Shown here one piece after another: positions 1-64,000 of a DNA stretch of 64,000 nt. Location: the NCBI RefSeq assembly GCF_023055435.1, contig NW_025964383.1, positions 47,740,001-47,804,000 on the forward strand. The letters are read 5' to 3'. Origin of the DNA: Haliotis rufescens. Its lineage: Eukaryota. Position 1 is the stretch's first letter. Every line of letters starts with the position of its first letter. Below the pieces are notes generated by a model. That model saw only the letters and a program-made list of their open reading frames with translations. It was not told the DNA's origin and did no database searches. The translations under genes were made by a program, and so were the position numbers.

Positions 1-290
1 CCTTATCGTTTCATTAGTACGACTGTTACAAAGTGTGAAGTTTTTTTGTTCCAATTATAAATGATTATTTCGAGATTAACATATCACAGTTGATTAAATG
101 TCACGCTAGTGACTTCATTGCGACTGTGTGTTTCTAAACATGGCGTGATATTTGTCCTGCCACGGTTCTAATTGTTGCCAATCACAGCACGCTTTACATC
201 CTCGCATTCCTCTGTAATACAACAATTACCCCGTCTGTGATCCCCGGACAAGCAGCGCCTGTGGGTGTGGATAGGGAAATAGCACTGCGT

Positions 291-484
291 GTGATGTGGT
301 ACTCCCTACAGCGACGGGAAGGTGGCGCTTTAACTTGTAACCTGCAGGGCTGGTGATGTGGTACTCCCTACAGCGACGGGAAGGTGGCGCTTTAACTGGT
401 AACCTGCAGGGCTGGTTGTGTGGTACTCCCTACAGCGACGGGAAGGTGGCGCTTTAACTGGTAACCTGCAGGGCTGGTTGTGTG
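291..484. repeat. Tandem repeat, ~61-62 bp x 3
   Basis: Unit gtgtggtactccctacagcgacgggaaggtggcgctttaactggtaacctgcagggctggtt. Confidence 0.9.
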
Positions 485-1196
485 ATCAGCCGGGTGAAGG
501 GATTGGCGTTGCCACTTCGGAATAATTTCTAACTGGAGAAAGTTACATTACAACTTTATGGAATTTGTAAACAGTAAAACACTTGTTATTATGGTTTGTT
601 TTTAGCAGATAAACAAACTTTTCACTATTACCTGTAGATTTAACCGTTCATATTGAATGTGGAAACAGACACAAATGAACTTAATCGCCCTTCATGACCA
701 AGTATGTGTGACAATACATGGAAATCGACTGAGAATGTGTGTTTAAAGTATTGGGAACCCCAGAGCTTGAAATTTGGCGCTTTTTCTACGGCCTACTGTG
801 ACGTCACTTTATTTAGTTTTTAATATATATTTCTCATGGTTGTGAACACGATTTTGAAGCTTCGAGTTAACCACAATGAGCTAACACCAAATAATACGCG
901 TTTAATTTTATCATGGTAGAATGGAGATGAATCCTAACTACAAGGAAAATGATTTTGTTTATGGCTTTCGCGGGTCTGTATGAAGAGTAAACAATGCAAC
1001 GTGTTCTTAAACAGTGTATTACTAAAATTAATGTGATAGATCTAGTTGCTGTATTGCCACTCTAGATAGCGTGGTGTACACATATACATTCTACTCCGTG
1101 TGTGCATCGATGATACCAGTATTGATACGTGTCTCTAAAATGTTTACGTGCTGTTCCTGTTTTACACATACCTCTCTGATTATGAACATGACACAT

Positions 1197-1470
1197 GTTT
1201 TTTTTTTGGTTTAGTTTGTTGTTTAACGATGCACTCAGCAATATTCCAGGTATATGACGGCGGTCTGTAAATAATCGAATCTGTACCAGATAATCCAGTG
1301 ATTAATACCATGAACATCGGTCCAAGCAATTGGGATCGATGACATGCATCAACCAAGTCGGCGAGCCTGACCACCCGATATCGTTAGTCCACCTCTTACG
1401 TCAAGCATAGTCGCCTTTCACGGCAAGCGTGGGTTGCTGAAGACCCATTCTAGCCCGGTTCTTCACCGGC
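1197..1470 (-). mobile_element. SINE-like family A (non-tRNA head), full-length
   Basis: Reverse complement matches the copies at 2655-2900 and 54438-54696: GTGAAGA..GGTCTTCAGCAACCC head and ...GGAATATTGCTGAGTGC..GTTAAACAACAAAC tail. Confidence 0.8.
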
Positions 1471-1782
1471 CGACTCAGATGCAACAATATTTAAATATGT
1501 AGTAAGTATGTGCACAGGAGAGTAATGAAAATGTGAAACGTGTATGTCCTTTTCACTATCAAACCGCCCTATATATAATTACACGTATACAGAGCCACCA
1601 CTCAAATGTGCACGCATGACCCCACATATGAGTGTCGTAAACAACTTAATAATGATGACTGCATTGTTACGTAATCGGCGTTGTAGACGGCCATGTGGTC
1701 TCAATGACCCTTTATGAGCTTATATATGTGATATAGTTTGAATATTCAAATGGGTCTAATCCCGATTGTTTCAGTAAATGAG

Positions 1783-2053
1783 TGAGTGAGTTGGGTTTAA
1801 CGCCGCTTTTAACAGTATTCCAGTTATATCACGGCGAGTCAGCTTAATGTGGGATGACAGCCCGAAGTGATGCAGGTCTCAGACGTTTACCACATCGACG
1901 AAACCCACGAGCACGGGTATGGTGCTGACAAACCTAGAAACATAATAGGGGCGAACCGGGATTTCCACAATCATAGGTTTCTGGCGTGCCCAAGGGACGC
2001 AACTCTGCAAAGCGAATCGCAGCGCCTTAGACGACAGGGCCACCCGTGCCCCC
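1783..2053 (-). mobile_element. tRNA-derived SINE family C (V-domain-like body)
   Basis: A-box-like GGTGGCCCTGTCGTCTAAGG on the - strand and (ACTC)n tail. 13-bp TSD ttcagtaaatgag (1770-1782) / ttcaataaatgag (2054-2066). Homologous to 23062-23342. Confidence 0.8.
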
Positions 2054-2498
2054 TTCAATAAATGAGATAGATTTATACATGTATTGTGTAGAACATCAAG
2101 ATATTATCCTATACATAATATCTGTATCTTTTTATCATCGTTGTACAAGATACGAGAGAAGATGAAAAACAGAAGAGGTGTACTCTTTGGGAGCAGTGTG
2201 TGATATTCAATCGTCAAATATACGTCTGTGTGCACCATCTATGACTTTTTTAAGGCTGCTCTTGTTTGCGCTGACGGGCCTAATGAACCTGGGGATTTAG
2301 AGTGTATGCTAATGAACTATGCACACTTGTCGCCTACTGCTCCAATCTTACACTTTACTGTTGTGCTATATCGGGAAATCATTCACCGTGTTAAAGGTTT
2401 TAGAACAAAGCATAACTGACAATATTTATCTTGTTTGTTTTTAATATGTTAACTTCATTCCTTTCTATGTATACAAAAGGATCGTATTATCTCCAGGG

Positions 2499-2900
2499 AC
2501 CCGTGAAGATCCGGGGTAGAACAGATCTTCAGCAACCCATGCTTGCTTCCACCCGTGAAGATCCGGGGTAGAACAGATCTTCAGCAACCCATGCTTGTCT
2601 CCACCCGTGAAGATCCGGGGTAGAACAGATCTTCAGCAAACCAAGCTTGTCTCCACCCGTGAAGATCCGGGGTAGAACAGATCTTCAGCAACCCAAGCTT
2701 GTCGTAAAATGCGACTATGCCTGTCGTAAGAGGTGACTAACAGGACCGGATGGTCAGACTCGCTGACTTTGTTGATACATGTCGATGTTCATGATGTCAA
2801 TCACTCGATTGTCTGTTCCAGACTCGATTATTTACAGGCCGCCGTCGTATAGCTGGAATATTGCTGAGTGCGGCGTTACACAAAAAAGAAACAAACAAAT
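2499..2900 (+). mobile_element. SINE-like family A with 52-bp head repeated 4 times
   Basis: ACCCGTGAAGATCCGGGGTAGAACAGATCTTCAGCAACCCATGCTTG starts at 2499, 2551, 2603 and 2655, followed by the normal body and an A/C-rich tail. Confidence 0.85.
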
Positions 2901-3272
2901 AATAAGGATAGTGTGCCTCTTCTCAAATAGGTACAAACATGCGTACTTCCGTGGATGATGTCCTAAATTGCCATGACGTCATGCGACAAGGTTTCAAAGC
3001 AATTATCCATTTGTGACCAACTCGTGCCATTCCGGGGCATGCTGAATAAGGTTACACAAGTTTCGAGTGGTGCCGAATGTTTTCTTGGAGGTTGCGGGAA
3101 TATGTGAGCGGTGACAAATGTCGTCTTGTAAGTACGGACAGAGGCGCGTCGTCACGAATGTAAGCACAGAGTAATGTACAAAATTATACAAGAAATATTG
3201 CATCTTTGTGATGACACATTCAAGTGAGTGAGTGAGTCCGTTTGGTGTCTGCTCTAGATTCGGGATTAATGC

Positions 3273-4530
3273 GTGAGTGAGTGAGATGTGAACAGCTAGT
3301 GTTCCAGTTATATCACGGCGTGTCAGCTTAATGTGGGAGTGAGTGAGATGTGAACAGCTAGTGTTCCAGTTATATCACGACGTGTCAGCTTAATGTGGGA
3401 GTGAGTGAGATGTGAACAGCTGGTGTTTCAGTTGTATCACGGCGTGTCAGCTTAATGTGGGAGTGAGTGAGATGTGAACAGCTAGTGTTTCAGTTATATC
3501 ATGACGTGTCAGCTTAATGTGGGAGTGAGTGAGATGTGAACAGCTAGTGTTTCAGTTGTATCACGGCGTGTCAGCTTAATGTGGGAGTGAGTGAGATGTG
3601 AACAGCTAGTGTTCCAGTTATATCACGGCGTGTCAGCTTAATGTGGGAGTGAGTGAGATGTGAACAGCTAGTGTTCCAGTTATATCACGACGTGTCAGCT
3701 TAATGTGGGAGTGAGTGAGATGTGAACAGCTGGTGTTTCAGTTGTATCACGGCGTGTCAGCTTAATGTGGGAGTGAGTGAGATGTGAACAGCTAGTGTTT
3801 CAGTTATATCACGACGTGTCAGCTTAATGTGGGAGTGAGTGAGATGTGAACAGCTAGTGTTTCAGTTGTATCACGGCGTGTCAGCTTAATGTGGGAGCGA
3901 GTGAGATGTGAACAGCTGGTGTTTCAGTTGTATCACGGCGTGTCAGCTTAATGTGGGAGTGAGTGAGATGTGAACAGCTGGTGTTTCAGTTGTATCACGG
4001 CGTGTCAGCTTAATGTGGGAGTGAGTGAGATGTGAACAGCTAGTGTTTCAGTTGTATCACGGCGTGTCAGCTTAATGTGGGAGTGAGTGAGTGAGATGTG
4101 AACAGCTAGTGTTTCAGTTGTATCACGACGTGTCAGCTTAATGTGGGAGTGAGTGAGATGTGAACAGCTGGTGTTTCAGTTATATCACGACGTGTCAGCT
4201 TAATGTGGGAGTGAGTGAGATGTGAACAGCTAGTGTTCCAGTTATATCACGACGTGTCAGCTTAATGTGGGAGTGAGTGAGATGTGAACAGCTAGTGTTC
4301 CAGTTATATCACGACGTGTCAGCTTAATGTGGGAGTGAGTGAGATGTGAACAGCTAGTGTTCCAGTTATATCACGGCGTGTCAGCTTAATGTGGGAGTGA
4401 GTGAGATGTGAACAGCTAGTGTTTCAGTTATATCACGGCGTGTCAGCTTAATGTGGGAGTGAGTGAGATGTGAACAGCTAGTGTTTCAGATATATCACGA
4501 CGTGTCAGCTTAATGTGGGAGTGAGTGAGA
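3273..4530. repeat. Minisatellite, 62-bp unit x ~20, derived from the family C SINE 3' end
   Basis: Unit gagtgagtgagatgtgaacagctagtgttccagttatatcacggcgtgtcagcttaatgtgg matches the family C tail at ~1780-1855. Confidence 0.92.
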
Positions 4531-4668
4531 GGTTTACCGCTTTGGTGCTGACAAACCGAGACACATAGTCAGGGCGAATCTGGTATTCAGACCCACGATT
4601 GTGGATGTCTGGTACGCTAAAAGGGGACGCAACTCTGACCAGCAAATAGCGTGCCGCAGACGACTGCA
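4531..4668 (-). mobile_element. Remainder (body and head) of the family C SINE whose tail was amplified
   Basis: tggtgctgacaaacc...agggcgaatc...gggacgcaactctg...agacgac aligns with 1920-2036. Confidence 0.7.
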
Positions 4669-5299
4669 GTCAAATCACGGCACACTAGTCAAATCACAGG
4701 TCACCAGTCAAATCACAGGTCACCAGTCAAGTAAAATCACCAGTTGTTCAGTTAAAGCGACCAATAAGCTGATGTTCACGGATGCTGATGCTGTTATAAT
4801 ACAGCGGTTAAATAATCCGGGAATGACAAACTGGTGGTTGATGGAATGACGAACGATACACGCCGTCGGAGTACGATGTCGCTCAGCTACCTACGTCACA
4901 GATTGCTATAACCTAATCCTCAATTGTCGACTCCTACTAAAAGCATTTTATACCAGCGGCGTTATGCCATGCAGTAAACGGTTAAGCCTGTGAAGACGTT
5001 TACCAGTCCGATCAGTTAGGCTTCGATGGCAAATGTGGCTTATGGATCATAGGATTGATTAATCTTGTATAATGTTCTGTCGGTAGAGCTGTCGTTTTCA
5101 TATAATCCTGTAAATGTGTTAATAAAGGTGCTTGAGTGTTCGTTTTCGGATGCAATATGACATGATGTTTATCTAGCAAAATGACGCGACTGGATAGCTA
5201 ATCGGATTACATTTCTTTAAAATCTACGCGTTTTACTAAGAAAACGACTCAGTTGTCAGATTATGTCTGAAGCGGAGCTCCGTATGGCAGGTCCCGCTA

Positions 5300-5400
5300 A
5301 CTGAATCTATCAGCCAATCAGATTGGAGAGGTGTTGACCCCGTGACCTCAAGTATTACTCATGCAAATGGCGACTTCATGTAGGCATTCATCTATGGACG
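5300..5400 (+). promoter_or_regulatory. Putative glypican proximal promoter
   Basis: Back-to-back CCAAT boxes CCAATCAGATTGG (5314-5326) and a YY1-like CAAATGGCG (5364-5372), about 130-180 bp upstream of the ATG. The region is visibly richer in CpG than the intron. Confidence 0.45.
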
Positions 5401-5494
5401 GTTCGTGAAGACGACAGCGTGTTGTTTCTCTTGGTTCGCCTGGTCTATTTTCATACCACATTTTCTTGGATTGTACATTTGTGTGTCTCATGTG

Positions 5495-5678
5495 ATGAAC
5501 ATGGTTTCTCTCTGCCGGATTATATCGTTGTTGTGTGTCAGCGTGTGTGTGATAGCCGTTGCGCTTGCCTCGGCACCTTCTCATAGACATCAGGGAAAAG
5601 AATGTGGACGGGTTCAACGCGAGTTTTCACACAAAAAGATAGGCTCACATAATCTAGTACCCGATAACAAAGTACATG
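5495..5678 (+). CDS. GPC5: Glypican (GPC3/GPC5/Dally-like) coding exon 1: signal peptide and first conserved Cys. Start ATG at 5495 or 5501.
   Basis: Encodes MNMVSLCRIISLLCVSVCVIAVALAS (hydrophobic signal peptide) then ...KECGRVQREFSHKKIGSHNLVPDNKVH, resembling the glypican N-terminal C-x2-V-x3-F motif. Ends G|GTAAGT (phase-1 donor at 5679). The symbol is tentative: GPC3 versus GPC5 orthology cannot be resolved here. Confidence 0.85.
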
Positions 5679-6658
5679 GTAAGTATTCTGACCCCACAAC
5701 GAAATCCATGTTTTTCATTTTGAACCGCGAGACGTGCGTTCTGTTTGAGTTTCATTGCTTTTGTGAATGTTGCGATACCGAAGCCCCTTTTCTTTTTTGT
5801 TCTCACACAACATGCCGCAATACAAACGTGGAAAGGCTTGTGTTTCCTACGCACTAGATGGCCTAGATATTGCGTGATTTCAGATCATGTACGGTATTTG
5901 ACTCTACCCAGTAAGCTTTATTGTAAGAACATATTTTGTGTTTCAAATTATGAAAGAAATATCAGTCGAAATAGTAATTTTGACAGCTGAAATACCGACA
6001 TATGCTCCGAGATATGACTATATTACCTCTTTACTATGTGGATAATGATGTTATAACTAGACTAACCCAATTTTATTTGGTTACTTTCTAGTCTTTTGTG
6101 TAACACATCAAATAAAGAATTATCATTTGTGGTTAATGTGTTTCATAGAACATTGTTAAAAGTCATAGGCAGTTGAAAACAGTGTTATCCAAGCTTTGTG
6201 AAGGCATGGTGAAAATAAACAATGTCCAAATATGTGGAATAATACTAAACAATATTCATATTGATAAGGTGGATAATAACTTATAAAATGGTTATTGAAA
6301 TAAATGGTGATGTGTGACATTGTGAGCCTGGTGAATAAATATGTCCACATACACCATGTTCACAATGTTTACAACATACTTAATACAACATAATTTTACA
6401 ATTAATTTCTTGTAAGGACTTAAGTTATCCTCTGTCAGACCAACACTACACAACACACGGTTAGTCAGAAAGATAAGGTTAAGTTTATCCATAAAGTTTT
6501 TTCTCATCACAAATACTGCTTTCTTGATTCTGAAAAAACTTTTGTCCAAATGTTGTTCCAATATTTCTTCAAGCTTCCTTGTACCTAGTTCTTTGAGGTT
6601 GGGAGTAGCTTCCCCAAACAGCCAAAGTCCTTAAATTTTAACCAAAATTTGATTTCAG

Positions 6659-6835
6659 ATTCAGGTGTGTCAGTGTGTTTCAATGGTAAAGAACTTAAGC
6701 ACCACAAATCGTGCTGCACGAAAGATACAGAGGAGAAATATGTGAAGGCTGCAGAGAGATATTTAAAAGACAGTCTACGATCAACCAATGCATATTTGAA
6801 GAAGCTTGTGATGGAGAGTTTGGCTCGGTTTCAAG
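6659..6835 (+). CDS. GPC5: Glypican coding exon 2
   Basis: Acceptor tttcAG|AT in phase 1, matching exon 1. Encodes DSGVSVCFNGKELKHHKSCCTKDTEEKY...LARFQ, with the glypican 'C...SCCT..(M/T)EE(K/R)Y' motif. Donor CAAG|GTAAGA, phase 1. Confidence 0.92.
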
Positions 6836-8566
6836 GTAAGACGGTGTAAACACCTACTTTCACCTTTAGCACCCACATCTGTATTTTTTTTAATAGAATT
6901 TAGAAAATGACACCTGAATGTATTTAAAAAATTAGTCAGACTGGAAAGACATTTGAAAATAGTACCTACATCTGTTAGTGTTGTTAACCTCATCAGATTC
7001 GGCGCTTGCTGTCTCAGCATTTATCACAAGCTTCAGGCAGTGACATTTTATTATTTTTTTACATTCTGGAATCATTGCTTCTGTTCTTGTGAAGGATATG
7101 GACGTCATTAAAACCACACTGGCCAAAGTTTTTGTCATATTTCAAGATAATAAAATTTAAATGGAAACATAAAGATATTTTGGCCTATGTCAGCTGCTTT
7201 TGCCAATGATGTGGACTGGCGTAGTAGAGCTCCTAAGCTAGAACTAGTCTTCGGTATCAAGATACAACAGGAGATGACCAAATATTGAATAGAGACAGAT
7301 TTGCGTCTGTAAACAAGCAATGTTTGTGCTTAGAAGGCCTCATACACTTGGGGCTATCAATGGCCTTGTTGAAAGTTGCAACTGTGCTAACCAAATTACG
7401 CCCTGCCTTTTCCCACTCTTTAGTTTATATTTACCAATCCTGTTTTGATGAATGCTCACTGTTGATTTTAGTGATTTTTTTGTAAAATGATTTGTGTAGT
7501 CATTTTGTTTAAAGGGCACTGGATTGCTTTTGAAATGAATTTCAATTTGCTTGGTCAAAATGTACAAACACGGTCGTCAATTTCAGGTCATATCCATTGT
7601 GAGACTACACGACACCATGCGTTTACTTTGCCAATTGCGGTGTCTATATGGTAGAAAGTGTTGTCAGCGCAATATTCTTTCAACCAATTTGGGGCAATTT
7701 AAAGCAAATGTCAATAATTCTTAAAAGTATCGAATGGAAAGTGTTATGGGTTAAAAAGAGATTTACTGGATTCACATAAAGTAGTGTGACTTAAGTAATT
7801 AATCTGATTTTTGAATGTGACATTGACAATCCAACACATGTGCTCGATATGTACGACAGTCCATAAAGTGTTGATTTCAATTGTCCATCGTCAATAGCCT
7901 CTGTCACAGCTTTGTACCATTGTGGGATAAGTTATTGATTTCATGGCAGCTGTTGTCAAAAGTCTATATGAATGTTTATGCTGCATTTACACGGTAATTC
8001 TCCCTTGACACGGTGCTCTCATACCTCCATCTCGGATATGTGACATCAGGTTTTATCTCAAGTGTATGACATTTGAAACTAATTGACACTTAATGGTCCA
8101 ATGACTTATTCAAAGATGTCTCCAAGAGAGCATGGTATATTTCTCTACTTACATTAATATTGTACACAGAGATTGAGGATGTGAAGGTTTATGTTTCAAA
8201 CTCACATTGAGCATTAAGAGTGATGAATTATTTATCCAACCATCAAGTCTGACAAGGGTGTTGGTGTACACATGTAGTTAGCGTATTCTATTTTGATAAA
8301 TGGACGCAGCAGATATTGAGCTGCAGAATATACTCCAGGGATATTTTTGAGGAACAACCTATGGATAGCAAGTTGAAAGGGTCATTGTGTAGAAATTGAA
8401 AGTAGAGTGAAGTGCCCACATGTAAAGTGAAACTAGACTGCTAATATTTTTAAACACTGATTACTATAGACGGAGACAGGTGACAGGGTTTATCAATACT
8501 TGACAGCTCAGAATATGGTAGTGACATTTGTGAATTGTTGGTGCTCGTCATCACCCATCCAACCTG

Positions 8567-8672
8567 TTCACTCGTCACGCCGAAGACCCGGATCCGATTC
8601 CTGACATGGTATCCCATGCTGTGATATTGCTGGAATATTGCTAAAAGCGGCGTAAAATCATACTCACTCACT
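8567..8672 (+). mobile_element. tRNA-Asp-like short SINE family B, partial
   Basis: ctcgtcacgccgaagacccggatccgattcc...gatattgctggaatattgctaaaagcggcgtaaaatcatactcactcact. Confidence 0.7.
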
Positions 8673-9530
8673 ACACAGACAGACAGACAGACACACACCT
8701 CCCCGAGCCCTGACGACAGACTGATCTTCAGTGTATGACTATTGATTGTAAGGACAACACTGATGATGCAGGTTGCACCCAATGCATCCTCGGGACCAGC
8801 ATCCTCCTCAGTTTGTACCGAGTCCACCCAGACACAACTCAGCCTCATCAATTCCTTTTCTGTTTCTTTTGAGTGACCTTCTCCGGAGAAGAGAGGGCGT
8901 GTATTTCACGTACATTTCATGTAGGTTTCATGTATTGATTGACGGGATGGGTCCAGGAAGATAGATTGGTGATGGAATGTTGTGTGTTGGTCGACATGTT
9001 CTTTATCCAGTACTTCTGTACATACTTAACAACTAGCACTGAGCTCGCGGGGAATGTTCCGTATGTAACAGAGCATGTGTTTTCCTATCATCCAACTGTT
9101 CCGGTGGCACAAGTCCAACCAGGACGAGTTTAGCAGTGAGGGGACTGACTTGTATCTCTCTAACAGCATTTACAAAGGCATCCCTGCCTTTGTCGATTAC
9201 ATTCATGTGTGGTATTTTTAGATCTGTGAACTTCTGAAATTTACACTGATATGAATGCGTCACATTTTTGCCGAGGTGTGTTTGCACAAGTGTACTTTGA
9301 TGTGCTGCAACACTGACCAATTATGTCCAATTTGCCCCTGCTAACTTCTCATGCGGGTGTTTACTTACATGGCAGCTTCAGGCCCATGGGTTGTTGGCCC
9401 TCTGTTGGCCGTGTGTATAGAACAACGGCTACGTGCTCTATGCTTGTTTGCATCCATCTCTCACGCTCCCAGCACGGAAACACACAAGTGATAATACACA
9501 CTCTGTGACCAGTGGTCAAGCTCTCAAGCC

Positions 9531-12500
9531 ACAGTGGCCAGCACTGTTACAGGTGTCCATTCACAGACTAGTGGTCAGTACTGTTAGAGGTGTCCATTCA
9601 CAGACTAGTGGTCAGTACTGTTACAGGTGTCCATTCACAGACTGTAGTGGTCAGTACTGTTACAGGTGTCCATTCACAGACTGTAGTGGTCAGTACTGTT
9701 AGAGGTGACCATTCACAGACTGTATGGTCAGTACTGTTAAAGGTGTCTATTCACAGACTGTAGTGGTCAGTACTGTTAGAGGTGTCCATTCACAGACTGT
9801 AGTGGTCAGTACTGTTAGAGGTGTCCATTCACAGACTGTAGTGGTCAGTACTGTTAGAGGTGTCCATTCACAGACTGCAGTGGTCAGTACTGTTAGAGGT
9901 GTCCATTCACATACTGTAGTGGTCAGTACTGTTAGATGTATGGCCATTCACAGACTGTAGTGGTCAGTACTGTTAGAGGTGTCCATTCACAGACTGTAGT
10001 GGTCAGTACTGTTACAGGTGTCCATTCACAGACTGTAGTGGTCAGTACTGTTAGAGGTGTCCATTCACAGACTGAAGTGGTCAGTACTGTTAGAGGTGTC
10101 CATTCACAGACTGTAGTGGTCAGTACTGTTACAGGTGTCCATTCACAGACTGTAGTGGTCAGTACTGTTACAGGTGTCCATTCACAGACTGTAGTGGTCA
10201 GTACTGTTACAGGTGTCCATTCACAGACTGTGGTGGTCAGTACTGTTACAGGTGTCCATTCACAGACTGTGGTGGTCAGTACTGTTAGAGGTGTTCATTT
10301 ACAGACTGTAGTGGTCAGCACTGTTAGAGGTGACCATTCACAGACTAGGGGACAGTACTATTAGAGGTGACCGTTCAGACTGTAGTGGTCAGTACTGTTA
10401 GAGGTGTCCATTCACAGACTGTGGTGGTCATTACTGTTAGAGGTGTCCATTGACAGACTGTAGTGGTCAGTACTGTGAGAGGTGTCCATTCACAGACTGT
10501 GGTGGTCAGTACTGTTAGAGGTGTCCATTCACAGACTGTGGTGGTCAGTACTGTTAGAGGTGTCCATTCACAGACTGCAGTGGTCAGTACTGTTAGAGGT
10601 GTCCATTCACAGACTGTAGTGGTCAGTACTGTTACAGGTGACCATTCACAGACTGTGGTGGTCAGTACTGTTAGAGGTGACCATTCACAGACTGTAGTGG
10701 TCAGTACTGTTAGAGGTGACCATTCACAGGCTTTAGTGGTCAGTACTGTTACAGGTGACCATTCACAGGCTTTAGTGGTCAGTACTGTTAGAGGTGGCCA
10801 TTCACAGACTGTAGTGGTCAGTACTGTTACAGGTGTCCATTCACAGACTGTGGTGGTCAGTACTGTTAGAGGTGTCCATTCACAGACTGTGGTTGTCAGT
10901 ACTGTTACAGGTGACCATTCACAGACTGTGGTGGTCAGTACTGTTACAGGTGACCATTCACAGACTGTAGTGGTCAGTACTGTTACAGGTGTCCATTCAC
11001 AGACTGTGGTGGTCAGTACTGTTAGAGGTGTCCATTCACAGACTGTGGTGGTCAGTACTGTTAGAGGTGTCCATTCACAGACTGTGGTGGTCAGTACTGT
11101 TAGAGGTGTCCATTCACAGACTGCAGTGGTCAGTACTGTTAGAGGTGTCCATTCACAGACTGTAGTGGTCAGTACTGTTACAGGTGACCATTCACAGACT
11201 GTGGTGGTCAGTACTGTTAGAGGTGTCCATTCACAGACTTTAGTGGTCAGTACTGTTACAGGTGACCATTCACAGACTGTGGTGGTCAGTACTGTTAGAG
11301 GTGACCATTCACAGACTGTGGTGGTCAGTACTGTTACAGGTGTCCATTCACAGACTGTAGTGGTCGGTACTGTTAGAGGTGTCCATTGACAGACTGTAGT
11401 GGTCAGTACTGTTAGAGGTGTCCATTCACAGACTTTAGTGGTCAGTACTGTTACGGGTGACCATTCACAGACTGTGGTGTTCAGTACTGTTAGAGGTGAC
11501 CATTCACAGACTGTGGTGGTCAGTACTGTTACAGGTGTCCATTCACAGACTGTGGTGGTCAGTACTGTTACAGGTGACCATTCACAGACTGTGGTGGTCA
11601 GTTCTATTAGAGGTGTCCATTGACAGACTGTAGTGGTCAGTACTGTTAGAGGTGTCCATTGACAGACTGTAGTGGTCAGTACTGTTAGAGGTGACCATTC
11701 ACAGACTGTAGTGGACAGTACTATTACAGGTGACCGTTCACAGACTGTAGTGGTCAGTACTGTTAGAGGTGTCCATTCACAGACTGTAGTGGTCAGCACT
11801 GTTACAGGTGTCCATTGACAGACTAGTGGTCAGTACTGTTAGAGGTGTCCATTCACAGACTGTGGTGGTCAGTACTGTTAGAGGTGACCTTTCACAGACT
11901 GTAGTGGTCAGTACTGTTAGAGGTGTCCATTCACAGACTGTAGTGGTCAGTACTGTTACAGGTGTCCATTCACAGACTGTAGTGGTCAGTACTATTAGAG
12001 GTGTCCATTCACAGACTGTAGTGGTCAGTACTGTTAGAGGTTTCCATTCACAGACTTTAGTGGTCAGTACTGTTACAGGTGACCATTCACAGACTTTAGT
12101 GGTCAGTACTGTTACAGGTGACCATTCACAGACTGTGGTGTTCAGTACTGTTACAGGTGACCATTCACAGACTGTGGTGGTCAGTACTGTTAGAGGTGTC
12201 CATTCACAGACTGTAGTGGTCAGTACTGTTAGAGGTGTCCATTCACAGACTTTAGTGGTCAGTACTGTTACAGGTGACCATTCACAGACTGTAGTGGTCA
12301 GTACTATTAGAGGTGTCCATTCACAGACTGTAGTGGTCAGTACTGTTAGAGGTGTCCATTCACAGACTGAAGTGGTCAGTACTGTTAGAGGTGTCCATTC
12401 ACAGACTGTAGTGGTCAGTACTGTTACAGGTGACCATTCACAGACTGTGGTGGTCAGTACTGTTAGAGGTGTCCATCCACAGACTGTAGTGGTCAGTACT

Positions 12501-12628
12501 GTTAGATGTATGGCCATTCACAGACTGTAGTGATCAGTACTGTTACAGGTGACCATTCACAGACTGTGATGGTCAGTACTGTTAGAGGTGTCCATCCACA
12601 GACTGTAGTGGACATCACTGTTAGAGGT
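9531..12628. repeat. Minisatellite, 39-bp unit x ~79
   Basis: Unit gtagtggtcagtactgttagaggtgtccattcacagact. It gives the 13-aa periodic ORFs on both strands. Confidence 0.95.
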
Positions 12629-15063
12629 ACAAAAGTTTGCATTGCCATGAAAACCATGTTGCATCATGAACATGTTTAGAGACATGAACGTTAAACTTGA
12701 TGCTTTGGTATCATGCGGCGTAATGTGAAGCACAACTGGTATCGAGATGCATTTGTTGGACATTGTTAATATTCTGAGCTCTGTAAGAAACAGTCGACAC
12801 CAATGACTTTCTCTCTGGTTGAATGATGAGCATGAGATGGTGAATGGTTTAAAAAATAAACTCATTCATCAGCTGGAGTTTTTCCTTGAATTCCTTTATA
12901 GCTTTCTATTCTTGTGGTGCACAGGAACATTTCTCAAGTGTAATGAAATCAAGTGCAGTTTCTTTACCAAAGTTTGGCCAAGGATTTGGGAGACTCTCTG
13001 AGTTGTGTTGGCCTTAGTCCAACACCCTGCACACAGCCATTGATTGCCCAGGCAATTGGCTTTCAGATTGTATCAGGCATGCCACTTTTTCAGTCTTTTC
13101 ACATACATTTCACAACACAGTGTCTCAGCAAATGTGAATTTTGAAAGTAGGGTTTAATCAGCTGATGGGATTACATTGGACATCTCTGCCAAGGAGGCAG
13201 TCCTGTTTTGTCCGATAGCGGGGGATCATTTGTCATCCTAAGTTGGGCCAAGACAGACTCTGTTAAAATACTGGGGGCACCATACGCACCATTTACTTAA
13301 CTCACCCTCATGGAAATAATTCCTGCAAGATTGCCAATTTGGCGCCAAGTTTGTAGAATTTGAAAAACTGACCAAGTGTTTCTACTTCGCAGGTTTTACC
13401 TCTTTTACCCCCCCAAGAAAATTAAAGTTGAGTTTGTACATTTTTTTAGTCATTGTGGTTATTGAAATTGACTGGATTGATTTAAGTCCTGATCTGCACC
13501 AACAACCTGCAATAAATTGGAACTTTAATCTTTCAAATTTGGTTCACATTCTGCCATGTCAAGCTGAAAGGGCCGAGTGTGATTGTGATTAATTACTGGC
13601 CGTGTTTGTGGAGACAGGTTTACTGCCTACAGAGTGCTGCCTGCCTTGTACCTCCACTAATCTCCCCCTGCTCCTGTTCAGGGATTACAACTGAAACCCC
13701 CAGAAATAAAACCTTTGTCTTTTGTGGGAAAGCTGTGAAAATGAAGGGTTTCAGATTTGGTGACAATAAACAAGGGGGGGGAGATCCGAGTTCATTGCTG
13801 TCAGATTGGTGTGGTCATCTTAACCCTTGGGTGTTTTAGTACACCTTTGAGGGGTACCCTAATCCCTGCAGCCTTCAACAGTAATAAACTGTGCAGGGGG
13901 GAATTAGGCTGTGTGTCCCTGTGTGTGGCTGTGCAGACACAATGTCTAAACTTCCACTTCAGATCAGCTCTGTCTTTTCATATATGGATATTGACGTCAC
14001 AATTGTAGGATGTCAAGAATATAGTCAATGATAAATATTTCAAAAACATTTATGGTAAATGTTTCTGTACAGATAAGAATCACGACCCATGTTTTACCAT
14101 TGTGTCTCCCTACAATATTTTTTGAACACTACTATGTTTCTATTTGACTTTTTGTTCATTTAAAAATACATTATCAGACAGACAGACAGACATCTTATTC
14201 ATGTACGTCACATGGTCCATTTTTCAGTTGACATTTTCATTTTCATGTGTTTAGTCACGTGATGTACATATCTGACAGAGAATATGTTTCAACAATATGG
14301 CTAATGACATTATTTTGATGATTAGTTAACCCAATAAGATGTTTCTGTCTTGTGTCTGTTTGCTGTCTTCACACCTGTTAAGATGGGTATTTAACCTCAT
14401 GATCAAATCTTGTAAATAGCTCTTCAACATACAAGCAAACAATCCTGTTCAAAGGTGTAAACTCACACCTGTAGAAATGAACAAAGCATATAGACTGTGC
14501 AAGTGGCCAGTTGAAAGTGACCATTGACCATCAGAGGTGAAGTAAGCCTCAAGTCGATGTAAAGAACGTCTCAGGGGGGCGTTGATTACAGTTTGCTAGG
14601 TGGGTGAAGGGTTTGCATTTCGCCTCTTCACTTAATCATTGTCGGTAGGTGTACATGAAATTCACACCAGCCTGTCAACAAGCTTTCACAAGGGTTGTTT
14701 AAAGACCTCTCATGTAGCCAGCCTGTGCCGGCCAGGTTAGACCCACAGCCAGCGACCTGCTGACACTCCAGTTTTAGGTATTGCATCAATGCTATAGTTA
14801 GAACATTTGTCAGGTTGGAATGGACATCTCCGCGGCTTGACATGATCTGATTGACTGCTGTTATGGAGGACCAGTATGGTTCATTTGCTAATTGTCGAGG
14901 AATACTTGCCAATATTGAGTTCACTTGCGTATTATGTTATTTAATATGCTGTTTAATCAGAGTCATGGATCTTTGATGTCACATGTGATTCGTTCATGAG
15001 CATCAGTTCACACATCATACCGGTATGTTCGTATGTGCTTGTGTTCCTGGCGTGTGAGCTTTA

Positions 15064-16101
15064 TCACATGTAATATGGGACATCAAGTTTAAGTCGGCTA
15101 CAAAGTGGACAGTTCTTCACATGTAATATGGGACATCTAGTTTAAGACAGCTACAAAGTGGACAGTTCTTCACATGTAATGTAGGACATCTAGTTTAAGA
15201 CGGCTACAAAGTGGACAGTTCTTCACATGTAATATGGGACATCAAGTTTAAGTCGGCTACAAAGTGGACAGTTCTTCACATGTAATATGGGACATCTAGT
15301 TTAAGACAGCTACAAAGTGGACAGTTCTTCACATGTAATGTAGGACATCTAGTTTAAGACGGCTACAAAGTGGACAGTTCTTCACATGTAATATGGGACA
15401 TTTAGTTTAAGACGGCTACAAAGTGGACAGTTCTTCACATGTAATATGGGACATCCAGTTTAAGACAGCTACAAAGTGGACAGTTCTTCACATGTAATGT
15501 AGGACATCTAGTTTAAGATGGCTACAAAGTGGACAGTTCTTCACATGTAATATGGGACATTTAGTTTAAGACGGCTACAAAGTGGACAGTTCTTCACATG
15601 TAATATGGGACATCTAGTTTAAGACGGCTACAAAGTGGACAGTTCTTCACATGTAATGTAGGACATCTAGTTTAAGACGGCTACAAAGTGGACAGTTCTT
15701 CACATGTAATATGGGACATCTAAGTTTAAGACGGCTACAAAGTGGACAGTTCTTCACATGTAATATGGGACATCTAGTTTAAGACAGCTACAAAGTGGAC
15801 AGTTCTTCACATGTAATGTAGGACATCTAGTTTAAGACGGCTACAAAGTGGACAGTTCTTCACATGTAATATGGGACATCTAGTTTAAGACAGCTACAAA
15901 GTGGACAGTTCTTCACATGTAATGTAGGACATCTAGTTTAAGACAGCTACAAAGTGGACAGTTCTTCACATGTAATATGGGACATCTAGTTTAAGACGGC
16001 TACAAAGTGGACAGTTCTTCACATGTAATATGGGACATCTAGTTTAAGACGGCTACAAAGTGGACAGTTCTTCACATGTAATATGGGACATCTAGTTTAA
16101 G
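15064..16101. repeat. Minisatellite, 53-bp unit x ~19-20
   Basis: Unit cacatgtaatatgggacatctagtttaagacggctacaaagtggacagttctt. Confidence 0.95.
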
Positions 16102-17437
16102 TGTTCAGGTCATGTGATGGCTACATGTGTGACAGGGACTTGCAGTTGGTCCGGTCACCTGTACAGGTAGGACCACAGGATTAAGGGGTTTAGTAGTCAG
16201 CTGATAATTGACCCATCCCTCCTCCTAATGCACTTGGAGAGCTTAATGTTAGATAACCTTAATCCCGGAGCATGGCGTACCAGGTAGAAGGTTAATGGTT
16301 TTATCCAAATTGTTTGACAGAAAATAAATTGCTTTCTTTGAGGAAGGTAGATTTAATTGTGAAAGGGTCTGTTACATCTGAATCTTGAAAACCATTTTTG
16401 TGTGGTGCTAAATACCTCTTTAAGATCTTGTGAAGATCACAGGGATTATTTCTCCTGACTGGCTTCAACACAGTTGCTTTAATGTGACTAACTATGTTTT
16501 AATCAAAGGATTTGAGGGTTGTCATAGGGATTTGAGCACGGGTGTTAGTCGGACACAATGACTGAATGGTTGAAGATTGGGGACGTTTTCAGCAATGATG
16601 AATAACCCTCTACACTTAATCACACTGACCATTGGCTTCCTCTTAAATCAGCGGTCAAGTGTGATAATGTCAAGCTTGCACAATAAACACGAGTAGCTGG
16701 GGGGTGTGGGACATCGGCTGGTGGGAATCAGGAATTCGGGCCTTTCTCTCGTTGTTGTTCCGCCTTTGGGTTCAGATTGTACCTTTTTGCGTGTTTAAAG
16801 GATCGTTATCGCTAGGGGGTGGACGATAGGCTGATTTCCGGACACTCTTTTATTCAGAACATCGCTGTCTTTGTGTGGACGGGGTAACGTTGGTATGTCT
16901 GGCATCCACTGGCCATTCATGCTGGCCCACACAAATGTTGGTGAGTGGACCCAGAGCTTGTGTGTCTAGGCCCGGTGACAGTGTTCCACACTTACCTGCT
17001 AACTCTCCAGACCCATATCACGGGGTTAGGTCTGCCCTTGGTGGACAAGAGGCGTGTTTGGCTGCAGATTAAAGTGTTGAGTCATTGCTATGTGCTGATG
17101 AGACTCCCAGCGTCAGCGTCGATCTCTTCCTCAAGGCCTTCCACCGTTTTTATCTGCATTTTTCTTGGGCTGCAAACTGCTGATTTCTTTTTACTTTTTA
17201 ATTAAGTAAGGATTATGTTTTAGTTTACAAGAAACTTGAGTTGAGTTTTTCATATTGTTCAGTTCATATTGTGTTGTTAGTTTCAGAAATATTTGATCAT
17301 TATTAATATGATTTATTTTTCACAGAATTGTTGTAGAGTAGGCAATTAATTAGGTTCTCAAAAATAAGTGATAGATAAGGTATTTCATGTCAGTGCTATC
17401 TTTTTGGAATATACAAATAAAGATCTTACTTCCTGAC

Positions 17438-17545
17438 TTTGAGTCAATTACTGGATTGTCTGGTCCAGGCTTGATTATTCACAGACTGCCATCATATAGC
17501 TGGAATATTGCTGAGTGCGCCGTTTAACAACAAACACAACAAAAT
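17438..17545 (+). mobile_element. 5'-truncated family A copy
   Basis: gtcaattactggattgtctggtccaggcttgattattcacagactgccatcatatagctggaatattgctgagtgcgccgtttaacaacaaac. Confidence 0.7.
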
Positions 17546-17602
17546 CATGGCATTGAATATGTATTGCACCTCCGGTCCATGAGTGGGACAACAGTGTGAC
17601 AG

Positions 17603-17725
17603 ACGCCACGCCACGCCACGCCACCCCACACCACCATGCCGACATACCACACCACACCACACCACACCACACCACACCACTACACACCACTACACACCAC
17701 ACCACACCACACCACACCACACCAC
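17603..17725. repeat. (CCACG)n/(CCACA)n pentanucleotide microsatellite
   Basis: Seen directly in the sequence. Confidence 0.9.
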
Positions 17726-18769
17726 GTCAGGAATGCACACTAGGGGCAATGGATATTATTATACCTTTGAAGTTGAAATTCTCCAGGTAACGTTAGTAAA
17801 GTCACACAATCCACCTCGTCCCCTCCACACTGTCCTAGACACAAATATTCAATGTAAATAATGAAAAAATCCCTGTCATTGAAGCAGCCATCATGGCCGA
17901 TATAGGTTTCTAGTTTCCAGCCGCAACACAGTGCCGCAGTCATGTGCCGGTGTTGTAAACTTGTCTAATGGAAACCTTCAAGCAGGTCGAAAGGGGCACG
18001 GAGAATAAAGTCGACTATCGCTACCGACTCGTTTGGGTAAATAGATTACTGGTTGGCTAACACACTTGAATAGATTCCCCATACAGGGCTGTGTTTGGTG
18101 TGTGCTGGGTTTTAAACTTGCAAGCCGTGAACAATGCTCTTCACCTACACACAGAGTCCACTCTCTCACAGCGTATTGTGGCTGGGGAATGTTGTGTGGT
18201 GATACTTACATCCAGCTATGCGCCTGTATCTGATGTAAGCGTGTCATCAATGAATATGAACTATGCTAGTGCCTCTAGTGTTCACAAGAGCCCCTGTACA
18301 AGCGCTCACATTGTGAAATGTTGAATATATGTTTGAGGGTTTTGGAATGGAATTAATTTTATGTTATCGGGAAAAGTCCTTTCTGTTGAATTCAGCTTTT
18401 TATTTGACAGGGAAATAGGTTGTGTGTTGTTCAAGTATTAGTTGGGCTGATATTTGTCATTTGACAGGGAAATAGGTTGTGTGTTGTTCAAGTATTAGTT
18501 GGGCTGATATTTGTCATTTGGCGGTTCTCTTTTTGCTTCATCTGCTCCAAATATTGGGTCACAAAATGTGAAGATGTTCACTGGTGTGAGGTTGTTAACT
18601 GATGTGAAGATGTTCACTGGTGTGAGGTTGTTAACTGGTGTGAGGTTGTTAACTGATGTGAAGATGTTCACTGGCGTGAGGTTGTTAACCGACGTGAGGA
18701 TGTAAACTGGTGTGTTGAACATCAAGTAGTGTTCCCATCTGTCTGTCCTCAATGTGATGTTAGATGTGT

Positions 18770-18988
18770 AAGGCACGGCATGTCATTAGGGAGTGCTGCA
18801 GCCCAGATGTGTCAGAATCCTATGATGATGGGTTTGACTCCCACATGCGTCTGATTGTAGGTTTGTCTGCGCCATGCCCGTGGTACACACGGTTTTTCTG
18901 TTCTCCTCCCTCATCAAGCTGACAGGCTGTGACAGAAGGGAAACATTGCTCAAACCGGCGTTAATCCAAGTTCAGTAACTCACTCACT
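18770..18988 (+). mobile_element. Degenerate SINE related to family C
   Basis: B-box-like gggtttgactcc, then aggtttgtc...ctcctccctcatcaagctgac...aacattgctcaaaccggcgttaatccaa...actcactcact. Confidence 0.5.
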
Positions 18989-21900
18989 GAACATTACTTG
19001 TATGCACTATGCGAGTGTTGTATGGAGTCAATGTCACAGTGTCAAGTAGACGGATGTCACTCACACGTAGCCAGTCTTTGTTGTAGACTATGGACTAATC
19101 TAAGCAGTAAGCTCACTAAGATCATTAAGTCCACGGATATACCTCCCTTGCAGAGTGGCTTACATAAACAGTTTGATAACGGATTAACTAAAGTGGCTGC
19201 TTAATCCTTTGTTGGTTACACAACCCTCTAATTACAAAGTCTTTGATATTGACAAGAAAGGGCTGTCACGCTTGTTCAAACAGTTTTATCAATTAACCCA
19301 CATTGCTGAAAACACGTCTGTGATATCCTGATGTTGCAGTGTGTTTATTTAAGGGTTTAATCAATTAAAATAAATCTCAGGAGTTGAGGAGTTGTTACAA
19401 TCGAGCTCCTCTGTCCTTGTTGCCTTTTTTGGGCATCATTTTGGAAGATATGATTCAAAATGTGTGTATTGGGATTAGTATTTAGGGAAGTAGCACCCAC
19501 TGGTGGCGAGACATATTAGTGCTTGTTTGAAGTTGATATTTGTCACTGTCAAACTTTAAGAGCTCTTACATACTAAATGTCTGAATTTTGTGAAATATTG
19601 TTCTAATTTGAGATACTGTTTGACATCATGAAAGAGTGCTTTTGTAAAAATTGCAGATTGAAGATTCATCTCACAAAGTTTAATATTACACGTGTGGATT
19701 TGACAAAGTAAATGTCTTGGTCTTGATTTCTACCTTAACTCAAATGTAGTTTACAAATGTGGGTATTTATTTCATCTTAACCGATCCAGTTACCAATATT
19801 ATTACTTTTATTTTGTCATAACCATTATTGACCACTGTTACAGCTCAGACAAGTAGTTTTATCAGAGTAACTTGTACACAAAATCCATGAGATGGCGTCA
19901 TTAGGGCGTCCATTTCAGGAGTAACAACGCCTATTTCAGCAGGCTACAGATCCATACATTGATCAGCTGATCAGTCAGTTTCTAATGGTGCTGATTAAGG
20001 ATGCCTTGACCTGCGTGGAGTGAGCACCTCGTCAGCAGCACCTGCAGGAGGCTGGCCATGCAGTGAGCACCTCGTCAGTATTCCTGCACCATGACTGTCG
20101 AATTTATATTTTTAGGTATTTTTTTTTTTTTTTAAACTAGGCAAGTCTAGATAAAACTAACCAAGTCTAGTTTGCTTGATTCCACAGAAGAGGAGAGGTT
20201 CTTTCGAAGAAAGTTTTAAAATTATTTTAAAGACATGTTTCAATTGAAGTGTTGATCTAGAGCAACAGCCCCAGGGGTCTGGCCACGCAGACCTGTTGGC
20301 CCAGCGGTACAAACTGAAGTGTTAAGTCCACTCCTCCTCATGTCCTCCTTATGGTGATAACATGGAAAAAACCCTTAAAAATAAATTCTATTTAGGCCAG
20401 GCTTAGGTGTTTATAGATAATAATAATCTAAAATCTGACGATGGCATTTCATTGTTATTTTTGTTGTCAAAGCCACCCTTATCGCTGGTAGTATTATAAA
20501 ACCTTGTTTTTCTTATTTTAGCCTTTTCTGAATTTCCTATTTTTGAGGCAGATCTGTAGACCAGGGAAAAGATTGTTCAAGGACTTCATAGGATTGTGAT
20601 GTATGATGCAGATTGATTTAAATCGTGAATTTATTCACTCAGATATTTGTGGTTGTCCTAAAGTTCATCAAATTGTTGTGGAAACAAGCAGTGCAGGTGA
20701 AAGGTATTAAGTTTCAATCCTTGTCTCCTCAAGAGAGGCAATTAAACAATGTTGCTACGGCATCCCATTTCTGTATTTGACTACCACTGAAGCAAACACC
20801 AGCAAAAGCACTCAAGGGCAGGTAACTCTCATTCCCACACCTCAAACTGTGATAGTATCTATCTATTTCAGCCCCTCCAGCATGCCATCTGTCAGGCATA
20901 TCCACACAATACCAAGATGGAACATTTAGTCATGTTGGAGATTCCCAGACCATGGATGATAGAAGGGGGTTTGAGGGGGAGAGGGGGGTCACGTAGGTCT
21001 TTGTACTTGATTGCTGGAAGGAAACACTACCAAACTGTTACTAAAGCTGGGCAAACATTTGCTGATAGATTCCAAAGTTTGGGCTTCTTGATAAGTCAAG
21101 ATGGCCCCAACTCAGGATATGAATATGGTTGTATTTGATGGATTTGTGTGGGGAGAATTGTTTGAAGAGCCTAGACATAGTGGTATGCACTAACAAGGAA
21201 ATTCTTTCAATTGCCTCTGAGAAGTATATTGTATCTGGACAGATTGTTGATTTAGTTGGTGTCTGAGAAATATAGAGTATCCAGCATTTAGCATTGGTCA
21301 GATTATTGATTTAAGTGGTGTCTGAGAAATATAGCGTATCTATCATTTAGAGTCGCACAATTGGGTGATTTCAGCCGTCTATGAAATTGAAAGAATCGGG
21401 CAGGAATCTAAAACTGCAGACCAACATTAGAGTTTAGAGTGTTAAATTAAATATTCATCAAACAGACTGTTTCAGGGTACATTTCTGCTTTTTCTGTGGT
21501 TTTTCGATAATCATGAATTATCTAGATACAATTACAGGAAGTAAACAGTATACTTGTGAATGATGAGTATTTGTAACATGGAGTCAGGCAACGAGCAGAG
21601 TCACTGTATCCTGGAAGGGTATCATCAAGTTTACTAATATCTCTTGTTCAAGAGGATTGTTGTGTGATCAGTGGCACTGACAGTGTATGATATACAACAC
21701 TAGAAGAAATATTATACCTCTTGATATCTCAGTAATTTGTGGACAAAATCTTTGTGTCAAAATAATAAAATGATCAATGAAACTATTTTGTAAACTGCAG
21801 CAAGTATGTTTGGATGTTACGTTTGAACAAGCCCATAAAAGTGTATTGTTTCAGTCTGATCCCCAAGCTTTCAAAACTATGTCAACAGATATGAAACTGT

Positions 21901-22503
21901 AACGAATACCATGTGGCAGTGTTGCAGGAACGGTCTTTCAGTGTTCAAAATTAAGATGAGTCCATGAATCTTATCATTTGTGTTACAACAAACCCTTTGA
22001 TTTTCTTTATGAATTAATCATATTCATGGCCACACAAGGGTTAACAGTGAAGTGTTTTCTCAAAACAAATTGTCAGGATAAACTACTGGATGGCAAATTT
22101 TCTGATGGCCATTGCTGATAGAGGTTTTCCATTGTTTTGTTGGGCTAGTGTTACCACGGCAACTGATCCGGTTCCAGTCCCAGCTCGACAGGGCATGCTT
22201 GAACCTGGGACATGTTGTGGGGAGCCGGGCATTGCTGTGATAACATCGCCCTGCTCTACTGACATTTTCTGGGTATAAGTGTTGCTTGAAAATTGCAATG
22301 TGTATCTGATAGGAAGGTTGTTTATGTGGAGGTGGGAAAAGAATTCAACTCTTTTTCAGGCGTCAGATACCAAATTGTTGGGTTGTCAATTATACGAAGA
22401 TTAGGATGTTAATGTGTCATATCTGATATTAGATATTCTGAAAATAAACATAATTGAGGTTGTTATGAAATAAAATTAGAGTGTAAGTGTAGAATATTTA
22501 TTA

Positions 22504-22677
22504 CAGTAAACTATGGTCATAACAAACACACCTGTAACAAACTGACCAATATAACCATCTTATTTTTTGTCCCGGCCATTTGTTGTATATATGCTGTATA
22601 TATGCTCATAACGAACTATGGTTATTACAAACTAAAATTAGTGGTACCTTTGAGTTCGTTATAACCGTAGTGTACTG
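22504..22677. mobile_element. Tc1/mariner-pogo type MITE (174 bp)
   Basis: TA|CAGTAAACTATGGTCATAACAAAC ... GTTCGTTATAACCGTAGTGTACTG|TA: imperfect ~24-bp TIRs with TA TSD. Confidence 0.75.
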
Positions 22678-23061
22678 TAGTTAGCTTGGATGATGATGGC
22701 AAAACAGGCCACCATACTTTCTGAAGTGGCTGCCCACTTGCACAGAAGTGAATTGCATATGAATTATTTCCTGCCCACTCCTGTGTCAGAAGAGACACTG
22801 CTACCAAGCCTGTTGTGAATGACAGTGAAGTCATAGTAGGTTGTCTATTTCACTGGTTATGAACCAGATTTCATTGTCGCTGCCCACACGTTCCAGCTTC
22901 ATCTACAACCTATGTGTCACCTGGCCTGGGGCGAGGAGGTGTGTGTGAAAGTCCTGTACATTTCATACGTGAACACAACCACCCTCTGACACGAGCAGGA
23001 AACACTCACCACTCCAAACATACATTCCATCATACACTGTGTATTGTTTATCCTATTAAAC

Positions 23062-23342
23062 GGGGGGGGGGGGGGGACATGGGTGGCCCAGTCATCTAAG
23101 GCACCGTGATTCGCTGTGCAGAGTTGTGTCCCTTGGGCATGCCAGAAACCTATTAATTGTGGGTTCAAATCCCGGTTTGTTTCTAGGTTTGTCAGCACCA
23201 TACTCGTGCTTGTTGGTTTCACCGAAGTGGTAAATGTCTAAGACCTGCATCACTTCGGGCTTTCCTCCCACATTAAGCTGACACGCCGTGATATAACTGG
23301 AATACTGTTAAAAGAAGCCTTAACCCCAACTCACTCACTCAC
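23062..23342 (+). mobile_element. tRNA-derived SINE family C, full-length
   Basis: A box GGTGGCCCAGTCATCTAAGG, B box GGGTTCAAATCCC, (ACTC)n tail. 12-bp TSD ttatcctattaa (23048-23059) / ttatcatattaa (23343-23354). Confidence 0.85.
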
Positions 23343-23969
23343 TTATCATATTAAGCAATTTGGGGATTTGAACTGGGTCATTTTCGAAAAGAATATGTTT
23401 GTGGTTTTCTATGTGATATGACATTCATTTATCACACACTGCCATTTGACATGATAGTTCATATTGAAATGAATTTTCCGTGTCATAAAAGTGATCCTTG
23501 AGCGTGCAACATCAGACAGTTTCAGCTTATTTATGACTCACTTCAGTGTTAAGAAGGACCTGGAAGAGTTTAGTCGAACATGTGCCCAGATCAATTCTTT
23601 CATGTTGGGCTTTGAAGTGGCTTCAAAACACCAGCATTATTTTGTGTTGATGGTAATTGGTTATGAACAAGAGATATGTTGTTGGCTGCGGAGGCTGACA
23701 TGATGCTGGCTGGAAATTGACCTTTCCTCATCACAAAAAGGATCTGCTGATTTCTGGATTTCCGTGTTTTTTTAGATAATGGTTAATAAAGTTATATATT
23801 TAGCTGTATTGTTCAGATGTGTCAGGTTGGGCTGTGTATTACATGGCTGGATGGGGCAGATTGTGTTTGGTGTGAGGTGCGGGCTGGGTTATATATACTG
23901 TTCTACTGTATGAGAACCCTCTAACGAAACATTGCTCTGCTACTTGAGGCTTCTTTCTGTAGTGGGTGG

Positions 23970-24132
23970 GGTGGTGGGGTAGCATGGTGGATAAAGTGTT
24001 CGCTCATCACGCTGAAGACCCGGGTTTCAATTTCCCACATGGGTACAATGTATGATACCAATTTCTGGTGTCCCCCGTGATATTGCTGGAATATTGCTAA
24101 AAGCACGTAAAACCATACCCACTCATACACTC
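23970..24132 (+). mobile_element. tRNA-Asp-like short SINE family B, full-length
   Basis: tagcatggtggataaagtgttcgctcatcacgctgaagacccgggtttcaatttccc head and gatattgctggaatattgctaaaagc...actc tail. Confidence 0.75.
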
Positions 24133-24949
24133 CTGTTGTGGATGCCTGTGTTATCAGACATTACATCAAGAAGCATCCTAGTCTTTGAGCTGTGAAAATT
24201 GTGTGATAAAACACACAAGAAATGTTAAAGAGCGTTTTCCTTGCTGTCATTGTCAGACAGTAAGGGACCACAAACTCCATAACGTATGTAGATTATACAC
24301 ACTGTACACAAGTCTCTGGCTATAATAGATGTTGATTTCCGGATGTTTTGACAGATATCAACCTGCCTGGTAGCTATATCTGGTGGCCTCCATCTGCACA
24401 CTGCTACACATTTCATAACGCTGGCCCTGACTAGTGAATGAGCTGTGCTCCAAGCCACGGGGTCAGGTGTTTAAGACAGGCTGATAGTGACAAACTGCAT
24501 ATGCTGTGCCTGGCTTGGCAGTACAGCTCAAATGTAGGTTTCACTGAAATAGACGGGATCCAAGTAGATGTATATTTCACTGAAATTTACGAGTGTCTTT
24601 TTCAAGACATTAGTGTCTTTGTTTTTGCTGCATTAGTCTGGAGGTGGATGCGGTCGTTCTGTAGACTCTGTCTTGTGTTTCAAACCTTCCCATTACCTTG
24701 TGCTTGGTGTTTAAGTAGGCATGTAATATTCTAATTTAGGCAGAAAATTATGACTTTTTTCTTTTCTTATTCACATCATCTGTTTACAGTGCAAAATATA
24801 GTCAACGTGGCATATTATTAACAAAATCTGTTTACAGTGCAAAATATTGTCAATGTGGATGTCTTATTAATATCATGTGTGTCTCAAGTCGAAGCAAACC
24901 ATTACAATACCGGTCCCAATAGACTCACATCTCGTCTCTGAAATCTTAC

Positions 24950-25299
24950 GACTGCCTCCGTGGTCTTGTGGTAGAGCGTCCGCCCGGAGAGCGGAAGGTC
25001 CAGGGTTTGATCCCAGGCCGCGTCATACAAAAAGACGTTAAAAGATTGTACTTGTTGTTACCCTGTCTGGCGCTCGGCATTAAGGGGCTAAAACAAGGAC
25101 TGGTCGGCTCGGAGTCAGTATACTGTGTCTGAGTGGGGTATTCATGTTAAACTGCGGCATGGTATCTCAGTGAGCTAGCACTATAAATCGGCATCGGTCC
25201 GGACTAGTACAAGCAGCCACACATACACGTGCATGCACGTCGCTATATAAGTGCAATAATCTTGGACGCGACGTTAAACCCAATTTCACCTCACCTCAC
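24950..25299 (+). mobile_element. tRNA-derived SINE with Meta/MESC-like central domain, full-length
   Basis: tRNA-like head (gtggtcttgtggtagagcg...agggtttgatccc). Central gtcatacaaaaagacgttaaaagattgtacttgttg...ggcgctcggcattaagg...cagtgagctagcactataaa resembles molluscan MetaSINEs (from recall). (CACCT)n tail and perfect 14-bp TSD ctctgaaatcttac (24936-24949 / 25300-25313). Confidence 0.88.
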
Positions 25300-25313
25300 C
25301 TCTGAAATCTTAC

Positions 25314-25470
25314 AGAAAAAAAACAGTTGTTGAATTATCTTAAGAAAAATATAATAAAAAAGATCCCACAGACTCACTTCATTTTCAGATGATACTGCAG
25401 TAATCTAGACTTGCCAAACATTATAGACTTGCTTGGGCTGTATTGGAAATATTTGTTTCAGGGTCTGTGT
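25314..25470 (-). repeat. Interspersed repeat family D (interrupted by the SINE at 24950)
   Basis: Reverse complement acagaccctgaaacaaatatttccaatacagcccaagcaagtctataatgtttggcaagtctagattactgcagtatc matches 32817-32900 and 47070-47150. Confidence 0.7.
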
Positions 25471-26445
25471 GACAGACCACAGTCTCAAGACCAAGGCGTT
25501 CTGTCATGATCCCTGCTCTAAACAAAGGGATTAATTTGTAGGAAATTGTTGTATTGAAACAGCGGTCAATAGAGGTAGTATCAGATTGTTGTCGATGGAG
25601 CAACCCAGGCCCAGCCCTCCATGGGAGAAGCCCATAACTTGGCTAATTGCCAGCGACTCATTGTGTCTTTGGCCAACAGTGTTTACAGATGTGGGGATTT
25701 CCATGAGGTTTTTCAAAGCGCCCCACGTTCCAGCCATCTGGAGTGGGGGGTGACGAGGAGGGGGAATGGGGGGTGACGGGAGGGGAACTGAGGGTGCTGC
25801 TGCAGATAGGACCTGTCATCTCCTGTTTATCGTTTGTTTACACTGGGAATCAGAGGTTCTTTGGTCCAGGAGGGGTCCAGTGATTGAGCTAATTTTCCAC
25901 ACTGAAATCACAAATTTACAGGACCACTAGGTTTGTTTTCAGTTTGTCATGATTTGGGAAAGAAATAGATGAAAGGATTTGTAGAATATCCATTTTTGTG
26001 AGAAGAACCATGGTAGATGGGTAATCAGTGAAATCTCTGTTTCTCTGTTTTTGTGAAAACTATTTCAAGAGCTTATTTATAAAAGCCATCCGGACTTTCC
26101 TATTTAATCTATCTAGACTTTTTGAGTGAACTTTGACAAACAAATGATAGTCTTGATACAGAAATATCTATTGGGTAGTGGCATGAAGTGTTATCACAAA
26201 CTTTTCAGAGACCGGTATTGGAGTTGACAGGATTGTAGAGAGTGTAGATATGTTCCCTAATCATGTGATGTTTCACAGGAAGTTTGTCAAGTGGTGGCTG
26301 GATGTATTGACAAAGCATGACAGGCCATGAAACAGGCCTTTGAAAAGTCAATATTTTCATTGCACCCCACTTCCTTGTGGTCGTGTCCCAGTTTCTGTTC
26401 AACTGGATATAGGTTGGTGATGGCTAGGAGGATGGCTTGACGGGG

Positions 26446-26808
26446 ACACAGGGTATGGTGTACATGCTCTCAACACACTCTCAACACACTCTCAACACAC
26501 TCCCAAGCCATCACTGCTGTCACACCTCAGTCTAACACAGGGTATGGCGTACATGCTCTCAACACACTCTCAAGCCATCACTGCTGTCACACCTCAGTCT
26601 AACACAGGGTATGGTGTACATGCTCTCAACACACTCTCAAGCCATCACTGCTGTCACACCTCAGTCTAACACAGGGTATGGTGTACATGCTCTCAACACA
26701 CTCTCAAGCCATCACTGCTGTCACACCTCAGTCTAACACAGGGTATGGCGTACATGCTCTCAACACACTCTCAAGCCATCACTGCTGTCACACCTCAGTC
26801 TAACACAG
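26446..26808. repeat. Minisatellite, 67-bp unit x ~5
   Basis: Unit acacagggtatggtgtacatgctctcaacacactctcaagccatcactgctgtcacacctcagtcta. Confidence 0.92.
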
Positions 26809-26834
26809 ACCCAGGTAAACTGTGTGTCCTAGTC

Positions 26835-28400
26835 AGGGAGGATGACAGGGGTGGATTGACTGAGACAAGGAAGATGGGGTGGATTGACAGAGACAAGGAA
26901 GACAGGGGTGGATTGACTGAGACAAGGAAGATATGGTGGATTGACTGAGACAAGGAAGATAGGGTGGATTGACTGAGACAAGGAAGATGGGGTGGATTGA
27001 CTGAGACAAGGAAGATGGGGTGGATTGACTGAGACAAGGAAGATGGGGTGGATTGACTAAGGAAGATAGGGTGGATTGACTGAGACAAGGAAGATGGGGT
27101 GGATTGACTGAGACAAGGAAGATGGGGTGGATTGACTGAGACAAGGAAGATGGGGTGGATTGACTGAGACAAGGAAGATAGGGTGGATTGACTGAGACAA
27201 GGAAGATAGGGTGGATTGACTGAGACAAGGAAGATAGGGTGGATTGACTGAGACAAGGAAGATAGGGTGGATTGACTGAGACAAGGAAGATGGGGTGGAT
27301 TGACTGAGACAAGGAAGATGGGGTGGATTGACTGAGACAAGGAAGATGGGGTGGATTGACTGAGACAAGGAAGATGGGGTGGATTGACTGAGACAAGGAA
27401 GATAGGGTGGATTGACTGAGACAAGGAAGATGGGGTGGATTGACTGAGACAAGGAAGATGGGGGTGGATTAACTGAGACAAGGAAGACAGGGATGGATTT
27501 ATTGAGACAAGGAAGATGGGGGTGGATTGACTGAGACAAGGAAGATGGGGTGGATTGACTGAGACAAGGAAGATGGGGGTGGATTAACTGAGACGAGGAC
27601 GACAGGGATGGATTGACTGAGACAAGGAAGATGGGGATGGATTAACTGAGACAAGGAAGATAGGGTGGATTGACTGAGACAAGGAAGATGGGGATGGATT
27701 AACTGAGACAAGGAAGATGGGGTGGATTGACTGAGACAAGGAAGATGGGGGTGGATTAACTGAGACGAGGACGACAGGGATGGATTTATTGAGACAAGGA
27801 AGATGGGGGTGGATTGACTGAGACGAGGACGACAGGGATGGATTTATTGAGACAAGGAAGATGGGGTGGATTGACTGAGACAAGGAAGATGGGGGTGGAT
27901 TGACTGAGACGAGGACGACAGGGATGGATTTATTGAGACAAGGAAGATGGGGGTGGATTGACTGAGACAAGGAAGATGGGGATGGATTGACTGAGACGAG
28001 GATGACAGGGATGGATTTATTGAGACAAGGACGATGGGGGTGGATTGACTGAGACGAGGACGACAGGGATGGATTTATTGAGACAAGGAAGATGGGGGTG
28101 GATTAACTGAGACGAGGACGACAGGGATGGATTTATTGAGACAAGGAAGATGGGGGTGGATTAACTGAGACGAGGACGACAGGGATGGATTTATTGAGAC
28201 AAGGAAGATGGGGGTGGATTAACTGAGACGAGGACGACAGGGATGGATTTATTGAGACAAGGAAGATGGGGGTGGATTAACTGAGTCGAGGAAGACAGGG
28301 GTGGATTGACTGAGACGAGGAAGATGGGGGTGGATTGACTGAGACAAGGAAGACAGGGGTGGATTGACTGAGACGAGGAAGATGGGGGTGGATTGACTGG
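26835..28400. repeat. Purine-rich minisatellite, 28-29-bp unit x ~55
   Basis: Unit gagacaaggaagatggggtggattgact. The 3' part alternates two variants. Confidence 0.95.
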
Positions 28401-30841
28401 ATACTGACTGACTTAGATGGGGTAGATTGTAAGATAGTTAAGGTTGGTGTAGAGGGACTGCTACTGACGAGGGGGAGGAAACAGAACTGGTGGGAGGCAG
28501 GTAAAAGGAGGGGGAAAGTGTCCCTCCCCAGACCATCTGGTCCCAAGTCACAGGTGCAGGAGGCAAATGGTGGAGAGAGGGATGTGTGGAGCTAGGAGGG
28601 ATGGGTAATGTGGACAATAGAGGCTAGGTCGGGCTGATGTTTATTATATTATTAGAGTGAACGGTTGACTTAGTTTTATGTATTGTTGTCAGCTCATACG
28701 TTTCTGACATGTTTGTTGGAGGCCTTGCAATCACTTGAAATATTCAACACTTATTTTCATGAATGAGCTGGGCCCTGACTTAAATGATATATTAATGTAG
28801 TTAAGCTGTGCTCTTTATGTCCCTGAGTTTAAAATTGAGATAAATTATTTTGTAGCACGGCCACTTTGCATATAAATATTTTGATACTGAATAGGTTGTT
28901 TGTTCAGGAGGTTATTTTTAACAAGAATATGGTAAAATGTGGTAAGATGTGCCAGCCGGAAGCCTTTCAGGATAGGGACATAGTCGGGGAAGCAGGGGAC
29001 TTTCCTTTGACATACACAAGTTCTGAAGTCATACATCACCCACACCAGCCCAGTGTACTCAAGCTAAGCAAGAGTCGCCGTGTGACTGACAGATATTAAC
29101 ATAAGAGTATGTTTACTGAAATAGACATGCTATTTATGTGGTAGGACAGCTGTAGACGGACAGCTGTATGCATTGTGCTGTTGTTTGACCACCGAATCCC
29201 TGCAACAATCTGTCTAAGGTCAATTCAATCCCTGCCCGCCTCACCCATAAAGTACATTGTCAGACATTGTGTGCTGAGTAAGTCGGCAGTGCTTCTCAAT
29301 GAGCCCCATACAAAACATCACCGATTTATGAGGAGGGTATCGCTGGCATGTCCATGGCGCTATTGACGCTGCTATTGATGACAGGTCTGTAGCGAATGCT
29401 GGTGGGTAACTAATGGACAGTTTATGCTGGGTATGAATACTTGATAGCTTGACGGAGAAGATGTGGTGATGGTGCAGGTTTAGACACCTCAAGTGTGCCT
29501 CTTGTCAAGGGAGAAATTAAGAGCACATGGGATACTGGACAGGCTTTGGGATCTTGAGGGGTGAGGCGTGGGGGGGGCGATGCTAGGGGGTGAGGCATGG
29601 GGGCGATATCAAGGGGTAATGCGTTGGGGCGATGCAAGGGCATGAGGCGTGAGGGCACACGATGTTGGAAGGAGAGGGGCTCAGTGATGAGTAACAACTG
29701 ATTCTATGGATCAAGGGTGGGTGGGGTGGGACACCAGTGATGTAGACGAGTCAAGATTATGATCTTTATCAGTAGTGATCCGGAAATGTCCTGGGATGGG
29801 GCACACGATGTGGGAAGGAGAGGAGACCAGTGATGGTGTATGGAGGACACAGGATCCGTTACTGTGACTTTACGGGTGTCTGATCACGATCACAGCTGTC
29901 TCCCGCGGGAGGGGGGGTGGGTGCAGTTGTTGATGGGGCAGTCGCTCCTCTCACTGCCGCCAGGAGGTCCCGACCTCTAGCTCATGTCGTTTTGGTGGAG
30001 GTCATTAAGCATGTATACATCGTCCACAGGAGCAATTAGATCTATTACCCAGTGGTGTTTGCAGGCAACTAAGCAGTAGGGCGCAATTCAGGTGTGGGTG
30101 GTAAACTCTCTGGACACAGTGACCTGGAACAATCTCAGTGGTCAAGGCTTGGTGACTCTGTTAGGGCAGTGATTAGGGGTGGGTAGCCATAAAGATGGAT
30201 CAGTGGACACAGTGACCCCTACCAGGAGTGGACACTGGTCAAGGCTTGGTCCCGCAGGGTCGGGGAGTGATGAGGACAGGAATGTGAGATATTGTTCTTC
30301 CACATGGCAGACCATCTGTTGTTCTTGACTTGGCGGACATATTGGCTGTCACCTGCTTCCTGTCTCGACATGTCCAAATCAAACACCTCACTTCCCGCCA
30401 ATTGATCTTATTTTCATCTTAATTCATGAGCTGTGAGGCTGGCTTTACGATCATCGTCATATTTGTTCTTGGACCGATGTGCTAATTCTGTAGTGTCACA
30501 GTTACTGTATTGGCAGACGTCAGCTGCTGGTACATCTCATTGTTAATGTGGTCGTTATTATTAATAACGCGTGTCTCCTGTTTCAGCCCATCAAAAAGTG
30601 AAATATTGGGCTTCTTTTGTCTATTTGAAAAGTTGTAGTTTACAGTTAGTCAGTAAAAGCCTACTTTCAATTGACAATTTTGAAGTTAATGACTGGTTTG
30701 TCAATAGTGAAATGAACTATAATATTGTACATTAAGCATGATGAGTATTGTGTCAGGTCATGGTTCCAGATGAGTCGGCCGGGAACGGGGGAACATATTG
30801 TATTGGTCTTGTCACTTATACATCAATGTTATACATACAAA

Positions 30842-31468
30842 CTGTAAATCGGGAAATTAATGCGTCTCCAAAAGAATGCGAACGCTGGCCCCTTGCCAAA
30901 AATGCGACTCAATATGAATGCGACACCCCCTCCTATCAAGCATCAGTGGATATGTTATCTAAAGAAAACGTCCTCTGTCAGGTTTACTGGAAAATCCTCA
31001 GCTTAATCCAACCTTACATTAATCCTATCACACACCAAATAGAACTGCTTATTAGCGCTGAGTAGTGTACATCCGCTAAAACAATGCATGCGCGCTGGCT
31101 CGTGTCGGCCTTTGGCGCAGTAGCAAAGAACAAAGAAACTGTGTTGCGTGGGTGGCGTCTGTCTGGACTTGCAGGTGTGATCAGTGATGACATAAGTTAG
31201 TAGAACTCTTGTCATGACGCCAGCAGTGACAATTCACAGGATGTAATGAGTGTTTGAATGACATTGTTTATATACTTGTTACAAGTGCTGCTCAATAAAC
31301 AGTGATGTGGAAAACATAGTTGTTTGTTTTCAGCGTATGTCTAAGTTGGTATTTCTGCTAAACAAAATGTCTTATTGATGATATAAATGCGATGTTTAAT
31401 AATGCGAGCCAAGACCACTCACATTTTTCGCATTTAGTTCACGTTCGCATTAATTTCAAGATTTACAG
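30842..31468. mobile_element. Non-autonomous DNA transposon (Tc1/mariner-like), ~627 bp
   Basis: Left CTGTAAATCGGGAAATTAATGCG and right CGCATTAATTTCAAGATTTACAG|TA form ~23-bp TIRs, with subterminal AATGCG repeats. Confidence 0.7.
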
Positions 31469-31591
31469 TATATTGTCCATGGAGGCAATTTGCAGTAATA
31501 ATCGTGAATCTTGAATCAATACATTTTCTATGGGGATGTAGGTGGATGTAGGTTAGACATCAAACATGTAACATGAAATACACACATACAG

Positions 31592-31938
31592 CCTGGGTAG
31601 ATGGGCTGGGTGGATGGGCTGGTAGGTGGGCTGGTAGATGGGCTGGGTAGATGGTCTGGGTGGATGGGCTGGGTGGATGGGCTGGGTAGGTGGGCTGGGT
31701 GGGTGGGCTGGGTGGATGGGCTGGGTGGATGGGCTGGGTGGGTGGGCTGGGTGGATGGGCTGGGTGGATGGGCTGGGTAGATGGGCTGGGTGGATGGGCT
31801 GGGTGGGTGGGCTGGGTGGATGGGCTGGGTAGATGGTCTGGGTGGATGGGCTGGGTGGGTGGGCTGGGTGGATGGGCTGGGTGGATGGGCTGGGTAGATG
31901 GTCTGGGTGGATGGGCTGGGTGGATGGGCTGGGTGGAT
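31592..31938 (+). repeat. G-rich 13-bp minisatellite (GGGCTGGGTGGAT)n
   Basis: Seen directly. Continuous G3 tracts with 1-5 nt spacers. Confidence 0.92.
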
Positions 31939-32816
31939 CGGCTTGGTATGTCGGCGTGGTACATCAGCTTGGTAGATGGGCTGCAGATGTCTACTCCTGG
32001 GGAAGTAAACTCCTTTTTTTAAGATTCAGTACTTGACAATAAATCAGCAGAACTGAAGTCAAGGATCTCCTGGATAATGCACCTAGTTTGAGAATGTTTA
32101 AATCAATCTCTTGTACATTATCTCACCAGTAAATTATGCACTGGAGCTTAGAATGTTATCACACTGAAATGTGAATGTAACGTGAATTCCATTTGGATTC
32201 AACGAGTTTAAGATGTGCACCAAATTAGGGTTGTTTGATAATGGGTGAGAGTCTGCCACCACCTGTTTAATGGGCTGTTGTCACACACTGAAATATACCA
32301 CACTCATCAACACTGGCCCGCCCTCAACATTGTGGAAATATTGCAATTAACAACAGTGAAACCCAGACCTTGTACTTAGCATGTAACCCTTGAAATGAAT
32401 GTGACAAGTAGATTGTAATGGTCTGCCTAATCTATTCACCGGCTCCCTAGGCATCCATTCGTCCTTTCTCCCATCACTCACTCCAAGTCACAGGTGGTGT
32501 AATTACTGTGATAACAGCCGACAAATGACGGACATGAGGTCCAGGTTGGCGGCAGCAGCATCCGTCATCTTCCTCCTCACCTCCATCTGATGCTGACCAC
32601 ATGGCGCTCTGTCGCCAAGGTAACCTGTATCAGGAGGCGGTAATTGGCTGTTGTCACTGTCAATTATAGGTAATTCGGTGTCAATCATAAACATGTTGTT
32701 TCCTCAAACATAAGTACTTCTGTGACAAATGTATTGTGAGTGACAAACTTGTGCTTTGTGTCGAGCATGTTTCTTTAGGGTAGATAGCATTTAGTGTCAG
32801 ATCTCTTGTCTGTCAC

Positions 32817-33062
32817 ACAGACTCTGAAACAAATATATCCAATACAGCCCATGCTAGTCTATAATGTTTGGCGAGTCTAGATTTCTGCAGTATCGACTCC
32901 TTTTTATAACATTTTACTACTATAAGGCTAAAAAAATTAATAATTGGTTCTCAGGCAAGGGCTTTTGAAAATATAGTGTGCCTGAGAACCAAGACTTATT
33001 TTTTCTAGCCTAATATAACAACTTTATTTTTGTACGATATGTCCATTTCAGAGACTTGATGT
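32817..33062 (+). repeat. Interspersed repeat family D containing a small hairpin MITE (32925-33011)
   Basis: Flanks match 47070-47250. Internal inverted repeat AGGCTAAAAAAATTAA..TTGGTTCTCAGGCA / TGCCTGAGAACCAA..TTATTTTTTCTAGCCT. Confidence 0.65.
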
Positions 33063-33814
33063 TAGTCTATCAGATATGGTCAACTGATGCCAACTGATAG
33101 TGATGAAAGTCCTCCATCACATACACAATCTCACAAGGAATGGATTTAAAGTTAATAGTTTTCATTAGAAACATACATTTGTGCTGTGTCAGTATTTCTT
33201 GAATTTTTGTCTTCAAAATATTTTTGCCCTTTGTCCTTGATTTAGAAATAACTGTGGATTATATGGTGTGAGATGTTTTTTAGACCTGTTACACAGGGAG
33301 TGTTTGTTTGACAGAGGTATTCCTCCCCGTGGTATCACTTCTAATTTAAGAATGTTAGACATTTTGTTAGTGTTGGTGTGAAATCCGGATGATATAATAA
33401 TTGGCGTGAAATAAGCTCTTAGCCAACACAGACGGAATGACACAACTCTCTCTCGTTTCACACCCTCCCATGCCAAAACTGAGAGCAAAAAATCCCTTGT
33501 TTGCATACATTTGGCCTCAAAGGAAACGTTTACGATGTGATCCTTTAAAATCGGCAGTCAAACAAGTCTCATAGAGTAGGTGGCGAAAAGGCCCCTCACT
33601 CGCTGAACCGACTTGATGGATTTGTTGTTGGCTGAGCAGAGTTCAAATATTGACCAAGGACTTTAGAATATCGGCAAGGTTTCGCTCCCTGACGCTGTCC
33701 AAGTCTCTCCATGTTCAAGTCAGTTTAGTCTCCTTGTGATGGGGGAATCTTAAAGTGAATTTGTGAAATCAACAAAAAAAACTGTGTTGAGAATAGTTTG
33801 GCTGTCCAGGTGCT

Positions 33815-34629
33815 GTCTGGCCCATGACATGCACTTGGGTCGGGGGAGACAGGCAGCAACATTGACTCCTACATATCTGGCCCATGACATGCACTAGGTC
33901 GGGGGAGGCAGGCAGCAACATTGACTCCTACATATCTGGCCCATGACATGCACTAGGTCGGGGGAGGCAGGCAGCAACATTGACTCCTACATGTCTGGCC
34001 CATGACATGCACTAGGTCGGGGGAGGCAGGCAGCAACATTGACTCCTACATATCTGGCCCATGACATGCACTAGGTCGGGGGAGGCAGGCAGCAACATTG
34101 ACTCCTACATATCTGGCCCATGACATGCACTAGGTCGGGGGAGGCAGGCAGCAACATTGACTCCTACATGTCTGGCCCATGACATGCACTAGGTCGGGGG
34201 AGGCAGGCAGCAACATTGACTCCTACATGTCTGGCCCATGACATGCACTAGGTCGGGGGAGGCAGGCAGCAACATTGACTCCTACATATCTGGCCCATGA
34301 CATGCACTAGGTCGGGGGAGGCAGGCAGCAACATTGACTCCTACATGTCTGGCCCATGACATGCACTAGGTCGGGGGAGGCAGGCAGCAACATTGACTCC
34401 TACATGTCTGGCCCATGACATGCACTAGGTCGGGGGAGGCAGGCAGCAACATTGACTCCTACATATCTGGCCCATGACATGCACTAGGTCGGGGGAGGCA
34501 GGCAGCAACATTGACTCCTACATGTCTGGCCCATGACATGCACTAGGTCGGGGGAGGCAGGCAGCAACATTGACTCCTACATATCTGGCCCATGACATGC
34601 ACTAGGTCGGGGGAGGCAGGCAGCAACAT
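33815..34629. repeat. Minisatellite, 59-bp unit x ~14
   Basis: Unit tctggcccatgacatgcactaggtcgggggaggcaggcagcaacattgactcctacata. Confidence 0.95.
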
Positions 34630-34632
34630 GTG

Positions 34633-34817
34633 TCCTGTCGTTAGAGCCGTGTCCACATAGATAGTAGTGTCCAGATGTCCCCCGCAGGCCTCCATACATT
34701 TTCCTCCTGTCGTCAGAGCCGTGTCCACATAGATAGCAGTGTTCAGATGTCCCCTGCAGGCCTCCATACATTTTCCTCCTGTCGTCAGAGCCATGTCCAC
34801 ATATATAGCAGTGTCCA
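34633..34817. repeat. Tandem repeat, ~72 bp x 2.5
   Basis: tcctgtcgtcagagccgtgtccacatagatagcagtgt...ggcctccatacattttcc repeated. Confidence 0.8.
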
Positions 34818-36130
34818 TGCAGCAGCACCACATACACGAACTCCCGGACATGTTCCACTGGGCCTCCCTCAAGGAGATATGTGGGCAGTGATATCTGATT
34901 AGCCCAAGCACCCTGTTTGCTAGTGTTCACATTGTACACAACCTCACGCTGTCATGGGTATTCACGGCCTTGCATTAGTTGATACCACACGCTGACATAT
35001 GATCTCGTTGATTTCAGTTTTGTTTGATATAGACAAGTGGGCTGCCATGTAGATTTCATTGTGATAAATATTCACCATTGTCTGGGGCTAATATTCAGGT
35101 TTATGGTTTCAAATATTCGGGATGGATCTAACAGACTCCAATGTTGAAATATTGTAGATGGATCTCAAACAGACTCGGATGTTGAAATAATGCCCGCACC
35201 ACAGAAGAGGCGGCCATGATTCTCCATTATGCCATTTCAGTCGCTACATCAAATTGACTGAAAACCAATTTAAAAAAATGGAATTATGTCTAGGTTTGAA
35301 GGGAATATTGTTCGATACATTATCCTGTATTTGCCTGAACATCATATCGGGTGTAGAAGAAAAAGTCCTGAAATCAAACTATTTCTTGCTTTCTGATTAG
35401 CAAAACAATATTTTGAAATTTGATTTACTGCTGATGTAGATCTTCTTTGAAAGGATTTTTCCAATTGGCTTTGATTTTCAAGATCATCAGTTTTGTAATT
35501 TGAAAACTCTGGTATCCATGGTAACCATGCCTGCAGTTATTGTGGTTTTATGTCTGTTGTTCAGCGCCAACTTTTTCTGCAAGAGCCATCTGCTGTTCCA
35601 GTCTTGAGGAGGATGTTTTTTGCATTTTTTAGCCGGCAGTGTACACTGGTATCATTTGATATTTCTTCACATGAAGCCGTGCAACAGAATAAAGTAGGAT
35701 CCACGTCAAACTCACACCTCAAATCTGGGTTCATGAACAGAGACACATACCAGTAGGTGTCTTGATCATTTAGAAAATGTTGTTCAATTAACTGACTTGA
35801 TTGTTAGCTGTCCCGTGGAACGGAATGAGACAGTGAAGGACTCTGGGAATTTGTTCATTACCAGAGTTGCGAGATGGGTTGTAGATATAGTGTGTACGTT
35901 TGGGTAACAGATTTGCTGACTCAGGGTCTACCGGTGCGAGCTAGTCTGTGGGAACGAAACATTTGGATTAGCTAGATTATCTGTACCGAGGACTATAGAT
36001 TACGTGTACCGACAACAATGGGTCGCTCAGTTGACAGAACATCACACCTTATCATGCATTGCTCAGCTGTTGAGATTGTGCCGGCCTGTGTGCTGCTCTA
36101 CACATGCAGGCCAGGGACAGTCATAAACCT

Positions 36131-36440
36131 TGTAGGCTGTAGGCTGTGCTGTATGTGTGACCCATTTCTCCAGTCATGTAGGCTGTAGGCAGCACTGTAT
36201 GTGTGACCCATTTCTCCAGTCATGTAGGCTGTAGGCTGTGCTGTATGTGTGACCCATTTCTCCAGTCATGTAGGCTGTGGGCTGTGCTGTATGTGTGACC
36301 CATTTCTCCAGTCATGTAGGCTGTAGGCTGTAGGCTGTGCTGTATGTGTGACCCATTTCTCCAGTCATGTAGGCTGTGGGCTGTGCTGTGTGTGAAACCC
36401 ATTTCTCCAGTCATGTAGGCTGTAGGCTGTGCTGTATGTG
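36131..36440. repeat. Minisatellite, ~46-53 bp x ~6
   Basis: Unit tgtaggctgtaggctgtgctgtatgtgtgacccatttctccagtca. Confidence 0.88.
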
Positions 36441-36630
36441 GAACCAGTTACTTCAGAGATGACGTCATTGTATTGCACATGTTGTTGAAGGAATTAAAAC
36501 CTGGTAATTTTCAAACGTTTTTTTGTGCACCTCCATCTTTCACCCTTGTCATGCACCTCCCATCTTTCACCCTCGTCACTTGCCTCCATCCTGTTATCAT
36601 GGAACTGTTCTGGGTGAACAATACCTTCCA

Positions 36631-37140
36631 TATCATACACCTCGTCACTTGCTTCCATCCTGTACCCTGTCATGCAACCTCATCATACACCTCGTCACTT
36701 GCTTCCATCCTGTAACCTGTCATGCAACCTCATCATACACCTTGTCACTTGCTTCCATCCTGTACCCTGTCATGCAACCTCATCATACACCTCGTCACTG
36801 CTTCCATCCTGTACCCTGTCATGCAACCTCATCATACACCTCGTCACTTGCTTCCATCCTGTACCCTGTCATGCAACCTCATCATACACCTCGTCACTTG
36901 CTTCCATCCTGTACCCTGTCATGCAACCTCATCATACACCTCGTCACTTGCTTCCATCCTGTACCCTGTCATGCAACCTCATCATACACCTCGTCACTTG
37001 CTTCCATCCTGTACCCTGTCATGCAACCTCATCATACACCTCGTCACTTGCTTCCATCCTGTACCCTGTCATGCAACCTCATCATACACCTCGTCACTTC
37101 CATCCTGTACCGTGTTATGCAACCTCATCATACACCTCGT
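36631..37140. repeat. Minisatellite, 50-bp unit x ~10
   Basis: Unit catcatacacctcgtcacttgcttccatcctgtaccctgtcatgcaacct. Confidence 0.93.
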
Positions 37141-38347
37141 TTCTGCATCCCAGTCTTCCACTTCTCTACTCTCACTGAATAGCTGCAGCTCATGTAGAAA
37201 TACGGCTAAAAACGTTGCCGTGTCTCTTGTTGATACTGACAGCGTAGATTGATGGTCGGAAGTCAGGATCACATACAAAGGGCAGCTCCATGAAGATAGG
37301 GGAGGCCGGCGAGGTCATGGTGCACTGTTTGGGTTTTTACCACCATGTATCAGCATTGATTTTTACAGGACGGCTGACCAGGATTGTATTGCCGAGGATC
37401 ATTAGGTGGAGGGAATTTGTTGATTTCTGATTGAAGTTGGATTTTCGCCAATGCTTCATATAAAATTTTATTGCATATCATTTGAAGGATGAGATATGAG
37501 TAAGTAAATGAGACGTCCTTTGATGTTGTGAAATGATGTAAATAAGATGCAGAGGTTTTAGAACATGGTTGAAAATGCTGATTGCCTTCTTGACTAATGG
37601 TATAATGCAGAATTGACGGAATCTGTTTTCTTAATGATGAAAATCAATTCAGAACCATGTTGGGAGGAAATTTGCTAATAAGATTTTTCGGGAGAAAAAT
37701 GATTAAGAAATAAAAAGCAAAATTTGGATATTGAAAGGTGATTGGTCTGAGTGGTATCTCAGCCTGATGTGCTTGTGGATGAGTGAGATGTCAGTTTCTG
37801 GCAGATCATCCTCTGCCTGGCTTCATGTATATTCATGGTGTGGAGTGTTATATGGATGTCTAGAGTGTCGGGAGGGAGGGCATCCATCGTGTGACGGCCA
37901 CTTCTGTCTGCTACAAGTGTAGGGTGTCAAGTCATGAATGTCTAACATGGCCAGGACACTGTGGTCAGTTGCTGGACACACACACTTCATCATGTCCCCG
38001 AGGTCAGATGACAAGGCTGGACGTGCATGTATATTTTATGCTAGACATTGTTGTTGTTTGAATGCTGACAGCTATTTGGCTGTATGAGGCAGATTATCTC
38101 CAGGAGATTGATCTGTCTGTCCCTGTTTTTCACAAGCCAGTCAGCACTGACAGAGCTCATCTGTTTCACTGCCTTGAGGTGTTGATGACATGTTCACGTT
38201 GAATAGCTCATGTATATTTCAGGGTACTGGCCAATCAACAGTCACATTACTGCTATATGAACAATGTGATTCTGTGACAGATGAAGTTGTCTGGGGAATG
38301 TCAGTGCAGTACATGTCTTGTTTGTTTGATCTTGCCCCCCTCCCCCC

Positions 38348-38646
38348 CACACACACTCACACACACACACACACACACACTCACACACACTCACACACAC
38401 ACACTCACACACATCACCAAATACCAGGGGTATTCAGATTCAGTACACACACACACACACACACACATATCACCAATANNNNNNNNNNNNNNNNNNNNNN
38501 NNNNNNNNNNNNNNNNNNNNNNNNNNNNNNNNNNNNNNNNNNNNNNNNNNNNNNNNNNNNNNNNNNNNNNNNNNNNNNNNNNNNNNNNNNNNNNNNNNNN
38601 NNNNNNNNNNNNNNNNNNNNNNNNNNNNNNNNNNNNNTTCAGATTC

Positions 38647-38694
<48 letters not shown>

Positions 38695-38722
38695 TATCAC
38701 CAATACCAGGGGTGTTCAGTAC
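38348..38722. repeat. (CA)n-containing compound repeat spanning an assembly gap (N 38479-38637)
   Basis: ttcagattcagta(ca)n..atatcaccaata occurs on both sides of the N run. Confidence 0.85.
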
Positions 38723-38893
38723 CGGCACACGTACCACCACTACCAGGGCTGTTCAGTAATATGAAAGAATATGGGTGTCCTTTAGCTTCTTTAGTAATAT
38801 ATGAAGATTGTGACATGTTTTTTCCCCATCACAACTGGTCTGCCTGTGATTCAGGGGCTGGGATTGGCCCACTCTGGGCTCTGGTTTCAGTGC

Positions 38894-40016
38894 CACATGG
38901 GCAGCTCATCTGGAGGCCCAGCCATGCTGATGACATTGGGGCCGTGTTGCTACACATGGGCAGCTCATCTGGAGGCCCAGCCATGCTGATGACATTGGGG
39001 CCGTGTTGCTACACATGGGCAGCTCATCTGGAGGCCCAGCCATGCTGATGACATTGGGGCCGTGTTGCTACACATGGGCAGCTCATCTGGAGGCCCAGCC
39101 ATGCTGATGACATTGGGGCCGTGTTGCTACACATGGGCAGCTCATCTGGAGGCCCAGCCATGCTGATGACATTGGGGCCGTGTTGCTACACAATGGCAGC
39201 TCATCTGGAGGCCCAGCCATGCTGATGACATTGGGGCCGTGTTGCTACACAATGGCAGCTCATCTGGAGGCCCAGCCATGCTGATGACATTGGGGCCGTG
39301 TTGCTACACATGGGCAGCTCATCTGGAGGCCCAGCCATGCTGATGACATTGGGGCCGTGTTGCTACACATGGGCAGCTCATCTGGAGGCCCAGCCATGCT
39401 GATGACATTGGGGCCGTGTTGCTACACAATGGCAGCTCATCTGGAGGCCCAGCCATGCTGATGACATTGGGGCCGTGTTGCTACACAATGGCAGCTCATC
39501 TGGAGGCCCAGCCATGCTGATGACATTGGGGCCGTGTTGCTACACATGGGCAGCTCATCTGGAGGCCCAGCCATGCTGATGACATTGGGGCCGTGTTGCT
39601 ACACATGGGCAGCTCATCTGGAGGCCCAGCCATGCTGATGACATTGGGGCCGTGTTGCTACACATGGGCAGCTCATCTGGAGGCCCAGCCATGCTGATGA
39701 CATTGGGGCCGTGTTGCTACACATGGGCAGCTCATCTGGAGGCCCAGCCATGCTGATGACATTGGGGCCGTGTTGCTACACATGGGCAGCTCATCTGGAG
39801 GCCCAGCCATGCTGATGACATTGGGGCCGTGTTGCTACACATGGGCAGCTCATCTGGAGGCCCAGCCATGCTGATGACATTGGGGCCGTGTTGCTACACA
39901 TGGGCAGCTCATCTGGAGGCCCAGCCATGCTGATGACATTGGGGCCGTGTTGCTACACATGGGCAGCTCATCTGGAGGCCCAGCCATGCTGATGACATTG
40001 GGGCTGTGTTGCTACA
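38894..40016. repeat. Minisatellite, 59-bp unit x ~19, nearly homogeneous
   Basis: Unit acacatgggcagctcatctggaggcccagccatgctgatgacattggggccgtgttgct. Confidence 0.95.
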
Positions 40017-40371
40017 AGTAGTGTACCCTTGTACATTACCCAGGGTGTCAGCACCAGCGCATATATAGTCAACAACATGGCAACTGTTGGCCAATATATC
40101 AAACAATAGGAAAAGGTGGGATATAATTGGACAGTGTGCTGGGCGAGTGGATACTCAGCACATCGCTCTTACACTTGACCCGATCAAGGCTGAGTTGGTA
40201 AACTATGATCAAAGGTGTTGAGTGACTTGTCAACACTGACACTGCATGTATATTTCATGGACATTAATATCAACCATCAATTTCTGGGCCCTGCGAGTCC
40301 CGTTGGAGTCTATTGACATGGATCTTGTTAACTGCTGGTGCTTCTCACTGTGTGGGAGGAGGTGCTGTCGA

Positions 40372-40500
40372 GGAGCCTAGTGGTTAAAGCGTTCGCTCAT
40401 CACGCAGAAGACCCGGTTCGATTCCTGACATGGGTACAATATGTGAAGCCCATTTCTAGTGTCCCCACCATGATATTGCTGAATGGCATAAAATCATTCA
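40372..40500 (+). mobile_element. tRNA-Asp-like short SINE family B
   Basis: agcctagtggttaaagcgttcgctcatcacgcagaagacccggttcgattcctgacatgggtacaat, with A and B boxes. Confidence 0.72.
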
Positions 40501-40754
40501 TGTTTGTTGTGAATGCTGATTTGTGAAGGCGGATTTAGTGACTGATGGTTTAGTTTTCTGCTCATGATGTCAACCACTGGTGTGGCTCACTGATTCACTC
40601 AGTATGACAAGAATCTTAGCCAATGTTGCAGGAGACTATTGGAGGACTCGAGATGTTTGTAGCATGGGTTTGATCTGAAAGGCAATTAGAAGGACAGGTC
40701 TTATAGAGAACTGCTGTCCCTTGATAACTTCATTACGAGCCTCAGCATGTGAGT

Positions 40755-41340
40755 GTAGTAGTAGCAGTAGTAACAGTAGCAGCAGTAGTAGTAGTAGCAG
40801 CAGTAGTAGTAGTAGTAGTAACAGGAGCAGCAGTAGTAGNNNNNNNNNNNNNNNNNNNNNNNNNNNNNNNNNNNNNNNNNNNNNNNNNNNNNNNNNNNNN
40901 NNNNNNNNNNNNNNNNNNNNNNNNNNNNNNNNNNNNNNNNNNNNNNNNNNNNNNNNNNNNNNNNNNNAACAGGAGCAGCAGTAGTAGTAGTAGCAGCAGT
41001 AACAGTAGCAGCAGCATCAGTAGTAGTAGTAGTAGTTGCAGCAGTAGCAGCAGGAAGTAGTAGCAGCAGTAGTAGTAGTGGCAGTAGTAGCAGTAGTACC
41101 GGCAGTAGCTGTAGTAACAGTAACAGTAGCAGCAGTAGTAGTAGTAGCAGCAGGAAGCAGTAGTAGCAGCAGCAGTAGTAGTTGCAGCAGTAGCAGCAGG
41201 AAGTTGTAGTAGTTGTAGTAGTTGTAGTAGTAGTAGTTGTAGCAGCAGCAGTAGTAGTTGTAGCAGCAGCAGTAGTTGTAGCAGTACTAGTTGTAGCAGC
41301 AGCAGTAGTAGTTGTAGCAGCAGCAGCAGCAGCAGCAGCT
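40755..41340. repeat. (AGT/AGC)n trinucleotide microsatellite with assembly gap (N 40840-40967)
   Basis: Seen directly in the sequence. Confidence 0.92.
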
Positions 41341-42172
41341 CTACTGCGGGGTTGGAGTCCTGCATCAGGACTGTCTGTGACTGTAGAAGTGGATGAGGAA
41401 CACTGATTGTGATGTGTCGTGTGTCAGGTGGACATGTGCACCAATAAAACATCCGTAGCTCTGAGTCTGTGACTGTAGAAGTGGAGGAGGAACACTGACT
41501 GTGATGTGTCGTGTGTCAGGTGGACGGACGTGTGCACCAATAAAACATCCGTAGCTCTATAATGCCCTGGGAGGGGACTTGGTGGTACGTTTGTGTTGAG
41601 CCCTCAAGGTCTGATCACCAAGGATGGCAGTCGCTCAATGAGGCTTCAATCTGTTTGTCCGGGCAGAGGTTATTGCTGTGTATGTAATGGTATTTATATT
41701 GTCCGACAGTGTAACGTCACTCAGCTGAACACGCACACACTCTATGTTCAGAGAGCATTGACAGTGCGCTGGGCCTGCCTTAGTTGAATGTAGAAAGAGA
41801 GCAATTTGATAGTTTGTGTCTTGATTTTATGGACACCCCTTTGTAGGCCCCTGAAGTTCTGCTTTGAGAAAATATAGTTGAGGGACCTTATCTTTATGTT
41901 TCCTAGTTATGAGGAATGAGGACAACAGTGTGTGGAAAGTGATACAGTACAGTGGTAAATCTGTTCTTGTAAATCCGAACTTGACGTCATCTTGTCATCC
42001 TCACCACAGCTCCGAGAATCAAGAATCAAGAATCAAGAATTGTATTGCACAGAACACCCTTGTAGGGCAGGGTACAAACCAGCTACATTTGGGAATAAAT
42101 ATAATTGTAGACATGAAAGGTAGATATACATTATGTACGTTGTATATAGAGACATTTCATATTATTTTTTTA

Positions 42173-42323
42173 TCGATTTCCGACATGGGTACAATGTGTG
42201 AAAACCATTTCTGGTGTCCCCCGCCGTGATATTGCTGGAATATTGCTAAAAGCGGCGTAAAACCATACTCACTCACTCACTCACTCACTCACTCACTCAC
42301 TCACTCACTCACTCACTCACTCA
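42173..42323 (+). mobile_element. 5'-truncated family B SINE with expanded (ACTC)n tail
   Basis: tcgatttccgacatgggtacaatgtgtgaaaaccatttctggtgtcccccgccgtgatattgctggaatattgctaaaagcggcgtaaaaccat followed by (actc)~14. Confidence 0.8.
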
Positions 42324-42452
42324 TATTATTTTCATTCATGGTTAAGATTTATAGATATCACAAGGTGGCTGGCAGACGCGTGACCTGTGCAGGTGTGTTA
42401 GAGTTGAGTGTCCTGGCCAACTATGTCATATCAGGACAGTTACACTCAACTG

Positions 42453-42530
42453 GACCGCCTCCGTGGTCTAGTAGTAGAGCGCCTGCCCCGAGAGCGGAAG
42501 GTCCTGTGTTCGATCCCAAGCTGCATCATA
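42453..42530 (+). mobile_element. tRNA-like head of the Meta-type SINE, 3'-truncated and followed by a ~39-bp tandem repeat (42535-42692)
   Basis: gaccgcctccgtggtctagtagtagagcgcctgccccgagagcggaaggtcctgtgttcgatccc matches 24950-25028. Confidence 0.75.
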
Positions 42531-44082
42531 CGGAAACTGAGTGTCTGGAGGGTGTCTGGGTCTGACGGAGACTGAGTGAGTGTCTGGAGGGTGTCAGTGT
42601 CTGACGGAGACTGAGTGAGTGTCTGGAGGGTGTCTGGGTCTGACGGAGACTGAGTGAGTGTCTGGAGGGTGTCAGTGTTTGGGTGTCTGGAGAGTGATGC
42701 GGGAGCCCGTACATGTGCAGACTAAGATATGCACCATTCATGCAGTGATGAATATTTGATGTAGGATTTGCATGGATATACACTGACTCATGGTGTGACA
42801 GGAACACCGCCTCCCAGGCCATGAAACACTTGCTGTTCTGTGGATGTTTATGGTGCATTAATAATTCTCTGTGTTTGTTCTTGCGTGCCATGAGAAAAGA
42901 ACGAAAATAAGTCAAGAGTTAAGACTAACAGCAGTTAACTGGATATTGACAGCTCTTAACATATATTACCAAACTGATATATTTCCTGGAACAGAACGTT
43001 TTTTTGTGGACAATACGTTCGAATTAGAGTGAGTGCTATTGGGAGACTGGAAAACCGTCCCCAGAAACCCTACACTAAAACATACAGCGGTAGGAGTGTC
43101 AATGGGCACTAATAAAACTGTTCACAGGGTGTCGTAAAATTCAAAGTTTATGGTCAAAATTGGCAGAGGAGAGGTTTGCCATTACAAATAGCAAGGATAC
43201 CTTTAAGTGTTATGTTTTTGTGTGTGCCATATTTGAATGTTGAAGTACAAGTTGTCAGAAACCCGGTTTCCTGGACTCAGTTTCCGAGGATAAATAGTTT
43301 TAGGTCATAAAAATGACTCGGTTGTGGGCAGAAAAGAATTGTAAAGAATCCACAACGCTCCCCACAGGTTCTTGAATAATTCATGTCTGTTCTCTGTGAA
43401 GACAGCCAGCCTAGGTGGACTGGCCTGAATGAAAACGGCCCTTAATTGAAGGCAAGCGAACATAAAAGACTGGCGCATAAAAATCTGAATATTTTATTTA
43501 TTGAATTGGAATTTGGTTTATGACAAAGTGTCTATTGTAGAAGACTTCTCTGCTGTTGAACACAAGTCATTGGAAATGAGTCTCAGGTACTCCGCTGTCT
43601 CCCATATGATAAAGTCGGCCACATCCATCACGGTTCATGTTTCCCTGGGCGTACACAAGGGGGGCATTTGAGCTAAGGCTTTGTGTCTTGAAAACAGACA
43701 GGAGTGATGGATATTGTGCAAATGTTGTTAAGTAGAGTCAATACGGAAAAGTGGATGTAGACTCTGGCGAATAATATATCTTTTAGGTAGCTGAAGACTG
43801 ATTAGTCAAATGGTGTCCTGGATAACATGTTTCATGATTACTGAGTGTCCACAATGTTCAGGTTATGACTGTTGGTGATCCAAGAGTATGTTATGATGAG
43901 TATGTTATAATGGACAATAAGTTGTAGGCATTAAAACTATTTGATGTCAAAACTGAACAATGTTTTTTTGCCCTCACAAAATGTACATCCATAAATTCAG
44001 AATATATCAAAAAGATCCTAAAGTGTATTTTAAAAGCTTTTGCTTGTTGTGAATACTTGACTGCTGTGAATTTCTTGTCTGC

Positions 44083-44935
44083 CCGTTGTGGTGCTGTGGG
44101 GCTGGAGGTATCCCTTGTGGCGCTGTGGGGCTGGAGGTATCCGTTGAGTGGTGCTGTGGGGCTGGAGGTATCCGTTGTGGTGCTGTGGGGCTGGAGGTAT
44201 CCGTTGTGGTGCTGTGGGGCTGGAGGTATCCGTTTTGGTGCTGTGGGGCTGGAGGTATCCGTTGTGGTGCTGTGGGGCTGGAGGTATCCGTTGTGGTGCT
44301 GTGGGGCTGGAGGTATCCGTTGAGTGGTGCTGTGGGGCTGGAGGTATCCGTTGAGTGGTGCTGTGGGGCTGGAGGTATCCGTTGTGGTGCTGTGGGGCTG
44401 GAGGTATCCGTTGAGTGGTGCTGTGGGGCTGGAGGTATCCGTTGAGTGGTGCTGTGGGGCTGGAGGTATCCGTTGTGGTGCTGTGGGGCTGGAGGTATCC
44501 GTTGAGTGGTGCTGTGGGGCTGGAGGTATCCGTTGTGGTGCTGTGGGGCTGGAGGTATCCGTTTTGGTGCTGTGGGGCTGGAGGTATCCGTTGTGGTGCT
44601 GTGGGGCTGGAGGTATCCGTTGTGGTGCTGTGGGGCTGGAGGTATCCGTTGAGTGGTGCTGTGGGGCTGGAGGTATCCGTTGAGTGGTGCTGTGGGGCTG
44701 GAGGTATCCGTTGAGTGGTGCTGTGGGGCTGGAGGTATCCGTTGTGGTGCTGTGGGGCTGGAGGTATCCGTTGAGTGGTGCTGTGGGGCTGGAGGTATCC
44801 GTTGAGTGGTGCTGTGGGGCTGGAGGTATCCGTTGAGTGGTGCTGTGGGGCTGGAGGTATCCGTTGAGTGGTGCTGTGGGGCTGGAGGTATCCGTTGTGG
44901 TGCTGTGGGGCTGGAGGTATCCGTTGAGTGGCGCT
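44083..44935. repeat. Minisatellite, 29/31-bp unit x ~28
   Basis: Unit gtggtgctgtggggctggaggtatccgtt with or without a GA insertion. Confidence 0.95.
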
Positions 44936-45808
44936 GGGTCCGTGGCCAGGTGTGTACACACATGCACATATACAAGCTTGTCGCTTGTCACCAGCCAAAT
45001 AGGAGATGCTTGATTTCAAAAGAATGTTGCTGCTGCTTGTAAATATTCTTACGCTAAACTTGTTTTAAATGACTTTAGAATATGACTGCTTTCTCCGACA
45101 TATGGGTTTGTGAAATATCCACGCAGTGACAGACTTTTGAAGGAGGTTGTCTTGAGACAAATGTTTAAATATTAAAAATGTCCTTCCATTCATGTGAATG
45201 ATGAAACCAATTCAATTGCAATCATTAGAATTTGAACTATTCTTAGGCCTCCTTAGTGAGTGTTTTGGTGATTCGGCAAATTTCTACAAATACAAATTTA
45301 ATTTTCATAGCTGTTTCCTGGCTAAATTGCAAAATAAATTCACAGACCTTCTTGATGTGCTTCAGTTGTTGAAAGTTGCTCCTTGGGGATAGCTGGAATC
45401 AGTTAAACTTTTTTTCCATATGGATGCTATGGCAAGTATATTTCTTACCGTTAACCCATTCTGTTGTAAGACTTCATGTTGATGTGTGCTGGCAGCAAGT
45501 TGCCTGGCTCACTCCTATGTACCATGCTTGTGCACTCCACACACCATGGCTGGAGTTTGTTGGTGGGTCTATATGCTGGAGGTTGTTGAAGTGAGGGGTT
45601 GTAGAAGTTGTGGAAGAAGGGGACTGTGGAAGTTAGGGGTCGTGGAAGGTAAGGGGTTAAAACCGGCAAAGGGTCCTGGTGTATCAGCTGGGAAATGCAG
45701 TGTATGCGAGTAAATCATGAGCGGCCGTCTCCACAAGCTGGTTGAACTATTATGAGGGTTTAGTGGGAAGCCTGGTAGTTTAGGGATATGGTAGAAGCAT
45801 TCCTAGCT

Positions 45809-46240
45809 TGTACAGTACGTATCACATGCCAGTCCCCCTCACAGTGTTGTCAGCCCCTTGTACAGTACGTATCACATGCCAGTCCCTGGTACAGTACGTA
45901 TCACATGCCAGTCCCTAGTACAGTACGTATCACATGCCAGTCCCTAGTACAGTAGGTATCACATGCCTGTCCCTGTCACACCGTTGTCAGCCCCTTGTAC
46001 GGTACGTATCACATGCCAGTCCCTAGTACAGTGCGTATCACATGCCTGTCCCTGTCACACCGTTGTCAGCCCCTAGTACAGTACGTATCACATGCCAGTC
46101 CCTAGTACAGTACGTATCACATGCCAGTCCCTAGTACAGTACGTATCACATGCCAGTCCCTAGTACAGTACGTATCACATGCCAGTCCCTAGTACAGTAC
46201 GTATCACATGCCAGTCCCCGTCAGCCCATCGTACAGTACC
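45809..46240. repeat. Minisatellite, 29-bp unit with ~50-bp long variants
   Basis: Unit gtacagtacgtatcacatgccagtcccta. Confidence 0.9.
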
Positions 46241-47069
46241 TCTCACGTGGACCTCCTTGGTAACGCATTTCTCTATCTGCTCAGTTACAGGTATCCATTG
46301 GGAAAATATTATGCTCCTACTTTGAGTAGTTGTCTTGTGAGATTTCAACAACAAAAAAGTGTGATGAAGAAAGGGAAGTAACTTTTGATGTAGACTGTAT
46401 TTCCCGATGCACTGTAAGCTGTCCTACATACAATCTGTGTTAATGAGAGGAATTGTTTGTTTGTCTACACTTACAGTACGTTACAGCTTATTCCAAGAAT
46501 AGGATGTTATTTCTGCTGCGTACTGTACTTGACACTACTCAGCGTCAACCCCAGAATACAGTGTGCTCAGACAGAGATGTTTTATGTCCTTCTTCCTGCA
46601 AGGGCTGTGTTGTGACTGGTGGGAAGAGCAGACCTCTGGTAGAAGCATTAGCCCGGCCCCTGTCGCACAAGGCTCGCGTTGGGTTTGATATGTGCCGCGG
46701 AATATATTTATTTTGTTTCTTGCTATCTGCTTCATTTGCCCTCAAAGCTGTATTTCTTAGACTGGGGGAATGTTTTGTAAAAAAATAACACAATTTATAG
46801 TTGTGAACATGGCTTGAAATATGCAATAACCATATGTTGGATTTGAAATGTTTGAGATAGCACAGTAGGTATGTTGCTGCAGTGTATTCGGATATGTGTT
46901 TCAAGGAAACTCTATCGTTACAAATTGGTTATGTGTGTAAGTGCTGGTCTATGAAGGCAATCCTACCTTATAAATGGGATAATTAGGAACTAAAATCAGT
47001 TTGTTATTCAAATTTAGTTTTTGTAGCATTTTAGTTGGTGACCTTTCTGGTGTTCACATAGTCTTTAAT

Positions 47070-47250
47070 ACAGACCCTGAAAATTCTTTTATCCAATACA
47101 GCTAGTGCAAGTCTATAATATTTAGCCAATCTAAATTACTGCAGTATCCAAAAATGAAGAGTCTCTGGGATCCTTTTTATTTTATTTTTCTAACCATAAT
47201 TTAACAAAGGTTTTATACGTCAAATATGTTCATGTGAGAGACTAGATGTT
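47070..47250 (+). repeat. Interspersed repeat family D, uninterrupted copy
   Basis: acagaccctgaaaattcttttatccaatacagctagtgcaagtctataatatttagccaatctaaattactgcagtatc...gagactagatgtt. Confidence 0.65.
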
Positions 47251-47949
47251 GTTGTTCGTACTCCAGACAAGATGTGAAAGGAGGTGTAGGGAATGACTTC
47301 CAACCTGGCTTGTTGTACCAGCTCATGATGCAGCTTAGCTTGCAACCAAATTGCTAAATTGACCTATTACAGCAAAGATCTCAATCATAGAAAGTGTTGT
47401 TGCAAAGGGCAGCTGTATGGTGGGTCTAGACGCTGTAATGGTTGGCTACAGCTGCTGGTGTTGGCTGGGGTCACCTACCTGGTGATGGAGCTCCCCCCAG
47501 GGATGCAGGGCTGATCACGCTGCTTCTTACACCGACACTAATCATGTAACAACATTTACGTGCGTTTGTCTGTCCTGCCCTCCCCTCACTGCTGGTACTG
47601 GGGTTTAAATGTGAAGCTGTTTTATACTGATGCTAATGTACCTCGGGGAATGAAGGAGCACTGTTAGAGGATAAGTCTTGTGTTCGGTGTTTGCAGCAGC
47701 ATGCTGGAGACATGGATTCTGATTGACGTAGTGTGGTGTGGTGTGTTTGGTGTGGTGTGGTTTGGTGTGTTGTGTGTGTGTTGTGTGTGGTGTGGGGTGT
47801 GGTGTGGGTGTCAGAAGAGAAAAATATGTATTCCATCACTTCAGAAAAGATATACACTCTCTCACCTCAGAGGAGATATTAGATACTCACTCACTTCAGT
47901 GTTTAACAGAACTGATCGCTGCTTTTTATTTTCCATGTCTACTTCACAT

Positions 47950-48359
47950 CAGGGCTGGGGCGAGTAACTCGGGTACCCAGGTCGGGTGGGTACTGAGTAG
48001 GACCCGGGTACCCACAGGACTACCCAGACCCGGGGTCACGTGATATATTGTTTATTGACAAACATTATCTAGAACTCTATGGTTACACTACAAGTCATTA
48101 ATGTTCGCATTTCTTTCTGACTATGCACCATTCCTTCTGATTTTTCATCTGGTTGAATAAGATATAACTTAATTCAACTTCAGTGTATGAATGACCAGGT
48201 TGTTTAATACATGTATCTAAATACGTTTTGCCAGGGCTATTCTAAAAATGTTCCCAATCAGATATTTTGGGACATCTCCTGAGACCTACAGTGGGTACCC
48301 AGGTAGGGTTATAGGGGGGTGGGTACCCGGGTAGTAAATTTGGACTCGTCCCAGCCCTA
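47950..48359. mobile_element. hAT-superfamily MITE (410 bp)
   Basis: TIRs CAGGGCTGGGGCGAGT / ACTCGTCCCAGCCCTA, perfect 8-bp TSD cttcacat (47942-47949 / 48360-48367), and subterminal GGGTACCC repeats at both ends. Confidence 0.9.
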
Positions 48360-48480
48360 CTTCACATGGCCATTTGAGACTGTCTGCGAACTGTCTGTTT
48401 TACATGTCTACTTCACAACTGTTTGATACTGTCCCTGCACTGTTTTTTAAACTGGCCTACTCCAAGAGAGACACCAGCAT

Positions 48481-49760
48481 GGTGGAACGTGTAGTTTGGC
48501 CTGACAGTGGTATATATACACACAGTATTGTCCTATAGGATGAGGTGGAACGTGTAGTTAGTGCCTGACAGTGGTGTATATATACACACAGTATTGTCCT
48601 ATAGGATGAGGTGGAACGTGTAGTTTGGCCTGACAGTGGTTACATGTACACACAGTATTGTCCTATAGGATGAGGTGGAACGTGTAGTTTGGCCTGACAG
48701 TGGTATATATACACACAGTATTGTCCTATAGGATGAGGTGGAACGTGTAGTTTGGCCTGACAGTGGTATATATACACACAGTACTGTCCTATAGGATGGG
48801 GTGGAACGTGTAGTTTGGCCTGACAGTAGTATATATACACACAGTATTGTCCTATAGGATGAGGTGGAACGTGTAGTTTGGCCTGACAGTGGTACATGTA
48901 TATACACAGTATTGTCCTATAGGATGAGGTGGAACGTGTAGTTTGGCCTGACAGTGGTGTATATATACACACAGTATTGTCCTATAGGATGGGGTGGAAC
49001 GTGTAGTTTGGCCTGACAGTGGTACATGTATACACAGTATTGTCCTATAGGATGAGGTGGAACGTGTAGTTTGGCCTGACAGTGGTATATATACACACAG
49101 TATTGTCCTATAGGATGAGGTGGAACGTGTAGTTTGGCCTGACAGTGGTGTATATATACACACAGTATTGTCCTATAGGATGAGGTGGAACGTGTAGTTT
49201 GGCCTGACAGTGGTACATGTATATACACAGTATTGTCCTATAGGATGAGGTGGAACGTGTAGTTTGGCCTGACAGTGGTGTATATATACACACAGTATTG
49301 TCCTATAGGATGAGGTGGAACGTGTAGTTTGGCCTGACAGTGGTGTATATATACACACAGTATTGTCCTATAGGATGGGGTGGAACGTGTAGTTTGGCCT
49401 GACAGTGGTACATGTATACACAGTATTGTCCTATAGGATGAGGTGGAACGTGTAGTTTGGCCTGACAGTGGTATATATACACACAGTATTGTCCTATAGG
49501 ATGAGGTGGAACGTGTAGTTTGGCCTGACAGTGGTATATATACACACAGTATTGTCCTATAGGATGGGGTGGAACGTGTAGTTTGGCCTGACAGTGGTAC
49601 ATGTATACACAGTATTGTCCTATAGGATGAGGTGGAACGTGTAGTTTGGCCTGACAGTGGTACATGTATACACAGTATTGTCCTATAGGATGAGGTGGAA
49701 CGTGTAGTTTTGCCTGACAGTGGTACATATACACACAGTACTGTCCGATAGGATGGGGGT
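48481..49760. repeat. Minisatellite, 63-65-bp unit x ~20
   Basis: Unit ggtggaacgtgtagtttggcctgacagtggtatatatacacacagtattgtcctataggatga. Confidence 0.95.
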
Positions 49761-50679
49761 AATATAATGTGTACCTCCGCTCTGTCTGCTCTGATGAGGG
49801 GAGGGATGTGGGCCTTGCAGCGGACATCACTTGTTGCTCCCGGCTGGAGTGCTCGTCTGTAGTACGGTACATGTAAATTATTCATACACATGAAGTGAGT
49901 TACTACATAGCTGACTGAAGCTAAATACAAGGCTGACAAGTCTCTTGGTCTGAGATGTAAATCCCCCATTGTCAAGCCCGGATGCCATTGATTGCAGTCC
50001 GTCACCAGACATCTAACAAGGCTCAAGTCCTCTTTGATTGTAATGAAATCTACAACTTGAACTGGCGATATTCATATTTCATCACTAGTAGATCGCTCCC
50101 GGAGGACCAGTCTCCAAAGCAAGGAGTGGCAAGTGATTGCCATTGTTAATTCATTACTGCTTTTTTTTCAGGTACACTTTTGTTCTGTGTCTGTGTGCGT
50201 TTCACACTTGCAAGCATGTGCATGTTTGCGTCTGCGTGCCGCATGTCATCAGTGTACATTGCAAGACGGTGCGTTACGTGTTGTACGTTTCGTGCAAGCA
50301 ACTCATCATTTTCAAAGGGATGTGGCTCACATTTCCCCTGGTTCCTATGTTTGTGGGTGTGGGGCGGTGTAGGATGTTGTGCATGGCTGGACCGTGACTT
50401 GCTGAACTTGAAATAAGAGCACATCGCGCTGCAATATTGTGCTGGGCAGTTTACAGAAATAGCCATGCTTGATGCATGTGGCCTTGGATGCTGGAAATAT
50501 GACCTCATAAACATACTTTAATTGCATAAATGATTGATAATTTGATAGTATTTCATTCCCGTGAATGATGTTGATCATTTGTCCTTGTCTGGGTCTGTTA
50601 CATATTTCAGCATTATGTAACATAGGACTTATGGTTTGTTTATCTTACATTATTTCATCTCAGTGTTTTATGTGGATCT

Positions 50680-50913
50680 GACCCGGGAAGACCTGGGTTA
50701 AAATAAGTTTTCAAATATGCTTGTCTAAAGGGGCAACCCATGGGATCAGGTAGTCAGGCTTGCTCACTTGGTCGATGCATGTCATTGTATCCCAAATGTG
50801 TGGATCGATGCTCATGATGTCAATCACTGGATTGTTTGGTCTGACTCGATTATTTACAGACCGCCGTCATATAGCTGGAATATTGCTCTGTGTGACGTTC
50901 AACAACAAACAAA
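50680..50913 (+). mobile_element. Family A copy, diverged
   Basis: gacccgggaagacctgggttaaaataag...gatcgatgctcatgatgtcaatcactggattg...gctggaatattgct...aacaacaaacaaa. Confidence 0.75.
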
Positions 50914-51711
50914 GAATCAAACACTTTGTTGATCTTTTGTCTTGCTGCTAGGTCAGCATTAATTTCCTTGAAAGAATAATGGAGGTTAAATATTCACTAA
51001 GTTTTCTTGACTTACATGTGGAGCCAGGGCTTTACTAATACACTGATAATTGTCTTTTTATTGTAGTCTGTTAACATGTCATGTGGATTCTGGGTTCAAT
51101 CCAATATTGCATCATGGAATAATCGGTAACTGGTAACTCACGATCTACCAATTTTCTAATCCCCTATGTGTTCTCCATAGGTAAGTAGCTGGGATAGGTC
51201 CATGTGATGCTTAACGAGTGACTTCATTGTCAGTCACAGGGGTATTGTTCCCGTCCTGTGTCTTCATCAGTCCTCTTTGCACGGTGAAATCAGTGCCATA
51301 CAGTACATTAACTGTTTGTCTGAATGCTGGGGATCTCGGTGCTCGTGTGCGTTGCCGATGATCGTTTTCGCCAGTCAGGCGTAAATAGCCAAAGTCCCCC
51401 CATCAATGATTCATGCCCAGTGCTGTAAGTATCCCAGATGAAACTGACAATGATCTATAGACGGAAATCAATTTTGCAATTGACGATCCTCATGCCCCCA
51501 GTGGCTAATTGGATTGTGGGTGACTTCATCGGTGACCTCTCCAGGCAAAAGGATTTGACAAGGAGTAGATCATGTGACATGACGGACACATTTTTGTCTG
51601 ATTCCCCATCGGCAATTAGTGTAATTTGGTGCAGATTGGCGAGATGGTGTAATACACCACATAGTTGTGTTAGTGACCCAGACAGGTCAGTGCAGTCACA
51701 GCATCATGGGA

Positions 51712-52303
51712 GCCATGACGATCGAGGTTAGAGTAGGTCTTCAGCAACCCATGCTTGTCTCCTCCCATGAAGATCTGGGTTAGAATAGGTCTTCAGCAAC
51801 CCATGCTTGTCTCCTCCCATGAAGATCTGGGTTAGAACAGGTCTTCAGCAACCCATGCTTGTCTCCTCCAATGAAGATCGAGGTTAGAATAGGTCTTCAG
51901 CAACCCATGCTTGTCTTCCATGAAGATCTGGGTTAGAATAGGTCTTCAGTAACCCATGCTTGTCTCCTCCAATGAAGATCGAGGTTAGAATAGGTCTTCA
52001 GCAACCCATGCTTGTTTCCTCAGGTGAAGATTGAGGTTAGAATAGGTCTTCAGCAACCCATGATTGTTGGAAGACGTGACAATACTTGTCGTAAGACGTG
52101 ACTATGCTTGTCGGAAGACGCGAATAAAAGGATCTAGTGCTGATACTCAGTGACCTGGTTGATGTGTGTCATCATAGCCCAGTTGCATAGATCGATGCTC
52201 ATGATGTCAATCACTGGATTGTCTGGCCCAGACAGACTGCTGTGTATCTGCAATATTGCTGAGTGTGGCTTTAAAACAACAAACAAACAATCAAATAAAC
52301 AAC
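51712..52303 (+). mobile_element. Family A copy with ~52-bp head repeated ~7 times
   Basis: ccatgaagatctgggttagaataggtcttcagcaacccatgcttgtctcctc repeated from 51713 to ~52065, then body and (AAAC)n tail. Confidence 0.85.
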
Positions 52304-52722
52304 ATCATTGGACAAATATGCGTGGTCTGACAACACGCTGTAGCACAGGCCATCACACAATGGTGTTCTCCTGAAGCTTAAGTGGCTGCTTTGTTGAAGT
52401 TCAGAACTTGCCAGAGTTTCATGTTGAGAGGGAGGATATCAATATTATATTTAAGATTCCAATTTTATCATTGACGAAGTGATTGAAAGTTGGAATTATT
52501 TTTGAACATATGAATTGATAATGACTACTGTGATATTAACATTTCTGAAGTGATCGTACTGGTCCTCAAAGCTTTCAACTCCAGTTCTAATGCCATTATG
52601 GTAAATATTATATTTAATGCCTTTTGTCATATTCTCATTTCATGAAATGGTCCATGACACTGGGTCTTGTGATTGGATACATTGTGTAGCATATATTTCC
52701 CGTTGTGTTCTTTGGACACCAG

Positions 52723-52830
52723 GGTGACATTGTACAAAACAACCTTAGCGCTATGACTTAGCGTAAGCCTATGTTAAAGTATGGGAGTTACGATCACCTT
52801 AGTGCTAAGATCGCTTTGTACAACAGCACC
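52723..52830. mobile_element. Small palindromic MITE (possibly PIF/Harbinger-like)
   Basis: CAG|GGTGACATTGTACAAAACAACCTTAGCGCTA ... TAGTGCTAAGATCGCTTTGTACAACAGCACC|CAG: ~30-bp imperfect TIRs with 3-bp CAG flanks. Confidence 0.6.
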
Positions 52831-53087
52831 CAGGTGAACATGTATGGGGAATGGTGCTATTACAGGCATAGCAAGGCCTCCAATATATATATGTCAAACT
52901 TAGCATAATAATGTGCATATTAATAATGCACCAAATCCACACCCAAAAGCATGTTCAAAGCATTACATTATTACCTGGCTCAATGGATCCGGGCACTTGA
53001 GTTTAGTGTGGGGCAGGACTACTGACCTGGACACTCTCATCTCCCACTCCTCGCCATGACCAGTGGTCCTTGCTTGTCTTTGTATGT

Positions 53088-54420
53088 CTGCACTGTACAC
53101 AGAACAATCATAAACTCTACCACATCCATTCCGGCCATGCTGCACTGTACACAGGACCACATGCCACCATCATAAACTCTACCACATCCATTCCGGCCAT
53201 GCTGCACTGTACACAGGACCACGTGCCACCATCATAAACTCTACCACATCCATTCCGGCCATGCTGCACTGTACACAGGACCACATGCCACCATCATAAA
53301 CTCTACCACATCCATTCCGGCCATGCTGCACTGTACACAGGACCACCTGCCACCATCATAAACTCTACCGCATCCATTCCGGCCATGCTGCACTGTACAC
53401 AGGACCACGTGCCACCATCATAAACTCTACCACATCCATTCCGGCCATGCTGCACTGTACACAGGACCACCTGCCACCATCATAAACTCTACCGCATCCA
53501 TTCCGGCCATGCTGCACTGTACACAGGACCACGTGCCACCATCATAAACTCTACCACATCCATTCCGGCCATGCTGCACTGTACACAGGACCACATGCCA
53601 CCATCATAAACTCTACCACATCCATTCCGGCCATGCTGCACTGTACACAGGACCACATGCCACCATCATAAACTCTACCACATCCATTCCGGCCATGCTG
53701 CACTGTACACAGGACCACGTGCCACCATCATAAACTCTACCACATCCATTCCGACCATGCTGCACTGTACACAGGACCACCTGCCACCATCATAAACTCT
53801 ACCGCATCCATTCCGGCCATGCTGCACTGTACACAGGACCACGTGCCACCATCATAAACTCTACCACATCCATTCCGGCCATGCTGCACTGTACACAGGA
53901 CCACATGCCACCATCATAAACTCTACCACATCCATTCCGGCCATGCTGCACTGTACACAGGACCACATGCCACCATCATAAACTCTACCACATCCATTCC
54001 GGCCATGCTGCACTGTACACAGGACCACGTGCCACCATCATAAACTCTACCACATCCATTCCGGCCATGCTGCACTGTACACAGGACCACGTGCCACCAT
54101 CATAAACTCTACCGCATCCATTCCGGCCATGCTGCACTGTACACAGGACCACATGCCACCATCATAAACTCTACCACATCCATTCCGGCCATGCCACCAT
54201 CATAAACTCTACCACATCCATTCCGGCCATGCTGCACTGTACACAGGACCACGTGCCACCATCATAAACTCTACCACATCCATTCCGGCCATGCTGCACT
54301 GTACACAGGACCACATGCCACCATCATAAACTCTACCGCATCCATTCCGGCCATGCTGCACTGTACACAGGACCACATGCCACCATCATAAACTCTACCA
54401 CATCCATTCTGGCCATGCTG
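53088..54420. repeat. Minisatellite, 62-bp unit x ~21
   Basis: Unit gcactgtacacaggaccacatgccaccatcataaactctaccacatccattccggccatgct. Confidence 0.95.
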
Positions 54421-54437
54421 TTTCTCTGGTCTCAATC

Positions 54438-54696
54438 TCTTTGTTGTTTAAAGCCACACTCAGCAATATTCCAGCTATATGACGGCGGTCTGTAAATAAT
54501 CAAGCCTGGACTAGACAATCCTGTGATTCACATCATGACCATTGGTCCACGCATTTAGGATACCATGACCTGCATCAACCATGTCAGCGAGGCTGCCCCC
54601 CCCGATCCTGTTAGTCGCCTCTTACGACAAGCACAGTCGCTTTTTACGACAAGCATGGTTTGCTGGAGACCTATTCTCGCTGGATCTTCATGGGTC
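54438..54696 (-). mobile_element. Family A copy, full-length
   Basis: - strand head GACCCATGAAGATCCAGCGAGAATAGGTCTCCAGCAAACCATGCTTGTCG... Probable TSD tttctctggt (54421-54430 / 54699-54708). Confidence 0.82.
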
Positions 54697-55207
54697 TATT
54701 TCTCTGGTATTGTAGTTAGCTGACAATAAGTTGGTGATTAGAGATAAGACTCAGTCTTGGTCTCCAGTATGGATGTATTTGGGCGACTTCTATTGTTATT
54801 TGTTAAATATTCATTTGAAGGATTCGGGTTGCACTGATAACCTTTCTGTGTTTGTCAGAGGCAGCAGTTACTAGCTTCTGATATCTCAGCCATTAGTGAT
54901 AGGATGAACAGGGAAGCACTTGTTAGAAATAGCATAGCATATTTAATATGGGGAGTGGAGGAATATTTCTAGATAAGGATGGTACGAAAATACTAGAGAA
55001 TTCCTAAAATTTAATTTAGATAATTGAGTTTTTAAATGAGTTTGTAGCTACTATATTTATGACCATGATAGATATGGATGTGATTAAGTACACCTACATA
55101 CATTTAATGTCAGGTTTGTGTTATCTGAAATTACCTTTTTAACGATACATTAGAGGCAGGTCTGGTAGCATTGAGTACTGGTTGATCGCCATGCACCGCC
55201 CGGGAAG

Positions 55208-55820
55208 GTTGGCTGAGTGCTGTCTAGGGGAGGTCTCAGTGTTGGCTGAGTGCTGTCTAGGGGAGGTCTCAGTGTTGGCTGAGTGCTGTCTAGGGGAGGT
55301 CTCAGTGTTGGCTGAGTGCTGTCTAGGGGAGGTCTCAGTGTTGGCTGAGTGCTGTCTAGGGGAGGTCTCAGTGTTGGCTGAGTGCTGTCTAAGGGAGGTC
55401 TCAGTGTTGGCTGAGTGCTGTCTAGGGGAGGTCTCAGTGTTGGCTGAGTGCTGTCTAGGGGAGGTCTCAGTGTTGGCTGAGTGCTGTCTAGGGGAGGTCT
55501 CAGTGTTGGCTAAGTGCTGTCTAAGGGAGGTCTCAGTGTTGGCTGAGTGCTGTCTAGGGGAGGTCTCAGTGTTGGCTGAGTGCTGTCTAGGGGAGGTCTC
55601 AGTGTTGGCTGAGTGCTGTCTGGGGGAGGTCTCAGTGTTGGCTGAGTGCTGTCTGGGGGAGGTCTCAGTGTTGGCTGAGTGCTGTCTAGGGGAGGTCTCA
55701 GTGTTGGCTGAGTGCTGTCTAGGGGAGGTCTCAGTGTTGGCTGAGTGCTGTCTAGGGGAGGTCTCTGTGTTGACTGGGTGCTGTCTGGGGGAGGTCTCAG
55801 TGTTGACTGGGGGAGGTCTC
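55208..55820. repeat. Minisatellite, 33-bp unit x ~18
   Basis: Unit gttggctgagtgctgtctaggggaggtctcagt. Confidence 0.95.
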
Positions 55821-56070
55821 TTTGTTGAGGTTGTAGTGTTGACATGGTGCATGTAGACCCCTGTTGGGCTGTTACAGATCATGTAACACATTGTTTTGAG
55901 TCTTGACGCTCCAAGATATCATGTACAGGTTTCAGGTGGACTGTGTCAGTCTGTGAATGAGGAGGATGTTTTATTCCCGATGCTGAGTGCAACTGATCAG
56001 TGTGTGTTAACAACTAAGATAACAGATACGTACCTGGAACATCCACTGGTTATTGACAGTGATAGCCCTG

Positions 56071-57851
56071 GTAGAGAAGCAGCACTGTTCCCGCACCCTG
56101 GTGTCATGTGCGCACAGCAGCACTGTTCCCGCACCCTGGTGTCATGTGCGCGCGCCATCCTTCACTACAACTCTTTGTAGAGAAGCAGCACTGTTCCCGC
56201 ACCCTGGTGTCATGTGCGCGCAGCAGCACTGTTCCCGCACCCTGGTGTCATGTGCGCACGCCATCCTTCACTACAACTCTTTGTAGAGAGGCAGCACTGA
56301 GCCCGCACCCTGGTGTCATGTGCGCGCGCCATCCTTCACTACCACTCTTTGTAGAGAAGCAGCACTGTTCCCGCAGCCTGGTGTCATGTGCGCGCGCCAT
56401 CCTTCACTACCACTCTTTGTAGAGAAGCAGCACTGTTCCCGCACCCTGGTGTCATGTGCGCGCGCCATCCTTCACTACAACTCTTTGTAGAGATGCAGCA
56501 CTGTTCCCGCACCCTGGTGTCATGTGCGCGCGCCATCCTTCACTACCACTCTTTGTAGAGAAGCAGCACTGTTCCCGCACCCTGGTGTCATGTGCGCGCG
56601 CCATCCTTCACTACAACTCTTTGTAGAGATGCAGCACTGTTCCCGCACCCTGGTGTCATGTGCGCGCGCCATCCTTCACTACCACTCTTTGTAGAGAAGC
56701 AGCACTGTTCCCGCACCCTGGTGTCATGTGCGCGCGCCATCCTTCACTACAACCCTGGTGTCATGTGCGCGCGCCATCCTTCACTACAACTCTTTGTAGA
56801 GAAGCAGCACTGTTCCCGCACCCTGGTGTCATGTGCGCGCGCCATCCTTCACTACCACTCTTTGTAGAGAGGCAGCACTGTGCCCGCACCCTGGTGTCAT
56901 GTGTGCGCGCCATCCTTCACTACAACTCTTTGTAGAGAAGCAGCACTGTTCCCGCACCCTGGTGTCATGTGCGCGCAGCAGCACTGTTCCCGCACCCTGG
57001 TGTCATGTGCGCGCGCCATCCTTCACTACAACTCTTTGTAGAGAGGCAGCACTGTGCCCGCACCCTGGTGTCATGTGCGCGCGCCATCCTTCACTACCAC
57101 TCTTTGTAGAGAAGCAGCACTGTTCCCGCACCCTGGTGTCATGTGCGCGCGCCATCCTTCACTACCACTCTTTGTAGAGAAGCAGCACTGTTCCCGCACC
57201 CTGGTGTCATGTGCGCGCGCCATCCTTCACTACCACTCTTTGTAGAGAAGCAGCACTGTTCCCGCACCCTGGTGTCATGTGCGCGCGCCATCCTTCACTA
57301 CAACCCTGGTGTCATGTGCGCGCAGCAGCACTGTTCCCGCACCCTGGTGTCATGTGCGCGCGCCATCCTTCACTACAACTCTTTGTAGAGAAGCAGCACT
57401 GTTCCCGCACCCTGGTGTCATGTGCGCGCGCCATCCTTCACTACAACCCTGGTGTCATGTGCGCGCAGCAGCACTGTGCCCGCACCCTGGTGTCATGTGC
57501 GTGCGCCATCCTTCACTACAACTCTTTGTAGAGAAGCAGCACTGTTCCCGCACCCTGGTGTCATGTGCGCGCGCCATCCTTCACTACAACTCTTTGTAGA
57601 GAGGCAGCACTGTTCCCGCACCCTGGTGTCATGTGCGCGCGCCATCCTTCACTACAACCCTGGTGTCATGTGCGCGCGCCATCCTTCACTACAACTCTTT
57701 GTAGAGAAGCAGCACTGTTCCCGCACCCTGGTGTCATGTGCGCGCGCCATCCTTCACTACCACTCTTTGTAGAGAAGCAGCACTGTTCCCGCACCCTGGT
57801 GTCATGTGCGCGCGCCATCCTTCACTACAACTCTTTGTAGAGAAGCAGCAC
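56071..57851. repeat. CpG-rich minisatellite, 68-bp unit with recurrent short variants
   Basis: Unit gtagagaagcagcactgttcccgcaccctggtgtcatgtgcgcgcgccatccttcactacaactcttt. Confidence 0.95.
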
Positions 57852-58685
57852 ATATTTCCCCACCCACAGGATCTTGCCCTCTCCCCTGCACCCAGTATTT
57901 CCCGATCCCCGCCCCCTTCGCCAGAAGGTCAACAGTGTGGACTGTTTGGACAGACATTTAGGGCAAAGGAAGAGGCTGTCAAACTGTCATTTTAAACTTC
58001 CACTTTTTCAGCCACTTAGTCCCCCTGTGGAGTTCCAACAGAACAATTGTCTCTAACCACAATGCCCGTTATGTGATGTATGTCAAAACATGATGTGTGT
58101 GCAGTGAATGACTTTTAATCCCTGGTAATATTTCACATTTTGAATTTGGGAGGCAGGGTCATGTGGAGTACATGGGAAGCCTTGGGGGCAGGAACTCTGA
58201 TGCATCTGCACGCAGTGACGTGCACCCTAAAACAACAATCCGTTTCAGATTCCTGTTTCAAATAAATGTCAGGCTACTTAACTGTGCATGAGGATGTACT
58301 TAACCATTTTTTGAAGTTATTTATTTCATTTTTCACTCGCGCTCTTAAAGGCCCTCTGCAGGCTGGGGAAAAAAGTGGTATTGAAACACTACTCTGAGAA
58401 TTGCAGCAGTTGCCATGGTTACGTCATGGTACTTGTAGTTGTTGATAGATATGGTGTATTTTGTACTTGGGAATTTTTCGGTAACATTGTCAAAAGAGTA
58501 CTCTTGATAGATAAGAAATGGCAGTTATGGTGGGAACATTGCCTTCCCTTGGGTCTACTGGACATTGTCTTGGATGGTCCAATACTGGAGAGAGTAACAT
58601 CAGTCACTATGTCCCACTGTTCTGTCATGTTAACTGTGTTTCTGTTTCTGTTTCTGTCATGTAAACTGTGTTTCCCTTTTTGCAG

Positions 58686-59383
58686 AGAGGGTGTTGGATT
58701 TACTAGAGGAGGCCCAGAACCGGACAGCTGTGATGCTGAGCCGCGTCCACAACATCCCCTGGGACGAGCACCATGGTACGGTCAGCGACTACTTCCTGGA
58801 CATGGAACAGTACGCCCGCCGCCAGCACGTCAACCTCCAGGACTCGGTCCAGACCTTCTTCACCGAACTCTTCCCATCCGTATTCTACTACATCCTGAGC
58901 GACCCCACCGTCATCCGCTACGACGACCACTACCGCAGCTGTCTGCTGCAAGCCGAGGAGGACATCCAGCCTTTCGGCAACAGCCCCAAACATCTTGCCC
59001 ACAAAATTGTCCAAGCTTTCCAAAGAGCACGGGCATTTGTGAACGCCTTGTCTGTGATCACAGAAGCCATTAATTCCACGGATCATATCAAGTTTGATAC
59101 CAATTGTCTTGAAGCTGCAACAAAGTTGCAATACTGCTCTCATTGTCAAGGATATGTTGATGCCAAGCCTTGCCATGGCTTCTGCTTGAATGTTATTGGG
59201 GGCTGTCTGGCAACTGAGTCGGAAATAAGCCCGGCCTGGGATGATCTTATTTCTGCAGTCAGAACTCTCACCAACGGCATGAAGGAAAAATTCAGTTTGG
59301 AAGTAGTTTTAAGTGGTATTCATGAACAGATTTCAGAAGGAATACTTCAAGCAATGGACGATGGACCAAGGATTTACACTAAG
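58686..59383 (+). CDS. GPC5: Glypican coding exon 3 (698 bp, helical core)
   Basis: Polypyrimidine tract then tttttgcAG|AG, phase 1, joins exon 2 as RFQ-E-RVLDLLEEA. Contains glypican motifs FFTELFP, Y..CL......IQPFGNSPK, RAFVNAL and C.....KLQYCSHCQG....KPCHGFCLNVIGGCLA....W. Donor AAG|GTAATA, phase 0. A single ~0.7 kb third exon is the GPC3/GPC5 layout; GPC1/2/4/6 split this region. Confidence 0.95.
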
Positions 59384-59539
59384 GTAATAACCTATTGCTT
59401 GTATTTTGTAGAAATATAATGTATTAGATCTTGCTCAGGTTGAATTGGTCTGTAAGAGCCTTATTTCCCTGTGGAAGGAAGGACGTGAGCAACATAAGGA
59501 TTGAATCATCACAATGTATAACCTGGCTGGATGTATGTC

Positions 59540-59657
59540 AAAGTCCAATGATTGCAAGATTGTTGCTCATGCTATCACCCACTGGTTTGTCTGGACAACA
59601 TTTGCTATTTTCAGGCCATCATGATGTAGCTGGGATATTGCTGACTGGTGTAAAATA
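59540..59657 (+). mobile_element. Highly diverged 3' part of family A
   Basis: gattgttgctcatgctatcacccactggtttgtctggac...gtagctgggatattgctgactggtgtaaaataa. Confidence 0.45.
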
Positions 59658-61134
59658 ATGATCATGCATTACAGCTACTTCTGTGGTATCTCATATGCTT
59701 TAAGTCAGACTTGCGACACGAGGGTTAAGATCGCTTAGTGGAAAGAAGCCAGGGCTGCTAATTGGCTATAGCTGATCTCTCCACGGAATGTAGGAAGTCT
59801 TCTATTACCTAAACATTGTCGTCCAATTTAATCTTGACATTCTCCTTACTTGAATCAATAATGGCCCGATTGCATTCTCAACACCAGGAGGATATGCTAG
59901 ACCCTGACGGTTCAGTCTCGTCTGGTGCAACACTTGACAAGAATAAATTTATATCTTATGAAAAGATAGTCACTATATCATAGCCAAAGATTGTTAGCAA
60001 CAATAAGCGTTGACGTGTTACCCAGCTGTTGGAGAAGGTGAAGTGTAGAGAGCTAGTGTCCAATATCTGCTGGGGCAGCGCTCCAGTGCGGGAGCATGGT
60101 GCCAGGGTGAACAATAACTTTGTACAGGCAAATAGTTTGAACCATGTTTTCAGTTTGACTTGTGTATTAGATCTCAAACAAGAAAGAAAAATATGTCTTT
60201 GGAGGAAGCACTACTAAAAAAATCTAAATACTGGTCTGTGTGGTGAGTGATTAGCTTGATGTTAGATCCGGATCTTCTAATCTTGTTCTTTTGTTGTTAT
60301 TGTAAGATCCGTTTGTAACAATCATCATATTTCTTGCCATCAAAGGCTGGTGGTTAATTGAATCGTGTTTCATGTAAAGTCCCATGGAACAAAAACCTCC
60401 ATCTTTAACATTGGAAAAGAAACTTGAAGACCCGTTTGAACCTTACATCTGTGAACTATCTAGTCCTGCATCTCTCTATGTTAAAGAACAGCCGATCTGG
60501 AGTACAATTCTTTGTCAAGGGAGTAATAGGCTATTTAGAGGACCACCACAACAAAATAACGGACCTCCATTAATTATTATTGTCTGGATAAAAAAGTAAA
60601 TTTCCCGAATTGATCAATCTTCAAAGGCCACAGTTCAATTGAGCCACTGTTTGGGAAATGTATTCCGCCTACCTTTGAATTATTGATCAGTGATGGGGGT
60701 AATCAGTGATCATGTCAAGTCTACCGTCGCCGCGGTGCTGCCGACATCCCTGCGCCTGGACGCGGCTCACGGGACCGATTCCGCCAGAGTTAACTTCACG
60801 TTTGTAATTGCATGTTGGGTCTCTCTCATCACACTGTTGGCAATACATGGTTATGGGAGTAACTGAGTTGGGGCATCAATGATTGCAAAATATATCCGTA
60901 GATAAGGGTGAAATTGGCTCTGTAAATTTTGACGTATTTGATGAGTGTAAGTGCTTGTTGAGTCAACAATTATATGGGTGTTTTGATGGATGCTAGTTGC
61001 ACCTATGTCATTTGGGAGAAAATGAAGATGTCTTCATTGTGGAAAAGTATGATCACTATTTATGGTACAAAATTAGTTTTGAATACTATGTCTATCAGAA
61101 TCTATCAAATTTGAATGTTGTAAATATTTCACTT

Positions 61135-61479
61135 TTAAAGAGTCTTGACTATCTCTGCCTTCATAATGTCAAGAATAACTACACCTACACAATAGATAGA
61201 TAGTGCTGCACATGGAAAGACTTCTATGGATGTTGCAGTCATCAGCCCACCCAAGATGTACAATACAGTCTGTCCCTGCTTCAGAGCAGCATTCACAAGC
61301 ATTGTCCCCCAGTAATTAACCCGAAGGCATTGATTGACTTCAGTTGCGACATTCACCATCTTGTTGATGATGTTCTCAGTGCAGATGTAGTTGTTCCCGC
61401 CTACCTGTGCCTTCGTCACCTGGGTGCACTGACAGACAGAAATAGACATCATCAATATCCCTGCTATCAGAAAGTCCAT
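61135..61479 (-). CDS. Candidate nested intronless gene: 114-aa putative secreted protein, antisense in glypican intron 3
   Basis: Non-repetitive ORF starting AGCATGG (A at -3, G at +4). MDFLIAGILMMSISVCQC is signal-peptide-like, followed by a mature region with 4 Cys and predicted amphipathic helices. TATTTATAAG lies ~35-45 bp upstream. No homolog recognised. Confidence 0.45.
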   Translation of the reverse strand: MDFLIAGILMMSISVCQCTQVTKAQVGGNNYICTENIINKMVNVATEVNQCLRVNYWGTMLVNAALKQGQTVLYILGGLMTATSIEVFPCAALSIYCVGVVILDIMKAEIVKTL

Positions 61480-61715
61480 GCTAGCAACAGGAGGCTGTAC
61501 CTGGTCGTCCAGCTTATAAATAACACATGTTATTGGTGATTTGGCCATCGACTGTAACATGAGACATTCATCGGGTTTCCATGAAAACTACGAGTGCCTG
61601 ACTTGGCCTGGGATATGATTGCCTGACTTGTCATGATTACAATGACTGGAAGTCACAGAGGATGGTTGTCTTGTCATCTCATTGAGTGACCTGTGTGAAA
61701 GATGATGTTTGAAGT

Positions 61716-62578
61716 TGTGTCAGCTCTGTCTGAAACATGTGACAGTGTTTAAAACATGTGTCTGTGTCTGCTCTGTCTGAAACATGTGACAGTGTTTGAA
61801 ACATGTGTCTGTGTCTGCAGTGTTTGAAACATGTGGCTGTGTCTGCTCTGTCTGAAACATGTGACAGTGTTTGAAGCATGTGTCTGTGTCTGCAGTGACT
61901 GAAACATGTGACAGTGTTTGAAACATGTGTCTGTGTCTGCAGTGACTGAAACATGTGGCTGTGTCTGAAACATGTGGCTGTGTCAGCAGTGTCTGAAACA
62001 TGGCTATGTCTGCAGAGTCTGAAAAATGTGGCTGTGTCTGCTATGTCTGAAACATGTGTCTGTGTCTGCAGTGTCTGAAAAATGTGGCTGTGTCAGTGTT
62101 TGAAACATGTTGGTGTGTCTGAAACATATGACCGTGTCAGCAGTGTCTGAAACATGTGGCTGTGTCAGCAGTGTCTGAAACATGTGTCTGTGTCTGAAAC
62201 ATATGGCTGTGTCAGCAGTGTATGAAACATCTGGCTGTGTCTGCAGTGTCTGAAACATGTGTCTGTGTTTGCAATGTCTGAAAAATGTGCCTGTGTCTGA
62301 AACATATGGCTGTGTCTGCAGTGTCTGAAACATGTGGCCATGTCTGCAGTGTCTGAAACATGTGTCCGTGTTAGCAGTGTCTGAAACATGTGGCTGTGTC
62401 AGCAGTGTCTGAAACATGTGTCTGTGTCTGAAACATGTCTGTGTCAGTAGTGTCTTAAAAATGTGTCTATGTTTGAAACATATTGCTGTGTCAGCAGTGT
62501 CTGAAATATGTGGCTGTGTCTGCAGTGTCTGAAAAATGTGGCTGTGTCCGCAGTGTCTGAAACATGTGGCCGTGAAAC
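61716..62578. repeat. Degenerate ~16-28-bp satellite (gtgtctgaaacatgtggctgtgtctgca)
   Basis: Repeated TGAAACATGTG cores with variable spacers. Confidence 0.88.
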
Positions 62579-63841
62579 GTATGAACGACAAAATTTGATG
62601 CTGATACATTTTCCCCAAGACCGTTTTCTTGAACTGACGTAAACACTGACAGACTACTGCCACATTCCTGGGGAAACCCCTGGGAATTACCAAACACGAA
62701 TACATACAAAATCATTGTTTCTGATCATTTGGACCTTTTAATCTTGAACTCAGCATTTGTATTCTACTTTGGCGACAGGATATAATTCTCGTCGCAATAA
62801 TCAAGCACAAATTGCTATCTAAATCCCAGTTGGAATTAAACATTAAAAAACCCTCGTAATTATTTCATATTTTTGCATAACTTCAAACAGATATAAGATG
62901 ATGTGGAGCCAGTGGAAAACAAGATAGAATGGCATCTGCCCACACACCCCTATCATACACGCCATTGATGAAAGGACTTAAATAGCAATTACTGTTCCAT
63001 TTAACAGTTTTCTCGTCATTATTGCCAGAAATACAACATTTCTCATAAGACAGACTCCGTTTGCACTGGGCCTTGTCCATCATACATACTGTTGGATGGA
63101 TAGACCTGGTCTGTACATATTCACGGAAATAGTTTTGCAGAAACTCAATTGAGGAACTATCTCTTAAACTTGCTGACAGCCTGTGCTGTGTTGTGTGCGG
63201 TGTTGTGTGCCAGCAGTTACTTCAGTGGAACGGAGCCACTTGGAAGGCCACGTGTTAGGTTGGGGTACGCCAGGGTTATCACTCACTGCAGTAAATATTT
63301 TCATTAAGTACACACTTACATAAAACATGTGACTTTTTTAACCGAGTTCCTATGTAAATAGTATCTGATAGAAATAGAGGGTACGACCCTGTCGTATGTC
63401 TATTGCTTGTCGTCCTGATTGAAACCTTCTACGCGGCCACGCGGCCAGCATGGTGCTCCATGTTCATACACATCTCCATGTTAATTGAAACTGACTCAAT
63501 TCTTGCCGTGCTGAACTGTCTCAATCAGGGAACAAATTGTTGGGCTTTCCTGTAAATACGAATTAAATAAATCATGGATTTGAATAAACTACTCTGTCCT
63601 GTCTGAATCTAATAAAGTGTGTGGTATCTAAATTGTAATTTGAAAGTTGGTAGAAATGTGGGGGAACTTATGGTCGATATCCCAGATGTCTGTAATGTAC
63701 GTGCATTGAAGATGTCAGCAGCTGGTGGATTGCAGTCACAGGACTTCCTGTAGTACGTGCAATAAAACATATATCGAAAGTCACACCACTTATAGTATAT
63801 ATGCTCTGTGTTCTAAAGTAGAGATGTGACGTTAAATATTA

Positions 63842-63872
63842 ACTCACTCACTCACTCACTCACTCACTCACT
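63842..63872. repeat. (ACTC)n microsatellite
   Basis: Seen directly. It is the same motif as the family B and C SINE tails. Confidence 0.85.
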
Positions 63873-64000
63873 AAAGTAAAGATGAAATTCAAGTGTTCCT
63901 TTATACAGTCCTATTGGTAATAGTTGTGTTGGACCCCCTGAAATTCATATAAAGTATCTGTATCCATGAAACATCAAAATTCCCCTTTGCAACTACTGAT

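Follow-up and report, generated by a model that had tools for sequence, protein, structure and literature searches.

The 64-kb stretch of Haliotis rufescens DNA analysed here, referred to as the window, contains six copies of a retroposon (Table 1), five with a head, at the positions where a first-pass annotation had located them, and a sixth without. The element is a ~260-nt SINE flanked by target-site duplications (TSDs) and belongs to the LP ('LINE promoter') type known from the literature: it is short, ends in a LINE-like tail with a terminal tandem repeat, and carries in place of a tRNA head a ~70-nt LINE 5'-UTR head, a motif found in the 5' UTRs of two-ORF APE-RT LINEs. A TSD was detected for one of the six window copies. 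The absence of A and B boxes noted in the first-pass annotation was borne out, with no regular-expression match in one near-consensus SINE copy and no tRNA gene predicted by ARAGORN in the window, and the head, which has neither these boxes nor tRNA or 5S homology, is not an ordinary tRNA- or 5S-derived one. The window is also very rich in minisatellites of 29-68 nt. Another SINE family, whose head looks tRNA-like by eye, is present at 1775-2053 and 23073-23345, and its tail seeded a 62-nt minisatellite at 3266-4530.

Table 1. Copies of the LP-type SINE in the window and predicted parts of the complete head (window positions)
Feature	Position	Strand	Basis or score
Second full SINE copy	1199..1470	-	R2, 34 bits
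Three tandem 52-nt partial head monomers	2499..2654	+	TRF
Complete SINE head, predicted double pseudoknot with duplicated hairpin	2655..2745	+	Model R2
Pseudoknot 1 (predicted)	2655..2686	+	Covariation across lineages
Helix A; 1-nt loop U 2660	2656-2659 with 2668-2671	+	
Helix B, 7 bp; conserved AGAA-rich loop 2673-2679	2661-2667 with 2680-2686	+	
Pseudoknot 2 (predicted)	2687..2745	+	Covariation; TRF
Helix D	2687-2690 with 2696-2699	+	
Helix C, CCC paired to the G-run that follows CUAA	2692-2694 with 2741-2745	+	
Hairpins enclosed by pseudoknot 2 (22-nt duplication)	2700-2715 and 2722-2737	+	
SINE body, LINE-like 3' tail and CAAA-type terminal repeat	2746..2902	+	Alignment
5'-truncated copy, tail only	17443..17545	+	
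Diverged copy, internal deletion in head	50681..50921	+	R2, not detected
Copy bearing an array of 6.9 head monomers in tandem (51713-52067, TRF)	51712..52300	+	
Full copy, 12-13-nt target-site duplication (1 mismatch)	54438..54696	-	R2, 46 bits

The head that had been annotated from 2499 onwards is present, but 2499-2703 consists of tandem partial heads (3.9 copies of period 52 by TRF) and the complete head is the one further downstream. The partial monomers up to 2654 comprise the first pseudoknot and the start of the second, without the hairpin and without the closing strand. Model R2, built from 14 non-viral sequences, none of them of this genome, gives 2655-2728 a score of 50 bits, and helices D and C each contain one mismatch in this copy. 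Likewise, the proposed consensus captured a real head but omitted the 22-nt duplication of the hairpin module which is present in most copies of this SINE family. SINE-head monomers form long arrays at many other genomic loci also, with up to about 20 units per fetched locus.

The element is not a chance pattern, as exact matches to a 19-mer of the head number 44,779 in the genome, tandem monomers counted in, versus none for the reversed control, and as copies occur in samples taken at fixed positions, 18 of them (10 full with head) in 19 samples of 10 kb (190 kb). Genome-wide it is a ~260-nt repeat with target-site duplications, scored in 8/21 and 13/24 rows, and a CAAA/CCAA tail. In this genome and in four metagenome families the SINE starts 0-2 nt before helix A. 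The ACCC at the start of the head is preceded by G in 17,038 of 22,932 exact heads (74%), and the first base is mostly A or G in metagenome families F0-F2.

Element and head sequence have been known since 2016 (PMC4758252). The accessible part of that paper describes LP SINEs from abalone, periwinkle and oysters, named Hdi_LP/Hmi_LP, Lsa_2 and Sgl_LP, with the same non-tRNA, ~70-nt LINE-derived head, which occurs also in the pectinoid MESC SINEs and is common to the 5' ends of Nimb-17_LMi, I-3_DR and RTE-9_CPB; a motif at the 5' ends of invertebrate LINEs, named in the first-pass annotation, is thereby supported, as it is by the LINE loci described below. The scallop head in its supplement shows the same conserved 3' motif, on the grounds of which the element was filed as an LP-type SINE, and, by eye, the same helices composed of other bases; the scallop segment with Nimb-17 homology also matches the head by eye (PMC4758252). 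The SINE is presumably Hdi_LP/Hmi_LP; the published Hmi_LP consensus has 255 bp versus the ~260 nt of the copies here (PMC4758252). Unlike the LP SINEs in the published portions consulted, the family in this genome possesses the 22-nt duplication and tandem head arrays. The head was presumed to be a promoter, with an analogy to the L1Tc promoter/ribozyme mentioned, and the available text contains neither a structure nor a viral occurrence nor a partner LINE (PMC4758252).

Homologous heads from elsewhere allowed the structure to be addressed by covariation. An exact search with a head 17-mer retrieved at least 120 metagenome loci and five viral contigs, to which looser patterns added two viral loci and three host-like stretches in symbiont assemblies. 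Among the 123 non-viral loci listed, 116 had flanks sufficient for clustering and fell into four families of 12-31 copies and many singletons. The covariation set comprised 20 lineages, namely 13 retroelements, the SINE of this genome, five RNA-virus-like contigs and one DNA virus, and each 5' strand, cut out at anchors, was paired with its own 3' strand versus the 3' strands of other lineages in a permutation test. The resulting values are to be read with 5' anchors set by eye, about four mis-registered rows retained, several families related to each other and, for helix C, a slide of 2 nt permitted in test and control alike. Over the 20 lineages, helix A, formed by the 5'-terminal CCCG and the start of the first loop, is supported at p 0.0005, and helices B (7 bp), D (4 bp) and C, which joins the loop of D to the bases after CUAA, at p 0.00005 or less. 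When 14 non-viral sequences, none from this genome, were aligned with MAFFT, 88.9% of cells paired versus 78.7% when shuffled and 33-45% when slid, with 9 of 19 pairs changed on both sides (helix C left out). These compensatory changes point to selection on RNA pairing.

The stems GAAGATC/GATCTTC, AGCA/TGCT and GTCG..CGAC noted in the first-pass annotation exist as described. Its two longer-range pairings fared differently, as neither the GGGT/ACCC pseudoknot (p 0.37) nor the CCCGT/ACGGG closure (p 0.67) is supported by covariation; the partners are swapped. The predicted ~70-nt fold accordingly consists of two tandem, adjacent H-type pseudoknots, with the conserved hairpin inside the second. 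A 7-bp stem crossed by one nucleotide, together with a second loop rich in A, has the classic geometry of an H-type pseudoknot. The covariation is compatible with a coexisting double pseudoknot as well as with a two-state switch between A+C and B+D and cannot separate the two. The hairpin, with a loop of the UAAGAGG type, was part of the search pattern and for that reason is invariant in the 14-sequence alignment; LINE heads show a variable hairpin loop and a stem longer by a G-C or G-U pair, and in them helix D is AGCA or AGCC opposite UGCU and CUAA may be replaced by CCAA, CCGA, CCUA or CUGA. The loops of the module are conserved in sequence. Nested folding energy is unremarkable (z -0.6 for the window head), and the fold is not in Rfam, positions 1-5000 of the window being without a match up to E 5. 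Motif occurrence in LINE 5' UTRs, covariation and the lack of tRNA or 5S homology together uphold the annotated notion of a conserved, structured, LINE-derived head of non-tRNA origin.

An autonomous partner became apparent through L355/L428, a LINE with the motif ahead of ORF1. It belongs to animal retroelement DNA (L353-L355, L428) observed in three bacterial-symbiont assemblies; L428 is a whole LINE with frames of 521 and 1238 aa within a 537-kb scaffold, no TSD was found for it, and it is probably host sequence assembled in. The endonuclease of this LINE has at least 150 relatives in this genome, 20 of which (L356-L375), picked for long open frames, were fetched. They encode an ORF1 that in most cases measures about 450-500 aa and that has a CCHC knuckle in the one copy inspected, and an ORF2 of about 1230 aa comprising APE, RT and RNase H domains. 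The LINEs probably belong to the Nimb clade. Nimb elements serve as SINE partners in bivalves according to a study which, in the text available, does not discuss LP heads (PMC11481361). The motif lies within range in 19 of the 20 LINEs. The SINE tail finds its best match in the last 55 nt of the LINE in 20/20 copies when compared with other windows, and 0-1 of 500 shuffles match the LINE ends equally well. The exact partner subfamily of the SINE was not found among the LINEs seen, which end in ACTC repeats while the SINE ends in CAAA/CCAA. Several LINE copies (L357, L367, L371) are apparently inserted in copies of the same LINE.

The LINE starts 57-59 nt upstream of the motif, and in intact LINEs of this genome the motif is located directly behind a predicted HDV-like ribozyme. 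The first 57 nt fit the HDV-like fold and begin at the insertion boundary, with a 7-bp P1 containing G1-U, P2, a 3-bp P3, an L3 of the UCCUCG type, GG for P1.1 and GCUAA as J4/2; P1 (7/7) and P2 (6/6) are complete in 21/21 LINE heads and P3 (3/3) in 20/21, and as the 21 heads are near-identical, this part provides no covariation. The Rfam model HDV-F-prausnitzii matches the LINE start with 26 bits (E 0.0035), below its gathering threshold of 44. A TSD abuts G1 in 16 of 18 LINE copies, three of which have a shared G. The family is abundant, with 893 exact head 17-mers genome-wide, intact and two-ORF, and its ribozyme is minimal with almost no P4; the 7 nt upstream of the motif are kept in 853 of the 893 heads (95.5%). 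Nimb/I-clade LINEs are absent from a 2018 list of ribozyme-bearing clades, and a report of an HDV-like ribozyme ahead of the motif in Nimb-clade elements was not found in open-access text. The SINE head, in contrast, does not fit HDV, in agreement with the first-pass annotation: it lacks P3/L3 and the order P1-P2-P3/L3-P1'-P1.1-P4-J4/2-P2', and only 12 nt lie within its 7-bp stem. Upstream of SINE-type heads, HDV-like sequence had two matches versus three in the control.

The motif is equally recognized in viruses. With model R2 the RNA-virus-like contigs L348, L035, L031, L033 and L032/L034 reach 41-66 bits and L347, a DNA-virus contig of 212 kb, reaches 56 bits, compared to at most 21 bits for loci with a chance core match only. 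In all five RNA-virus-like contigs the motif is on the sense strand, 6-101 nt past the last stop codon. Pfam identifies RdRP_3 in L033 and L035, RdRP_4/1 in L348 and a tetravirus-type capsid in L032, and no family for the 934-aa frame of L031, in which the motif is in tandem, the second copy being cut by the contig end. Contig L347 carries an intact motif between two genes at 2982-3055, 143 nt before an in-frame ATG, and no similar phage record exists for this region. A loose viral pattern returned chance phage matches only, with the first-pseudoknot descriptor fitting 0 of 120; with a 16-mer pattern it fitted 2 of 48, both loci already known. Rfam gave one chance-level match on five viral loci.

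Since the covariation yields a specific fold and the motif occurs in the 3' UTRs of RNA viruses, the LP head most likely works as RNA, which ties the 5'-end biology of retrotransposons to viral 3'-UTR elements. We tentatively read the head as a LINE-derived RNA module which quite plausibly acts as a roadblock for 5'-to-3' exonucleases, similar to an exonuclease-resistant RNA (xrRNA). Such a roadblock would set and protect the SINE 5' end without a tRNA promoter: Xrn1/Xrn2 would digest host Pol II read-through transcripts of SINE copies as far as the module, and the unit-length RNA would be reverse-transcribed by the ORF2 protein of a Nimb-like LINE via the shared 3' tail. In the LINE itself the module would give a second protection to the uncapped RNA produced by ribozyme cutting, while in viruses it would give rise to a 3' noncoding subgenomic RNA. 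The 5'-OH end left by a ribozyme is not a substrate of Xrn1, and a block therefore fits all places of the motif; it is the only reading which accommodates the SINE 5' ends, the internal place in the LINE and the viral 3' UTRs together. The location after the last viral stop codon, in tandem in L031, supports a block, as xrRNAs occur at the start of viral 3' UTRs and sometimes in tandem according to the accessible sections of two studies (PMC10520033, PMC11702639). If a roadblock, the head would add a new module of small size to those that stabilise RNA, and the start of a retroposon could be defined in a third manner, besides Pol III promoters and ribozymes.

Viral xrRNAs such as flaviviral classes 1-2, class 3 and coremin are likewise compact pseudoknotted RNAs which open viral 3' UTRs, and coremin shares with the module a GUC/GAC stem and, after it, a spacer rich in A, as far as the available text describes it (PMC10520033). 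The module differs from them in having neither a three-way junction nor the class-3 or coremin consensus. Judged by sequence, the coremin consensus fails, as a 4-bp hairpin with a YGAD/YGNNAD loop, spacer and second hairpin, as defined in the consulted part of the description (PMC10520033), is not what the module with its UAAGAGG-type loop presents. Known xrRNAs require a ring around the 5' end, as stated in the portions accessible (PMC11702639), and a plain H-type pseudoknot, as predicted at the 5' end of the module, would not evidently form one. Hardly any LINE insertion begins at the motif, so LINE copies do not record trimming to it, and the purine starts and the G before ACCC fit transcription initiation or cap copying equally. 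Small-RNA reads from a related species, 32 on the SINE and 53, mostly antisense, on the LINE, show no sense pile-up at the SINE or LINE start and are too few to weigh in either direction. No report of xrRNAs at retroelement 5' ends was found in open-access text, and neither was a description of the fold, of its viral occurrence or of the arrangement of ribozyme plus motif.

Alternatively, the module could be a cap-independent translation enhancer of the TSS kind, binding ribosomes or factors and serving uncapped LINE and viral RNAs, a reading that is possible but somewhat doubtful. By analogy, the SINE would sit on ribosomes making the ORF2 protein, as is the case for Alu. The T-shaped structure (TSS) of Turnip crinkle virus, a tRNA-sized 3'CITE in the 3' UTR, near the viral 3' end, which binds 60S/80S ribosomes, consists of two coaxial H-type pseudoknots and a hairpin, and in the accessible account the module has the same qualitative topology, with a hairpin loop pairing upstream, an adjacent second pseudoknot and a third hairpin (PMC5336357). 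This likeness is one of topology: the third hairpin of the module is much shorter, with 4-5 bp, its ~70 nt compare with a TSS core of ~100 nt, its loops are conserved in sequence, and it resides at retroelement 5' ends. Sequence-conserved loops would suit a binding surface, and the tombus-type RdRP_3 in two viral hosts, the place directly behind a predicted ribozyme expected to leave an uncapped end, and the DNA-virus motif ending shortly before an in-frame ATG would equally agree with enhancement. The exact motif starts of many SINE families and of three published LINE consensuses, on the other hand, would stay unexplained. Roadblock and translation enhancer can coexist.

An internal DNA promoter derived from the LINE 5' UTR, as in the original LP hypothesis (PMC4758252, in the part available), with an RNA fold that is secondary or in dual use as in L1Tc Pr77, would account for the missing A/B boxes and for the sharp, mostly purine starts with their frequent G, as expected from cap copying. 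We consider it unlikely: the compensatory changes speak for selection on RNA pairing, LINE RNA in this genome starts upstream of the motif, an extra G before A is neither seen nor enriched in families F0 and F3, and, as RNA viruses lack a DNA stage, a DNA promoter cannot explain the occurrence in RNA-virus contigs. A new self-cleaving ribozyme cutting at its own 5' edge is highly improbable despite the sharp 5' boundary, the conserved U-G opening the 7-bp stem and the CUAA after the hairpin, which are reminiscent of HDV J4/2, since cutting would cost the LINEs their upstream 57 nt, which nearly all of them keep, the same LINE already has a predicted canonical HDV-like ribozyme, CUAA varies in LINE heads, cleavage within the 3' UTR of a virus would detach its 3' end, and no Rfam ribozyme matches. 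Both suggestions of the first-pass annotation, ribozyme and promoter, are thus weakened; the motif is probably neither a cleaving ribozyme nor a fixed-start promoter, because LINE copies start upstream of it, at the predicted HDV-like ribozyme. To all other explanations together we assign a slim chance.

Extending the exonuclease-roadblock reading, a new, double-pseudoknot class of xrRNAs might have passed between animal LINEs, RNA viruses and a DNA virus and might allow an entire group of SINEs to do without a promoter, their unit-length RNA being cut from host read-through transcripts where Xrn1/Xrn2 stall at the head, a scenario we put forward with considerable reservation. Variants of the element extend the range of contexts of the head. 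At L436:1282-1351 on the minus strand, a diverged element differs in stem sequence but has the motif and begins its body in a similar way; it may represent an older LP family of this genome. In metagenome family F3, such as at L113, the head is followed by an apparent tRNA-derived A-box segment, as in the scallop MESC SINEs, and in family F2 a loop of 77 nt is tolerated within pseudoknot 1.

Follow-up and report, generated by a model that had tools for sequence, protein, structure and literature searches.

Does an open reading frame (ORF) lying antisense in an intron of a glypican gene from red abalone, Haliotis rufescens, belong to a working gene? A sequence-only reading of the 64,000-nucleotide stretch of DNA analysed here (the window) had proposed at this place a nested gene for a small secreted protein of no recognised family. 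The ORF is a real sequence feature and is probably not a working gene. On balance, and with modest confidence, we favour the view that it is what is left of a coding sequence after a recent loss of constraint. The features on which the discussion bears are collected in Table 1.

Table 1. Features of the locus, in positions of the window
Feature	Position	Strand	Basis or remark
Glypican-5-like coding exon 3 (host gene, control exon)	58686..59383	+	PF01153, P0003 mapping
Glypican intron 3	59384..64000	+	ends past the window; exon 4 at window-equivalent 64201
114-codon orphan ORF and stop codon	61135..61479	-	ORF, periodicity, variation in relatives
Hydrophobic N-terminus, codons 1-18, signal-peptide-like	61426..61479	-	predicted, hydropathy only
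Open in-frame extension, ATGs at 61560 and 61548	61480..61587	-	no codon periodicity (chi2 3.8)
TATA-like motif TATTTATAAG, putative	61513..61522	-	motif only
Weaker periodic tail past the stop, same register	60883..61134	.	6 stops on minus, 1 on plus
In-register antisense frame, 218 codons, 2 internal stops	60883..61539	+	12/15 substitutions non-synonymous
Cryptic 5' splice site TTG/GTGATT	61533..61541	+	joined to exon 4 in one X16 contig (organism C)

The open reading frame and its glypican host

The exon lying upstream of the ORF matches PF01153 (E 2e-60) and is 100% identical to the glypican-5-like protein of H. rufescens (P0003), the mapping of which places coding exons at window positions 5495-5677, 6658-6834 and 58686-59383, with exon 4 just past the window. 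The ORF lies, as first described, antisense within coding intron 3 of this gene (59384-64200). In other respects, the same intron holds a short, very high-copy interspersed repeat at 59557-59650 (hundreds of partial contig matches in 4 runs, no Rfam match) and a CpG-rich patch at 60600-60800, where the observed/expected ratio reaches 1.0 against 0-0.8 elsewhere in the intron, and which may be a regulatory site free of methylation or else an insertion of recent date. Far away on the same contig (G000:C605, 16.88-16.89 Mb) there is another glypican gene (25-43% identity). About 25-31 kb upstream of the window lie ankyrin-repeat-like exons, named by eye from their translations, between which an apparently long LINE-type element, likewise recognised by eye, is inserted on the other strand.

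With regard to the ORF itself, its minus-strand coordinates and 114-residue translation were recovered as originally given, together with the AGCATGG context at the chosen ATG and the TATA-like motif, 33 nt from that codon. The frame remains open for 36 codons further upstream and the chosen ATG is the third in frame, so that an N-terminal signal peptide would need a transcript start below 61548, after the two upstream ATGs. The proposed secreted architecture held as far as the hydrophobic N-terminus and the four Cys after residue 18 (C33, C51, C90 and C97, plus C16 and C18 within the N-terminal part), while the putative signal peptide is judged from hydropathy, with a peak of 2.57 over 11 residues and no basic n-region. 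The net charge of the protein is 0 to +1, that of its mature part +1. In the red abalone assembly (G000), the ORF is single copy, matching only itself at meaningful E.

Codon periodicity and searches for relatives

The length of the ORF stands at chance level, since 2.25 ORFs of at least 114 aa are expected in the 40,255 non-repeat intron bases of the window, where others of 122 and 132 aa are found. The statement that it reads like real protein was nevertheless borne out by its codon periodicity (chi2 25.7), which exceeds that of all 336 simulated chance ORFs (median 6.7) and falls inside the range of glypican exon 3 (17-60). Periodicity of this level occurs in 13 of 1457 unmasked real windows of 339 nt (264 kb), several of which are glypican exons; the stop-free frames ranking near the ORF belong for the most part to glypican exons, to exons resembling those of ankyrin proteins and to ORFs of transposon-like appearance, as judged by eye from their translations. 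It sets in at the ATG: first-position purines stand at 0.50 immediately before it and at 0.68 in each half of the ORF. The GRAVY value of 0.79 is equalled by 0.3% of the simulated chance ORFs and the N-terminal hydrophobicity by 1.5%, and a strong start context combined with such an N-terminus was met in 1 of the 336. The ORF appears to derive from coding sequence, with a beginning like that of a secreted protein. We infer the coding past from composition, no parent or homologue having been found, and a large scan selects for coding-like cases of this kind.

A frame that never coded, picked out by such a scan and owing its periodicity to local composition or to a very old, decayed trinucleotide repeat, appears quite unlikely. 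It would account for the chance-level length and for the weak continuation of the periodicity beyond the stop (chi2 13.7 over the first 46 codons of the tail, P 0.03), but it has to face a periodicity above that of every simulated ORF and in the top 1% of real windows. A decayed triplet repeat is further opposed by the codon positions, the third being unbiased and the first and second biased, and by the tandem repeat search, which called none at the ORF. As to which strand would have coded, the host codon-position matrix scores the two in-register frames alike (13.7 and 16.4 bits) and does not distinguish them.

Searches for relatives of the protein returned very little, and the lack of a homologue, a family and a confident fold also agrees with a chance ORF. 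Among 5.8 billion proteins, the only match to the 114- or 141-residue protein (one match among two candidates) was P0002, from a Logan contig; it was also the single match among 1.84 billion representatives, a set in which relatives more than 50% identical to P0002 would be masked. P0002 agrees throughout the 27 upstream residues, shows 8 differences in the 76 that follow and has its last residue at 105, and its eight changes are the same as those seen in organism C, one of the relatives considered below. Searches of Pfam, NCBIfam and PDB with the ORF protein were blank, that of the ESM Atlas gave no usable match, and viral, metagenome and prokaryote contigs held no confirmed relative. A phage search returned a single record (E 0.2). 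The match to phrog_8585 (E 0.0013, 41 residues) was judged to be due to chance, its E being 1.26 at genome scale, and a suspected likeness between the central part of the protein and short-chain dehydrogenases found no Pfam or PDB support.

Reading the six frames of 59700-61715 through stops yielded no Pfam family, the Rfam search was blank at the locus, and no terminal repeats of note surround the ORF. No credible match to a transposon or virus, which would have told against a gene, appeared in the mobile, viral and prokaryotic searches, nor does the ORF exist in several copies. The AlphaFold2 model from the single sequence is unusable (pLDDT 37, all 114 residues below 50) and suggests helices only. 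In the literature, no title on glypican in Haliotis concerned this locus and none was found on positively selected secreted orphan genes of abalone; supplementary tables of testis or shell proteomes could contain the protein.

Variation in related organisms

Variation was read from 7 of the 24 listed sequencing runs, which represent the red abalone (A) and its relatives B, C and D. The frame is intact in the two red abalone haplotypes examined over the ORF, that of the window and that of run X12, the latter carrying 2 non-synonymous differences, both common to B and C. It is also intact in organism B (X13, depth 8.4), where all 6 substitutions are non-synonymous, while organism C (X16, depth 13.2) shows at least 12 substitutions in codons 1-114, 11 of them non-synonymous (16 of 17 differences listed). 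Taken together, X13 and X16 provide, among the differences listed, 15 distinct substitutions in a ratio of 14 non-synonymous to 1 synonymous, distributed 5/4/6 over the codon positions.

With a neutral non-synonymous share of 0.77, the 14:1 ratio is compatible with neutrality (P 0.22), whereas an omega of 0.3 (P 0.0005) or 0.5 (P 0.009) is rejected; the point estimate is 4.1, with a 95% interval of 0.63-175. The substitution pattern is neutral in all six frames, as would also be expected of a chance ORF. In the control, glypican exon 3, the corresponding ratio is 7:10 over B, C and D (hand count), which differs from that of the ORF (Fisher P 0.003), the control being weaker with B and C alone (5:4). 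The ORF is not conserved as a protein: purifying selection is excluded, and neutrality and diversifying selection are both allowed, the latter fitting at least as well as the former by the omega estimate and its interval. A dN/dS not below 1 in relatives goes against the proposal of a working gene.

Relative to organism B, the ORF has changed at 6 of 345 positions and the intron pieces at 34 of 2070 (P 0.82); relative to organism C, the figures are 13/345 and 24-26/1220 (P 0.07-0.11). When the non-synonymous sites alone are compared with the intron in organism C, their rate is about twice as high (11/264 vs 24-26/1220, P 0.04-0.08). Organisms B and C both keep all four Cys of the mature part, an outcome expected by chance about half the time.

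The glypican exons themselves display some variation of interest. In exon 3 (58733-59383), B, C and D have in common 6 differences from the red abalone, 5 of which are non-synonymous, and two of the six also occur in another red abalone run. The start of exon 4 is a local hot spot of change in glypican-5-like: its first 32 bases contain 7 differences between red abalone and organism C, against 6 in the 702 of exon 3, with at least 4 amino-acid changes in 10 codons and a shifted N-glycosylation sequon.

Further evidence against the proposal of a working gene comes from the orthologous site of relatives, where frameshifts and the loss of the stop are seen. In X16, one base is lost at 61225, so that the frame is left after codon 84 and ends at 97 aa; X15, also from organism C, does not have this loss, which makes the break either polymorphic or an assembly error. 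In both of these runs, the stop of the ORF is changed to a sense codon. The end of P0002 fits exactly a one-base loss at codon 77, a contig end being also possible. Organism C would in this way carry two different frameshift alleles in addition to the lost stop. In organism D (X18, codons 1-32 only), a 4-base insertion falls in codon 17, a difference that may be an error at the depth of 2.1, and the ATG at 61560 is lost. Among the close relatives, the frame is kept in B, and is broken or deprived of its stop in C and, at low depth, in D. By computation, a neutral ORF of this size would stay intact with a probability of 0.4-0.5 at 1.7% divergence, 0.13-0.23 at 3.8% and at most 0.02 at 10%. The observed pattern of intact and broken frames matches this neutral survival, which implies that any loss of constraint was recent.

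The same data can be read in favour of a live, lineage-restricted nested gene for a fast-evolving secreted protein that was lost in organisms C and D, a rather unlikely reading to our mind. The TATA-like motif would then drive transcription in a narrow range of tissues, and the product would be a secreted helical protein of 96 residues with two possible disulfides, under diversifying selection in a gamete or defence role. Periodicity starting at the ATG, the strong context, the motif upstream and the hydrophobic N-terminus would all be explained, as would the frame kept in A and B with exclusively non-synonymous changes between them, the omega estimate, the elevated dN towards C and, for what a chance of about one half is worth, the constant Cys. 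Abalone sperm proteins are known to evolve in this way (PMC9022041, PMC6952181). However, the overall rate towards B is that of the intron, and the majority of the changes set organism C, with its broken frame, apart from A and B. V48D, G78W and N30Y are among the substitutions. A canonical poly(A) signal is also absent, no AATAAA being present downstream of the ORF on the minus strand within the intron, where only CATAAA at 61064 and ATTAAA at 59832 occur. The protein collection, which contains the NCBI glypican of the host locus, has no NCBI protein for the ORF, and the sole stranded RNA evidence, described in the next section, is from the plus strand. The more specific version, a helical secreted protein of a new family, alive and diversifying in the red abalone and its nearest relative and independently knocked out in other abalones, which would make it a candidate for a species-specific protein of gametes or defence in the course of turnover, we hold to be unlikely.

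Transcription of the intron and comparison with known systems

Contigs of X15, X18 and X24 fit glypican exon 3 up to its border, and that of X15 continues into exon 4, which indicates that these runs contain spliced mRNA. X15 also yields short contigs at several intron places, both within the ORF and elsewhere. The borders of the ORF do not interrupt the RNA-like contigs, which cover other intron pieces as well, and three contigs pass the TATA-like motif unbroken. The splice acceptor that had been proposed as an alternative to this motif is not borne out, being crossed unspliced by all three RNA-like contigs that cover it. Among the sequencing runs, no RNA run was listed as containing the ORF, and X24, an RNA-like run of red abalone, covers exon 3 and not the ORF; neither result carries weight on expression. 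These contigs are unstranded and give no level, so that they could hide minus-strand reads. Over the ORF, the strand can be told for one RNA only, which is spliced to glypican exon 4 on the plus strand and is antisense to the ORF. An X16 contig departs from the window at 61535-61540, and its letters from there on are those found after exon 3 in the X15 mRNA, namely exon 4; the joint is GT-AG on the plus strand, with five letters fitting both sides. It could possibly be a template switch, which would also come from plus-strand RNA. Upstream of the donor, every plus frame of the piece is interrupted by stops, and the frame leading into exon 4 is open for 4 codons, so that the cryptically spliced product is likely non-coding. 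The contig, of 1200 nt, joins the donor at 61535 to G000:C605:47804201 and includes another 645 letters upstream of 61010; a poison exon, a longer form of exon 3 and an alternative first exon are all candidate identities for the piece.

This donor also bears on the possibility that the plus-strand frame was the coding one, as a dead alternative exon or an inserted fragment, the minus-strand ORF being its antisense shadow. Nearly open from one end of the periodic stretch to the other (P 1e-4 per start place), that frame ends at a used donor and is scored like the ORF by the host matrix. We consider it very improbable, given that the donor is in phase 2 for that frame and the start of exon 4 in phase 0, that the frame running into exon 4 is open for only 4 codons, and that the stretch has no likeness to glypican exon 3, of which it is not a duplicate. 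Protein, family, phage and contig searches found no homologue of it either. Amino-acid composition favours the minus frame (0.02 vs -0.15 bits per residue), a weak score that also favoured the antisense frame of the glypican exon.

On the favoured reading of a relic, the coding sequence was probably that of a gene with one exon, the small helical product of which was secreted. Shortly before the split of these species, constraint may have ended or the piece may have come in from a donor that is not sampled, since few neutral ORFs of this size would last through 10% divergence. The ORF would now drift at the intron's rate inside glypican intron 3, and the shortness of the time elapsed would be the only reason why red abalone and its nearest relative still have an intact frame. 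It would be transcribed passively, antisense, as part of the glypican pre-mRNA, and the RNA over it would consist of this pre-mRNA and a cryptically spliced by-product, without an mRNA of its own. As a relic, the ORF is ordinary, one more decaying intronic orphan coding sequence, and serves mainly to illustrate that codon periodicity, a hydrophobic N-terminus and a convincing start context can persist once function is gone. A live gene would bring a previously unknown secreted protein of fast evolution into a genus that models gamete-protein evolution, and the natural loss alleles of the relatives would serve as test material.

Among known systems, lysin and sp18 of abalone are mainly helical. 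They and their paralogues are described (PMC9022041, PMC6952181) as small, signal-peptide-bearing, fast-evolving proteins with an excess of non-synonymous change; lysin-type genes have five exons and lie in a cluster, lysin and sp18 are strongly basic (+12 for lysin, +22 for sp18), and the paralogues are free of premature stops. The ORF is like them in size, hydrophobic N-terminus and excess of amino-acid change, but it has one exon, a net charge close to zero, no Pfam match and broken alleles. Membership of this group was rejected on the blank Pfam and PDB searches and on an exon structure and charge that do not fit.

De novo proto-genes likewise have no homologue outside very close relatives, are intronic and antisense and have a frame polymorphic among relatives, as does the ORF; its coding-type periodicity would be unexpected in newly born sequence, and its transcript is only putative. 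Cryptic or poison exons offer a parallel to the donor at 61535, through which a piece of intron that meets stops in every frame is joined to glypican exon 4, with the difference that this joint is known from a single contig in a single run. Decaying orphan genes and unitary pseudogenes share with the ORF the single copy, the coding-type composition, a dN/dS not below 1 and different disabling changes in related lineages. Here, neutral evolution is accompanied by disabling changes in the relatives and not in the red abalone genome, where the frame is still intact. The ORF also differs from unitary pseudogenes in that no functional orthologue or parent was found: its own genome has no paralogue, and P0002 is the one orthologue in the protein collections.
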